Positions 1-64,000 of a stretch of 64,000 nucleotides of DNA are shown here, piece after piece. The translations under genes and the position numbers were made by a program. Each line of letters starts with the position of its first letter. Position 1 is the first letter of the stretch. This DNA comes from Podarcis liolepis (lineage: Eukaryota): assembly GCA_965112155.1 (NCBI GenBank), contig OZ218099.1. One strand, 5' to 3'. The notes beneath the pieces are model-generated. The model saw nothing but the letters and a program-made list of their open reading frames with translations. It was not told the DNA's origin and searched no databases.

Positions 1-2611
1 ATCCTTGCTACGAATGAGAAACAAAATTATTCTGAAATATATCCGCCTTTGTGCATAGTAACAGAGGAGAAGGAGTATCTTATGGGTGCAGAGTTTGTAA
101 AATATGGTTCAACACAGGGAGTCTAAATCCTATTATTCACATTAGCCAAGGAGCAATCTTGTTTCTACTTTTCATTTACTTTTCCTATTAAGGCAAGGGT
201 TGTCAGACTTGGACATCTCTCACAGCACTTTCTTACGGCTATAACTTGTTTCTTTCACAGTACTTACAAGGCTGTCATGGTTGAAAGTATGTGCTTTAAT
301 TTCTTCCAGTATTGATTCATTCTATGAGCAGAGTAAGGGATTTTCAGTAAATTGCTTAATAACAATGAAGTGCAAAATGCTGAAATCTTTCTTCCATGTC
401 TGTTTTTCATAGCCCCTGTTTCCTTGCAGAAAACATTCATGCCCCAGGAAATTTAAGAAAAAATGTGTTCCTTTAAAAACACCACCACAAAAACTGCTTT
501 CTTTGTTTTAAAAATGCAGCATAACTGATTGAAACCAAATAGTGTGTTGTTTCTATCTAGAGTTATTATGGATTCTGGCACATTATAAGAATGTGTCATT
601 CATCTTCAATAACAATGCTCAACAATACCCAATCTCAGGTACTCACTAGGTAGAAAATATAGGAAGGGTGTTGAATTATTCTTCCTGGAGAAAACAGTTC
701 ATAATAATCGCTTTCTGGGTTCCTCCTGACTTTGAATGCTACCTAATTGAGAAAATGAAGTGAATTAATTAATACATGCAGGGACCCAGATGAGCTCCTT
801 AGCCAGAGAAATTGATTGAGGAAATTTTAATCAATTTTTGACTGTCTGTGAAAAATACAAATTAAAAGAATGCCGAAGTGATTTCACTGGGACAGCCGCT
901 AATCTGAGCAAAAGATTTGTACAAACTGGCAATCTGGGAGTTTTATGCAGCTAGCTTCCTCAACACTCCTGACCCCTAAGTACTTGGTTGGCACTATCAG
1001 TTGGGACTGAAGACCATAAGCAAGACAGGGGAAGGGACCTAAGAATTAGCAAAGGACCCACCCCCTCAGCCCTCTGTTTCATTCCTTAATCACTGCATGC
1101 AGTGGCTGATAACACACCACGCCAAAGGTGGGAATTCCTTCAGCATGCAAATCTGTTCTTTTGGCTCCCAAGACTCTTACAGATCTTGCGGAATGTTAAA
1201 CTATCGCAATTAATATGGAGAGAGGCAACTAATGCTGATTCTACTCAGCCCTGATCCTCATAGTTTAAGTTCAATCATCCGGTTCCAAGGGAGCTTGAGG
1301 CTCACAGGGGAAGCAGGTGATGTCCAGAGAAGGTCAGTTCAAAGTAAAGGGTAGAACCTAGGACTGGGTCTTACTGGCTAAACATTCTCCTTCTGGACAA
1401 TGGCGATGTTCTGAAATCCCCATGTCCCCATCAGATCTACTGCATGTTGTGCCAGGAAATTCTAATGTATCATTATGTGTTGGCAGAAGGGATGTGAAAC
1501 CACCACTGCAGTATGGGAGCTTTGCTGCCTTAAGAGTCCCAAAGTGCTTTATGCTTACTGTTTCCAAGGTAGACTTCAGACTCTCCTATAGCACACCAGT
1601 TTGTGCCACTGCACAGTTTGGGGACTTATTGTTCCCATTTGCTCTCCTTTCTGTCATAGGCTTCCCACGTTAAGATTTGGTGAGTTACTCAAATATGCCT
1701 TTTAGTAAAGACCCAAGATGACAGTTGTTTGGAAGAGCAGACGTGTTCTCTTCCTCACCTTAGGAACAAAACCTTTAGGAATAATTCCTTAGATGGGAAA
1801 TACATAGTTGTGCATAGATTATGCTTCTGCGATCTCTCAGTATCAAATGAACCAAGGATCCCTGGTGCTCTCTATGTGCACCTCATTCGTAAGCACATAA
1901 CATATATAGTTGTATTTATAGCAGCATAATTGCTGTTTGATCAGACATCTTAAAGAATGAATTTGTAGCTGATTGTCTGCAACTTTGGTCACATGTCACT
2001 GCTTAATATTAGAGAGTAAGTGTGTGGTTTTCCTTTCCATGCGAATGGTGGAAAAGTTCAGTGGATGTGGTCACAGTCCTTATGTGCCCTCATGTTCCTT
2101 TAGCCAGTAAATGTCAGTTTAAAGGATTTAATGCCTAGTGTTGCAGAATTATCCTTTTTTGGGGGAGGGGTATAGTGGATTAGAAGAGGAACCACATGGT
2201 TGCCTCAGCAATGGTGAACATGCTTATTGTGATGGAGTTTTGTCTAATTACTGTCAGGAACAGTACAGTACTTATAGTTGAGCACCATTGTCTCAATCTG
2301 CCCTCTCTTTCTTCTTAACAGAATTCCCAAACTGACAGTTTGTACTGGACAGAGGGAAGTGGCATGAAACAGATGACCACCCCCCCAAAAAAAACTTGCA
2401 CGACCACCACAACCCGTCCACACAGAATCTGGGCAGCCAATGCTTATATATACACACATGCCACACAAATATTGAAGGTCCAGCCCATCTTGAACTTTCT
2501 CAAATTTTTGTTGTTTTTTTGCAGTAGACAAAAAGGTGTTGGGGTTTTTTTTAAAAAGTACATTATTCCAAAATATTAGCTGAATAAAGACAATGTTGTG
2601 TGTCAGCATGC

Positions 2612-2627
2612 AGAGAGAGAGAGCGAT

Positions 2628-2673
<46 letters not shown>
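2612..2673 (+). repeat. (GA)n microsatellite; short (CA)n at ~2735-2752
   Basis: Direct reading. Confidence 0.95.
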
Positions 2674-2676
<3 letters not shown>

Positions 2677-3899
2677 AAGCAGCAATTATAGCACTATAAA
2701 TTGTAAGTGCAGAAATGCCCTTCATTTGCCAGCTACACACACACACACACACAAATACATAGATGGACTTCCACCCACATTGCCTAGCTCATCACTGCGG
2801 CGCTGCCACCCACCTCTTTTATATCTGGTATAGAAAGGGAGATGAAAGCCATTCACTTTGAATGCCTTGGCCTGAATAGGATTCACGATAGCAGTTGCCT
2901 TTCAGACTGGGTAAACAAGCAAGGCTTTTTATAGCAATTAGGCCAAGGTAGGGGGGACGGACATATCCGCATACCCATACACCAAAAGCCTGATTCTTAT
3001 TATTAACACAATATATCCTGGGGATAACTTAAAACACACAGGGTGCCATTTAAGGCCTTCATTCAGGATGCTGGTTAGCCATGTATATATCTTGTCACAG
3101 GGTTAAATATTTGGGTTTGGAATCAGGGCAGCGCCATCCATTTGCAGATGGCGACACTCAAATGCTTGCAAACAATCGATAAGGGAAGGAGGAGAATTTC
3201 ATTTGGTGTACATTTTTACTTCTTCTTTTATTATTCGCATGATATATACAGGCAATGAAAAATTTATGTAAGGTATGTATTACAATATATTACAATATAT
3301 TAAAGAGAGAGATAATAACAAGAGTACAATAATTAAATAGCATAGAAATGTATGTCTAAAATTAATACTCAAGACATACATGTAGGTATAGTTTGAAATA
3401 TTCTTACAATAAACAGTTAAAAGTTTGTTTTCACCTTTTTTGTAAGATATGTATCTTTTCTTTTTAAAATACTGCTATAATCTCAATCTCTCTCTCTCTC
3501 TGTGTGTGTATGTGTCTACCCTCCCTAATTATAAGAGTGCTGCTTGCTTATTAATTAAAGATTAACCACTTAGCCAGCTGATTTGGTCTGCAGTTTAAAG
3601 CAAACTGACCTCAGACACATCTTTTGGACTGATACGTGGATCAGAATGTAATTATCCTTCACACTTCAGATTTTGTAATACTGTTCTTGGTTCAAAGAAT
3701 GCACTAAACTGCATAGTAGGAATATATATATATTTAGGATAAGGTAATGTTTAGAAAATTATCCATTGAAATTAAATACCGGTACTTAAAATTCACGTAC
3801 TGAGATAAAATATGCATGCATATATAAATACAAATTTGCATATAAACTTTTTTTAAAATGTCCATCCCTACAACCAGCCAAGAAGTAGTAATCACAGCA

Positions 3900-4230
3900 T
3901 CTATTTAGTGCTTTGGAGCTGTGGTCAGTTGGATGAAGGTGAACAAGTTGCAACTGAATCCAGAGAAGACAGATGTAATAGCACCTTCACTCGTCTGGGG
4001 ATCCACGTGCTCTAAGGAGGGCTAAGGTTGCCACAGATTAGTAGTGTCTCCCCTTCCCTAATGAGATCAGGTTTGCAGTCTAACAGAGCTACTGGACTCT
4101 GCATTGTGGGTGAAAATCCCACATGGTAGGGACACCAGCAGTGCATTATTACCAGTGGCATTCTCGTCGCTTCCTAGAGCAAAGGGGCCTAGAAATCTTT
4201 ATTATCTGTGTAACCTAAGCTAAAGTATTG
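3900..4230 (+). mobile_element. Degenerate L2/CR1-clade LINE RT fragment
   Basis: aacaagttgcaactgaatccagagaagaca translates as NKLQLNPEKT, a typical post-RT motif; boundaries approximate. Confidence 0.6.
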
Positions 4231-4329
4231 ACAGGACAGGACAAAGGGGACCTGTGGGTAGGGAGTAGAAACAACAACTTGTCTTGCACTACCCGACAGG
4301 GTTTGGGCTCCTGACCTCTGCAGAGGCTG

Positions 4330-5345
4330 GGGACTTGTTATAAGGAGATTTCGACTGGTGGCGCGCATTGTGACACAATGGTTGGCTAGGCTGCTAGAGT
4401 GACTGTGGAGAAAGACTAGGAATGAATTCAGCTGAACATTGGTTAGAGCTCATTTTAGACCTGTTTTTGCAACAGCGAAGAAATCACACTTCGCCATCAC
4501 CATTGCCCGGCTTGGCCAGAGGAGTTATTCAAAGTAGTGAAGGAATTCTTACAGACTAGCCCCCAAAGTAGTGAGGAGGAACCCTTGGCAGCTTACTGGA
4601 ACTATTATGCACAACACATTGCAAGTACACACTAGCTCTGTCTTGCTCCACATTGAGAACAGGATCTATGATGGTGAGAGGCGGCTGCTTTTCTATTTTG
4701 TTGGATAGCTTTCAGCGTGCACAGCCTCAGAACGTGGGCAGCTTGCTTAAAGGACTGAGGCCAACCACTTTCTCATTTGATCCATGTCCATATTGCCCGA
4801 TTAAGCTGCCAGAGGAAGACAGGCCAGATGGGTGGTTAAGGCTGTAAATCTATCTCCAGAGGAGAACAGTAATCCTGTGGCAATAAAGGAAGCAGTTGTG
4901 CTGCATTTACATTAAATGCCCTCATTTGATTCTACCACACAGGGTAATTCCTGGCTACTCTCTAATTTGTTTAGTTTGAGTGGTAACTACTCAACTCCCA
5001 AGCTTTGTTGAAGAAAAGTGATTGTTTAGATTCTTTCCCATCTGGATTCCAACCTAGTTTTGGACTGAAATGACTTTGGTTGCCCTTTGAAGATGACCTT
5101 CACCAGGAGCTAGCCGGGGGAGTGTAACATTTTGGTGCTGGTGAACCTTTTAGCAGCTTTCAATACCATTAACTCTGATATCCTTCTGGGACTTCTGGCT
5201 GACATGGGACTGCGAGGAACTCTGTTGCAATGACTCTAGTCCTATAAGGCTGGACATACCAAGAACAGTGGTGCTTGGCTCCATGACTATGGGGTTCCTC
5301 AAGGTCCCATCCTTTCCCCCATGCTATTTAACATCCATGTGAATC
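4330..5345 (+). mobile_element. Degenerate L2-type LINE ORF2/RT fragment
   Basis: Remnants of LVLLDLSAAFDTI (~5130-5172) and GVPQGxILSPMLFNI (~5291-5335); frameshifted; boundaries approximate. Confidence 0.75.
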
Positions 5346-5510
5346 TTTCATCTGCACCTATTTGAAAACAAAAATATATTGCACCTATGAATGCTAGGCA
5401 TATGTTCTTGCAGAGGAATGTAACTCTTCTGAAAGGATATCTACACACATATCAAGATATCAAAAATTACAACTTTGGCAGTCTTTGGTAGTATGGGCCA
5501 TTTCTTTAGC

Positions 5511-5637
5511 CAGGGGACAGGGAAACCTATGGCCCTCCCAGATGTTGTTGAAACTCCAAACTCCCATCAGTACCAGATAGCAGGGCTCATGGTCAGCATC
5601 CATCAGCATCTGCAGGGCCAAATGTTTCCCCACCCTG
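5511..5637. mobile_element. Short palindromic non-autonomous DNA element (hAT-like MITE)
   Basis: CAGGG...CCCTG ends with internal inverted symmetry; related copy at 47851-47970. Confidence 0.6.
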
Positions 5638-7399
5638 CTCTAGGCCAATGCATATAGATACCAAGGGCTGCTGCAACAGCCAACAAAATAATTTTAATAG
5701 GCTGGAAATTAACTCTATTCCCTTGATTTACTCATAGCTGAACCAGATGGCAGCCTTAACCACAAGAGAGAGAAACAGAGAGAGAGAATTGTTTATTGGA
5801 AGCATAATAAAGAAAGTACTTAAACTGAAATATAGACTTAGTTCTTAGAGTGCTTTGGAGAAGAATTGGAAGTAGAATGAAGTATGTGACCTTTAAAAAA
5901 GGGTACATCCTAGTCTTGGTCTAGCATACCTGAAAAGATGAGCCTATGCGTCCTTTGATATGGGGTGGACTACTCCCAATTCTCTTATGCAAAGGTAGTG
6001 AAGTAAGCCTTACCTATCAGAGCGCACTATCTGTAGGGATCTGTCCTTCCCTTTAGAATGAATTGCAAAGCTTTTTCTGCTTTTAAAAGTGCTCAGAGAC
6101 TGATTATCTTATAGCAAGCCTCACGCCTCCCCTCTCATTGACACTCACACAGATACCCACTCCCCACCCCCCATAGCAGTTACTTCATTTCTAATGGTCA
6201 TTTGCCATCAAGAAAATCCTTGGTCTACTTGAATAGGTGAACAGATGTTCCATGTAGATGCCAGAGAACCAAGAAGCATCACTGTTGCCACCTTCCCAAG
6301 GATATGTGAAGTGCCAGAATTTAAATTTCTGAAAGTTATCCAAAGGAAAAGTTTTCAACACTTCCTCCCGCTCCCGAGATACTTTGCAACTTTTCAATTT
6401 AGTTTTGAATGTAAACAGGTGATTTGATTTCACAGTTCCTGACAGAATGTTTGTTTTCAACAAAACTTACTTTCTGGGCCAGCTAGAATTTGGAATGGTC
6501 CCAATGGCTTGCATTTACCTCTCCCAGAAATACACATTTTCTCCTCTGAAATGCAAATTTTCTCACTTTAAAAGAACACTTCTGTCTCCTACATTCTACG
6601 GAAAAAATAAATAAAGATAGGGAAAAGTCTCGTATCCAGAGAAATAAACATGAACAGAATTATTAATCACCTCCTCTTAGGAACTCTTCATATCTTGTCA
6701 GAAGTAAACATACAATTGTCCTATTGCAAAGAGCCCCCCACCCCCCACATCCCAACCTGACTCCCTCCCTCCCCCAGGACAGATCAGTCTATTAAGTTTC
6801 ACCAAACTCCATGATTATATTATTTCTGTAACTTAAAAAAAGAACCACTAGTAGTAAATATACCACACTAACCACTGGGGAAGTGTGACTAGTTTCACAC
6901 CAAAATTCCCACTGGAGCTGCTAGATTTCAAGTCAGGTTATATTTAGCAACATACCATTGTTATGTGACATTCTGTCAAGTGATCAAAGCTCTGTCAAAC
7001 AATTACTGTGCAGAAGATAAAAGATGCTGGAGAAAATGTTATTTTTTGTGATAGCATTTTGCCTGCAGTCTTGCTTCAATTTAAGCACCTCTGCTCTTCA
7101 AACTACAGGCACAAAGAGGTAGCCAGTTCCACCAATTAAAGGCAAAAACGCATTCCACACAAGCCAAACCTGACAGCATACACTGTGCACCACCCAGTTG
7201 TGTTAAAAAAGACACTGAGTAGACATAGATGTTAAAACATTTTAGTCTGCTTTTCTACCAAAGGCTTTCATGTCAACATAAAAGACAAAAGTAATTAAAA
7301 AATGCAACAATATTCATCAATATACATAAAAAGAACTTAACATAAATCTGCAGCAACATGGCACCAGAATAGCAAACTATAGAGAAAATAAAAATGACT

Positions 7400-7660
7400 C
7401 CAATCCAAAGGACTGATTAAACAAAGCAGATTTAACTGAATATCTGAACACCTGTAAAGTGGGGGACCCTGGGACAGTTAGGCACCACTACCAAAAAGAT
7501 CCTGCCCCACTACATCGACAAGTGGAGGTGGGACACAGAGCTGGACCTTTGCTGCAGATCTCAACTGACGGGCAGGTTCACGTGGCAGAAGCCTGACATT
7601 TAAATATCCTGATCCCAAACTATGCAGAGCTTTGAAGATAATGATCAGCCCTTTGCAGGG
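7400..7660 (-). mobile_element. L2 LINE 3' fragment
   Basis: Minus-strand peptide FKALHSLGSGYLNVRLLPREPARQLRS resembles the L2 ORF2 C-terminus. Confidence 0.7.
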
Positions 7661-7975
7661 CTCCTGGTTCATTTCCTAACACAATTCAAATTAATGGAGT
7701 TGATTGAACCATTGAACCATGCCATGAACTTCTGAGAGCAATCTCGTTGCAGGGTTATTTATATACCAGCTGCATTTTCTAGACACATTTTCAGAAGACC
7801 AAATTACAAGAAATAAGCAAACCTAGTACTTTGGAAAGTATGAGAGTTGTAACTCAGTAGGGACTCGGGATCCCTAACAGCACCTCTTCCAACTGCGATT
7901 TGCATGATTCCCCACCCCTGGGGGTTGGAGGATGAGACATCAAGTGTATAGAAGGCAGGGTAAAAATGATAAATA

Positions 7976-8328
7976 CAGTGGTGCCTCGCAAGACGAAATT
8001 AATTCATTCCACGAGTTTTTTCGTCTAGCGAATTTTTCGACTTGCGAAGCATGCTGTCGGAAAAGTTTTGGAAAAGCTTCAAAAATTGCCAAAAACCTCA
8101 AAAAGGGCTACCACACCGCATTCTATGAGTTGCTCCTCAAAGTCAAGTCACAACTGTATTAACGGTGTTAAGAAAAAGGAAACAAACTTGCAAAAAAGCA
8201 AGACGTTTTCGTCTTGCGAAGCAAGCCCATAGGGAAATTCGTCTTGCGAAGCAGCTCAAAAACCGCAAAACCCTTTCGTCTAGCGAGTTTTTCGTCTTGC
8301 GAGGCATTCGTCTTGTGGGGCACCACTG
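7976..8328. mobile_element. Tc1/mariner (Tigger/pogo-like) MITE, family B
   Basis: TA target duplication, CAGTGGTGCC TIR ends, internal CGTCTTGCGA repeats; sister copy at 24109-24405. Confidence 0.85.
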
Positions 8329-8686
8329 TAAATAAAGAGCCAGTGTAGTGTAATGGTTAAGAGTATTGGACTGTGATCAGGGAAAGCAGGGTTTGAATCC
8401 CTTGTGGTAGGTAGGACAACCAACCCCCCTTGTCCAGTACAGCCCCCCCATGCCCCCCCTCCGATACTCCTTAGTATGGAAGGGGGATAAGTTCAATTCA
8501 GTTCAACTCGGTTCACATTTAAAAGTGAACTTCCCTGATTTGCAGTTTCCAAAATGATATGCAAGCCAAAACACAGTCTTCCTTTGGAAATCTCACTTTT
8601 CTGAATGTTGAAGTACAGTTCTGCAGTCCAGTATTCCGTACAAAAAGTGCATCTTCTAGTGTAAAGTGTGCATGTTAATGCATATA

Positions 8687-8928
8687 CAGTGGTACCTCAG
8701 GTTAAGTACTTAATTCGTTCCGGAGGTCCATCCTTAACCTGAAACTGTTCTTAACCTAAAGCACCACTTTAGCTAATGGGGCCTCCTGCTGCTGCCGCGC
8801 CGCCGGAGCATGATTTCTGTTCTCATCCTGAAGCAAAGTTCTTAACCTGAAGTACTATTTCTGGGTTAGCGGAGTCTGTAACCTGAAGCATATGTAACCT
8901 GAAGCGTATGTAACCCGAGGTACCACTG
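8687..8928. mobile_element. Tc1/mariner (Tigger/pogo-like) MITE, family A
   Basis: TA|CAGTGGTACCTC...GAGGTACCACTG|TA; five copies in the window. Confidence 0.9.
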
Positions 8929-9916
8929 TAACAGTAAAAAATAACATACAAAAATGCAGTCTGTTGAGGGAAGTTGCCTTGCAATGGCAACACTGCATAT
9001 AAGAATGTGTATATTAATAAAAATTTGAACTAAAATACTGTTGTGATGAATTTTTCATGAGGACTTAAAAACACACACCAAACAAACTGGTGTAGGAGTG
9101 TAGAGAACGGAACTGAATAGTGGAATAAATAAGAAAGGGAAAGAAGCTGAAATTGGCATATTCACCCATCACTGCTCCTGAGGGATGGTAACCATATGGA
9201 ACAGTATATGATACGGTGCTGAGAGCTGCAGTAGATGGGGGCAGGGAGAAATCAGCAAAAAGCTGATGCCCGTTCCTTACACAAGTTGAAGTGCTTTCTG
9301 CTAACACAAAGCCACCATTGGCTACAATTCTATATATTTCCCCATAAAATTCAGGTTTGTGCACTGAGATTGCAAAACAACACTTGGAGATTTGTCACAT
9401 ATCACGTAAGTTGCTAGAAATGATTGTGTGGAAAGCAGCCTTGATAGAGGCACAGCAAGGAAGGGGGAAATGCAGGAGGAGAAGCAAACCAACATTTTGG
9501 AAGCAGTAAGAGATATGAGCTATAAGAAAAGCACTAATAACCAAAGAGGAAAATAGTAAAGGGCACTGTGCAATGCAGAACACATTGGTTTTGATTTATT
9601 GTAATATTGCATTTTTAGATAATTGCAGCCGCCCTACGGGCAGGTAATAAATCCAAATAGCAGTAGTAGTGGCAATTGGTAACAACAGGGCAACTCTCCA
9701 TTTTAGCACCAATCTTGCTAGGTAGGCTAACAGCCCTGAGGAACCCAGCCTAGTCCTTCCTCTCTGCTGCTGCCAACCACTCGCGTGTCCCTAGGGCAAG
9801 GGGAGAGGCAAGATTCCTACCTCACTATGGTGGTTTTCTTGAGAGTAGGGGAGCAGCCAGCTAAATTCCAGCTTCAGCTTGTCTGCTGTACCACATATTT
9901 TAACAATCTGTGCACT

Positions 9917-10192
9917 GGAGAGCCAGTGTGGTGTAGTGGTTAAGAGCGGTAGACTCGTAATCTGGTGAACTGGGTTCGATTCCCTGCTTTTCCACATGCA
10001 GCTGCTGGGTGACCTTGGGCCAGTCACACTTCTCTGAAGTCTCTCAGCCTCACTCACCTCACAGAGTGTTTGTTGTGGAGGAGGAAGGGAAAGAAGAACG
10101 TTAGCCACTTTGAGACTCCTTAGGGTAGTGATAAAGCAGGATATCAAATCCAAACTCCTCTTCTAAAAAAAACAAAACACAAAAACACAAAA
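9917..10192 (+). mobile_element. Squam3/POM-type tRNA-derived SINE with A-rich tail
   Basis: tRNA-like head with A and B boxes, high similarity to copies at 45247 and 58983, 16-bp flanking duplication aacaatctgtgcactg. Confidence 0.85.
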
Positions 10193-10200
10193 AACAATCT

Positions 10201-10374
10201 GTGCACTGCTCTGGTTTCACCAGAAGCGGCTTAGTCATGCTGGCCACATGACCCTGAAAAACTGTCTGTGGACAAACGTCGGCTCCCTCGGCCAGTAAAG
10301 TGAGATCAGCGCCGCAACCCTAGAGTCGTTTGCGACTGGACCTAACTGTCAGGGGTCCTTTACTTTTACTTTTT
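10201..10374 (+). mobile_element. 5'-truncated Sauria SINE (Squam1)
   Basis: Matches the 3' half of the other Sauria SINE copies; (accttt)-like tail. Confidence 0.85.
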
Positions 10375-12369
10375 AGTGCAGCAGCCCAAGCAGCCTAAAC
10401 ACGTGGGAGTTTAATTGGTGTGTGCAGAAACCAATACAGCCCAGAAATCCAATTAAGCAGTTCATTCCAAAAGGAGTCAATGCAAAAAAAAAAAAAAAGG
10501 AAGGAGGAGAAATAGCAAGCATACAGGTCAAAATGGAAATAAAACGCTGTAATCAGGGTATTGGTCTAACTAATCCTACACTTAATTCAGACTAACACAG
10601 AATAATTTACACTTATTGGTCAAGCTTCAGGCATCAGTTGAAGGTTGCGAGATTCAAGAGGAAGAATTCAGCACTACGGTGGAAAACCTTTGGCCCCGTT
10701 TCCTATATCTTCCAATAATTTTAAACATTGATTTTATTGTGGGCTTTCTGTGCTTTATAATAACTATTGTTGCAAACTGCTTTGAGAGTTCCTTGGGGCT
10801 ACATAAACTGGGATGTAAATTTTAATTAAATTAGACATTCAGTGTATATCTTAACACCACAGACTTAAACTGCTTTCCAAGCCATTTCCTCTCATCAGGG
10901 AATCCTGGCATATGTATTTGCTGTGACAGGAGTTTGGGATCTTTGACAGGATTTTCAACACCCCTTTTCAAACCAAAATTCTGAGGAAGCCATGACAGGA
11001 TTAAAATGGATTAAAAAAAATTATAGTGTGGTTAGGCTCTCAGAATGACCGTAAAGCTATTCTTAATCTTTAATTTAATTTGTGAATGCAAATAAATAAC
11101 AATGTGATTAGAGGCGGGAATATAGTAAGGAAATGATACAGAGAAGAGCATCTGTTTAATCAATCGTAAGTAATTTATTCAAAGTGTATGTTTATAAAGA
11201 CAAGGCTGAATATCTGTATCGTATCCTATACACGCTCAGTTGACGATAATCTCCATTGAACTCAATGGGATGTGTTGCTGAGCAGATGTGAATAGGATCA
11301 TGCAGTTAGATATTCAGGTAATCTGATGCATCTCTCAGTTCAAGCGTTATGCTGAAAACAATTCTCTAAATAATATATCTGCTTTGTTGGCACCTAATGC
11401 TGAACCCTAGCGAGAATGCACAAGTGTGCAGGTATCCAGAAGGAAAATTGCAGACTCTTTGCTTCTCCTTAAGTTCTGCTGCCACTGTGCTACCTTGGAG
11501 CTAAACTATGGTTTGACTGAGCATTACAGATGAACCTCGGCTCATGGTTTGTTCCTCCCCAAACTATGAGCAGTAACTTGCTCCCAGACTAAGGATGTGA
11601 CTTTTAGTTTAGCTTGGCAATTGTATTTGTTTAGTTTCTACTTTGTACCTAAACTGCAATAGCCTGAGGATAGGTCAACTGGATACAGCGTGGTTTTCTC
11701 CAAGCCCTACCTGGAGATGGGAGGGATTGATTCTGGGACCATCTTCATTCAAAGCAGGCTCTCCACCACTGAGCTATGGCTCTTTCAATGATAATGCCAT
11801 TTAAGATGCTCAGGAGAGTGATAAGCTATGCGGAGCAGCTTGTGCACGTAGAATATATTATACGGAAGTGGCCAGATTTTCCTCTTGCACAAGCTGTTTA
11901 TACAGTGAAAATAGCTGCCATGCCTGTGGAGCAGCTTCTCTTGATCATATACTTCTTGGTTCCCTATGGCTCAGTAGTATGCTACAACTTCAGGTGACGC
12001 GTCCTAGTGGGACTGTATTAAATTTAGTGTCAACTTCCTCCGAGTGCAATAATGTCACAGGCTGCTAACGCTCTCATTCTTTGGAATCCTTTCAAACGTT
12101 ACCGCAAACTTATTTTTACATAAGGGGTACCTTTCCAGCAGGAAAATCAAAACAAACTAACTGGAACTAGGGAAGTGCATGTTTACATTTCCACACAGCC
12201 ATTGTGCTGTTTGTATTAGGGTAGGCATGCCCTTGTCAGGAAAGGGCTGCCCAGGGACCTTAGGACCCGGAGTTTGTGACTACATTTTCATATGAGGAGT
12301 TTAAGGAAGAGGATGGGAATACAGGGAAGAAAATAAGGACAGCTTTGTGCCTATAAACAGAGGAGCTAA

Positions 12370-12880
12370 ATCAGTGTTTCTCATTTGCAGAGAAGGAAAA
12401 ATAAATGATTGGGGGCTATGGAATTTATAAAATTGTGCATTGTATGAAAAAGTGGATAGAGGTATTTCTTTCTCCTGAATTCATAAAACCAGAAGATAGG
12501 ATGACAAATAGCTACAGGCCATCACCGGCAGGGATAAGTGCAACAAAATGTTGCAGTGTATCCTCATCCTGTTACAGGCATGTTTTAAATCTTGAAGGCA
12601 ATGTTTTGGTGTGTGGTCTCAGGATGGGAGACCAAAAAGGGGCCCCTTTTCCATCCTTCCATCCTTTCTCATTGTGCCAAAGTTGGGGGGGGGCAGTGAT
12701 GACAATGAAACTCTAGCTTCAGAGGCTATATGCCTCAAATTTAATAATTACTGGGGGAAAGGCAAGAGGAGTGAAGGGGTTGATGTGTTACCGTTCTTCC
12801 TCTAGGATTTGTTGAAGCAACTATGGGAAAGAGTGCTGGGCTAGATGGACCTTTGGTCTCATACAACAACACTCTTCTTT
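12370..12880 (+). mobile_element. Degenerate CR1 LINE 3' fragment
   Basis: CR1-like phrases (tataaaattgtgcat..., gggctagatggacctttggtct); boundaries approximate. Confidence 0.5.
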
Positions 12881-13931
12881 TTCAGCATATTTCATTCATG
12901 TGGGACATGGTGTGCCAAAGATAATCTGAAAAGCAGTCTGTTGGCAGTCTGTTATCCAGCTGTCATTGTATGCTTGTAACTTTTGACTAAAACCCGCTGG
13001 AAACACAGAACCAGCCTCTGCTGCTCATTAGCCCTACTAATGCAAGCCAGATGGACATGAATCTAGCTGCATTACCAAAACACTTGAAAACATTAAGAGG
13101 CTTTCTGAAAATCGATGACAGAAGTATTATTCCCCATTTTATAACTGGAAACAGAGACAAGAGTGACTTGACTGAGGACCACCATTGCCCAACTTGTACA
13201 ATAAACCATGGCCCACCACATGCTATGTGGTAGTTGAGTTTAGCAGCTACTAATGTATTGACAAATGAATCCATGCTAACATTAAAAAGCAATGTGGGTC
13301 TTGCCCATCATAAGCATGTATGTTGATCTGATGGCAGAAACCTGAAGTAAATTTCCAGGATGCAGAGTTGCTGTGGGTTACTTCAGGACCTTGGATAGCT
13401 CCTAGCCAACAGACCGCAACACGAAGTTCATCCAAGGTGTGAGATGCTACCTGCAAATGAGTTACTTATTAAAACATCTTTTCTCCAAGGAGTTCAAGGG
13501 TGCATTCATGGTCCCCTCTTCTTACAGATTAGGTCAAGGGACTGCGGTTGGCTCAAGGTGAACCTTGGCGTCTCACATTTCAGTAGCACCTGTGTGATGC
13601 CAAAACCCGGTGTGTTCCTCCCTCTCCCTGCCTTGAACTGGAGTAATCGTCATGAAGCCTGCTCTGGCGCTCCAGAAGCTCTGTGCCCAGTGCAACTGCA
13701 CTGGTCGCACTCCCCTAGAGCTGCCTCAGCTTCATGGCTGAGTGGGGATTTGAATCCTGGTATCTCAGGTCCTAAATCCACCACAATATAGGGAAAACAC
13801 TGCTCGATCCAAAAACATTAGTAGATTTATTATCACAATAAACAAACACCAAGGAACTGAACATTATATGCATGCCATTGTTGATCAGTCCCCTCCGCCT
13901 CCCACAAGACTCCTGTGGGACGCTACAAAAC

Positions 13932-14131
13932 NNNNNNNNNNNNNNNNNNNNNNNNNNNNNNNNNNNNNNNNNNNNNNNNNNNNNNNNNNNNNNNNNNNNN
14001 NNNNNNNNNNNNNNNNNNNNNNNNNNNNNNNNNNNNNNNNNNNNNNNNNNNNNNNNNNNNNNNNNNNNNNNNNNNNNNNNNNNNNNNNNNNNNNNNNNNN
14101 NNNNNNNNNNNNNNNNNNNNNNNNNNNNNNN
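13932..14131. other. Assembly gap (200 N)
   Basis: Run of N; ORFs spanning it are artefacts. Confidence 0.99.
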
Positions 14132-16949
14132 TTTCCTCCCTCCACATGCTGTTCCGGGGTTTTCCCCAATTCTCTGGAGAAGATATGGGGAAGTTGTGAT
14201 GGAAAGGGGGCTGAGTTATGAAGGACCAATAAGAGATGGGGCATTATTTAAACTAGATAGTATGTGGTCACTGTGAATACTGCCCAGCTGAATTTGTAGA
14301 GAAATAATTGCTACAAATCTAGGATAACAGCCATAAGCTACTGGACAGCACAATGCTATGACTTTCCTGAACAAAATGCTGGACTCAACAGATGTAATTG
14401 CTGGTAGGCTTGTTTAGAATAATCAGTAATTCAGTAAAGGTTCCCATGGTAACAACTTCCACTAAGACATAGCTAAGCACCATGTCAATTAATCTTAAAC
14501 AGCTTCAGACAAGCAAGGAAGACACATTATTCTTTTGTCCTTTACTGTGACTGTATTTCAAGGATGCCAACAATGTATGCTCAAGACTTTCCATTCTCCT
14601 ACAACCACACTTAATACTATTTGCATGAAATGTGCACAAATGTTTTGCCAGACCAATGACAACTCTAGAAACGATTTAGGCAGCCCATTCATCTTGTATG
14701 GACTGTGAAAAGCCCATTTTGAGAACAAGAGTGTATAAAAGAAGGCAGCCTGATAGTTATTGTGGTGGGCAGTCCCTGTATAACTATGCTGCAGTGTTGC
14801 TGAAACCATAGAACTTTAGCTTTCATATTTAGGAATACTTAAATCCTTGCTTTATAGTCCTGCAGGCTGTTGAAAATGACTTGCAAAATATTCTCAGAAT
14901 AAGATCTTACACAAACCAAGAGCATAAATTATATAGTGTCCATTCAGAACCAGGGTTATTCAGGCATTTCCTGTCATTGTCCTTCCCTGATGTCATATCA
15001 GGTAGCAACTCCCATCAAAACAATCTGAAGCAAGGAAGTGGGGCTGAGCATCTGGTTCTCATTCAGCCCATGATGGAAGCTGTCTTCCCTTGTTTGTGGG
15101 TTGCCACCCCATACCCTTGGGACTGGTTACTCTTGTTGGGTGAGGTACATACAAGAGTGTGTTAAAAAAAGAAAAAAATATCTGTGGAGTGACGCACTGC
15201 CAAATCAGAGCTAAGTCTGCTATGTCACCGCCTGCTCTTTACCAATAGTATTCCAATTTCTAATATTTAGAGTGCTTAGAGTGTTGGATTAGGAGTGGGA
15301 GAGAGAGAACAATGCACACCATCTTCAGTTTGAGGGCAGTAGAATATAAATGTAAGGAACAAAGCATACATTTCGTTTTCCTTGTATGCATCCTTCAGAA
15401 AAACAAAAAGCCAGGTCTTGGGGTTCCTCACGAACATTTAAGTTACAGATGCTTTTCTGTGTTAGGGGAGGTCAAGCTGTATATAAGTGAGCTAAAATTA
15501 AATGCGTATGATGCTTTTAAAGGTTTCAAAGCACTTCGCATATGTCATCAGTAATAACTTAGAACAATAATGCTGTGAGGTTGGCCATTCTCATGATCCC
15601 TTTGCAGATAGCGGACTGATGTTATGAGGCAGTGGTTTGCTTCAGTCTACCTAGCAAGTTTATGTTTGACATGAGCTTTGAACTGAGGACTTCCTGGCTT
15701 ATTGTAGTTGATGCACTTAGCTGCTACAGTAAACCAGCTCTCACATTTTTCATAGAATGAAAACATGCCTTTCACATTACAAAAGGATAAAATTTCTCCT
15801 TTCATGGCTGTGGCTTTCTGCTCAACCTACAGCACGGGTCCCCAAGGACTTTTTGAGCACAGCACTTCACTCGGAAAATATGCTGAAGGTTTGAAGGTAG
15901 TCTTTTGAATCATGTCATGTCTCAGGGCCATCTTCGATTAAATGGCTGCTGTCCAGCATGACAAGCAAAAAGCTATTTCAGAGGAGATGTCTTCAGGTAC
16001 TGCTACTATTTTAGTGTGATACGGCTCAGCATTCTGTGTTTTCCTGCTACACAGCAGTCTTTGTCATGGTTGCCTCCTGCCTGGTGCAGATAGCTAATAA
16101 GATGCACACAGCTTCACTATATTTTACAACAGTCTCCCTGTTTCTTTAGTTGTTTCTAAGGTTGGGGCATAGGGAGAAAATCGGAACAGACTGAGCCACA
16201 TTCAGGACCAGGTCAACATACATATCATTATATCAAATTTCATTAAAAGATCAGCTCTTTTGCCATTTTTCCTGGGATGGGTATGACATTAGAAAGCATT
16301 CAGTAAGACTCTACTCATCTAGATAAGTAGCAACTCATCTGTTTGACTGTTTATGCAGCAATCTCCCCCCTTCTCTCTCTCTCCTGGTACAGCATTCTTA
16401 AATTGTCTCAATAAGAAAATGGCATGAAATAATTTTGTACCCCTAAGAAGAACAATTATAATCCTATAAAAGCGGGGGAGGGGGGAGTTCTTGCCACATA
16501 GTTAAGTCACTTATCATACAAGGAATTGTGGGAGAATTACTGTTTCCCTTTTCTGGACTTAAGGCTGCAATTCCAAACACACTCACCTGTGAGATGTTGT
16601 TGTTTTGGAGGCAGTAGCTAGGTACTTTCTCCAGACTGCAAGGCACTTACTTACCTCCTCTATCCACCCTTTTGAAAGATGAGGATTGCCAAGAGCAGGT
16701 GCAGCTATCCAGAGATGAAGACAAGCCAGGAGTGCATTGTCTGTGCGTTGTCAGAACAGCAATTATTATCTTCTTTTCTTCTTTGTCAGGAGGAGCAGCT
16801 AGGCACTCCCTCAGGGAATTGCTTTGTTGTTCTGCAACACCCCCGACCCCTTCACTCACCCACCTGTCCACCACATTTTCCTTGACATCTGTTCTCCAAA
16901 GTTTCCCCTCCACCTCCGTCTGATAACAGTCAGATCCCATTGACCAGAG

Positions 16950-19211
16950 GCTGTTACGGCATTTACATTTTATTAACCATTTATTTCATTAATTGTTTTA
17001 CTCTCACAGTACAATCTTGTGGTGGTTTATTATTAAATGTATATATACTTTTTTTCCTTTAAATTTTGCTTTTGGAAAATAAATAAAGAGATAAGTGAAC
17101 CATATAGGTAGATTACTTTCTGGAGCCTTGGTTAAACTTCATGATTGGATCTCCACATCAGACCTGTGAAAAAACACAGCTCCCCCCCCCCCAATTTGGA
17201 TGGAAGCTGACAGATTAAAACAGAAAAAGACCACCACAACCATAGTCCTGGCTGTGCAAACTGAGGGGGGAAGCACAAGGGATCTTGTTCTTGAAACAAA
17301 ATATATAGGATATACAATACAAAAAATAATCGTCATCATCATATTCTCATTTGCTTTTAATCGCGTAGGTTAAGTCAGTTATACATGGATTTCAGACTCT
17401 GGCTTGATGCTTGTTAGCAAAATCCATCAACTATCTGCCCTTCCCTGAGTTCATTGCCACTTACAGAGGGACAGGCACGGCAATGGGGCCAAGGCTGTGG
17501 CATCTCAGCACAACTGACACTGGGGATCAGCAAACTAATGTGTCAAGTCACCTCTTGGGTTTATTCCCATCATTTAATTTTGGCAGCTTTCAGTATAGGT
17601 TTCTAGCTATATGAGCAATCCTCCCTTGGCCTCGGCCTAGTATCTTACATGGTGGCTCTCAGCCTAGAAGGTGGGGAAGAAGGGGGGGAAAAAACATATA
17701 GCAGGCTTCATAGTGAGAGCCAGGAGATGGATTTTGCAAGCAAGGAAAAGCTGACATCCACAATGCAAGATGAACTGGATGCTATCTCTATTCTTAATGC
17801 TATCACAAGCGACAAAATTATTGGCAAGACGACAGAATTCCATGCCTCTCCACAACTTTGTAGACAACTGATTTTGGAGTCAGTGCCAATAGCTGCACAA
17901 TGCTGGCACAACATAATGCAAAGGGGCCTTCTTGTCTTTGTGTCCCTATTCAGGCAGCCATTTAACTGGGATTCTCTTCTTCTGGACACTGAAGAGACCG
18001 AAGTCTTTATTGTATGGGAGATGGGTGGCATGTGAGATGGAACCAGCATTCTCTAGAGAGCGGGAACATCAGTAGTTCTCTTGCAGGCAGCACACCATGC
18101 ATGCAATTACAGGGTGCCAGGTATACATATAGCTTCCCCCCTGTTCAGTCTAGGGGGGCAAGTGCCTGAAGTGGGGGAGGAGGGGTGAATGGGAGGAGGG
18201 ACCCTCTGCACAGGCCTGTTCTGTATGTGTGCTGCAAAATCTGCATCCATTACCAAGCTGAATAATAGCACTTCTTGCAAAAGGAGAACAGGAGGGGGGG
18301 TAGGATTTAAGGCAGTGGTACAATGATAAGTGAACTCCTTGCTCTCTATGAGGAGGTAGCAGGCCATTTCTTGTGCTTATGGGGTTCTGCTGTGAGCAAA
18401 AGGAGTTATCGAGGATGGCTGGAGCAACTTATAGATTGAATGGACATCAGAGGGGAAGGTCTCCTGTCCTGTCAACGCAGCTTCTCAAATGTGTCACTCC
18501 AATTTCCCCAACAGACACCCAGGAAGTGGGGGCAAGTTTCCTGCTTTCCCTTCCATAGTGGCAGCCAACTCTGTAGTATTTTCAGCAGCACCGAGAGACT
18601 CTCTCTTCCTTAGGGCTTTCCTTTCGTCTTTTACCAGTGGAACAGTAAATGCAAGAGAAGGTGGCCGGTGGCATATAGAGTAGTAAGATACACACAGAAC
18701 TATCCAAGACCGGCAGCCTGCTAGCATGCGACTGCCAGGGCCAGCACTTGGCACAAAATAGGTAGCAGCCACAGACGTTCTAGGTAGAGTATGTAGAACA
18801 CTAGGTGAGTCCTGAATTAATTCCTGATTCAAAGGAAAACCCACCCCTGTTCTAGGAAGGAATCCTCCTCTTAGTTTGTAGGAGCCATAATGCCAAGCAA
18901 CCAGAGAAGCAGTCATGGGCAGTGGTGGTGAAACCCAGTGAGAATATATATACTCGTTTTCTGCTGCTCCTGAAGGTTCTGGCTCGGAAGAAAAGCAAGA
19001 GGCTGCTTCTCTCCCCTCCCGTCTGACTCAAAATCATCAGTAGCTAAATCAGGAGGGAAAAAAGTGTTCAAGTTACGGGGGGGGGGTTGCACAGCAGCAG
19101 CAGCCAACACTAAACATTCAAGTCGATAGTTTCACTATGTACACCATGAGTGAGACACGGTCCCACCTGCCAGAAGATGTCCTGCTCTTGACAGAGCAGC
19201 CACACACACTG
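16950..19211 (-). other. RPTOR: Putative RPTOR 3' UTR (~2.2 kb)
   Basis: Follows the stop codon, has no recognisable transposons, and ends at an AT-rich cluster containing AATAAA signals. Confidence 0.55.
16969..17031 (-). terminator. Candidate polyadenylation signals (AATAAA at 17026-17031 and 16969-16974, minus strand)
   Basis: tttatt on the plus strand at both positions, ~2.2 kb after the stop. Confidence 0.5.
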
Positions 19212-19280
19212 TTATCTGATTCGCTTCTCCACCGAGTACACAGAGATGTAGTAGTCATTGCTTCCAACTGCCAGGTGAGG
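19212..19280 (-). CDS. RPTOR: Raptor last coding exon 34 (69 nt coding): PHLAVGSNDYYISVYSVEKRIR*
   Basis: Matches the Raptor C-terminus; acceptor ctttccacag|CCT, stop TAA at 19212-19214. Confidence 0.97.
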   Translation of the reverse strand, partial: PHLAVGSNDYYISVYSVEKRIR

Positions 19281-20275
19281 CTGTGGAAAGGAGAGGGGGA
19301 AATAGAATCAGTGCATACATAGCAGGGTTCTGCTGGTTTTTGAAGCTAGTCAGAATTTATACTCGCCACCAGCCCTGCTCCTCACTCAAGAGGGAAAGGG
19401 TTGGAGTTGTTATTGTTTATAAAAGCTCTTACCTACCTCTGCTTCATCCTCTACAGTGACAGTCAACTTCCAGTAGTTTTTGTTATGCTGGAAATCCTTT
19501 CTCCACTAATTTCCCCTGTTTGTTTCCAGTGGATTGAAAATCCACCAATACAGTTGAGTTCCAACATATATGAGGGTACAGTTCCAAGGGTTGTGCAAAT
19601 GCATTTTCCTTGTCTGGCAAGGTGTGGGGAGTCCCATGGGAAGGTCTCCCCTGCGTGTGTGTCTCTGCTGCCCCCCTCCTCCAGGTGCGAATGGCCATTG
19701 CAAGAGAGGAAGAGTGTGGCAGGCAGAGAGAGATGCAGGCAGAAGAAAAAGGCTCTAATGGATCTGGAATGGAGCTGTAGCCAAGTGTGTAAAGTTGAAT
19801 TTGTGAAAGTAAAATGCACATATGATGTGACTTGACTGCATACCTAGTTGCAACTTCGTATCTACTTTGCACTATTCATCAGGCATCTCTTCCTTTGATC
19901 ACCTGGAGCAGAAGCATTTGTTTGGCCATGGTCAGAAACAGGATCATGGACTAGATGGATCCATGGCTTGACCAAGTGAACTTGTAACTTGACAGCTACT
20001 AGAAAATAGTAGATTCTGGGAACCTTGTCTAAGCAAATAAAAGAACCCTACTAGAACTTGCATGTAATCTGAAATAAATAAATGCTCCCCAACCAACCAA
20101 CCCCCCCAAATGAGCTAGTTCAATGAATTTTCTCACTGAATTTGAGTTTCCGGAATTTGGAAATATTGTGTGTATCCCCCTCTCAACAGCTTCACTAAGT
20201 CCTCTTCATAATAGCTATTCAGAACAAGTTTAGGGTAACAGTTGCGATGTTCTACAGTTTAGAAACGAGACTGAC

Positions 20276-20405
20276 CCAGTGTGGATGGAAGGCTAGGCAG
20301 CTGATGGCACCCACTCGCTGGCCCATGAATCCATCGTAGTACTTGATATTGTTGATCAGCTCACCATTCCCATTGTAGATTGCAGTGAATTGATTCATAG
20401 AGCCA
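20276..20405 (-). CDS. RPTOR: Raptor coding exon 33 (130 nt): (C)GSMNQFTAIYNGNGELINNIKYYDGFMGQRVGAISCLAFHPHW
   Basis: Manual translation; acceptor ctgcag|T, donor TGG|gtcagt. Confidence 0.97.
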
Positions 20406-20963
20406 CTGCAGAGGGAAACAGAGAACACAAGATATTGGTGACGTTAAACAACTGGTGGTTAAGTCCTAGAGATGAAGGTTTTCTACTCTTGTGCCATTTG
20501 TGGAGCAAGAAGCAAGTAAGCTTACAACAGCAAATGGGATTTTCTTTAAGCCATGAAATCATCAGCACAGTCTCAGCTATTAGCAGGTTCACAATGGAAA
20601 ATTCACATGCTCAGTAGGAGATTTAGGGAGGCAGGATGGGAGACACAACAGCAGGCAGGGAGAATATAACTATGAGATGGTTTTGAGTGAAAACCCCAGG
20701 CACCAAACTGCTGACACTGGACAGCAAGTCCCTAGCAAATAGTGCACTTTCTGCTCTTAAGGAAGGGAAACCCACATAATACGGTGAGCTGCAGCACCCA
20801 CCATAATTGAAATCCATGTGCTGCAGGTTCAATGAAGCATACAAGAATTGAAACACCTCAGCTGCAAACACGTGAAATAAGCCACACTGTTTATGCCAAG
20901 GAAAATAAATGCAAGTGTTTAACAATGGAGCAGGGTGGTATGCAGGCTGCATTTAGAACTTAC

Positions 20964-21080
20964 CATGCAAACAGGTTGGCTTGTGGGTGGATGTCCAGAG
21001 CTGTCAGTCCTTTTACTATCTGCAGGACCTTCACTGATTCTGGCATCCTTGGATCAAAGAAACGGACATCTCCATTAACA
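20964..21080 (-). CDS. RPTOR: Raptor coding exon 32 (117 nt): (S)VNGDVRFFDPRMPESVKVLQIVKGLTALDIHPQANLFA(C)
   Basis: Manual translation; acceptor ctttgcag|T, donor TG|gtaagt. Confidence 0.97.
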
Positions 21081-21312
21081 CTGCAAAGAGATAAAACATG
21101 GGGCTATTACCTGTTTGTTCCAACAAGGAGAGCAGATCTACTTATCCCAGAACCTGGCTATAATTAGGAGAGTATTAGTATCAATGCTCAATTTGCCAAC
21201 AATGTCCCTTTGCGAAAACCAGCATACTTGCCACCCACTGCAGTCTGTTTCAGGCAGCCCTAGATGCTGCAGAAGCAAACATAAGGTTACTCATGCACAA
21301 GGAATCAGTGTA

Positions 21313-21551
21313 CAGTGGTACCTCGGGTTAAGTACTTAATTCGTTCTGGAGGTCCGTACTTAACCTGAAATTGTTCTTAACCTGAAGTACCACTTTAGCT
21401 AATGGGGCCTCCTGCCGCCATGCCGCCGGAGCACAATTTCTGTTCTCATCCTGAAGCAAAGTTCTTAACCTGAAGCACTATTTCTGGGTTAGTGGAGTCT
21501 GTAACCTGAAGTGTACGTAACCTGAAGCGTATGTAACCCGAGGTACCACTG
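21313..21551. mobile_element. Tc1/mariner MITE, family A
   Basis: TA TSD, CAGTGGTACCTCGGGTT TIRs. Confidence 0.9.
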
Positions 21552-24108
21552 TACACGAATCAATTCATTATTCCTCCTGTTCAACTCATTGGCATTAAAT
21601 ACCACTAGAAAACCACTAACTGGCTTTGCTGTTTGACTGATTTCTGGACTTTAAGACCTTTTGTATTCCCCTGGTAATACAAGGTAAATGATAACAGGGT
21701 TACTTTAAATGCAAACATCCTGTGCCAGAGAATTGACTTTGGGCTAATGGTCCTGTGACAGATTTTTGGCAGGTTGAAGACCTTTAACACTGGACAAGAT
21801 GCTTTATAGTGGCATCGGTGAATGGTTAAGATCACAATAATTGGTGAAGTGAAATTTCTAACTTTCAGCTTGATTACTGTCTTGCCATAAATATAATGGA
21901 TTCATAGCTCATGAAGCTGGCCTTCCGTCCTAATCCTTTAAATGCTGTAAGGTGTGTCCAAGTGATGATTCTATGAGGAAAACAAGGTTGAAATATGGGG
22001 TCCACTCACTGAGCAGATTGTTTCTTGAGCAGAGGATTTGGGCAAAATGTAAGGGAGATGGATAAAACCAGGTCTGCTAAGAAACTGAAGGAATTACAGT
22101 CCCTGTCTGTAGTTTTCAGAGCAGAGAGATCAAGGAAAAACTAGTAGAATAAGGAAGGCAAATGAGAAAATGTTGCTGAGAAAACTGTAGCCAAAGCCTG
22201 ATCAGCTGAAGTTATTTTAATTCAGTCAAATGACTGTATTTTATTGAGAATTTACTATTTTATGTACAATGCTTAAGGGTTTCTTTTTCTTTTTATAATG
22301 CAGTTTATAAAATTTCTTCAATAATTTTGATTACAGAGAATGGCTACTAAAGTGTAAAAATCTAGTCGGAGGCCCTGCATTACAACAATTGCTGGTCTGA
22401 GGATGTAACAGAGCCCATTAAGAAGCAGCATCCAGGTAACTGGGATCTGGATCTCGTTAGGTAACCCTATAGTCTATCTCATGCTGCTCTTCCCTACATG
22501 ACTTCCTTAGTCTCCAGCTGCAGCATTTCATAATGAGGACTCAACATGGGGCTTCCCTACTGCAGTTCAGATCCTTCCGCTCTCTCTTGTGATACTTCAA
22601 ATATCTGACCTGTATGCCCTGTCTCTCTTGGAACTTTCCCTTCATTTAGGGTTCATTATATCTCTCTTGTTTCTGGAACCTTGTAATTTAATTAAAGACC
22701 TAATAGCCTTCATAGTGTGACCCATGGCTGGTTACAGCCTGTGGAGCCTGACAGTATAAAAAAGGGCAAAGGAAAACAAAAAAAGAATAGTGAGCAGGGC
22801 TTTAAGTTGCACCAATTTCTGGTTGGTGAAAGGAGAAGACTCTACCGCTGTACTGCCAAACAAAATGGCAACGAAGACACAGCAATAAAAAGACTGAAGA
22901 TGAAAGCACCAATATTTGATTCCTTGTATGCATCCAGCTAATGGAGCTGGTGAAAGCTAATGGAGACTGGTGAAGATCCACTTGAAGGCTGAGTGTTTAC
23001 AGCCCAGCTGCAATACGCACAGCTGAAAAGTGCAGACCATGTTCTAAGATCTGATTCCAAAAAAAGCTGTGGGTGCAGAAGAGAAACTAATACCTCACAG
23101 ACAGTCAGATCTAGAAAGCCAAAGGTCAATACCAAATGCTACAAAATGAAGAACTACAGAGAAAAGCACTCCAGCTGTCACTCCCTAGTGTTAAGCTGTC
23201 AGAGATGCAGCAGGATCCTCAGGAAGCATCTACAGCACCACTTAGAGAGGGCAGAACCAGGGTTAAAATATCCAAGAGAGGCAAAGCTTCAAATTATTAC
23301 TCAACATAAGGAAACATTCTAAAAAAACACACACAAGGAAACATTCTCATTAAAAATAAGTCTTCAGGTTTACTGTAAATTAATGTATGTGAAATCTAAT
23401 CATGAAATGATTTATTCCATGTTCTTAATTCCTGCTGCCCCTTATTTATCTTATAAAAATTGCTTTTATTGTATTTTCTTTTATATCCATTAGTGTGCAT
23501 TAAAAGTAAGTGAAACAATATAAAAGTAATGAATGGAATAATAAACAATGTGCAAGGTTCGTTTCAGGGTATAAAATATGCAATTAATAAGATGTTAAAC
23601 TTGCTGAGGGGACAGAGACAGAGTACTTAGTGATATTAACTGTATTTATTTTTTGGGTAGCAGATTGCTGCTGCTCTTTCTTGATTGGTCCAGCTGCTCC
23701 TAATATTACTCTCATTCATATGTTGGCCCAGCTAAATATTATTCTCATTCACATGCAGTACTAAGCTGAACCATGGCTGAGCATCAACAAGCAAACCTAT
23801 GGGCTTCCAGAGATGAGATGATGGTCAGTTGATTCCTCCCTGGTCTAGGTCTCCCAGACAATCATGAGCTGTTTAAACCATAGGAGACACCTTGGTTATA
23901 GCTTGTGGTTTGTCTGGGAGAGCTAAGCCATGAACCTGGGGTATGGATGACACACTAAACCATACTATGGCTTAGCTCAGCATAGTGTAGCAGCAAAATG
24001 ACCAAGGAGGAGCAATGTGGTTATAGCCTCCTCTCTGGGAGCCCATGTGTTTCCTTGTTCATGCTCAGCCATGGTTTGCCTTAGCATTACACACAAACTA
24101 GGCCACTA

Positions 24109-24405
24109 CAGTGGTGCCTCGCAAGACGAAATTAATCCGTTCCGCGAGTCTCTTCGTCTTGCGGTTTTTTCGTCTTGCGAAGCACGGCTATTAGCGGCTT
24201 AGCGGCTATTAGCGGCTTAGCGGCTATTAATGGCTTAGTGGCTTTAAGAAAAAGGAAACAAACTCGCAAGAACTCGCAAGACGTTTCGTCTTGCGAAGCA
24301 AGCCCATAGGGAAATTCGTCTTGCGGAACGACTCAAAAAACGGAAAACTCTTTCGTCTTGCGCGTTTTTCGTCTTGCGAGGCATTCGTCTTGCGAGGTAC
24401 CACTG
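24109..24405. mobile_element. Tc1/mariner MITE, family B, with internal GGCTATTAGCGGCTTAGC tandem repeat
   Basis: TA TSD, TIRs, CGTCTTGCGA repeats; CpG-rich so probably young. Confidence 0.88.
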
Positions 24406-26799
24406 TATCTCCTACTTGATTGGTCCAGCTACCCTAACGGTATTGCTTCTGCAGCAGCTGTCCAAGGCTTCAGGCAGAGGCCTTAACAAACGTTGCTACC
24501 TGGGATTCTTTGGACTGAATAGGCTAAGGGACTGAACCTGAGACACCATCTGCATGTACTGTGCCATTAGGCCTTACGGTGTGCTGCATATGCCTTTTGC
24601 ATTGGGACAAAGGAAGTAAGAACAACTAAATCAGGACGGATTTAAGGTGGACCACAGAGAAAATCTAGAAGCAGATCCTGAGTGTGCCAGCATAATCAGC
24701 ACGCACATCAGTAATGTAGAATCCCAACAGTTGAGTTTAACGAAGTTGCCTGTGTGCTGAAGTAATCGAGGAAACTCAACAAACTTCTCAAAAGGATTAA
24801 ACAGGATGAGACAGCACCATGATTCATCCTTCAGCTTCTTCAATGAGTTCTGACCACAGCAGTGCCTGAGGCTGAGATGTTGGATGGAATACCTGTGCCT
24901 GCTCCTACATTTTATTTTAGTGATGAGAAACTTGCATGACCTCAGAGGGCTACTATTACTAGAAACATCCTGGAACTGTTCTAACCACAGAAAGGGGAAG
25001 AGTACAGAAGCATCTTTTTTTCCAGTCCTTCAGGAACAGAGGTACATGCAAGAAGGAGGAAAGGGTGTCCTTAAGTAACAAAAAGATGAACCCAAGCCAA
25101 CATCTGTAATGTGCCCATGCTATGCAAATCAAGACCCCAAAGTTAGAACCGACCTTCAGAGAGCTGCTTTTGTTGTGAGAAGAGCAGAGTTTAGACTTTT
25201 ATCTGCAATAATTCATCTCTCTGTTTCCTGGTACATAAACCATTTGTCAAGCTTCTGCTGGCCTTCTTAATAACACCATTCACGACCCTATTCCCTACAG
25301 ATGTTCTTTGGGTTCTTAGTGTTAGTGTTTCAGTATAAAGGTTTATCACCCACTGTATAAGCCTTATAGTAAGTATGCCACTCACTCTTGAACAGAATTC
25401 ATGGAGTGTGCCTGATGTATGAGTAGAAATGATCACATTTTACATATGCACCCTCTGCAAGAGGGTGATTCAAATAGGCTAGTGCTGTGAAGGCCAGTTA
25501 CTCCAACCTAGCCAATACTCTGTCTGCTGAATGGCTATCTGACAATAGATTACCCATGTTAGTTTATTAGTTTAATTATAAACTAAATCAATGCTCAAAG
25601 CATTATACTACATAGGTTCCTAGCTACTCTCATATCCAGGCACAAACTAACCCAGGTCTTAGCTTTAGTAAGGCCGTTGCATCATGCTTCTTTAGGCCAT
25701 GCAAGCTGAATTAATCTAAAACTGAAGTGCATAATCTTTTGCTGAAACATCAAACTACATACTGCATGCTGTTGAGAGTCAATATGGCTTGCTAGGCTGA
25801 TCTAATTGATGTGGAACATGCCCAGTTCCAGGTAAAATTCCAATCCCTTTCTGAATCTGGTGAGAAGCACCCTCTGTTTGAAAGAGAAGATAATTATCTA
25901 ATGTCAGGTGGGGCCTACCAAAATAAATTCAGAGTCAAATAGATTCTCATCTGGCAAGAAGAACTACTTCAACCAGCTTCCAGGAGAAACAGAAGTTATA
26001 ACATTTGCTGCCCCTTCTTTGGGGGTGGAAAAGCATTACCTCTTACAGCATTATATTTTCTTTCAATTCTGTATACAAGGAAGAAGTTCTCTGGAAACAA
26101 ACTATGACTTAGTGGTAGTAAATTATAGTCTGCTGTCCTTTGAATGGGGTAATAAATAAACACAGTGCTCCTCCACCATATTTATGAAGCATGAGAAATG
26201 GATTTATGCACAGAAAATTGCTAGATGGGGAAATAATTCTGCATAGCAATAAGCCCAGAACATGCAATACAATCTATCCCTTGGTGTTTTTTAAGCATTT
26301 TGTTTCAGTAGCAAGTCTTGCTCTAGCCAGCTGCTTCCTACCTTTTACTTTACAGCTATCAGATAAGTATTTCTGTTTAAGATTAGGATCCTTATCTCCA
26401 GTATTGTTACCAGGCCCTGATCCCACCTTGGTCCCCATCTAGACCTTCCAATGATCAATGACCTAAGTGAGTAGACAAAGCCCCACAATGCCAGGGCCCT
26501 GAGGTCTACCTCCAAGGGATGTATTAGAAGATTCCTTGGAGTGGATTCCTGATCCACCTTGGCTAACTCAAGTGAGGGAGGTTGAATCATCGCCTAGTTC
26601 TTTGGGAACACCAGCACCAGAAGGTCCATGCCCTGGCAGCTGTCAACATTGGAGTCCATGCCTGAGAGTCCAATGTGGCAACATAACTCTTGCATAAAGG
26701 GCTCTTTCTGAGTAACAACCTTCCTCAATAATAAAGACTCTTAGAGCAGACTCAAGCACCTGAACTGGTATAGGGCATGGCCTGAGACACTAGGCTATA

Positions 26800-27040
26800 C
26801 AGTGGTACCTTGAGTTACAAACGCCTCAGGTTACAAACGCTTCAGGTTACAAACTCCGCTAACCTGGAAGAATTACCTCGAATTGAGAACTTTGCCCCAG
26901 GATGAAAATGGAAATTGTGTGCCGGCAGTGCAGTGGCAGCAAGAGGCCCCATTAGCGAAAGCACACCTCTAGTTAAGAACAGTTTCAGGATAAGAATGGA
27001 CCTCCAGAACGAATTACGTTCGTAACTAGAGGTACCACTG
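26800..27040. mobile_element. Tc1/mariner MITE, family A variant
   Basis: TA TSD, CAGTGGTACCT TIRs. Confidence 0.85.
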
Positions 27041-27992
27041 TATATCAAGCTTCACTTGGAGTCTGCTAGTTACTGGAAACAACACAAGCCAGCCAGCTCC
27101 CTCCTCCCAGACCCAACTCCTTTGCCTGCCTTGCTTTCTTAAGAATCTCTTCAGTTTCTGACCCCTAGACTCCTGCTTATCAATGCTGACCCTTGATTAC
27201 ATTTGGATCCAGATTGGATTTCTCTGACCTTGGTTTGACCTGAGCCTTGCTTTCTGGACTCTCTTTCCAAACTTTTGGTGATAGTGTATGTGGGACTAAG
27301 GCTGCAGTGGGTTCCACTGGGGACCTGCCTCCACTTAGCTCACAAACTCCAGCCAGAGCATGGCATGATCTTATTTAGGATCCTTAACTTTACAGTGAAG
27401 GCTGAGCATTCAGAAGATAATGCCACAAGTTTATGGGTGACCCTTCCCAAAAGTCAATAGAAGCTGACTTAGAACTCAGTGCCCTCACTCACAGGATTAA
27501 GCCATGTAAGAAAGGAAGCAGAGTAAATTTTGCACTCCCATTTGTGTACATATAATGACTCACAATGCACTGCATCAAGCGTTAAATTTGTGGGGTTTTG
27601 CTTTCTTTGAGGTACCACTCCTACAATATTATGCAGTTCCCACACTCAGTTCTTCCAGTCTAGTGGGCCGCAACCTGAAATGGTTGATCATCATCAGAAG
27701 AATGTATCTAATTTGAGGAGGATTATTTTGTTTTTCCTGACTGAAGTTTGCTGTGACCAAGTTTGAAAACCCTTGCTCTAAGGAACAAGGTTACCCGTTC
27801 ATCCACTCTCCCATCTTGGGAGCAGGAATTAATTGCAGAGTAGAAATGCCAAAGTGAAGAGCTCAAATCTCATCACTGTTTAAATACCAGAGACAGATTT
27901 TTAAACAAGAGAGGGCAAAATACTGTTTTGACAGGAAAATGTCGCATAAATATTCAGAGGCCCTTGTTCCTTTTCATTTCGTTTTCTTTTAC

Positions 27993-28079
27993 CTGACACT
28001 CATGATGTTGCCTTCAGGATGTTTCTGCAAATACGCTTTCACCACCCAGGCTGTGTGCTCTCGATAGGTCATCACTCGG
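27993..28079 (-). CDS. RPTOR: Raptor coding exon 31 (87 nt): (C)RVMTYREHTAWVVKAYLQKHPEGNIMSV(S)
   Basis: Manual translation; acceptor ctcttgtag|C, donor AG|gtaaaa. Confidence 0.96.
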
Positions 28080-28699
28080 CTACAAGAGAGAGGCGAAACT
28101 TTGTAAGACAAAGCTGGAAAAAGGCCAGAAACCAACTCATGAACCATAAATGTGAAAGGGAAACCATCTGCTTGGTGTGGCTAGGTTCCCAGTTAGGTAA
28201 GTTGCAAGACTTTGAACCAGAGATTTTGAGTACGGGCATTATATTTTACAACGGCATGTTCCAAAATGTACTCTGGTGTGTGCTGTAATTGGTCAGATAA
28301 AGCATAAGAGGAAATGAGAGGGGAGGAGAAAAGGAATGGGGAATGACCCCATGTTTTTGCTTTAGGACATAATAAGCAAATGTCTTAGTAGAAACTTAGC
28401 TCTGCTGTCTTTTACAACTTATGTATTTCAGGAAGAAGAAAAATCAATGCAATATTCTTCTCCCCTTCTTTAAAAAACAAAACAAAACTGTAAAAAGTTA
28501 TTTCTCTTGCAGCTCAAGTTGATAAAAATTGCATCACCTCATAGCATTTGTTTCCAGGTCATAGCTTTTTTGAAATGAGTAGGTGAGAAATATAGAGTCC
28601 GACAGGTAATCCCTGAGCAAATGGTGATAGAAGGTTATGGTAGGGTTTGAATAATGTTGGTGCTAGAGGGCACATGGAGCCTTGAATTGAGGTAAGTTA

Positions 28700-28813
28700 T
28701 CATGAGTGCTTAACCACAGAGCCATCAAATGATAGACGTGCTTCACACAATTGCAGGGGGTTGGACTAGATGACTATCGTGGTTCTTTCCAATTCTACAA
28801 TTCTATGATTCTA
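28700..28813 (+). mobile_element. CR1 LINE 3' end
   Basis: ggggttggactagatga...ttctacaattctatgattctat, the CR1 (ATTCTRTG)n terminus. Confidence 0.75.
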
Positions 28814-28828
28814 TTTATTTATTTATAA

Positions 28829-29188
28829 GGGACGCGGGTGGCGCTGTGGGTAATACCTCAGCGCCTAGGACTTGCCGATCGCATGGTCGGCGGTTCGAAT
28901 CCCCGCGGCAGGGTGCGCTCCCATTGCTCGGTCCCAGCGCCTGCCAACCTAGCAGTTCAAAAGCACCCTTGGGTGCAAGTAGATAAATAGGGACCGCTTA
29001 CTATCGGGAAGGTAAACGGCGTTTCCGTGTGCGGCTCTGGCTTGCCAGATGCAGCTTCGTCACACTGGCCACGTGACCCGGAAGTGTCTGCGGACAGCGC
29101 TGGCTCCCGGCCTATAGAGTGAGATGAGCGCACAACCCTAGAGTCTGTCAAGACTGGCCCGTACGGGCAGGGGTACTTTTACCTTTAC
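28829..29188 (+). mobile_element. Full-length Sauria SINE (Squam1), divergent subfamily
   Basis: gggacgcgggtggcgctgtggg head, B box ggttcgaatccc, (accttt) tail, flanking duplication gattctattta. Confidence 0.9.
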
Positions 29189-29494
29189 GATTCTATTTAG
29201 ACAATAATGTAAAGATTCTAGAAATTAAGACCCTCAGTATTGTGCCCCTTGTTTAATGTAATCTACAAAATATGGGAAGACATCCTCTTAAGGTGCTGCA
29301 AACCAGAAGACGGGATGCGATGGGGGAAAGAGCCTCTTACCAGAGAAGATTCATATAGCACAATTTCTACTATGCCATCACAAAGTTTTTTTTAAAAGAG
29401 AAGTTCTGCAGTGGTGCAAGGGAAATTGCCCAAACATTAGAAATGGACTCCCCACCCCCCACTCTGCACTCCCTAGAAAAAAATGGATGTATTC

Positions 29495-29727
29495 AATAGG
29501 TTGTATTCAACCACGTTGAACTTCATGCACAGAACAACTCCAGTGAGTGCAATGGAACTTCCCCTTCCTCTCCTACCATGCCATGTGATCCCCAAATTTG
29601 CTCTAGGGAGTCCCCTATCTCTCTGGAGCATACCTGGGAGTAGAATAGGGCTGCATTGGACCTGGAGAGGGAAAGGAAGTTCCACTGCACTTGCACGCAC
29701 ACAATAATTTAGCTGGATTCAACCCAA
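29495..29727. mobile_element. Palindromic MITE-like element
   Basis: Inverted arms gtgcaatggaacttcc / ggaagttccactgcac. Confidence 0.5.
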
Positions 29728-29759
29728 TATCCTTTTCACATTACGTTTTCACACATGCT

Positions 29760-29760
<1 letters not shown>

Positions 29761-29813
<53 letters not shown>
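29761..29813 (+). repeat. (TAA)n microsatellite
   Basis: Direct reading. Confidence 0.97.
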
Positions 29814-29814
<1 letters not shown>

Positions 29815-29942
29815 GGATGGGGTTTCCAAGAACAGCCATATCTCTAGCGTGTTTGGAGGCATTGAAACAACGACAAGAAAAGTAGTAGTGAATGCAAAGT
29901 GAATGCAACTTGCTAATTGTAAAAATTAGATAAGTCTCTTAC

Positions 29943-30070
29943 CATTCGCTAAGAGCCATCCGCCGGTCATAAACACGAACCGAACCATCACCAAGCCCTG
30001 CTACAATGAGCGAACGATGCGAGTCACAGGACAGGCTGGTGACACAGCTGTCAGCCCCTGTGGGAATATC
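29943..30070 (-). CDS. RPTOR: Raptor coding exon 30 (128 nt): DIPTGADSCVTSLSCDSHRSLIVAGLGDGSVRVYDRRMALSE(C)
   Basis: Manual translation; acceptor tctcctag|GAT, donor TG|gtaaga. Confidence 0.97.
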
Positions 30071-30574
30071 CTAGGAGAGAAGAACACAGTCCTAAGCTAA
30101 GACAGCTGGGAGATTTTAAGTGCACTGGCCATATATATAGCCCAGTGTTACCCCTGCAGTGGAGTCCACACATGAGCATTGATGCTGAATAATGGTAACA
30201 AGGTGGTTGTGACAGCTTTACCATGCAGGCTCAGATTTTGGCTTAAGACTGGGGGTGAACAAATTGCCTCTGGAAACAAACTAACTTCTGGTAGTGAAAA
30301 GGGCTGAAGTTTTTAAAATAAGCACAGAACATGACTGTGCAGGACCAGGGCAATGAAGACATCAAGGACACCTATTCTGAGCTGCAGCACCCGGCTAATT
30401 GGTTCTTTTCTTCCAGCAAAGAGGAAGGCATAAATATTATCAGAACAGCATTATCTCCACGGTGAGATGCAGGAACTTGTGTGGGTCTATGCCTTATTAT
30501 GTATTAAAATTTCTATATTGGATAATACTAATTTTAATAAAAAATGTCTTAGGTCTGTTTCACATGGTTTAAGT

Positions 30575-30829
30575 CAGGGGTCAGCAAACTTTTTCAGCAG
30601 GGGGCCGGTCCACTGTCCCTCAGACCTTGTGGGGGGCCAGGACTATATTTTGAAAAAAAAAAAAATGAACCAAATTCCTATGCCCCACAAATAACCCAGA
30701 GATGCATTTTAAATAAAAGGACACATTCTACTCATGTAAAAACACGCCGATTCCCGGACCACCTGCAGGCTGGATTTAGAAGGCAACTGGGCCAGATCTG
30801 GCCCTTGGGCTTTAGTTTGCCTACCCATA
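30575..30829. mobile_element. hAT-type non-autonomous DNA transposon
   Basis: TIR-like ends caggggtcagcaaact ... agtttgcctaccca. Confidence 0.7.
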
Positions 30830-33800
30830 GTTTGTTTTGGAAAATGTAATCTGGGCTACTTTACACCTATATGCATACTGGTATATATGAAAATTGGGTC
30901 ATGAGTTTCCTTTTGACTGTGGTATATATTTCACACAAGTGTTCATCAACTTCCTGATGTGTCTACTCACTAAAGCAAACTTTTGCATTGGAACAAATAG
31001 CATGTGATCTTAGCCCTTAAGTTTCAAGGGAAGCCCTGATTAACCACATTAAAAAGTCCTAATTAACTAAGATAAATGTCCAGGAGGAGATTCTTTTCCG
31101 CAAAAACATATTTGTCCCTGACCAGCCATAAATACTACATTGAAGGGCAGGATGGATAGATGAGTGCTGTTTAAACAAACACACACCATTTCCCTGGAGA
31201 GAAATAAATCTGTTGCAGCTGAAAATACACCTGGCAGCTAACTAGTGCATGTAGGAGAGGTATGTTATGGCAGCCATTGCTTTCTAAATAAGTACCTACT
31301 AAAGGAAGAACTCTGCAGGGCAATAGCTGTTTATTGGGCATTAGATCAGGCCACAAATGCCACAAAAGCAGATTAAATATATATTTAAGAGCAGAAAGCA
31401 CTGAGAAGGGAACTAACAGCAGGAAGGCCTGGTGAGAAGGAGACACTTCTTATGCACCCAGTCAAATAGCAAAGGTGAATTACTAAAAGTGGCAGAGCTA
31501 CAAAGAGAACTGCAAATGCAACTAGCCTTTCTACTTCACATTTTTTTTGTGCAGCATTTTAAGGGTGATTATAAAAGTACATAGCCTGCCATGAACTCTA
31601 AAGCCCTGCATTTCCTCTGGGGAGAAAGACGTTACCAAAAAGTGTTTCCTTTTAAATGATGGAAGCTGTTCCACTTTGACACGCTGCTGCTCCCCAAGCC
31701 TTGCAGCAAAAAGGTTTACAGCCCTTTCTAATCTCTTTGGAGTCAGGAATTCTCCCTCATATTTTTATGGAAAATAAACTGTGCAAGATGAAACATTGCA
31801 TGCCCATGGTCAAGGTTGAAATAGAAACCTGCAGTCCTGACAGGCTGCAACAAGATTCTGTGCTGCATGTGTTCATGCTCTGCAGAAAAATGGTAAGAAC
31901 AGAAACCAAGGGCAGTGTACTTTATGAAAGAACAACTCTGGAAAATAATAAACACAAAGAGCAATGCTGGCATATTGTTGGAAAGACACCCGACAACGTT
32001 ATTCTAAGGCTATAGCCCTTTCCTCTTTATGTGCTACGCATAACAGAACTGTGCGGAATAATAAGAGTGCAGCTGTGAAAAAGAAAAACAGTTTCAATTA
32101 AGCAACCAAAAAATTGAGCAACATTTTCAAACTAGCATAATAATCAGAACTGGCTCTGCAAAATTATGTTAGCTAATTTCACACCTCCTTCCTATTTTTG
32201 CTCCTGTGAGCCTATCCGCCTTCTCTTGATGTTATTTTTTGCATTTGCTTCATAAAAAAATATTAGATTAACAGTTTACTGGAGATAAAAATCTGGCAAT
32301 CCTAGATTGAAATGGAACTGTAGCTGCATAGAGGCTCTGCAAGTTAAGATACTTTTGTGTCTCCAAATCAACTCTCTTGTAGACTCCCAGAGGGTTGAGA
32401 AAGGGCCACAATGGTGTCTATTAAATTCTTTCAAATCAGACTATAATCCAGATTAGAGTTCCATCCACAGCATGCCACAGGCAAAGAGCAGAATCTGTGG
32501 ATAAAAGGTGCTTAAGGAACAAATAGTTCCAGTTGACTGACATTACTGAGTGAAGTTTCAGGTTGCAAAGGAAAGCAATTTTGCCTTGAGCGGCGGCGGG
32601 AGTATTTCTGCAATCTGTTTGCCAACAAGATCTTTTCTGCACCTAATGTTGCATGTAGAATTCCAGCTCCATCCAACAACTGAGTTTAGTAATATGTAAA
32701 CAGCATCTTGGCAGCTATTCAGGTAACTTGTCAATTTGGAACGTGATGACACTTGGGGGAAGTGAGTGAATTTTCTACCATGAAGCTCATATGCAAATTA
32801 GTGTTCCATCCAATTAGTGGAGTGGAGCCTTGAACTAGAAGTCTGGCAAGTGGACCCAGGCATCTTTCTCATTGTGGTAACCTGCCAAATGAGAAAGTGT
32901 TCAGATTTGACCTGTTATTTGCACTAACAGCCGGTATCGGTAAGGATTGGATGTCTCAACAGGCCAAGAGGATTCCCTCTGGTCCCAAGAAGCTTCCAAG
33001 TCTACCCTGGCTCCGCAGCATGAGAAACCCAATGCACAGATGCACTGCTTTCACAGTGCTCATCCCTGCTTACCCATGTGCCAACTTGATTTCCTGTTTG
33101 AACCCTTAGCTTGGCTTAGTTGGTGCCTGCTTGCTGCAGACCACCATTCTTGGCAGATATCTAATAACCTAGATAAGCTATGGCAGCAGTAGCTAACCCC
33201 CAAGCACTCTCCCAAGTCCTTGGCAGCAAAAAGAAGGATGAGGGTCAAATTAAACACAGTGCTGGGGCAAACAGATAGGTTTAAGCTTCTCCCCACCCCC
33301 CAGTCCAGTTCCCTGATGGAGATGCAAACTGTGTCCACCCTGGTGATCAGGTCAATCATTTAATGGACGGGGAGGGGGCATGGCCTTGCTGTGAAGACAG
33401 CATCACACATGGGAGTGTGATCTAGCTGCACCTGCTGCTGCCTTGCAGTTTTGGGAGGGTTGGGTCAACAGTGAATGCAGACCTTGGGCCAAAAAAAGTC
33501 ATCCACTCCTGGGATGCAGACTAGTTCAGTTGAGATTTTATTGTACCAACTGTGTTGGATCATCAAAGCTATTGAATCAATAGAAGTGTTATTCCAAATT
33601 CTCCCTTTCTGCAAGAAAACCATTAAACTAGTAACAAACTATTCTAAAATTGCCCCCCCATCTGTTTCAAGTATATAAGCCCATGCACCCACCCACAATC
33701 TATGATTCTCACCATCTCCTACCAACCTAGTACCCAACATATTCTCAGTGGCTCAAATAATGGGCAGTGGCATTTCTGAATATGACTACTATGTTTCTGC

Positions 33801-35158
33801 TGCTCTGGGTTTTGCAGTATGATTAAGTCTTGATCCCCCGAATCACTGCAAAAACCAATTTGCACTGTTTAAGAAATAAAATGCCTTTAAGATGCTCTCC
33901 GTACAATCATTAATCATTCTAATTTAAAATATTTTCACCCTGCTGATTTCTGATGTTCTCTAATTTGCACAGATAAAATAATATTTGAAAATAATTAAGA
34001 TTAGCATAGGCTTAGTTGTGCTGCATTGCTGGGTCAAAGTGCCATAATTAATGTTCATCCAGAGGTAATTAATTTCCAAAAGATTTGTAGACTAGACTTT
34101 ATTTCCCACAGCAGCTTAGACAGAGATGTTACCTCTCATTATGTGGCTGAAGAGGTGGCTTGATTTAATGGCAACTGACGTGAATGTACATGGTTTTTTT
34201 GCTAAGGTGAGTGGCACGATAGCTCAAGCAACAAGGCGGCTAAAACTGCTCTGTTCCTTTGTCAGTCTCCATGCCTATAGAATAGGAGGAACAAGGCTGG
34301 CTCTGTCATGATGTGAAGTGTAGTAGGTGACTTTAGGTGGCAGATAGAGAGGAATGGCGTTTGGGGGGCTGCCAAAGGCACATAGATGCTATAAGGGACT
34401 TTTAGGCTTGCCAACTAGTCAGTTTCTAGCACACATAGACAGGGTTGGCCCAGACACTGCTCTGTGCATTCAATATAATGAATTTAAATTTGCTGTCACT
34501 CAGCCTCTGCCATTGTAAGCTGGATCTTCTTAGTCCTGGCAGTGAATGACAGTCAGGAAAAAGCTTGGCTGGCTTGTTGTTCCACTGTGGGATGTGTCAG
34601 CTGCCTGCACTCCTAAAGTTTCCTTGGATCATGGTTAGAGATGCATGTGAAGAAAAGGATGGGAGCTTACCACTGCCAAGCGAGAGGAGGAAGAACAGCT
34701 CAAAGAAATGCTACAGCCAGCAACAGCCAATCAGGGCCAGCTTCCTCTGCCATTGTGTGCATGTGTGTGAATGCATACATGAGAGAAAGTGCTTGTCTGT
34801 ATGCTTCTTGTGTGTGTCTGCATGAGAGATGGTATTAGTGCATCTTTGCTTCTTTTATCTGTCATGTGCACAGTGTTGGTTTTTTGCTAGAAAAAAAACA
34901 CAGAATGTGCACATATATGTAAGAGAGAATGCAATTTTGGATTGTGCCTGTGTAAATGAGTAATGGGTCTTTGTAACATTTCCTACATTGTTAAATTCCT
35001 TGATCACATAATGCATGATCTGTAGTTTGAGGGTTGGTTGACTTTCTTGAGCTATGTATTCTGCATGTATTTCCTTCAGTACTCTAAAAGGGATTCGCTT
35101 TAGATTGTCCTTGGAACTAGTTTCAGTGTTCCTCATATGTGAATGTCAGATGGCCTTA

Positions 35159-35510
35159 AAGGTAAAGGGGACCCCTGACTGTTAGGTCCAGTCGCGAACG
35201 ACTTTGGGGTTGCGGCACTCATTTTGCTTTACTGGCCGAGGGAGCCGGCGTACAGCTTCTGGGTCATGTGGCCAGCATGACTAAGCCGCTTCTGGCAAAC
35301 GAGAGCAGCGCATGGAAACACCATTTACCTTCCCACCGGAGCGGTACCTATTTATCTACTTGCACTTTGACGTGCTTTCAAACTGCTAGGTTGGCAGGAA
35401 CAGGGACCGAACAATGGGAGCTCACCCTGTCGCGGGGATTCAAACCGCCAACCTTTTGATCGGCAAGCCCTAGGCTCTGTGGTTTAGAGCACAGCGCCAC
35501 CTGTGTCCTT
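35159..35510 (-). mobile_element. Full-length Sauria SINE (Squam1)
   Basis: Reverse complement of the Sauria SINE; 13-bp TSD tcagatggcctta at 35146-35158 and 35511-35523. Confidence 0.92.
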
Positions 35511-35901
35511 TCAGATGGCCTTATGAATACAAATTTGTCCCCACGGTCCAGATGTTCACAGGAAATGATGTTTCAAGGCTCAGGCTGAAAGTGCTTGAGG
35601 TGCACCAAGCATTTTATCTTTGCAAGGTATCTGGTACTTCAGCATGCTTTTTAAACAAAATGTATCACAGGTACACAGGCATGATTCACCCCATTTGTAA
35701 GTGACGCTGGTCCCACATTCCACCCCACATAAACTTTTTGACATCCATGTAGAAGCATTTCCACAGACACCTTCTGTATTGAGTTCAGGAATTATCTCAT
35801 TAACAAGTAGCCTTTTGAGTGGCGAAATTAGCAGCACAAGACATTTCTCTGTTTCAGATTGCTTAAATACCAGATCCATAAGCAATATATATTGTGCTTA
35901 C

Positions 35902-36008
35902 CTGAACTTTCATTTCTCGGTCTGTATCCCAGATTCTTATAATCCGTACATCTCCAGAAGTCATGAGAAGGCCAGTTTCCTGTTCCCAGTCCACCACCAT
36001 CCCTGCTC
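35902..36008 (-). CDS. RPTOR: Raptor coding exon 29 (107 nt): (G)AGMVVDWEQETGLLMTSGDVRIIRIWDTDREMKVQ
   Basis: Manual translation; acceptor tttcctcag|GA, donor CAG|gtaagc. Confidence 0.97.
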
Positions 36009-39000
36009 CTGAGGAAAGAAAAAGGTGTGCCATACAAATTTATTCTTGGTACATGTGGACAGATGAAATAAGTCAGAACATTGTGGGAATGAAATCTTCC
36101 GGTCAAGCAGAGCAATCCAACACAATGAGTGCACTGTGCATCAATGTTAGAATGTGGTAGGTACTGTGGACTTTGGGAAGTGGCAAGTTTTGAGAAAAAT
36201 ATATAACGGGGTGCAGGGTGGTGGTGGTGGCAGCCTTCAACAGTGGTTTCTGGTTGATTTCATTTGAATGGTTTTATTCACAGGAGTCACAAACTGCTTG
36301 TATGATACACAAAAGTGAGGGGAAAGTGTTTTAGTAATTATCTGTCCCCCTGTTTTTGTTCCCAGGGAAGAAAAAGACCATTCCTCTCCAATATAGCCAT
36401 AAGGTTTTTGTTTTGCTTTGCTTTTTTAACATAGAGATAACCAGTAAATTGCATTAGGCATGGAAACACTCAAATGAATTTGTTGCAGTGATACGACCTT
36501 CTCTTGTTTCTAATCAACAAAATCCAATGCAACATGTGTTTTTTCTCTGGTTTCTGTACCTGGGTTCCTTTATAAGGAGGTTGGGCTGCGATGACAAATG
36601 GCTCTGAAACAATTTAGGATTCATAGCAGTCTCTCCCTTAACCCAACAAGGCAGCAGTTGATTCTTCCTGCCACCCTCACTATGACTTCCACCAGGGCCT
36701 TTTATAGGATAACAAAACAGAACCCAAATAACGACTAATGCACCAATCTTCTGAAAGAGAAGTACTATGAAAAGTACCCAGCCCCACCAAAAGACCAGAT
36801 ATCTAGTCAAAAGATAAAAGCAAACTCTTGCATTTTTTAATCTTTTAACAGCAAAAACATGTAGCACTCCCTTAGATACTAACTGCCACCGTAAGGGCAG
36901 TAGCACCATAATGCAGGGGGACATTTATTTCTTATTTTAATGCATTTCTATAATGCTTTGTACTGAGTAAGTTTTTGAAGTGGGGTGCAGCAAAATAATA
37001 AAATCATATAATAAAAACTATTAGCTTTATCCAACCAAGGTCTATATACAACTCTATATAAACAGCAAATGGTATTGAAAGTCAATGAGAGATCATGCAG
37101 AAGTTGCAGGGTCGTACATCCCATGCCCCTCTCCTGATAAAGATCCATCAGGGCAACCAAGGAAGATTCAGTCCCCATAACAGGCCTGAGTCCAGACTGG
37201 AACGTGTCTAGAGATAATCAGTATCCTCCAAGAGTGCCTGCAGCTGGGACATCAAGACATCATAACAGCAGCACAAACGTTCTCCTAGTGCTATAAACAC
37301 AAGCAGCTATTAAGGGTCTTGTAGGACAAAAAAAAGGGGGAAGCTACTTCTCTTGCCCGCCTTGGATCGTCACCTGCTAGAGGTGCTGCTGCTGCACATC
37401 ACATTGCAGATCCTGATTTTATCAGGGGGTTGGATTGCATGACCTCCCAGTCCCTTTCCAACTCTATGAGTATGATCAAGGTATATGCTCTGAAAGCATC
37501 TTCCTAATTATCTTTGTCTTCATTCCCTTCATCCAGTGGCCACGCCCAGGCCCACTTTAATGTTTCTTGTGGCCTGCTGGAAATGCCGGCTGCCAAAACA
37601 CCTGAGCAAGTATGGAACTTGGGGGCTGCCCTTGGGCCCTTCGTTTGCTCTTACTGCAAGCAATGGGGGCGCAGGGTGGGAGGGAGAGAATGGCAGCAAA
37701 ACGGACAGTGCATATTTTTATCTGGACATACAAACTTATTGTTTCTTCAGCTTCCTTGGCAACTTGGAGGGGTGCTACAGATTCAGAGCAAGCAAAAAGG
37801 CGGCAGTTTAGATTATAAGCACCTCTAAAGCATTTTGCGTTTGTCATCCTGTTTATGGTCCGTATGACAAGATAAACCCAGCAGGCTTGAGATGGATGAT
37901 GCCTTTTCATCTTAAGCAGGCAGCACTCTAGGAAGAGATGCTTAAGCTGCCAGTTTCTCAGTCATTCATACTTACATTTCAGCACAAGAATCTTAACACT
38001 GTTTCAGCAGCAACATAATCTGCAGACCACACATACACAATATGTGGGTTTTTCTCCTTGCTTGTATGGCATGGTACCTTTGTTTACTTAGTGTCTGGAG
38101 GAAGTTGTCAGGTAGATGAGTCTGACTTTAGACTAGACGGACCGGTGGGTAATCACAATGTCCTGGGAGGAACTAAGCTGCCTATGACTGATGCTTTTAT
38201 AGCTTTTTGGATCAACTACTGTAATGTCTCTTTGTGGGACTCCATGGAGGTGTGGAGCTATTCTGCTCTCACATCTTCCCAGAACACAAAATAAAGTGTT
38301 CAACATTTAACTACCTCGTGAACAGAATGCTAAATAAAGGAGGAAGGATTTAAATTCCTGGCTCTGCCATAGTCTGACTGACCTTGAGTAAGACATCTGT
38401 TCTTGCCCAAGTCTCACTTCTTACAACTGTGAAATGGGGTTAATAAAGTAATTCTCTCTCTTTTGTGGGAAGGGAAGCAGAAAAAGAATGTTCATCATAC
38501 ATCACGTAAAAGGAGTTGGCTCTCTTGAAAGGTTTAACTGTGTGGAATGAACAAGACTCTACTCTTTAGTGGACGATATACAGATTTCTTCCTGAAGACT
38601 AATGAAAAATGTAAGCCTCTGCAAACGGGTGAGAAGGACTCCCTTCTTTATGCTGCTCTATAAAAATGGAAGCAGTCACTGTCTGAGCAATGGGGGTTCT
38701 GCTGAATCTTTAGCAGTTAATGACAAATATTGCTTCTCAATATGCTTATTTGCCTTTTGTCTCCTTCCCCAGTCACTTGTGTTTTATGAGAACTGCCTTC
38801 CTCTGTAAGTAGTGTGCTCTGGATTCTCAGCTGCTTCACTAAATCTTGGCAACTTCTTTGGCAACTATGCTCAAGAGGAAGTGACCTGGCCTGTTCCCAC
38901 ATAGTTCCAGGCAAACGATGCCGTCAGTGATAACAACCATTTTACAATATAAGGAAGCAGGGGAACCCTTTTTGGCCCTTGACAGAATATAGACTACGCT

Positions 39001-40479
39001 CTTCCTCCATGTAGTGACATGGAGGTTTATGTAGCTCTTGCCACCAGAGGGTGCCCATGTGCTGAGAACTAGGATGGCACAGCATCCCTCCACTCTCAAA
39101 GGATTGCAGCAGACAAGCAGAATCTGAGATGTTTAAGATGTGTTTTTAAACCCATTCATGAGACATGAAAAGCAAAAAAAGATCTATGGAGACAGCCGCC
39201 CTTTGCATTAAATCTAACTCATTCATAAGTGCATAAATATATAGAAAGCTATGAAATGCTAATAGAAAATGCTACATGATGATGAGCAAAGTAGCTTGTG
39301 TGCATTACCCACTTCAGGGCAAACTAATGTTTATTAAAGTAGGCCTGAGGTTTCTGGTGGTTTTCAAAGAGGGAACTATCATAACATTATTGACTCATGT
39401 TTACATCTCAAGTTCCTTGCGTCTTGCGGATCAGAGGCTCGTTGACGACTCTTGATTTCATTTTAATTAAAAAAAGAAAACCAACCTTTCCATGGGATTG
39501 GGGGATGTGGGGCACAGAGTCAAGACGACAGATCTTTTGGAGCCTTTCCAAACAATGTTCTTGCAAACAATAAAATCTGTGTGCAATTAGTTGTTTCTTA
39601 TTTGTTCCAGGAGTCCAAATGCCTGTTTGCAAAACAGTGCTCTCTGTTGCAAGGATATTGCATTTTTTCAGCACTCAAATAGCAGTATTTGTTCATGTGA
39701 AAATGCATCCATAGTTGCGAGCACAGTGCAAAGTGTGGCAGCATAAGCGTCACAGTCCTGAAGAGGACTAGTAACGCCAATAGAAATTATTGCTCTTTCA
39801 CTTCCTTATATGCTAAACGTTCCTCTGCTGTACAACTCAAATGCACAAACGCCATCCCTTCCTCTTCTAAGCAATGTCCTCCCATGTTGTGAACTGTCTT
39901 TACATAGTTATTTATTTATCTCCTGATTTTACACACACAGCAGCACAACACAACACAAACCAACCTTTGAAACTGGTTGTTTAAGATCTTTGTCAGAAGC
40001 CTCTCTCTGGATACCCCTATCTTTGAAGGTGAGGAGGGTGCCTACTGGCAATAGGGCTCTCTCAGCAGTGATGCTTCAGTTGTTTTTCTCCCCTTATCCA
40101 TTCATGTGGTGCTAGATTTGATGGTCTTTACTCAGCATCTTTTTGCTTTCCAGTGTGTTTTGTGTTACAGCTGGTTTAACATCTGTCTGCTGATGATGTT
40201 TGATTGCATTTGTTAGCATTTTAATATTTGTTGTGGTTTCTGATCATGATGTTGTGAAGCTCCCCCAGATCCAACAATCCCCTCCATGACATTCCCACAG
40301 GGCTCATGATGCAAGGTACTGCTCAGGTACTAGAGAGCTTGCTGCTATGTGCTCATGAGGAAATCTGTAATGGAGCCTACTGCCACAATTTGTTCCCAAA
40401 GAGGCAAGGTTCATGACAGCCAACATATTCTCACAGACACCACGTAAAAGAGCTTCCACCTTATTTCCATAAGGCATTA

Positions 40480-40705
40480 CAGTGGTACCTCGGGTTACAT
40501 ACGCTTCAGGTTACAGACTCCGCTAACCCAGAAATAGTACCTTGGGTTAAGAACTTTGCTTCAGGATGAGAACAGAAATCGTGCAGTGGCGGTGCAGCGG
40601 CAGCAGGAGGCCCCACTAGTTAAAGTGGTGCTTCAGGTTAACAACAGTTTCAGGTTAAGAACAGACCTCCAGAACAAATTAAGTTCTTAACTCGAGGTAC
40701 CACTG
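40480..40705. mobile_element. Tc1/mariner MITE, family A
   Basis: TA TSD, CAGTGGTACCTCG TIRs. Confidence 0.9.
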
Positions 40706-43700
40706 TACATAAAGTTGAGTGCATAAGACCCATGGCAGAAAGCTAATTTTAAAAATAATTCCTCTTGGCTTCTTCACGCAAGGACTAGCAGTTCTGCGTG
40801 ATATGGAAGGGTATTTTTAAAATATGTCAGACACTGGAACTTTCCTTGTAGGATTCCCCCAAAGTCAGAGGTGCATCTCAGAGGAATAGTTCCCTGCATA
40901 TGTTTCAGCAAAGAACCCTGGCATCAGAAACAGCTGCATTCCAAATACATTCTATTTAAATCATGTTTCCCCCCCCCCCATCCCCTCTCCCAAAATCACT
41001 GCTGTATCACAGTCTTTGTCTAACTGGCGTTTTGATTAGTTCAGAAATGTGTGCACAGGCCACAACACAACAGTATCCAAGAAAAGGAAAGCTGATCTTC
41101 TATACACTGCCCCCCCTCCTGGCTGATAAATGAGCCATGTCCCTGTTTTAATTTCCAGGCAGCAGTGGGGAGGCTGCATTACCTCATTATTCATTAATTC
41201 CTGAAAATGCCCCTTCAAGTGACACTCCTGTGCCAAGCATCACCCAAATGACAAAAGAAGACTCTCTAGAACACCGGGAGCCTTAATTTACCAAGTGAAA
41301 AGTGCCTCAAAATAGAGCTGCTGCTCCCCTAATTACTTTATTTTCATAAAAGACCTGACCTCTCTCAAGGCATCATGCTCTGTCTCTGACTACAGAGGCA
41401 CAACATAAGTTAATCCCACAGACCAATCAATGCTGGGATTCACCTACTGCCTTTTTAAAAAGAATAACACATCACCTCCTCATGAGACTCCTTCTGTCTC
41501 ATCCATATCATGGTGGATAATGAATGCACTTGGATGCTGGTTCTGAGACAGCACAAATGTGGCATGACATGCAGTTCTCCTAGACGTTTTCCGCCCCACA
41601 AAGCAGAGTTACTAAGGTCTCTCCTAGATGGAGCTTTAACACTGCCTTTTAAGTTCAAAATGTCTCCTTTACAAAAGCAAAACTCCTTATTGTGTTCCTT
41701 ACTTAGTAGTATTCCTGTTCTCTGCCCTGCTTCTCTCCTTGCCCCCCCAAACTTCATCCCTCCAGCTTTCTCACCCCTTACTCTTAAAAAAAAAAAAGTG
41801 CAAGACCCAATAACTTTTATGAGCTCCTGGGCTGGGGGAAGCTCCTAATCCCGCCCCAGGCCTTGCCTGGAGCTTCTTTGATTTGAACATTTATTTAATT
41901 ATAAATTGGATTTTTAAGCACTGCTTACTTTAAGTGTCAGATTGAAGGGAATAAGACCCTCAGACTTGACCAGGGAAATCTGTTATTAATGTCTTTTGTG
42001 GCTTTTGTTTTGCTAATCAGCAGCCTCATGGGACTGCTCTGAAGAGTGTGGAAGTGGTGCTCAGGGAGATTTGTAATTCTTTCCTTCCATACCCTACCCC
42101 TAAAGCAAACTCCCCCCTCCCTACATAAAGTCTGCTATAACTGGCATGGAGAAGACAGATGTGGACAGCAGCTCTTCCCCCTAAGCTAATAGTGATAGGA
42201 GAAGAATTACATTGGAGAAAAATTCATGGGATAGTGTTTAATAAATCTCTTTCTCCTGGAGTACTACTTCCCCACTCTTCAAAGCAGCCCCATGGGACTG
42301 CTAATTAGCAAATAAACTACAAAAGATCCCAATCACAGTTCTTCCAGGTCAAGTCTGGTTTGGACCTTAGAATGCATTAATTTCCCAGAAGGAATTGATG
42401 CAGTGGTATTTCCCTGGTAAATTTCTAAGGTTCTGGGAAGCAGGGGTGGGAGGTCTGGAGCACACTTTCTGTTAGTTGTGAGACTGAGGCAAGATGGAGG
42501 ATAGCCTAAGAGGATCCAACAACTGTCCAGGACACATTTACCACATTTGCTAAACTCCTTCAACTATCAGTACAACAACAAAAAGCAAACCCATTTACAG
42601 ACAGCCCTGCATTGCCTTTAGCCATCATCCAGTGAGTGAGGAGAAATGAGGCTGGACCACATGGTTATGCTATTGTGATAGATACTATTGGTTGGCAATC
42701 TCACATCCCCAAATGGACCTTTTCTCACTTTATTCTATGTCAAATGTAACAAACAAAAAAATGAATCAGAGACAAGGTTAGTCACATTTATCAGATGGGA
42801 TGGCAGTGTCTTTGCACTTTATAATCTGGAGCAAATATTTCTGTGCTTTTTGCAGTCATTTTGCCACTCTGAAACTCTCCAACTCCTCACAGAAAGAAAT
42901 GTGTTCTCAAAGACCTCAACAGGTGTGCCAGGCTGGCTCTGAAGCGGAGCTATGTATCTGTGTGCTCCTGACAGATTGTTGCTTCCAAAGCATCATCAGT
43001 ATTGATTCTCTATAGTGGTTGCAATAAGCTGGTCTGGTCCCCAGCCTATCAAAAGGAAACCCCTTCAGCCTCCACCCTTCCTAATTTTAGCTTTGTCAGC
43101 TAGCCAGCAAGTTTCTACAAAAGATGGGATGCTCATAGTAATCCATTGTATTTGCACGTTCTTCTCCACTGCTTCCCAATAACCAGATAAAGTTTAAAGG
43201 CCCCCACCTAGGAGAAGCCTGAATCACAGAACACACAGCCACCTTTGTTCTGATAATCACTGCAGACACATTCCAGCCCTTATCAACTAGTGAATATTAA
43301 TAATTCATAGAGCGCCTAAGAAGATTACATCAGCTTTCTGACACATACCACACATACCATGTCCTGTTGTGCCAGCCATCTGTCACTATCTCAAAAGCTG
43401 AAGCAACAGAGAAGGATTTCAAGTCCCATCCCTCCACAGGTTTTTCCCCCCAGTCTCAGTCTAAAGAGCTAAATACATGCTTTACTGTAGGTTGAAAATG
43501 TTCAAAACCTTTTCCAGACAATTAATTGCCAAAGGCGGAAACCAACTTTCCAGATTGAAACAAGGTCACACTTGCCATTTACTTCCACTCAGCATCCCAT
43601 AATTACAAATCAAAGAAACGTAGCAGTCAACAAAGACAGAGGCATTTCACGAAGAGATGCTCCAACATTCCAGACCATCTCTTGAACTGTATAAGAGTAA

Positions 43701-44121
43701 TGGTGGTGGCCGAGAAGCTGCTGTACCCTGAGCATGGCTGGCCTGCTGAGATCCTTGTATAAAGTGATCACACAACAATATTGCCTCTGCATATCTTGAA
43801 AACACTTTCGATTCCCACATTTTGTGATCAGGCTCCCGAAGCGAAGGAAAATGCACAAATCTCCTCCCTTTGCCTTTCTTCCACGTGGACACTTGAGGCC
43901 CACCTTGACAGAATATCAGATGTAGAAGCCCACACTGCATAGTACAGACAAGCAATACAAAGCAAGGAATGGGAAGGCCAGGAGAAGCTAAGCTGCCTTC
44001 CAAGAATTAACAGGACCCAGGAGATGTTAGAAGGAATGCCATTTTAAAAACAACAACACATATGATTACAAGGACCACCCCTCCCACGCTGATTGTAGGT
44101 AAGAGGAAAGAGAGCACTCAC

Positions 44122-44169
44122 CTCCCTGTTTACTTCTGTCAAGATAGATTGAAACCCTTCGGGCCAGAC
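44122..44169 (-). CDS. RPTOR: Putative alternative (cassette) RPTOR exon, 48 nt, phase 1-1: (G)LARRVSIYLDRSKQG(G)
   Basis: Acceptor ccctgtcttctcacag|GT, consensus donor GAG|gtgagt, length divisible by 3, open in the exon 28/29 frame. No expression evidence available. Confidence 0.65.
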
Positions 44170-45246
44170 CTGTGAGAAGACAGGGATTAAGGGGTTGATG
44201 CTAAGGGTAAGTTGGTCAGCCAAAGCAAAACAAATCTTAAAAAAAGGATTAGGAAAAGCAACCCAAAAGGAACAGAAAAGAACACAGTTAGAGAGAAGCA
44301 GTAGCAGCAGAAAGGCCTCCATTCAGGGAAGGAAGGAAGGAAGACGAGTAGGTTGATCACAGCAGCCATCTTAGGAAGCCATTAGCCATGAGGAGGAAAG
44401 CAAGACCGGTCTTCTTTCGCTCATGTGCTCAAATCCCACTCAGAAGGGCCCTGCTATACTCTACCTAGAATGAAAGGCACCTCGCTGTCAGCGGAGGAGT
44501 GAGAAATGAAAGCTGCGCTCCAAATGACCCCTCACCAAGAAAAACCCACAAAGAAACCCAACACCCTGTGAGGGGAGAGGTGAATCCAAACAGCCAAGCA
44601 ATGTGCTGCTCAGGCCTCACTGAGCCACCAGCTCAGCTGTGAAGCAATACAGTAGGCAGCAACAAAGCACACTTCAATGATTTGCTAATGAGCACTCATT
44701 CAGAGAGGAAGGACAATTTACAGAGGACTCTGCTCAAACAACTGTTTAAGTGGGGGAAATTAGCAGTACAAGGGGATTCATTAGAAGTCATCAGGAAGAA
44801 GGCTGGATAATGAGAGGAGCTGCAGGGTGGCGGCAGCAGCTCAGTTGTTAAGGACAGGGCAGCTTAGGCACATTCCCAGCCTAGCTGCCCTTGGTTTGCC
44901 CAAGGAACTCTAGAAAAAGAACCTGCTTGACCTTTTCCAGGGCAGGACTTGCATAGGCCACTCTCAAACACCATGGGCTCACCTTTAAAACAAGCCCCAA
45001 AACTGGGAGGAAGTAAAGCAGTGGTGATGGATGCCCTCAAAGAGCTCAGAGATGCACCAGCTGGAGGTGGCAGCCCATACTCTCCATTGTAAGGCATCAC
45101 TTGTTCTGTACGGTGGTCTGAGAGCACCAGCCAGAGTACTTTATTTATTTACATTTATATGCCACATTTTTTCTCCTTGGCTAGATGGACTGCCTCTCTG
45201 ACCTCAGGGAAAGATGTTCCTTATGTTGTTGTTTTTCTTTTCCCTT

Positions 45247-45490
45247 CAGTGTGGTGTAGTGGTTAAGAGAGGAAGTCTCATAATCTGGTGAATCAGGTTC
45301 ACTTCCCTGCTCCTCCATATGCAGCTGCTGGGTGACCTTGGGCTAGTCACACTTTTTTGAAGTCTCTCAGCCTTACTCACCTCACAGAGTGTTTGTTGTG
45401 GGGGAGGAAGGGAAAGGAGAATGTTAGTAGCTTTGAGACACCTTTGGGTAGTGATAAAGTAGGATATCAAATCCAAAACTCTCTTCTTCA
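45247..45490 (+). mobile_element. Squam3/POM-type SINE
   Basis: High similarity to 9917-10164; (CTT)-like tail. Confidence 0.85.
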
Positions 45491-47850
45491 CTCTTCCTAA
45501 TTCTAACTGGTAATACAGAGGATGTGGTTATGCTGATGGGAACTGCCATGTCCTTCCCCTACCAGTCTACAGTCTGACCTAGGAGCCTGCGTTATGCTTT
45601 CTGTTAAACCACTCATCTTAAACATCCTTTTTGTAAAAAAGAAAAGAAAAAAGTCACTCTGCCTATTCCATGTGAAACCTCGCATGCAATCTACATAAAC
45701 CAGGACCTTTTGAAATAGTGTCTGAATCACAAAACTGACACCTGTGGGAGTAGCATCCTCTCAGGAATCACCTTGAGACTGAAGCACTAACTTGCACAAG
45801 GCTTGCCCTGCTTTTATATCTTTCACATTTCCCCATGTCACCCTTCTCACTGGTTCAACTGCAAACAAAACCATCTAAAAGAGAACCACTCCACACACAC
45901 ACACACAAAGAAAACCCTGGAGAATAAAGGGGCTTGCTTAGTACCGGTCCATCTCTTGTTATGAGGAACAGACCAAGTCAGAATGACAGATCTGCTTGGC
46001 CAAAACAGCCAAGTGCTGAATTTATTCGGATGTTCATTTCAGCAACTTCCCCCCACCTCCTTCGGAGTGGTACAATATGAACTGTGCCTGCACTATTTCT
46101 GGTGGTGCCTGGGTGCTTTCATTAAAATGGTCATTATATCAGCACCAATTCAGCACCAACCTGGAACTGACTCATAATAATGTGCATAGATTCTGTGGTT
46201 CCCTCCACCCCCTGCCTGATTCTCTAGTGCTCACACAGCTGTTCTAATCTTCACATGATCCAAAATATTACGACTTTGCATAATGTGAAATTTGCTCCTG
46301 TCTTTCTTAGACCTAATCCTTTAAACTTTGATGGACAATGAATGTATTTGGTAGATTTGAGCCAGGAAAGGGCATAACCAATGCTAAGAAAAAAACCTGT
46401 TTGCTGTTGCAGTACGTAGTCAGTACAGAGCTGAAGCCTTTGGGTTTCCTATATATAGGCACATGAATGTTTTGCTGGAGAATTACACACACTTTTATAG
46501 GATTCCTTTCCTTCCATCCCTCTTAATCCACTCCAGCCTGTTCTTCACAAATGAGAAAGCTTGCACAAAGAGGTCAGGTCCACCCACTCCTTTAAGTGTG
46601 TCCTCTGCTCCTGCTGTTCATTCAATCCCCTGGTGAGGTCAGTGACCCATTTTTCATCAAGATGATTACATCACCAACTGAGGATTAGAAGGTGGAGGAG
46701 AAAGATGGAGGAAAAAGAAACCAACAGCAGAGGATGCTAAAATTCAGGTATCGTTCCACTAGCATGTAAAAAGAGGAAGGAAGAGGAAGCACCATACAGG
46801 AAATCGAGGCCACAAGCACAATGGTCTCAGAGAGACAGGAGTCAGATTACAGCCCTGTGCCAAACTGCACCAGCAGTCTCCACAGCAAAGGCCAGGACTT
46901 CTAACAACAATCTCATTTCTACAGAGGACTCATTTAATTCACCCTGCACCTTTGCACAGAGTGAATTTAACTGACCCTCTCATTCCCACAGCAATATGCA
47001 TAGGTAGTAACAAAATCAAGGACCGAAAGAGAAATTTAATAGTTCTGTAAAGGAAGCACAATCATTCTCCCTTAGTGCTGTTTCTTATTCACCGAAAGAG
47101 TGAGGAAATTACCGGGAGAAAATCCAAGCCATAGTGGAAATCAGAAGCAACAGTCACAAGGGACCTGGGCAACTCTTCTCTACAGAAATCATTTGCTCAT
47201 GCTATAGAAAAGTGTGAAAAGGGGATGATCAGGAACAGCTGTTCTTTACTATCAAAAAACAAACCATTGCCCATTACCCAGGCTAGGCTGTATCTGTAAA
47301 TCAATGCTTCATGGGTATATTTTTTATGTCAACATGTTGGTTTGCTCTGCTCTCATTACTCTTACACGTTTTATTTTTTTATGATGCCTGAACGTTGTTT
47401 AAAAGGAGTTGTTACGTGGGCAGGTTTTTCTTGTCTTCTCATCTTCTGAACTGCAGCCACAGACAACAGCAGTGGCAGACACTTCAAAGGAAGAGCCAAG
47501 GATACAATTGGATTTGACTGCACACACCAGCCTCTGCTGGAGTCCAAGGGTTAAGGCAACATTTGCTTGTACACATTTTATTGAACTGAATCAATGAAAT
47601 GCCACTTCTCTTCAGCCTCAAACTTTTTTTGTGTAGTGACTCAAAACAATAAAAATGAATTATTTTAAGATAAGAGATGATAGCTAAACAGAGTATATTT
47701 TTAGCCAAAAACAGTCACTCTCATTCAGAATTTATAACAAAGGGCTTATAGGGTGTTAACATCAGAAGTGAGGATATCAGAGTACAGCAACACATATCAA
47801 GTTGTGTCCATGTGATAGCAGGTTCTCGCCTTACCTTAAACCTTTTAAAG

Positions 47851-47970
47851 CAGGATTAGGGAACCTGTGACCCTGCAAACATTGCCACACTACAACTCCC
47901 ATCATCCCTGAACCATTGGTCATGCTGGCAGGGGCTGATGGGAGTTGAAGGCCACAAGTTCTTCACCTAC
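47851..47970. mobile_element. Short palindromic hAT-like MITE
   Basis: aactcccatca...tgatgggagtt inverted core; related to 5511-5637. Confidence 0.55.
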
Positions 47971-48380
47971 TTCAAAGGAATTAAACGGGTTAGAAAACTA
48001 CATTTCCAGTTTAACATATTGATTGTTGAGAGAAGCAATGTATTGGCTATCAGACTACGAGTGTCTAGACGAATATTTTCAAAATTTAGTTATGGACTTT
48101 GCTTGTCTATTTTTGTGAAGCAAAATGTAACACAGGATTTATCCCACTTTCTTTGGACTTCAAAGCCAGCTCTCAAATATTATTGCCAGCGTTGGACGCA
48201 GTATCATTAATATCAGCCTCCAGTGAACTGGTGCCCTCTACATGTTTTGCACTACAGTTCTAATCACCCCTAAACCTTGGCCACACTGATTGGGGATGAT
48301 TGGGTTGGCTGCTTTATATGTATTCCATTTAAATTAGCCTTTTTGCTTAGTGCATTTGTACTTGAAGTATTTGCTAATGT

Positions 48381-48383
<3 letters not shown>

Positions 48384-48417
<34 letters not shown>
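48384..48417 (+). repeat. (TG)n microsatellite
   Basis: Direct reading. Confidence 0.95.
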
Positions 48418-48418
<1 letters not shown>

Positions 48419-48691
48419 CACACAAACCTCACAAGTATGCTAAAGTTAAGATAATTTCTTTCTAGATTTTCTGATTGCAAATTCTGGATAAATTCATTGG
48501 TTTTGGTGGGGATAAGCAATAAAAATAACAGAAAAATGGGAGAAGAGCATGTAGTGGCGCATAAGGAAGTCTAACTAAGTTCTAATTTCTCCTATGATGA
48601 TTAATTCAGTGCTTGTTTTGAAATACACACACACACACACACCCCTCTGCCTACTGGGTAATCCAACACTGGCTATGCTGATTCTCAAATA

Positions 48692-48917
48692 CAGTGATAC
48701 CTCGGGTTACATACACTTCAGATTACAGACTCCGCTAACCCAGAAATGGTACCTCGGGTTCAGAACTTTGCTTCAGGATGAGAACAGAAATCGTGCTCTG
48801 GCGGCACGGCAGCAGCAGGAGGCCCCATTAGCTAAAGTGGTGCTTCAGGTAAAGAACAGTTTCAGGTTAAGAACGGACCTCTGGAACGAATTAAGTACTT
48901 AACCCGAGGTATCACTG
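48692..48917. mobile_element. Tc1/mariner MITE, family A (variant TIRs)
   Basis: TA TSD, CAGTGATACCTCGGGTT TIRs. Confidence 0.9.
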
Positions 48918-50468
48918 TATGTGCTTTCAAGATGATTTAGGGTGAGATGTGTGTTTAATGAACATCACGTAAGCTTTAAAGCTTGGTAAAGGGACTGTGA
49001 AGACAAGACCTGGAGAGATCAACAAGATTTGACTTTGGTACTCTACTCTCCACCCAAAGCAGCAGAGGGAGTTCAAGAACTGCAAGATAAGCATCTCTTA
49101 GCTGCTTTTATTGACAGTATTCCTGTAAATGGCAGGATTTCACTCACAGCAATGTTTATAGCAGACATCTAACTGCCCATACTTTATGATCGGTTCTGTG
49201 CACATGTAATGGTGCGCTATGGAAGCTCGGGTTTGCAGCAGCTGCACCTCAAATTTCAGGCTACCTGGCCGAAAAGGAAGAGGAACAGAATCACCATAAT
49301 ATTCTTTTCATGGAAAGGACCAGAGGAAGGTCTGTCAAAGTTTTAAGATCTGAGTGAGGCATCGCCTGTGAATTCCAATGAATAGCTAGAAGGAACATTA
49401 TACAGGAAAAGCAGGGCAATGTGAGGGAGGAAGGGGACATTAAAGGAAAACATGTAGGCAGCGCTACTGAAATGTAAAACCCTTAATGTTCAAAGGGCAG
49501 AGATTTTTATTTTGACGTATCAAGCCACTATCACTTACTGGCTATGCCAGCACAAATATTTTAAATGGAATGCAAAGTGCTGGTTTAGCAACAGGAAGTT
49601 TTCAAATAAGCGGTTGTCAGGCTTCAGTGCTGAGATGCACAGGTTCAGAAATGAGAACTGTCAGAGCATTAATGACTCCTCGTGTCTTGGAAGCAGAGCA
49701 AGTATCCTTCATTATCACATCCGGCATAGTGGGGTTTTTTTGGTCACCTAACCCTGCACCTCAGTCTCTCAGCCGGGCTTGTTAAGTGATGGGTTTCTTG
49801 TTGACACCTAACCCTGCCTGGATTCTCAACATGTTCGGGACACTCAAACTACTTGCACTACCACCCTGTAAATGTGACATTTCACTTGACCTTCCATCCT
49901 CCCTCCACAATGAACAGCAGGGAATACTGCAAGCGGTGTGCCCAAGTCAAGGCAGGCTGAGCAAGGTAATATGGGAAGCATGCAGAGCTGGGGCAAAAGG
50001 GAACAAGCAAACCAAAAAAAGGATAGTGGCAAGAGGTGAGTTTTTGGGGTAAAACCCCAAAGTGAGAGGAGAAAACCAGCTGCAATAATGAGTCCAAGGA
50101 AGGGCAGTGCTTAGAAAAGCCTCACACAACAATTCTCTATCTAGAAGCAAAAAAGTTAGATCTGACCTCCAGTGATGAAACTCCAGCGCAGTCCAGGAAG
50201 GGAACTCACCTGTACTCCTCTGTTCAGCACTATGAAAAAGATTGCATCTATTCCCCATCTGGCATCTCTGCTTAATCTTACATTTATTATTTGTTTTTAA
50301 AGTATCGCGGGGCAGAAATTTCTCATCGGCTCCATCAAGACCAAAACATTGTTAACAAGGTATTACTGTAGACAGCGAAGACCACTCCATGTTACCTAAC
50401 CCTGTTCCAAATGATGGCAAACTACTTTTGCCCCTTCAAATCCAGATAGAATGCTAGGTCATACCTAC

Positions 50469-50573
50469 CGCGTGTTGTTGGTAGCATGTCTGACAAGCCC
50501 TGCCAGGCCGTTACCATCTCTGGATTCTTCTCCAAGTCAGCAAAGTTTTTCCACACCCTTATAGCACCATCAT
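50469..50573 (-). CDS. RPTOR: Raptor coding exon 28 (105 nt): (D)DGAIRVWKNFADLEKNPEMVTAWQGLSDMLPTTR(G)
   Basis: Peptide present in ORF 50422..50661; acceptor ttcaag|AT, donor CGCG|gtaggt. Confidence 0.97.
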
Positions 50574-53464
50574 CTTGAAGGAATGACAGAAAGAAAACTA
50601 TAAGGCAATTCAGCTCAGAAGGGTAAGCTGGGCTTACCCAGTACCGTAAATTAATCACCATTACTGATTTGGCTCCAGCAGAAAATTCATGCTGCTTCAG
50701 ACAGGTTCCACTAAACCATGGTTCTCCAAACAGGAAGCAGGCATCCTTATGGAGAGATCAATTGTTACTATGGAAAGCTTGATCTGACACTTTCTAATCA
50801 TATTGTTGAGTCCGTTTGCCTCTTAAGTAAGGGAGTAATATGCCAAGCTCCACTATCCTCTGCCACATTCAGAGTGACAGGCAGCAACCTAGCTTGACAG
50901 CAATATAGATTATGTATTTCCAGACGGCCTTACTGGTAATTAAGTCAGCCATTTTGGAAGGAATTTTGCTTCCTGCGGTCCTAGTATTATCCCCATTTTG
51001 ATTTTGAATTGGATGATCACTGGGTGCAAATAGCATCTTACTGTGTACTCTATGCTGTCCATGAATGTAACAGTTCTGCAGCATCCGCACAAAATTGCTC
51101 TCATCAAAATGCAACCCCACATTTCCCCCCATTTAATCTGGATTTACCTGTTCTGTGGAAATTCTGATAGGTTAAAAAAAGGAGGGGGAAAACAATCAAT
51201 CTGGATTAAATGGGGGAAAATAATATGGGGTTGCATTTTGATGAGGATGAGACTGTATGTGCCCTGCAGGAGTAACACAGAGTTTCCAATAAACTGCCAT
51301 GTGGAAACACCCACTGAGGGTTATAGTACAAGAAGAGATGGGGACTGGATCTCCCATTGGTGTAACAGTAGCCACTAAAGGAAGAGGAAAGGATCTGATC
51401 TAGGTTGCGTTGCAGCATTAAGGTCAAATTCTGATAGGTTAAAGTTTTATCCATGCAACACTTTCCTAAGAAATATTCTCCCAAACCATTATTTGCCCTA
51501 TAGGCAAAACATATAGGTACCATACAGGAAGCTCTTTTTGATTTTAAATTAGAGGCACACATTATGAAAAAAAACTGGAGAACATGTAATATAAAGATTC
51601 TGTTGGCTTTCTATTTTATTCTTTTCCTCAAAGTGTTCTTTTAGTGTTTTTCCCCTGAAAATGAGCAAGGATCTTATGAATGATTCTAGCCTGGCATGGC
51701 AATCTTTAAGACCAGTCTGCTTGCAGCACCTTATTTCTCCAAACCTTCATCTTATTTGTTGCTCCCTCTTGTCATTCAGCAAACATTTCCCCCCACTGTT
51801 TATGGGAGCAATGCTTTAGCTGTCTCATAGTCCGTTGGCCCAATTTTCCTTATTAAGTCAAACACTACAGCAATAAAAAAAATCCAGTTGTTTAAGGAAA
51901 CAGGGAAAACAGCACTTTATGCTGCTGCTGCTACAACAGTATATAGCAGCACATTTTTTATTAGTTTATATACTTGAGACTAGACAGGAACATTGAAGAT
52001 GCTCTAATCTAAAAATAGTACAGTGCTCACTCCCCACCATCCCCATATCTATCTGTAGAGGGACTACTGAAATGGAGGTATTATAGCAAAACATTTCAGC
52101 TTCCCCTTTCTTCACCAGCTCTCATATAAATCAAGGGTGCTATAGTCAAGGTGGTAAGACGACTACAGCACCCTTTGACCGACATGAGAGTCAAAGGAGC
52201 CACAGAAGGCAGAAGCCAAAACATTTTGCCTTAATATATCTGTTTCAGTAGTCACTGTAATAAATAAATGGGATTAACCTTCCAAGCAAATTTGTCTGAA
52301 GTGCTGTTTGATGCTTTTTTGTGTGTTTTTTAAAATTTCTGTCTTTCTAAATTGGTGATAGCAGCAGTATTCAAACATGGTTAATGAAAATAGACTCAGT
52401 AGTTTAGCTTCTTCCTGCTTGTTATGGACAAAGCTTTATTCATTAACTGTATCATAAACTTAGATAGGGCTGGAATAAATACAGATTATTATCTATAAAG
52501 GTTTTGTGATTACCTTGGCTATAGACTCAAAGCAAGAAGGCTAAAACTGAAAACATTTGTAGTATGCACAATAATTTCCAAATGAATTCCACATACCAAA
52601 CCCTCAAATGTATTGTTAATTGGGGGGGGGGGGAGAAGAGAGAATCAGGCCACACTTTGCTGAGGCGGATGTTTCTCTGAATGGATGCACAGTTTTTCAT
52701 TTGCATACGCATACACATATGATTCCCACTGCAGTTCATGGGAGCCTGGAGTCTTGCTTATGCACTCAACATTAGTGTTGTTCACTAGCACAACAATGAT
52801 ATGCTTAGGAAAAATATGCTGGGCAATAGAGCGCAGAAAATAATGCTGCTTTTGGAAGGGATTGTCACATAGCACAATATTCCTGAAGACACACCCTGCA
52901 AGAATAATGGTCTCTGGAGAAGCTTACTTTATCTGTTAACCCGGCCTGAAGTCCTATGGAGCAGAGGATTACTCTGGAGTTGTGACGGCCAAAGAAAGTG
53001 CACAGGGGTTAAAACTGATGGTTAGGATTCCTGATGTCAGGGTGAGAAAAACTGGTATGAGGGAAGAGGCTAGTGCTAGACTGTCCTGATTCCCAAAGCA
53101 TTTTCTGAACTTGGGGTGAAATGAAGGTGAGGGCAACAGACATGGTAAGAGATAGCTCACAGGAAGGTTCTCAAACAGAGAAGCTCCAATGTGCTTGAAG
53201 AGTTTTGTGAGTGACTCAATAAGTTTGTTGGCAGGATGCACTAAAGCCAGTGCAAAATAAAAGGCTATGGAAGTTTTCACTCTTGGTTCAAAAAAATGCA
53301 ACCTTTATTAAAAGATGGTCCCTTTACTAAAACAGATGAATAAAATAAGGAAGCGTGTATAACAATACACCTCTGTGTGACTGAAATGCAAGATGAGGTC
53401 CATAGACTGGGCAAAAAACACTTTCTTAGCCCTCCCTTAAAAAAATATATCAGGCCATACCCAC

Positions 53465-53589
53465 CTGTAGCAGTCAGGAGCAGAGAACAGTCTTGTCCAT
53501 TCAGATATTCCATGGCAGTGATCCTTGTGTAGCGTGGGTTCCCATTGTGAAAATAGTCCAGCTTTTCTCCCTTTTCCCAATCCCAAAAA
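53465..53589 (-). CDS. RPTOR: Raptor coding exon 27 (125 nt): (C)FWDWEKGEKLDYFHNGNPRYTRITAMEYLNGQDCSLLLTAT(D)
   Basis: Manual translation, partly in ORF track; acceptor cccag|T, donor ACAG|gtgggt. Confidence 0.97.
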
Positions 53590-53928
53590 CTGGGAAAGGC
53601 AGGGGGGGAAACAAATAGGTAAGTTGGATTCAGGTTCCAAGTGGATTTAAGTTCCCAGGATAAAAAAAAATAATGTTATTCTATACACTGGCTCCAAATC
53701 AAATGTATTCCTCCAGCCCACCCACCCCATTTTGAGTATTTAACAACTTTTGATTAATGTCTCTTCATTACACCTCCGGCTTCCGCAGAGAAAATAATAA
53801 GGCTGAAATTCTATTAGCAGGGTCTGTAACAAATCCAGGCACAACAAGACGACTGCATGTATGAGGCTTTTGCTTAGCAGCAAGAACAGGGCACCAGCTC
53901 AAGGGTGTTTAAAATGCCAGTGCCTTAC

Positions 53929-54043
53929 CAGATGCTGTCCTTGTCAGCCACCGCTATACATGGGGTGAATGGGTGAAACTTGACCACTGACGGCATGCCA
54001 GGGTTCCTGTTCAGGAAGATTTGATCATCTAGTCGTGAAATAC
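53929..54043 (-). CDS. RPTOR: Raptor coding exon 26 (115 nt): (G)ISRLDDQIFLNRNPGMPSVVKFHPFTPCIAVADKDSI(C)
   Basis: Manual translation; acceptor ccctag|GT, donor TG|gtaagg. Confidence 0.96.
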
Positions 54044-54099
54044 CTAGGGGGGGAAAGAAGGAGAAAAACAACATGAATAGTGGTATCAGGACCTCTCAC

Positions 54100-54505
54100 A
54101 ATGCCAGCTACCCTGAGCCCTAAGACTGGCAGGGGAGGTCCTATCAGTGGGACTGCCAATATATGCTGCCTGATTGGCATTAACCCATGAGAAGGCCTTC
54201 TCCTGCTAGTGGTTTTCTCTTTGTGGAATGCCCTCCCTCGGGAGGAGCATCTCCCTCATTAGTAACTTTCAGTAGGGACTTAAAAACACTCCTGTTTACC
54301 CAAGTACCTGATTGCTGAAAGACTGTTCATGGCAACTTTGAAATTATTAAGCTGTGAGGATATGTGATTGTTTTAAGTTTTAAAATATTTTAAATTGCTT
54401 ATAAATATGTTTTATTTTTATTGTATTGTTTTAGGACTTTGGTGTGTTTTTTGTTTGCTCTGGGTTCCTTTGGGAGGAAGAGCGGGGTAGAAATGTAATA
54501 AATAT
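54100..54505 (+). mobile_element. L2 LINE 3' end
   Basis: Remnants of the KAFS...LWNALP...LKTLLF C-terminus, T-rich 3' UTR and terminal ...aataaata; boundaries approximate. Confidence 0.7.
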
Positions 54506-56285
54506 TCATAATCATAAAAAATAAATTCTGATACTCAAGACTACATTGAATGTACATAATTTAGTATTCTACAAAGGAGGTTCTTGAAATATGCTGTGCT
54601 TGGTCTCCTCAAATTAAAGGAGGGAACCCACCCTGTTTCTGTCCAGGCTATCTTTATTTGTCCTCGGTCCACACAGAAAATGAAAACATCACTCAGCAAG
54701 TGCCCAACTGTTGTACTTGATTCCCTCCTGCATTACATGTCTATTTTCTGTGTGAGAGCACAGGGGAAGACTGCCAAGTTGTCTTCACTGTTTGATAGCC
54801 TCTCCTGACATTGCATTGCATTCCTGACAAATTGGAGATCTCACAAATCTTTTCAGATTTTGATAGCAGCGCTCTAAGGAGGTTAAGACGAGAACAGATT
54901 GGATTAAGCAGGCAAAATGTTTGTGCCTTGTTAAATACTTATTGCACTATGCCAATAAAGGCTGAATGGGCAGGTGAAAAAAGAGATGCCTTTACAATAT
55001 AATGTGCAACTACGAAAAGAGCCAAAGTTTCATACTTAAATAGGGCTCAAAGCCCCCAAATATTAATGGCAATTTCACACAAGAACATCATTTTCTGGAG
55101 TTCCAGCGTAAAGCAAATCTGACTATATTCTTGTGACAAAATGTTTTTTGCAGGTAAGTGGAGGCAGATTTCCAAAATGGACAGCATCAAAAAAATTCTC
55201 CAGTGTTTCCACCACTGCTAAGAGTATGCAAAATAAAATTCTGAAACTGGCATACTTAACTGTTTGCAGAGTTGTATGCATTGTTCCTTTAAAATAAAAA
55301 TGTAAGGCTCTCTTCTCTGCTGACTCAAGCCTACTAGGTCTCAAAGGACTGAGCTATATGTGAGAGACAGACCATCTCTCTCGACAGATTAATATTTCAC
55401 ACTAATCTTTCCCCAGCTGACATCTGTAGACGGAAAGTCCCCCCAAATTTTCTCATCCCTGGTGAGAGCAATCTTGAGTCACGCTGAAAATGGCAGTATA
55501 GGTGAACAGCACAAATTTGCTCTTATTCACTGGCCAACCAAGCTGCAGAAAGAGTAGAAATGTCAATTCTAACCACAGCTATGCAAAATTAAGGGGCCAC
55601 TTCAGCAAGATACAGGGAATTCAAATATCCTCTGTCATTAAACAATAAAGCCCACAGCCTGACTGCTGCCTCGTAAATGAATAAAGAGTTATAAATAAGC
55701 AAGATGCGCTTTCAGTACAGCACTGAATATATATGCTGATGAAACGTGAGTCCAATGTATATGAAGGGAAAGAAGCTGTAAGTGTAAAAGAGGCCACACA
55801 TAAAAAAGCATTGCAGAAACATGACAGGATATGAATAAACAATCATTTATGGGGCCCCATAAAACCAAAGGATACTGAAACCCTTTAGGTGCCTTGTGAA
55901 TGTGAAGGGGATACAGCAGGCTCTTGCAGATCACAAGCTAATTTGCTGAAAACCCCAGCAGTATTAGACACCTATCAAACTCTGACTCTGCTCTTTGGAG
56001 AAGGTGAAAATGCTGGCATTTCGCCTGCAACACCATCTCTTGTAAACAAGCTGCCGCATCCATCTAAACTTTACCGGATGGAAGAAAAGCCTGGCTATGT
56101 TCAGCAGCATATGTTCAACGTCTTTGAGCAATTCATTTTATCTCGAATATTTTGCTTTTGGTGGGGCATGCCATTTCTGATCAGCATAACTGTCCAGAAG
56201 CTCTGCTACTAGCATTCAGCGTTAGCAAGCTTCCTCGGTAGGCACATGTTTCACATACGCACCCCCCACCCCAGAATCCCACCTT

Positions 56286-56583
56286 TAAGGTAAAGGTAAA
56301 GGGACCCCTGACCATTAGGTCCAGTCGTGGCCGACTCTGGGGCTGTGGTGCTCATCTTGCTTTATTGGCCGAGGGAGCCGGCATACAGCTTCCGGGTCAT
56401 GTGGCCAGCATGACTAAGCCGCTTCTGGCGAACCAGAGCAGCACACAGAAACGCCGTTTACCTTCCCGCTTGAGTGGTACCTATTTATCTACTTGCACTT
56501 TGATGTGCTTTTGAACTGCTAGGTTGGCAGGAGCAGAGACCGAGCAAATGGGTGCTCACCCCGTCGTGGGGATTCGAACTGCC
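56286..56583 (-). mobile_element. Sauria SINE (Squam1), slightly 5'-truncated
   Basis: Reverse complement match to the other copies; (accttt)n tail. Confidence 0.9.
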
Positions 56584-57136
56584 TATAGACAGCGGCAATA
56601 GAATTACATGGGCAGATTTAGCTAGTTATTTACGTTTACGCACAGATCTTAATATGGGATAATGATTACTGAGCACAATCAAAATATGCACATGCTTCGA
56701 ATGTCAGCGGGGAATAGCTCAGCTACAATATGCACATTTCCTGGGTTAGGGAGAATTAGCTAATTAATTCTAACCACTACTAAACTATTGCACCCACGCA
56801 ACATACGTGTGAAAAGGAGCATGTATACAGGACGCAAGAGGAGATGGGGTTGGAGGGCAAGTGTCCTGCTGCTGAGAGAGACACATTAGTCTTCTCCCTC
56901 TGTGTCTGTCTGTCTGTCTGTCTCTCTCTCTCGGCTCACATTAAAAACCAGACCTCAGTGATGCAAAGTGGAATGAATGTAGTGAAAAGCTGACTTAGGC
57001 AAGGACTAAAATACCTATTTAAAACACAGGCACTCAAGGATAGGAAGAAGGGGCTGCAATTTGCAGGGAAAGAACTTGCCACCCCAGGAAAACAATATAA
57101 CTGGGGCACACTGAAACTCCTGGGTTAGTCAGGAAA

Positions 57137-57199
57137 CAGTCAGGAGCAGAGAACAGCCTTGTTCATTCAGATATTCCATGGCAGTGATCCTCGTGTAGC
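57137..57199 (-). repeat. 63-bp intronic duplicate of part of RPTOR exon 27
   Basis: 60/63 identity to 53471-53533 by direct alignment. Confidence 0.9.
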
Positions 57200-57539
57200 T
57201 CCTAAATTCCTGTGTTAGGATACAGTGGGACAACCACAAATCATATTGGTAATATCAGAGCAGAGTGTCTCCCAGACTCTTGTAACTAGCAGCCTGCTGA
57301 CTCCACATGCATATGCTTTACCCAAGGAGAAAAAGGCTGTCTAACTCTCAAAAGCAAACAACCCCATTACAACAAAACAAGTTGAAGTTGTGAGCAGAAG
57401 CTCACACTAAAGAGGTCAACACTGGCCAAACAAATAGTTTATGAACAGTGTTCTTCTTCATGGCCTCATGTAAAGAGTGGATAAGCATTCTTCTTGGTGC
57501 CAGGAGATGTATAAAGGTAAGGGAGAAAAAGTTGACCAC

Positions 57540-57645
57540 CTTTTTGGATGATTTTCTGTGCTTGCTTTCGGACTCTGGCATTGCGCAGAAACCGCCACTC
57601 CCTTTCTTTGCGGACCTGGCTCTCCAAATCATGTTCTTCTGGAAT
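57540..57645 (-). CDS. RPTOR: Raptor coding exon 25 (106 nt): IPEEHDLESQVRKEREWRFLRNARVRKQAQKIIQK(G)
   Basis: Near-identical to vertebrate Raptor; acceptor ggcag|ATT, donor AAAG|gtggtc. Confidence 0.96.
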
Positions 57646-58982
57646 CTGCCAATAAATAATAATAATAATAATGAATACAACAGGGGAATGGCAAAAAAAG
57701 GCTTCTTGCGATTCCAAATGCATGCTAATTTAAACCAGAACAGGGACCCTTCAGCCCATGCAATCTGACCAAAACCAGCAAGGGGCAGATGAGGTTTTTC
57801 TGTTCTTATACACTTCATTACCTTCTGAACTGCACATCATCCACCACTGGGCCCCAGGGCTGTCAAGTGATCAAAGCCTCAGTTGTTTCTTTTAACCAAT
57901 TAAAATAAATATGATAAAATGTCTACATAGGCAATATTTTCAAGAAATCTAATGCAGATAATTTTTCATTGACAAACGACAGGGAATTCAACTGGAATGC
58001 ACTGCCTGAATGCAGATGTATACATAGATCAATTGCAAAAATAATATTGGCACTGAAATCCTCTCACTCGGGACATTTATTTTAAAATGCACATTTTAAG
58101 CTTATAGCTGATAAACCGTATCCGTTATTTGACAAATATTCCAAAACCTATTCTTTACTCACTCTTTTGAAAAGGTCTATTTGTTTTTGTCTTGTCTCAT
58201 TCAGGCTGCAAGTTCTCACAGAAAGCGAATGAATACCCCATCTTCTTAAACAGCAACGTAAATTTATGAAGCTCATATAAATGGCTTGTCACAGCAGATA
58301 TATTTGAATCTTGTGGCTGCTGTTATGAACCCGCAAGCTCATCCCTAGTACAGGACCATTTTTACACTTGTCTCCAAGGCTTTCTTCTGTTTAGATGGAA
58401 GGAGTGCAACTTCTGCATAATTCCTTATGAATAAAAGGCTCCATAAAGTATGTGGCAGGGAAGTGTAAACACAGAAGGTATAATTCAAAATTGGAGACAA
58501 CATGTGGAGATCCTGTACTTCTTCCTGTCGAGGGCCTGAGCAGCTAGGGGATCGTAAAGATTCTGCCCCGTTATTTAAGGAAGCAAGCACACTCAATTGC
58601 AAGAAGTTGCTGCTGCTCATATTTTGGGAATGGCTGCTGAAAACAATTAGGCAGAAGTGTAACGGCATGAAAACATACATATTAAATGTCAAACGTGAGT
58701 TGGCTTTCTGTGCAGAGAAAGGTGTACTTTGGATTTTCAGAGCCAGGCCTGCAGTTTTCAAACCAAGCACTCACTCAGCTCAGGTGTTTTGCTTTCATGA
58801 CGACATCCTTTGAAATTATTATTCATGCCATGATGAAGACTCTGCTGATATAAAACAGTGCTGCTAATCAGTTGGTACTGTAGCCTGAGAGACCAGGCAT
58901 TGGTTACCACTGAGAAAAGAGGTGTGGTAGCTGTTAAATTTGTTCTAGACCAATAGGAATCCAAGGAAGAACATTTCTTTTA

Positions 58983-59231
58983 GAAGAAGAGGAGTTTGGA
59001 TTTGATATCCCGCTTTATCACTACCCAAAGGAGTCTCAAAGCGGCTAACAATCTCCTTTCCCTTCCTCCCCCACAACAAACACTCTGTGAGGTGAGTGGG
59101 GCTGAGAGACTTCAGAGAAGTGTGACTGGCCCAAGGTCACCCAGCAGCTGCATGTGGAGGAGCGGGGAAGCGAACTCGGTCCCCCAGATTACGAATCTAC
59201 CGCTCTTAACCACTGCACCACACTGGCTCTC
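58983..59231 (-). mobile_element. Squam3/POM-type SINE
   Basis: Reverse complement of 9917-10164; (CTT)n tail. Confidence 0.87.
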
Positions 59232-60989
59232 TTAGACTGGTTATCAGAACCTCCCAGTTCACAACAGAAAGAAAGACACATCAATAAAGACTGAAAGGGC
59301 ACACTTAGTCCCTATCAGTCCAGAAAAAAAGTATGCCAAATCATATTGCCATGCAAAAAGGATTCACAGCAGCCCATCCTCTGGAAACAAATCACAACAA
59401 GATTACAAAGCTAGACAGCATTTGTTTTATTATTTAAAAAATAACAATTCTCCCTCACTCTCCCCAGTAGTTTTCTTTGGCAACAATCCAAGGTTTGTTA
59501 GACGGAACATGAGAAATGAACAGCAATGTACAGCAATAAGCAAACCCAAGATAAAATACATTAAAGTATTTTCAAGTGGAGAGATATCCTTTGATAAAAA
59601 TGTCATTTCAAAGGAATAAATTGGAAGAAGATCTTAAAGGACTCTGTATCAAGAAAAGAAGACAAGGGGCATGTACAGAATCTAAACATTACCAGTTGGC
59701 ATCTAGAATGGCTTTTGTAGGTATGGATTAGGGAAAGCTTCTTCCCTGTGTAACAGCTCCCATGGAGTTAGTCTGTCCATATCAGAAGCTGGCTGCACCT
59801 AAGTGCCTTCAGCACATTTGTTGCGTTGGCCTACAATGCCAAATATGTTCGTATGTTCATTTGTTTCACTTTATCTGCTCTACCATGCCAAATTATGGAA
59901 AGGAAGAGCTACATGGTTTTCTCTATGTAGTCATATAAGGAAGTATCACATACATAAACAGAAAATAGGTTGCATCCAATGAAGTTGTTCCTTTACTGCA
60001 AGGAATTTAGAGCAATTTATGCCGGGAACCAGATGAGGACCAGGGCATTAGCTTCCTGATCACAAGCTTCCATACTGTGCAATGTACTAGAGCAAGCTGA
60101 TATACTTTGTCACTTTGCAATGAAACTTCTCCTCTCTTAACCCCCCCCCTCCCTGTGCATCCCCCATATCTATTCTGGCGGTTCCTCAACTTTCTAGGGC
60201 AGATTTGGGAGAGGCACAGGAGGGTATGTAGAGAGAGGAGGAGGAGGAGAAGTTCTGCTGCACTAGCAGAACAGGACAGCTTCATTGAGAACAACTCAGT
60301 ATTTTTGGCCTCATACTCTGGTGAGCTGTAGTGGAATGCACTGATGAACAGGACTGACCCACAACATTTTGGCACCCGTGGCTAACCACAAAATGGTGCC
60401 CCTATCCCCACCAGGGGAGAAGGGTGAGTGAAGATCTGCATCAGGAACAAGGATGGAAGGAAGATCTACATGAATATCTGCTGCCCCTATGGCTCCTGCC
60501 ACCTGAGACGGTCGCTTTACCCTGCTTCATGGGTAGGCTGGTCCTGCTAGTGAATGATGTTGCTAAAACCAAGGCAGTACTTGGTTCTAGCAACTCGGGA
60601 GGGGAATGGAATAAACCATCTACACACAAATGGGAGCAACCTGAGATCAGTACATGTGCAAGTGTCTCAATTAGTGGCCAATTATCAGCAAGGGATTAAG
60701 AGTGTGATCCGAAATAAGTGATTTAAGAATAACATTAATTCCTTTCCCAGAAATAAGGACTCGCTCGAGTATTTGCATTTTTTCAGCTTAGGTGACTGGG
60801 TTACAAAGGTGGGGCAGGAGGGAGTCTTATAAAATTATGCATAGTGTAGAGGAAGTGGAATGAATGATACTCCCTCTCTCATAACACTTCAAATTAGAGG
60901 TCATCCGATGAAACTGACAGGCACAAGATTAAAGATAAACAAAAGAAAGCACCTTCACACCATGCAATTCATAATGGCTTGGATGGCTT

Positions 60990-61153
60990 CATATGCCTGT
61001 TGTCTTTGTCCATGGAGTTTTCTTGGCAGGGATACTGGAGTGGCTTGCCGGTTCCTGCTCCAGGTGGATCACGTTTGGTCAAAACTCTCCACTATGACCT
61101 GCCCATCTTGGTCATAACATAGCTTCTCTGAGTTATTCAAGCCCCTTCGCCAT
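60990..61153 (-). mobile_element. Inverted BovB 5'-region fragment
   Basis: Reverse complement ggtcatagtggagagttttgacc...ggcaagccactccagtatccctgccaagaaaactccatgg resembles the BovB 5' / Bov-A head segment. Confidence 0.7.
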
Positions 61154-61224
61154 GGCTTAGTATACATACTAGTATACATACTTCCATACATACATACATA
61201 GTATACATACTTCTATACATACTA

Positions 61225-61656
61225 GTAGTGATGTATGGAAGTGAGAGCTGGACCATAAAGAAGGCTGATCGCCGAAGAATTGATGCTTTTGAATTATGGT
61301 GCTGGAGGAGACTCTTGAGAGTCCCATGGACTGCAAGAAGATCAAACCTATCCATTCTGAAGGAATTCAGCACTGAGTGCTCACTGGAAGGACAGATCCT
61401 GAAGCTGAGGCTCCAATACTTTGGCCACCTCATGAGAAGAGAAGACTCCCTGGAAAAGACCCTGATGTTGGGAAAGATGGAGGGCACAAGGAGAAGGGGG
61501 CGACAGAGGATGAGATGGTTGGACAGTGTTCTCAAAGCTACCAGCATGAGTTTGACCAAACTGCGGGAGGCAGTGGAAGGCAGGAGTGCCTGGCATGCTC
61601 TGGTCCATGGGGTCACGAAGAGTCGGACACGACTAAACGACTAAACAACAACAACA
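61225..61656 (+). mobile_element. RTE-BovB LINE 3' end
   Basis: Open ORF MYGSESWTIKKADRRRIDAFELWCWRRLLRVPWTARRS...HGVTKSRTRLND, typical BovB C-terminus, then a (CAA)n tail. Confidence 0.95.
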
Positions 61657-63419
61657 GATGGCTTTAAAAAGACAGGACAAATTTATTGAGTTTTAGGACT
61701 ATTAATAGCCATTAGTAATGAAATCTACTGCGATCTCTACCTTCCGAGGCAGTAAAGGAAGTGTAAACCAGTTTTTGCTGTTGGGGGGCAATCAGTGGAG
61801 GATGGCTGTTGCGCTCATGCCATACTTGTGGGCTTCTCAGATGGAGGATGATAGACTAGATGAACCATTGGCTCAATCCAGCAGGCCTATTCTCACACTA
61901 TGTTTGTTCTCTCCTTGCAGTCATTTTTTTTTACTTTAGAAAAGACTTTCTATAGTAAACAAAAGACAAGCTTCTGTTCTGTTCTATTCACTTCTATGTG
62001 GGTCTCCCAGAGGTGTGTGGGTGTATGGAATAGTGTTACATGATTAGGATCATGACACACTACAGATTTCTAACACCTCTTGGCTTCCACTCAGACAGAA
62101 ACCAATTACAATTCAAAAGTATCCCACTGAGCAGTGCCATGTGAAAGCCAATGAAGTTGTTCTCCGCTTTATCCATATCAAGATGGAAACAGTCAGCAAG
62201 GGGTTGTGGAAATAAGGACAGAGGATGGATTTTCTCCTTGCAGCAATAAATAATGTTATAGGGAGATCTCTGCTGGTTTCACAGTGATGAAACAGTTTCC
62301 TAAGGGGCTAAATCCTCCATCAGTTGAACAGAGCCAGAGCCACTGTGGAGCTGAGGTGGCAACCTGTGGCTATTGAGGCTTGGGTGTGAGTGTATATTTT
62401 TGTCCATATGTTGTCTGCATTAAACATAAAAGATCCTAAAAGTTGCAGTCAGACACAGGGGCAACACCAATACTGCACTTCCCCGACTTTAAACGTTTTC
62501 AGAACTCTTGAGGTGGGAGTGGGGCTGGATCTATGATTACCTGAGCATTGCTATTAAGTATCAGTTAAAGCACTACCAGCTAAAACACTACACTCTTTTC
62601 TGAAACAAACCTTGTTCTGCTTTTCCATAAATCGAACACTAACTGATGCCAATCATTTGTAATGCCACCAGTCAGTGCATAGAAGCATAATGCCTATTTC
62701 TCAGGGAAGGAATGTTCCCTTCCACACCAAACCTTACAGAAATTAGGTGTACTTGCAGCCCCTTTTGCATGTATTCCTCACAAGAGCATCTACTCGGTCA
62801 CCCTGCCTGCTGCATGTGTTTCCTAGAAGAGTCTTGGCATAAGGATCTAGGCTCTCTCTCCTATCTACATTTAGTTCACATTTCATGGTGTGTGTGTTTA
62901 AATGCAGGCAGCTGAAATTCTCAGAAGGCAGCAGGAACAAAACAAGATTCTTTACTCCTGAATGTGCCACGTACAGCATTTTCAGGAGACTATTCCACAT
63001 AACTCTAGAGAACTATATAGATTGTAAGGATGTCAAGCTCAGCTAGATGAACTATGGAATAACCAGGAAAACAGCACAGCTGCAACTGATGGCATATACC
63101 AATTTTGCTCCTTTGATATGTGCAGTGCTAGCTTTTGTTTCATAGACACTAATTATTGTTCAGTGTAGCGTTAGGAATTTTTTTTTTTACTATCTTTGGT
63201 GAAGAACACCCTGTAGGATAAAGCATGTGTGGTGTCCATGAAACCTCTGTTAACAGGCTCCCAAATCGACTTTTTATGCAACATGAGCAAAATGCAAAAG
63301 ATAGTGGTAGGTAGAGAAAGAAGCAAGCATAAAGGTATACTGCACATCCCTTGGATGGGATCTTTAATACTGGATTCTAGAGGTTTTTAAGCAGAAGTTG
63401 AATGGCAAATGTGTAAGAT

Positions 63420-63487
63420 CTAGTTGAGATTCCTGGACTAGATGACCCTCAGGGTCTCTTCCAACTCTACAGTTCTATGATTCTATA
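63420..63487 (+). mobile_element. CR1 LINE 3' terminus
   Basis: ggactagatgaccctcagggtctcttccaactctacagttctatgattcta. Confidence 0.75.
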
Positions 63488-64000
63488 AGGAATCACAGGT
63501 TTTTCCACTGGAAGCACAGGTCTAGAACTCCTCCTAGGAGAAAAGCAGTTTGGAGGATGAAGAGTTATGGGGCGGGGAGCAATGGATGGTGAAAGAGTGA
63601 TGGACTATTGTTCCCCATAACATTTCATTTTGGAATGCCTGGCTGTAACTTTGGCCAGGTGGCGTTTGGATTCATAGAGTTCACCAGTATTGTGTAAAAA
63701 CTGCCAATACACCTTCCCAAAATTGGATAAGCATTTTCTAATGTTTCCTGAATTAGAGCCAAACCTTTGTGCTGGTATGCTTATATTGATCATGAGGTCT
63801 TGTCATGAACAAGACCTGCCTTTGTGTGTGAGAGAAAGCAAGCAAGTGGGGATGAGCAATTGTGTGGTAGCAGAGAAGAAGAGAGATGGACAGTAGAGTG
63901 GAGAAGTAGTGAGTGGACTCATGAGAGATTGTGGGGGTGTGGTGGAAGGGCAAAGAAAGGAGATGGTTGAGGGTGAGGATTGTGCAGGGGAGGGAAAGAT

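Follow-up and report, generated by a model that had tools for sequence, protein, structure and literature searches.

A conserved 48-nt cassette exon in a Raptor intron of the lizard Podarcis liolepis and the 16-residue WD40 insert it encodes

Raptor exons and a 48-nt cassette at the locus

We analysed a stretch of 64,000 nt from Podarcis liolepis, referred to below as the window. Lizard Raptor proteins, aligned by tblastn, mapped from about residue 974 to the C-terminus onto its minus strand, the matches running between 57648 and 19215. Two constitutive Raptor exons flank the intron under study. Translation of the upstream one (50469..50573, minus strand) yielded DGAIRVWKNF...MLPTTR, ending one base into a codon (phase 1); it is identical to residues 1090–1123 of the Raptor chain (1335 aa) in solved structures of mTORC1, and the human protein chains of these structures were the source of our residue numbering. 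The downstream exon (35902..36008, minus strand) was recognised from its translation and from matches to 363 library proteins at E ≤ 0.001. Its first two bases (GA) complete the codon begun upstream, and it continues as AGMVVDWEQ...MKVQ.

The intron between these exons (36009..50468, minus strand) is 14,460 nt long, has GT..AG ends and is followed within the window by six coding exons on the tblastn map. A first-pass annotation, made from the letters of the window, had placed a hidden cassette exon in a ~14.5-kb Raptor intron 28. The measured length agrees with that setting, and so does the number if human RPTOR has 34 exons, as we take it to have.

Two irregularities were seen elsewhere in the window. 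Positions 13932–14131 are a run of 200 N, representing an assembly gap or a masked stretch. At the exon junction 21082–20966 / 20404–20267, Raptor models of Hemicordylus (X1 and X3) and Pelodiscus (X3) carry 10 extra residues (AASFPCLQPS, VVSFPCVQFS) that resemble a translated pyrimidine tract read from an alternative upstream acceptor (window ~20405–20440, minus strand). In the window itself, AG is absent from the ~35 nt upstream of the acceptor at 20404, and a 30-nt extension translated by hand meets a stop.

The cassette exon occupies 44122..44169 on the minus strand and was delimited by sequence, translation, tblastn and protein comparison. Read across its boundaries (slashes), the strand runs ...ccttaatccctgtcttctcacag/GTCTGG...CAGGGAG/gtgagt, the exon extending from 44169 to 44122. 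With the one base carried over from the preceding exon, its 48 nt translate as (G)LARRVSIYLDRSKQG(G) and contain no stop, while the remaining two frames are unrelated or closed. The 3' splice site region (44170..44239, minus strand) comprises a canonical CAG acceptor, a pyrimidine tract with pyrimidines at 12 of the 14 positions from −5 to −18, and a branch-like TTAAT. The 5' splice site (44104..44121, minus strand) is GTGAGT, so the boundaries are cag/G and G/gtgagt. The length is divisible by three, the frame is open and the phase (1-1) is that of the neighbours. Since the upstream and downstream exons are both phase 1, inclusion of the 48 nt keeps the reading frame. The acceptor, pyrimidine tract, branch-like TTAAT, donor, length, phase and open frame had been described in the first-pass annotation, and sequence and translation bore them out.

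We scanned the surroundings of the exon for motifs of splicing regulators. No UGCAUG was found within 300 nt of the exon, and the nearest UGC lay 58 nt upstream of the acceptor. The 180 nt upstream of the exon are pyrimidine-rich and contain UCUU and YGCY motifs, which only weakly suggests control of the PTB or MBNL type. The scan around the exon pointed to no clear splicing regulator.

Chance expectation and conservation of the exon

We estimated how often such an exon would be found by chance using a rule set that required a GTRAGT donor, a YAG acceptor, at least 11 pyrimidines out of 14, a length divisible by three and an open phase-1 frame. Three candidates passed on the minus strand of the window: the cassette at 44122–44169 and two decoys, of 117 nt (49148–49264) and 135 nt (58775–58909), both recognised by the rule set only. 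The decoy peptides had no match among the ~550 Raptor proteins that we fetched, whereas the cassette peptide was common to 105 of these proteins. Both decoys are probably chance pseudo-exons. Dinucleotide shuffles of the 14,460-nt intron yielded 0.11 rule-set candidates per intron, or 0.007 when AG was required before the GT donor. Splice signals and an open frame are, on their own, suggestive but weak evidence for an exon; what raises 44122–44169 above chance is the comparative evidence, i.e., conservation and annotated transcripts, which is decisive.

At the nucleotide level, a 68-nt stretch around the exon was near-identical in 23 small sequencing runs, which came from 12 studies and represented about 10 coded organisms. 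The runs containing the exon together with its intron flanks are very small (13–187 million letters) and may be target-capture sets for conserved elements. For four of the 23 runs, one contig per run was compared with positions 43700–44600 of the window; the aligned pieces covered 44054–44233, 44078–44231 and, twice, 44104–44239. No difference inside 44122–44169 was found in these contigs of four organisms. Over 88–132 nt of intron flank, the same contigs showed 6–10 substitutions and as many as 10 gapped positions, the 10 gapped positions being carried by the two more distant contigs. Upstream, the alignment of all four contigs reached 44231–44239, the only differences being point changes and small indels in 44190–44212. 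Downstream, it reached at least 44104 in all four, and 44054 and 44078 in the two closer ones. In the distant contigs, similarity extended beyond the exon for ~70 nt on its upstream side and ~18 nt on its downstream side. The exon and its proximal intron, at the 3' as well as the 5' splice site, are thus more conserved than the distal intron. This comparison of nucleotides gives the profile of a strongly constrained exon whose proximal splice regions are conserved as well; it is not evidence of splicing.

Identity across an exon combined with conserved intron flanks, as seen in the four contigs, is also what a regulatory poison exon would display, and ultraconserved-like exons with conserved intron flanks are often of this kind. 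Such an exon would lower Raptor output and give rise to no protein isoform. The cassette, however, is a multiple of three, is free of stops and leaves the downstream frame intact, and its protein sequence is conserved, with substitutions of a conservative kind. With neither a premature stop nor a frameshift, the decay-inducing class was rejected, and we give the poison-exon reading practically no credence.

In all four contigs, including the one from the run labelled as RNA, the exon was present with intron on both sides, i.e., in the unspliced or genomic form. The first-pass annotation had proposed a search for reads across the junctions 50469–44169 and 44122–36008; neither junction was among these contigs, and the spliced long form was found in relatives only.

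Long and short Raptor proteins

Queries in all searches were single exons of the window or natural proteins from databases. Full-length scoring against a gecko Raptor (Paroedura picta X3) was used to collect related proteins. Among the best 120 proteins, 50 had exactly GLARRVSIYLDRSKQGG between MLPTTR and AGMVVDW, one had an insert starting GLTRR, and 68 had the plain junction. When only the junction region was scored, the ranked proteins were all of the short form, since proteins with the insert are penalised. Pairwise comparison showed the insert to be a clean addition of 16 residues at a single point. Searching the downstream exon against a representative protein library, which returned many short fragments, additionally identified a partial model from the teleost Prochilodus magdalenae (P0024, KAI4894127.1), in which ...LARRVSIYLDRSKQGG is joined directly to AGMVVDW and then to the following exons. 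No other carriers were found in the length range of this short fish fragment when it was used as the query.

Long and short forms were modelled together in single species: Paroedura (X1/X3), Podarcis muralis (X3 with 1351 aa, X4 with 1335 aa), Sceloporus (X1–X4), Varanus, Anolis sagrei, several snakes and many birds. Two further carriers come from sources other than genome prediction. One, P0310, is a full-length Raptor of 1352 aa with the insert, encoded on a contig of 6,498 nt assembled from a sequencing run. This contig must be spliced, because one Raptor intron alone spans 14.5 kb. The window exon aligned with residues 1125–1141 of P0310 at 100% in tblastn, and P0310 tied as the best match to the Raptor exons of the window. 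The insert was also present in the UniProt entry of Crotalus adamanteus, which we believe to be transcriptome-derived. Many of the carriers are automatic gene models, and some of the bird models are projected by homology, so not all of them are independent. Included and skipped forms are both documented in relatives, by the paired isoforms and by the spliced 6.5-kb contig.

Taxonomically, the insert was annotated in squamates (Podarcis muralis, Anolis carolinensis X1 and X5, and others), birds, alligator and the turtle Pelodiscus. Mammalian carriers were Equus przewalskii X5 (..YLDHSKQGG) and Pseudorca crassidens X5 (LARKVSIFLDR..). In teleosts, the insert was identical in Alosa, Engraulis and Denticeps, read ..SICLDR.. 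in Cyprinus and was also present in Prochilodus. The chimaera Callorhinchus milii carries GITRRLSIYLDRSKQGG. All variants conform to the pattern [LI]-[AT]-R-[RK]-[VL]-S-I-[YFC]-L-[DE]-[RH]-S-K-Q-G-G. Judged from these sequences, the exon dates to the ancestor of jawed vertebrates and is under strong purifying selection. The first-pass annotation had called the exon hidden and had proposed to look for the peptide in other vertebrates, adding that it might be conserved and already annotated. Conservation was found in reptiles, birds, fish and two mammals. The description of the exon as hidden or new has to be dropped, as the gene models of dozens of species already carry it.

These proteins bear on a rival reading of 44122–44169, as a pseudo-exon arisen by chance or as conserved non-coding sequence that was wrongly threaded into gene models and is unused in mRNA. 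Such an origin would agree with the two minus-strand decoys that also satisfy the splicing rules, and with the unspliced state of the contigs from all four runs. Against it, the encoded peptide shows only conservative changes between chimaera and mammals, the 6.5-kb contig encodes a full-length Raptor with the insert and is hence spliced, and many RefSeq annotations model included and skipped forms together. We consider this explanation very improbable. The exon is real: in relatives it occurs in spliced transcripts and in gene models, beside the skipped form of the same species.

Several models showed other sequences at the cassette junction. White shark (Carcharodon) proteins P0489 and P0540 have an insert of 64 residues, the elephant seal (Mirounga) protein P0447 has GSRGDAGAVYVSPG, and the char (Salvelinus) protein P0161 has QPSSSAHS. 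In shads (Alosa, P0503 group), the cassette has an upstream extension of nine residues. These variants probably represent alternative acceptors, a retained intron or model errors. Outside vertebrates, a basic insert of 15 residues, AETVSRTRRLNKERL, which is unrelated to the cassette, occupies the same propeller position in Raptor X3 of the brittle star Amphiura filiformis (P0191); to go by this sequence, the intron position bearing the cassette may host optional exons outside vertebrates too.

A second optional insert was noted near Raptor residue 840, which is outside the window. It has 23–25 residues (IMQVRVKLDCRFKPQRLPSAGDLVH in lizards, IMQVGLACRLKPQRLSNPGELVH in birds) and combines freely with the 16-residue cassette, giving lengths of 1335, 1351, 1358–1360 and 1374–1376 aa. 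Two entries looked anomalous. A 298-aa 'endonuclease V isoform X1' of Muntiacus reevesi (P0423) sits in a 90% cluster of bird and reptile Raptor proteins (the cluster of P0337) and may be a chimeric or mis-clustered model. In an invertebrate Raptor-like protein (P0021), two copies of the downstream propeller segment are present, at residues 516 and 896; this duplication looks like an artefact of assembly or modelling.

The insert in the WD40 propeller and its serine motif

The insert GLARRVSIYLDRSKQG follows the position equivalent to Gly1124 in the 1335-aa Raptor, within the WD40 region. The numbering relative to the solved chains and the long isoforms agree on this point, in line with the first-pass annotation, according to which the cassette adds a peptide to the WD40 region while keeping the frame. 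We predicted the structure of a natural Raptor with the insert and the complete propeller, the 1166-aa rattlesnake protein P0408, with AlphaFold and an alignment of 134 sequences. The WD40 blades were modelled with pLDDT values of ~85–93. The insert residues 936–955 had values below 50, which may partly reflect gaps there in about half of the alignment rows, and formed coil with one short helical turn. They are flanked by strands 922–928 (EMVTAWQ) and 959–963 (MVVDW), the last and first strands of adjoining blades. The model thus predicts a flexible surface loop between two blades that adds no strand. The serine of the insert, located in this predicted low-confidence coil between two confidently modelled strands, may be accessible at the surface.

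Around this serine, the core R-[RK]-[VL]-S-I is invariant in every variant of the insert, with Arg at −3, Arg or Lys at −2 and a hydrophobic residue at +1. R-R-x-S followed by a hydrophobic residue is the consensus of PKA, and hydrophobic-x-R-x-x-S is the pattern of CaMKII and PKD. R-R-V-S-I fits the former, and the Leu or Ile at −5 would add a fit to the latter. AMPK prefers a hydrophobic residue at +4; Leu/Ile at −5 and Arg at −3 agree with its motif, but every variant has Asp or Glu at +4, and because of this acidic residue the fit is partial. The motif of Akt, S6K and RSK (R-x-R-x-x-S) does not fit, because the residue at −5 is hydrophobic. Of the two kinase assignments in the first-pass annotation, the RRxS-hydrophobic motif was therefore retained, and that to the AMPK family held only in part. 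The tryptic peptide VSIYLDR was not found in the literature that we searched.

The residues following the serine are equally invariant, which makes a docking role a serious rival to a role in phosphorylation. The insert would then be a protein-binding or structural element of the propeller, such as a docking loop that changes the choice of partner or substrate, with the serine kept for binding or packing. All 16 residues, including I-[YFC]-L-[DE]-[RH]-S-K-Q-G-G, are near-invariant from chimaera to mammals, exceeding what a minimal kinase site comprises. Loops of this kind form the interaction surfaces of propellers in the WD40 architecture, and the predicted position of the insert is of that type. 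The predicted disorder, with no stable contacts, argues against such a role, which we regard as possible rather than probable.

Interpretation and comparison with known systems

In our reading, 44122–44169 is almost certainly a coding cassette exon of RPTOR that is ancient and alternatively spliced. Use of the CAG acceptor and the GTGAGT donor by the spliceosome would place 48 nt between the constitutive exons without changing the frame, so that inclusion would turn the 1335-aa Raptor into a Raptor of 1351 aa. The 16 added residues are predicted to form a loop between the blade strands EMVTAWQ and MVVDW. The R-[RK]-[VL]-S-I core would be a linear motif that most likely accepts phosphate from a basophilic kinase of the PKA, CaMK or PKD type, and this putative phospho-motif could give the long isoform an additional regulatory or binding input into mTORC1.

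More speculatively, the long form may be a distinct mTORC1 scaffold of all jawed vertebrates, mammals included, in which a propeller loop contributes either a serine switch controlled by a kinase (PKA, CaMK or PKD) or a docking motif. It would have escaped notice because the short form serves as the reference protein in human and mouse. We offer this proposal tentatively and think it could easily prove wrong. In the literature that we searched, we found nothing on the long Raptor isoform or on a function of the insert. The exon itself is already known, being annotated for numerous species in public gene models. Finding it as a sequence feature changes nothing, and its value is that of a lead for the study of isoform-specific mTORC1: an insert nearly unchanged since the common ancestor of chimaera and mammals, with an invariant basophilic serine motif. 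If the insert does alter the regulation or partner choice of mTORC1, an isoform layer would be added to a much-studied signalling complex.

The closest known counterparts of the window exon are the public long Raptor isoforms. Podarcis muralis X3 (XP_028570571.2, 1351 aa) has the same peptide at the same junction, and the insert is identical or near-identical, at the identical junction, in Anolis sagrei X3 (XP_060620287.1), Apus apus X1 (XP_051491087.1) and Callorhinchus milii X1 (XP_007886856.1). They represent the same exon, and nothing of substance sets them apart from that in the window.

The putative site can be compared with the established regulatory phosphosites of Raptor that tune mTORC1, namely Ser722 and Ser792 (AMPK) and Ser791 (PKA). 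These, too, are basophilic serine motifs on Raptor, and the R-R-V-S-I of the cassette is PKA-like. They differ in that they are experimentally proven and lie in a constitutive disordered linker before the WD40 region, whereas the cassette serine is putative, isoform-specific and located in the propeller.

Alternative splicing of the same gene also produces RAPTOR_v2, a human variant reportedly described in a 2009 paper as being without exons 14–20. That product is a large multi-exon deletion of the HEAT/linker part; the cassette is an insertion of 16 residues in the WD40 propeller.

Finally, the cassette resembles neural microexons in being short, frame-preserving and deeply conserved and in adding a surface loop to a folded domain. 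Neural microexons are up to 27 nt long, depend on SRRM4 and have a UGC just upstream of the acceptor. The cassette, in contrast, is above this usual limit at 48 nt, with its nearest UGC at −58, and its assignment to the SRRM4-type neural microexons was rejected on these two differences.
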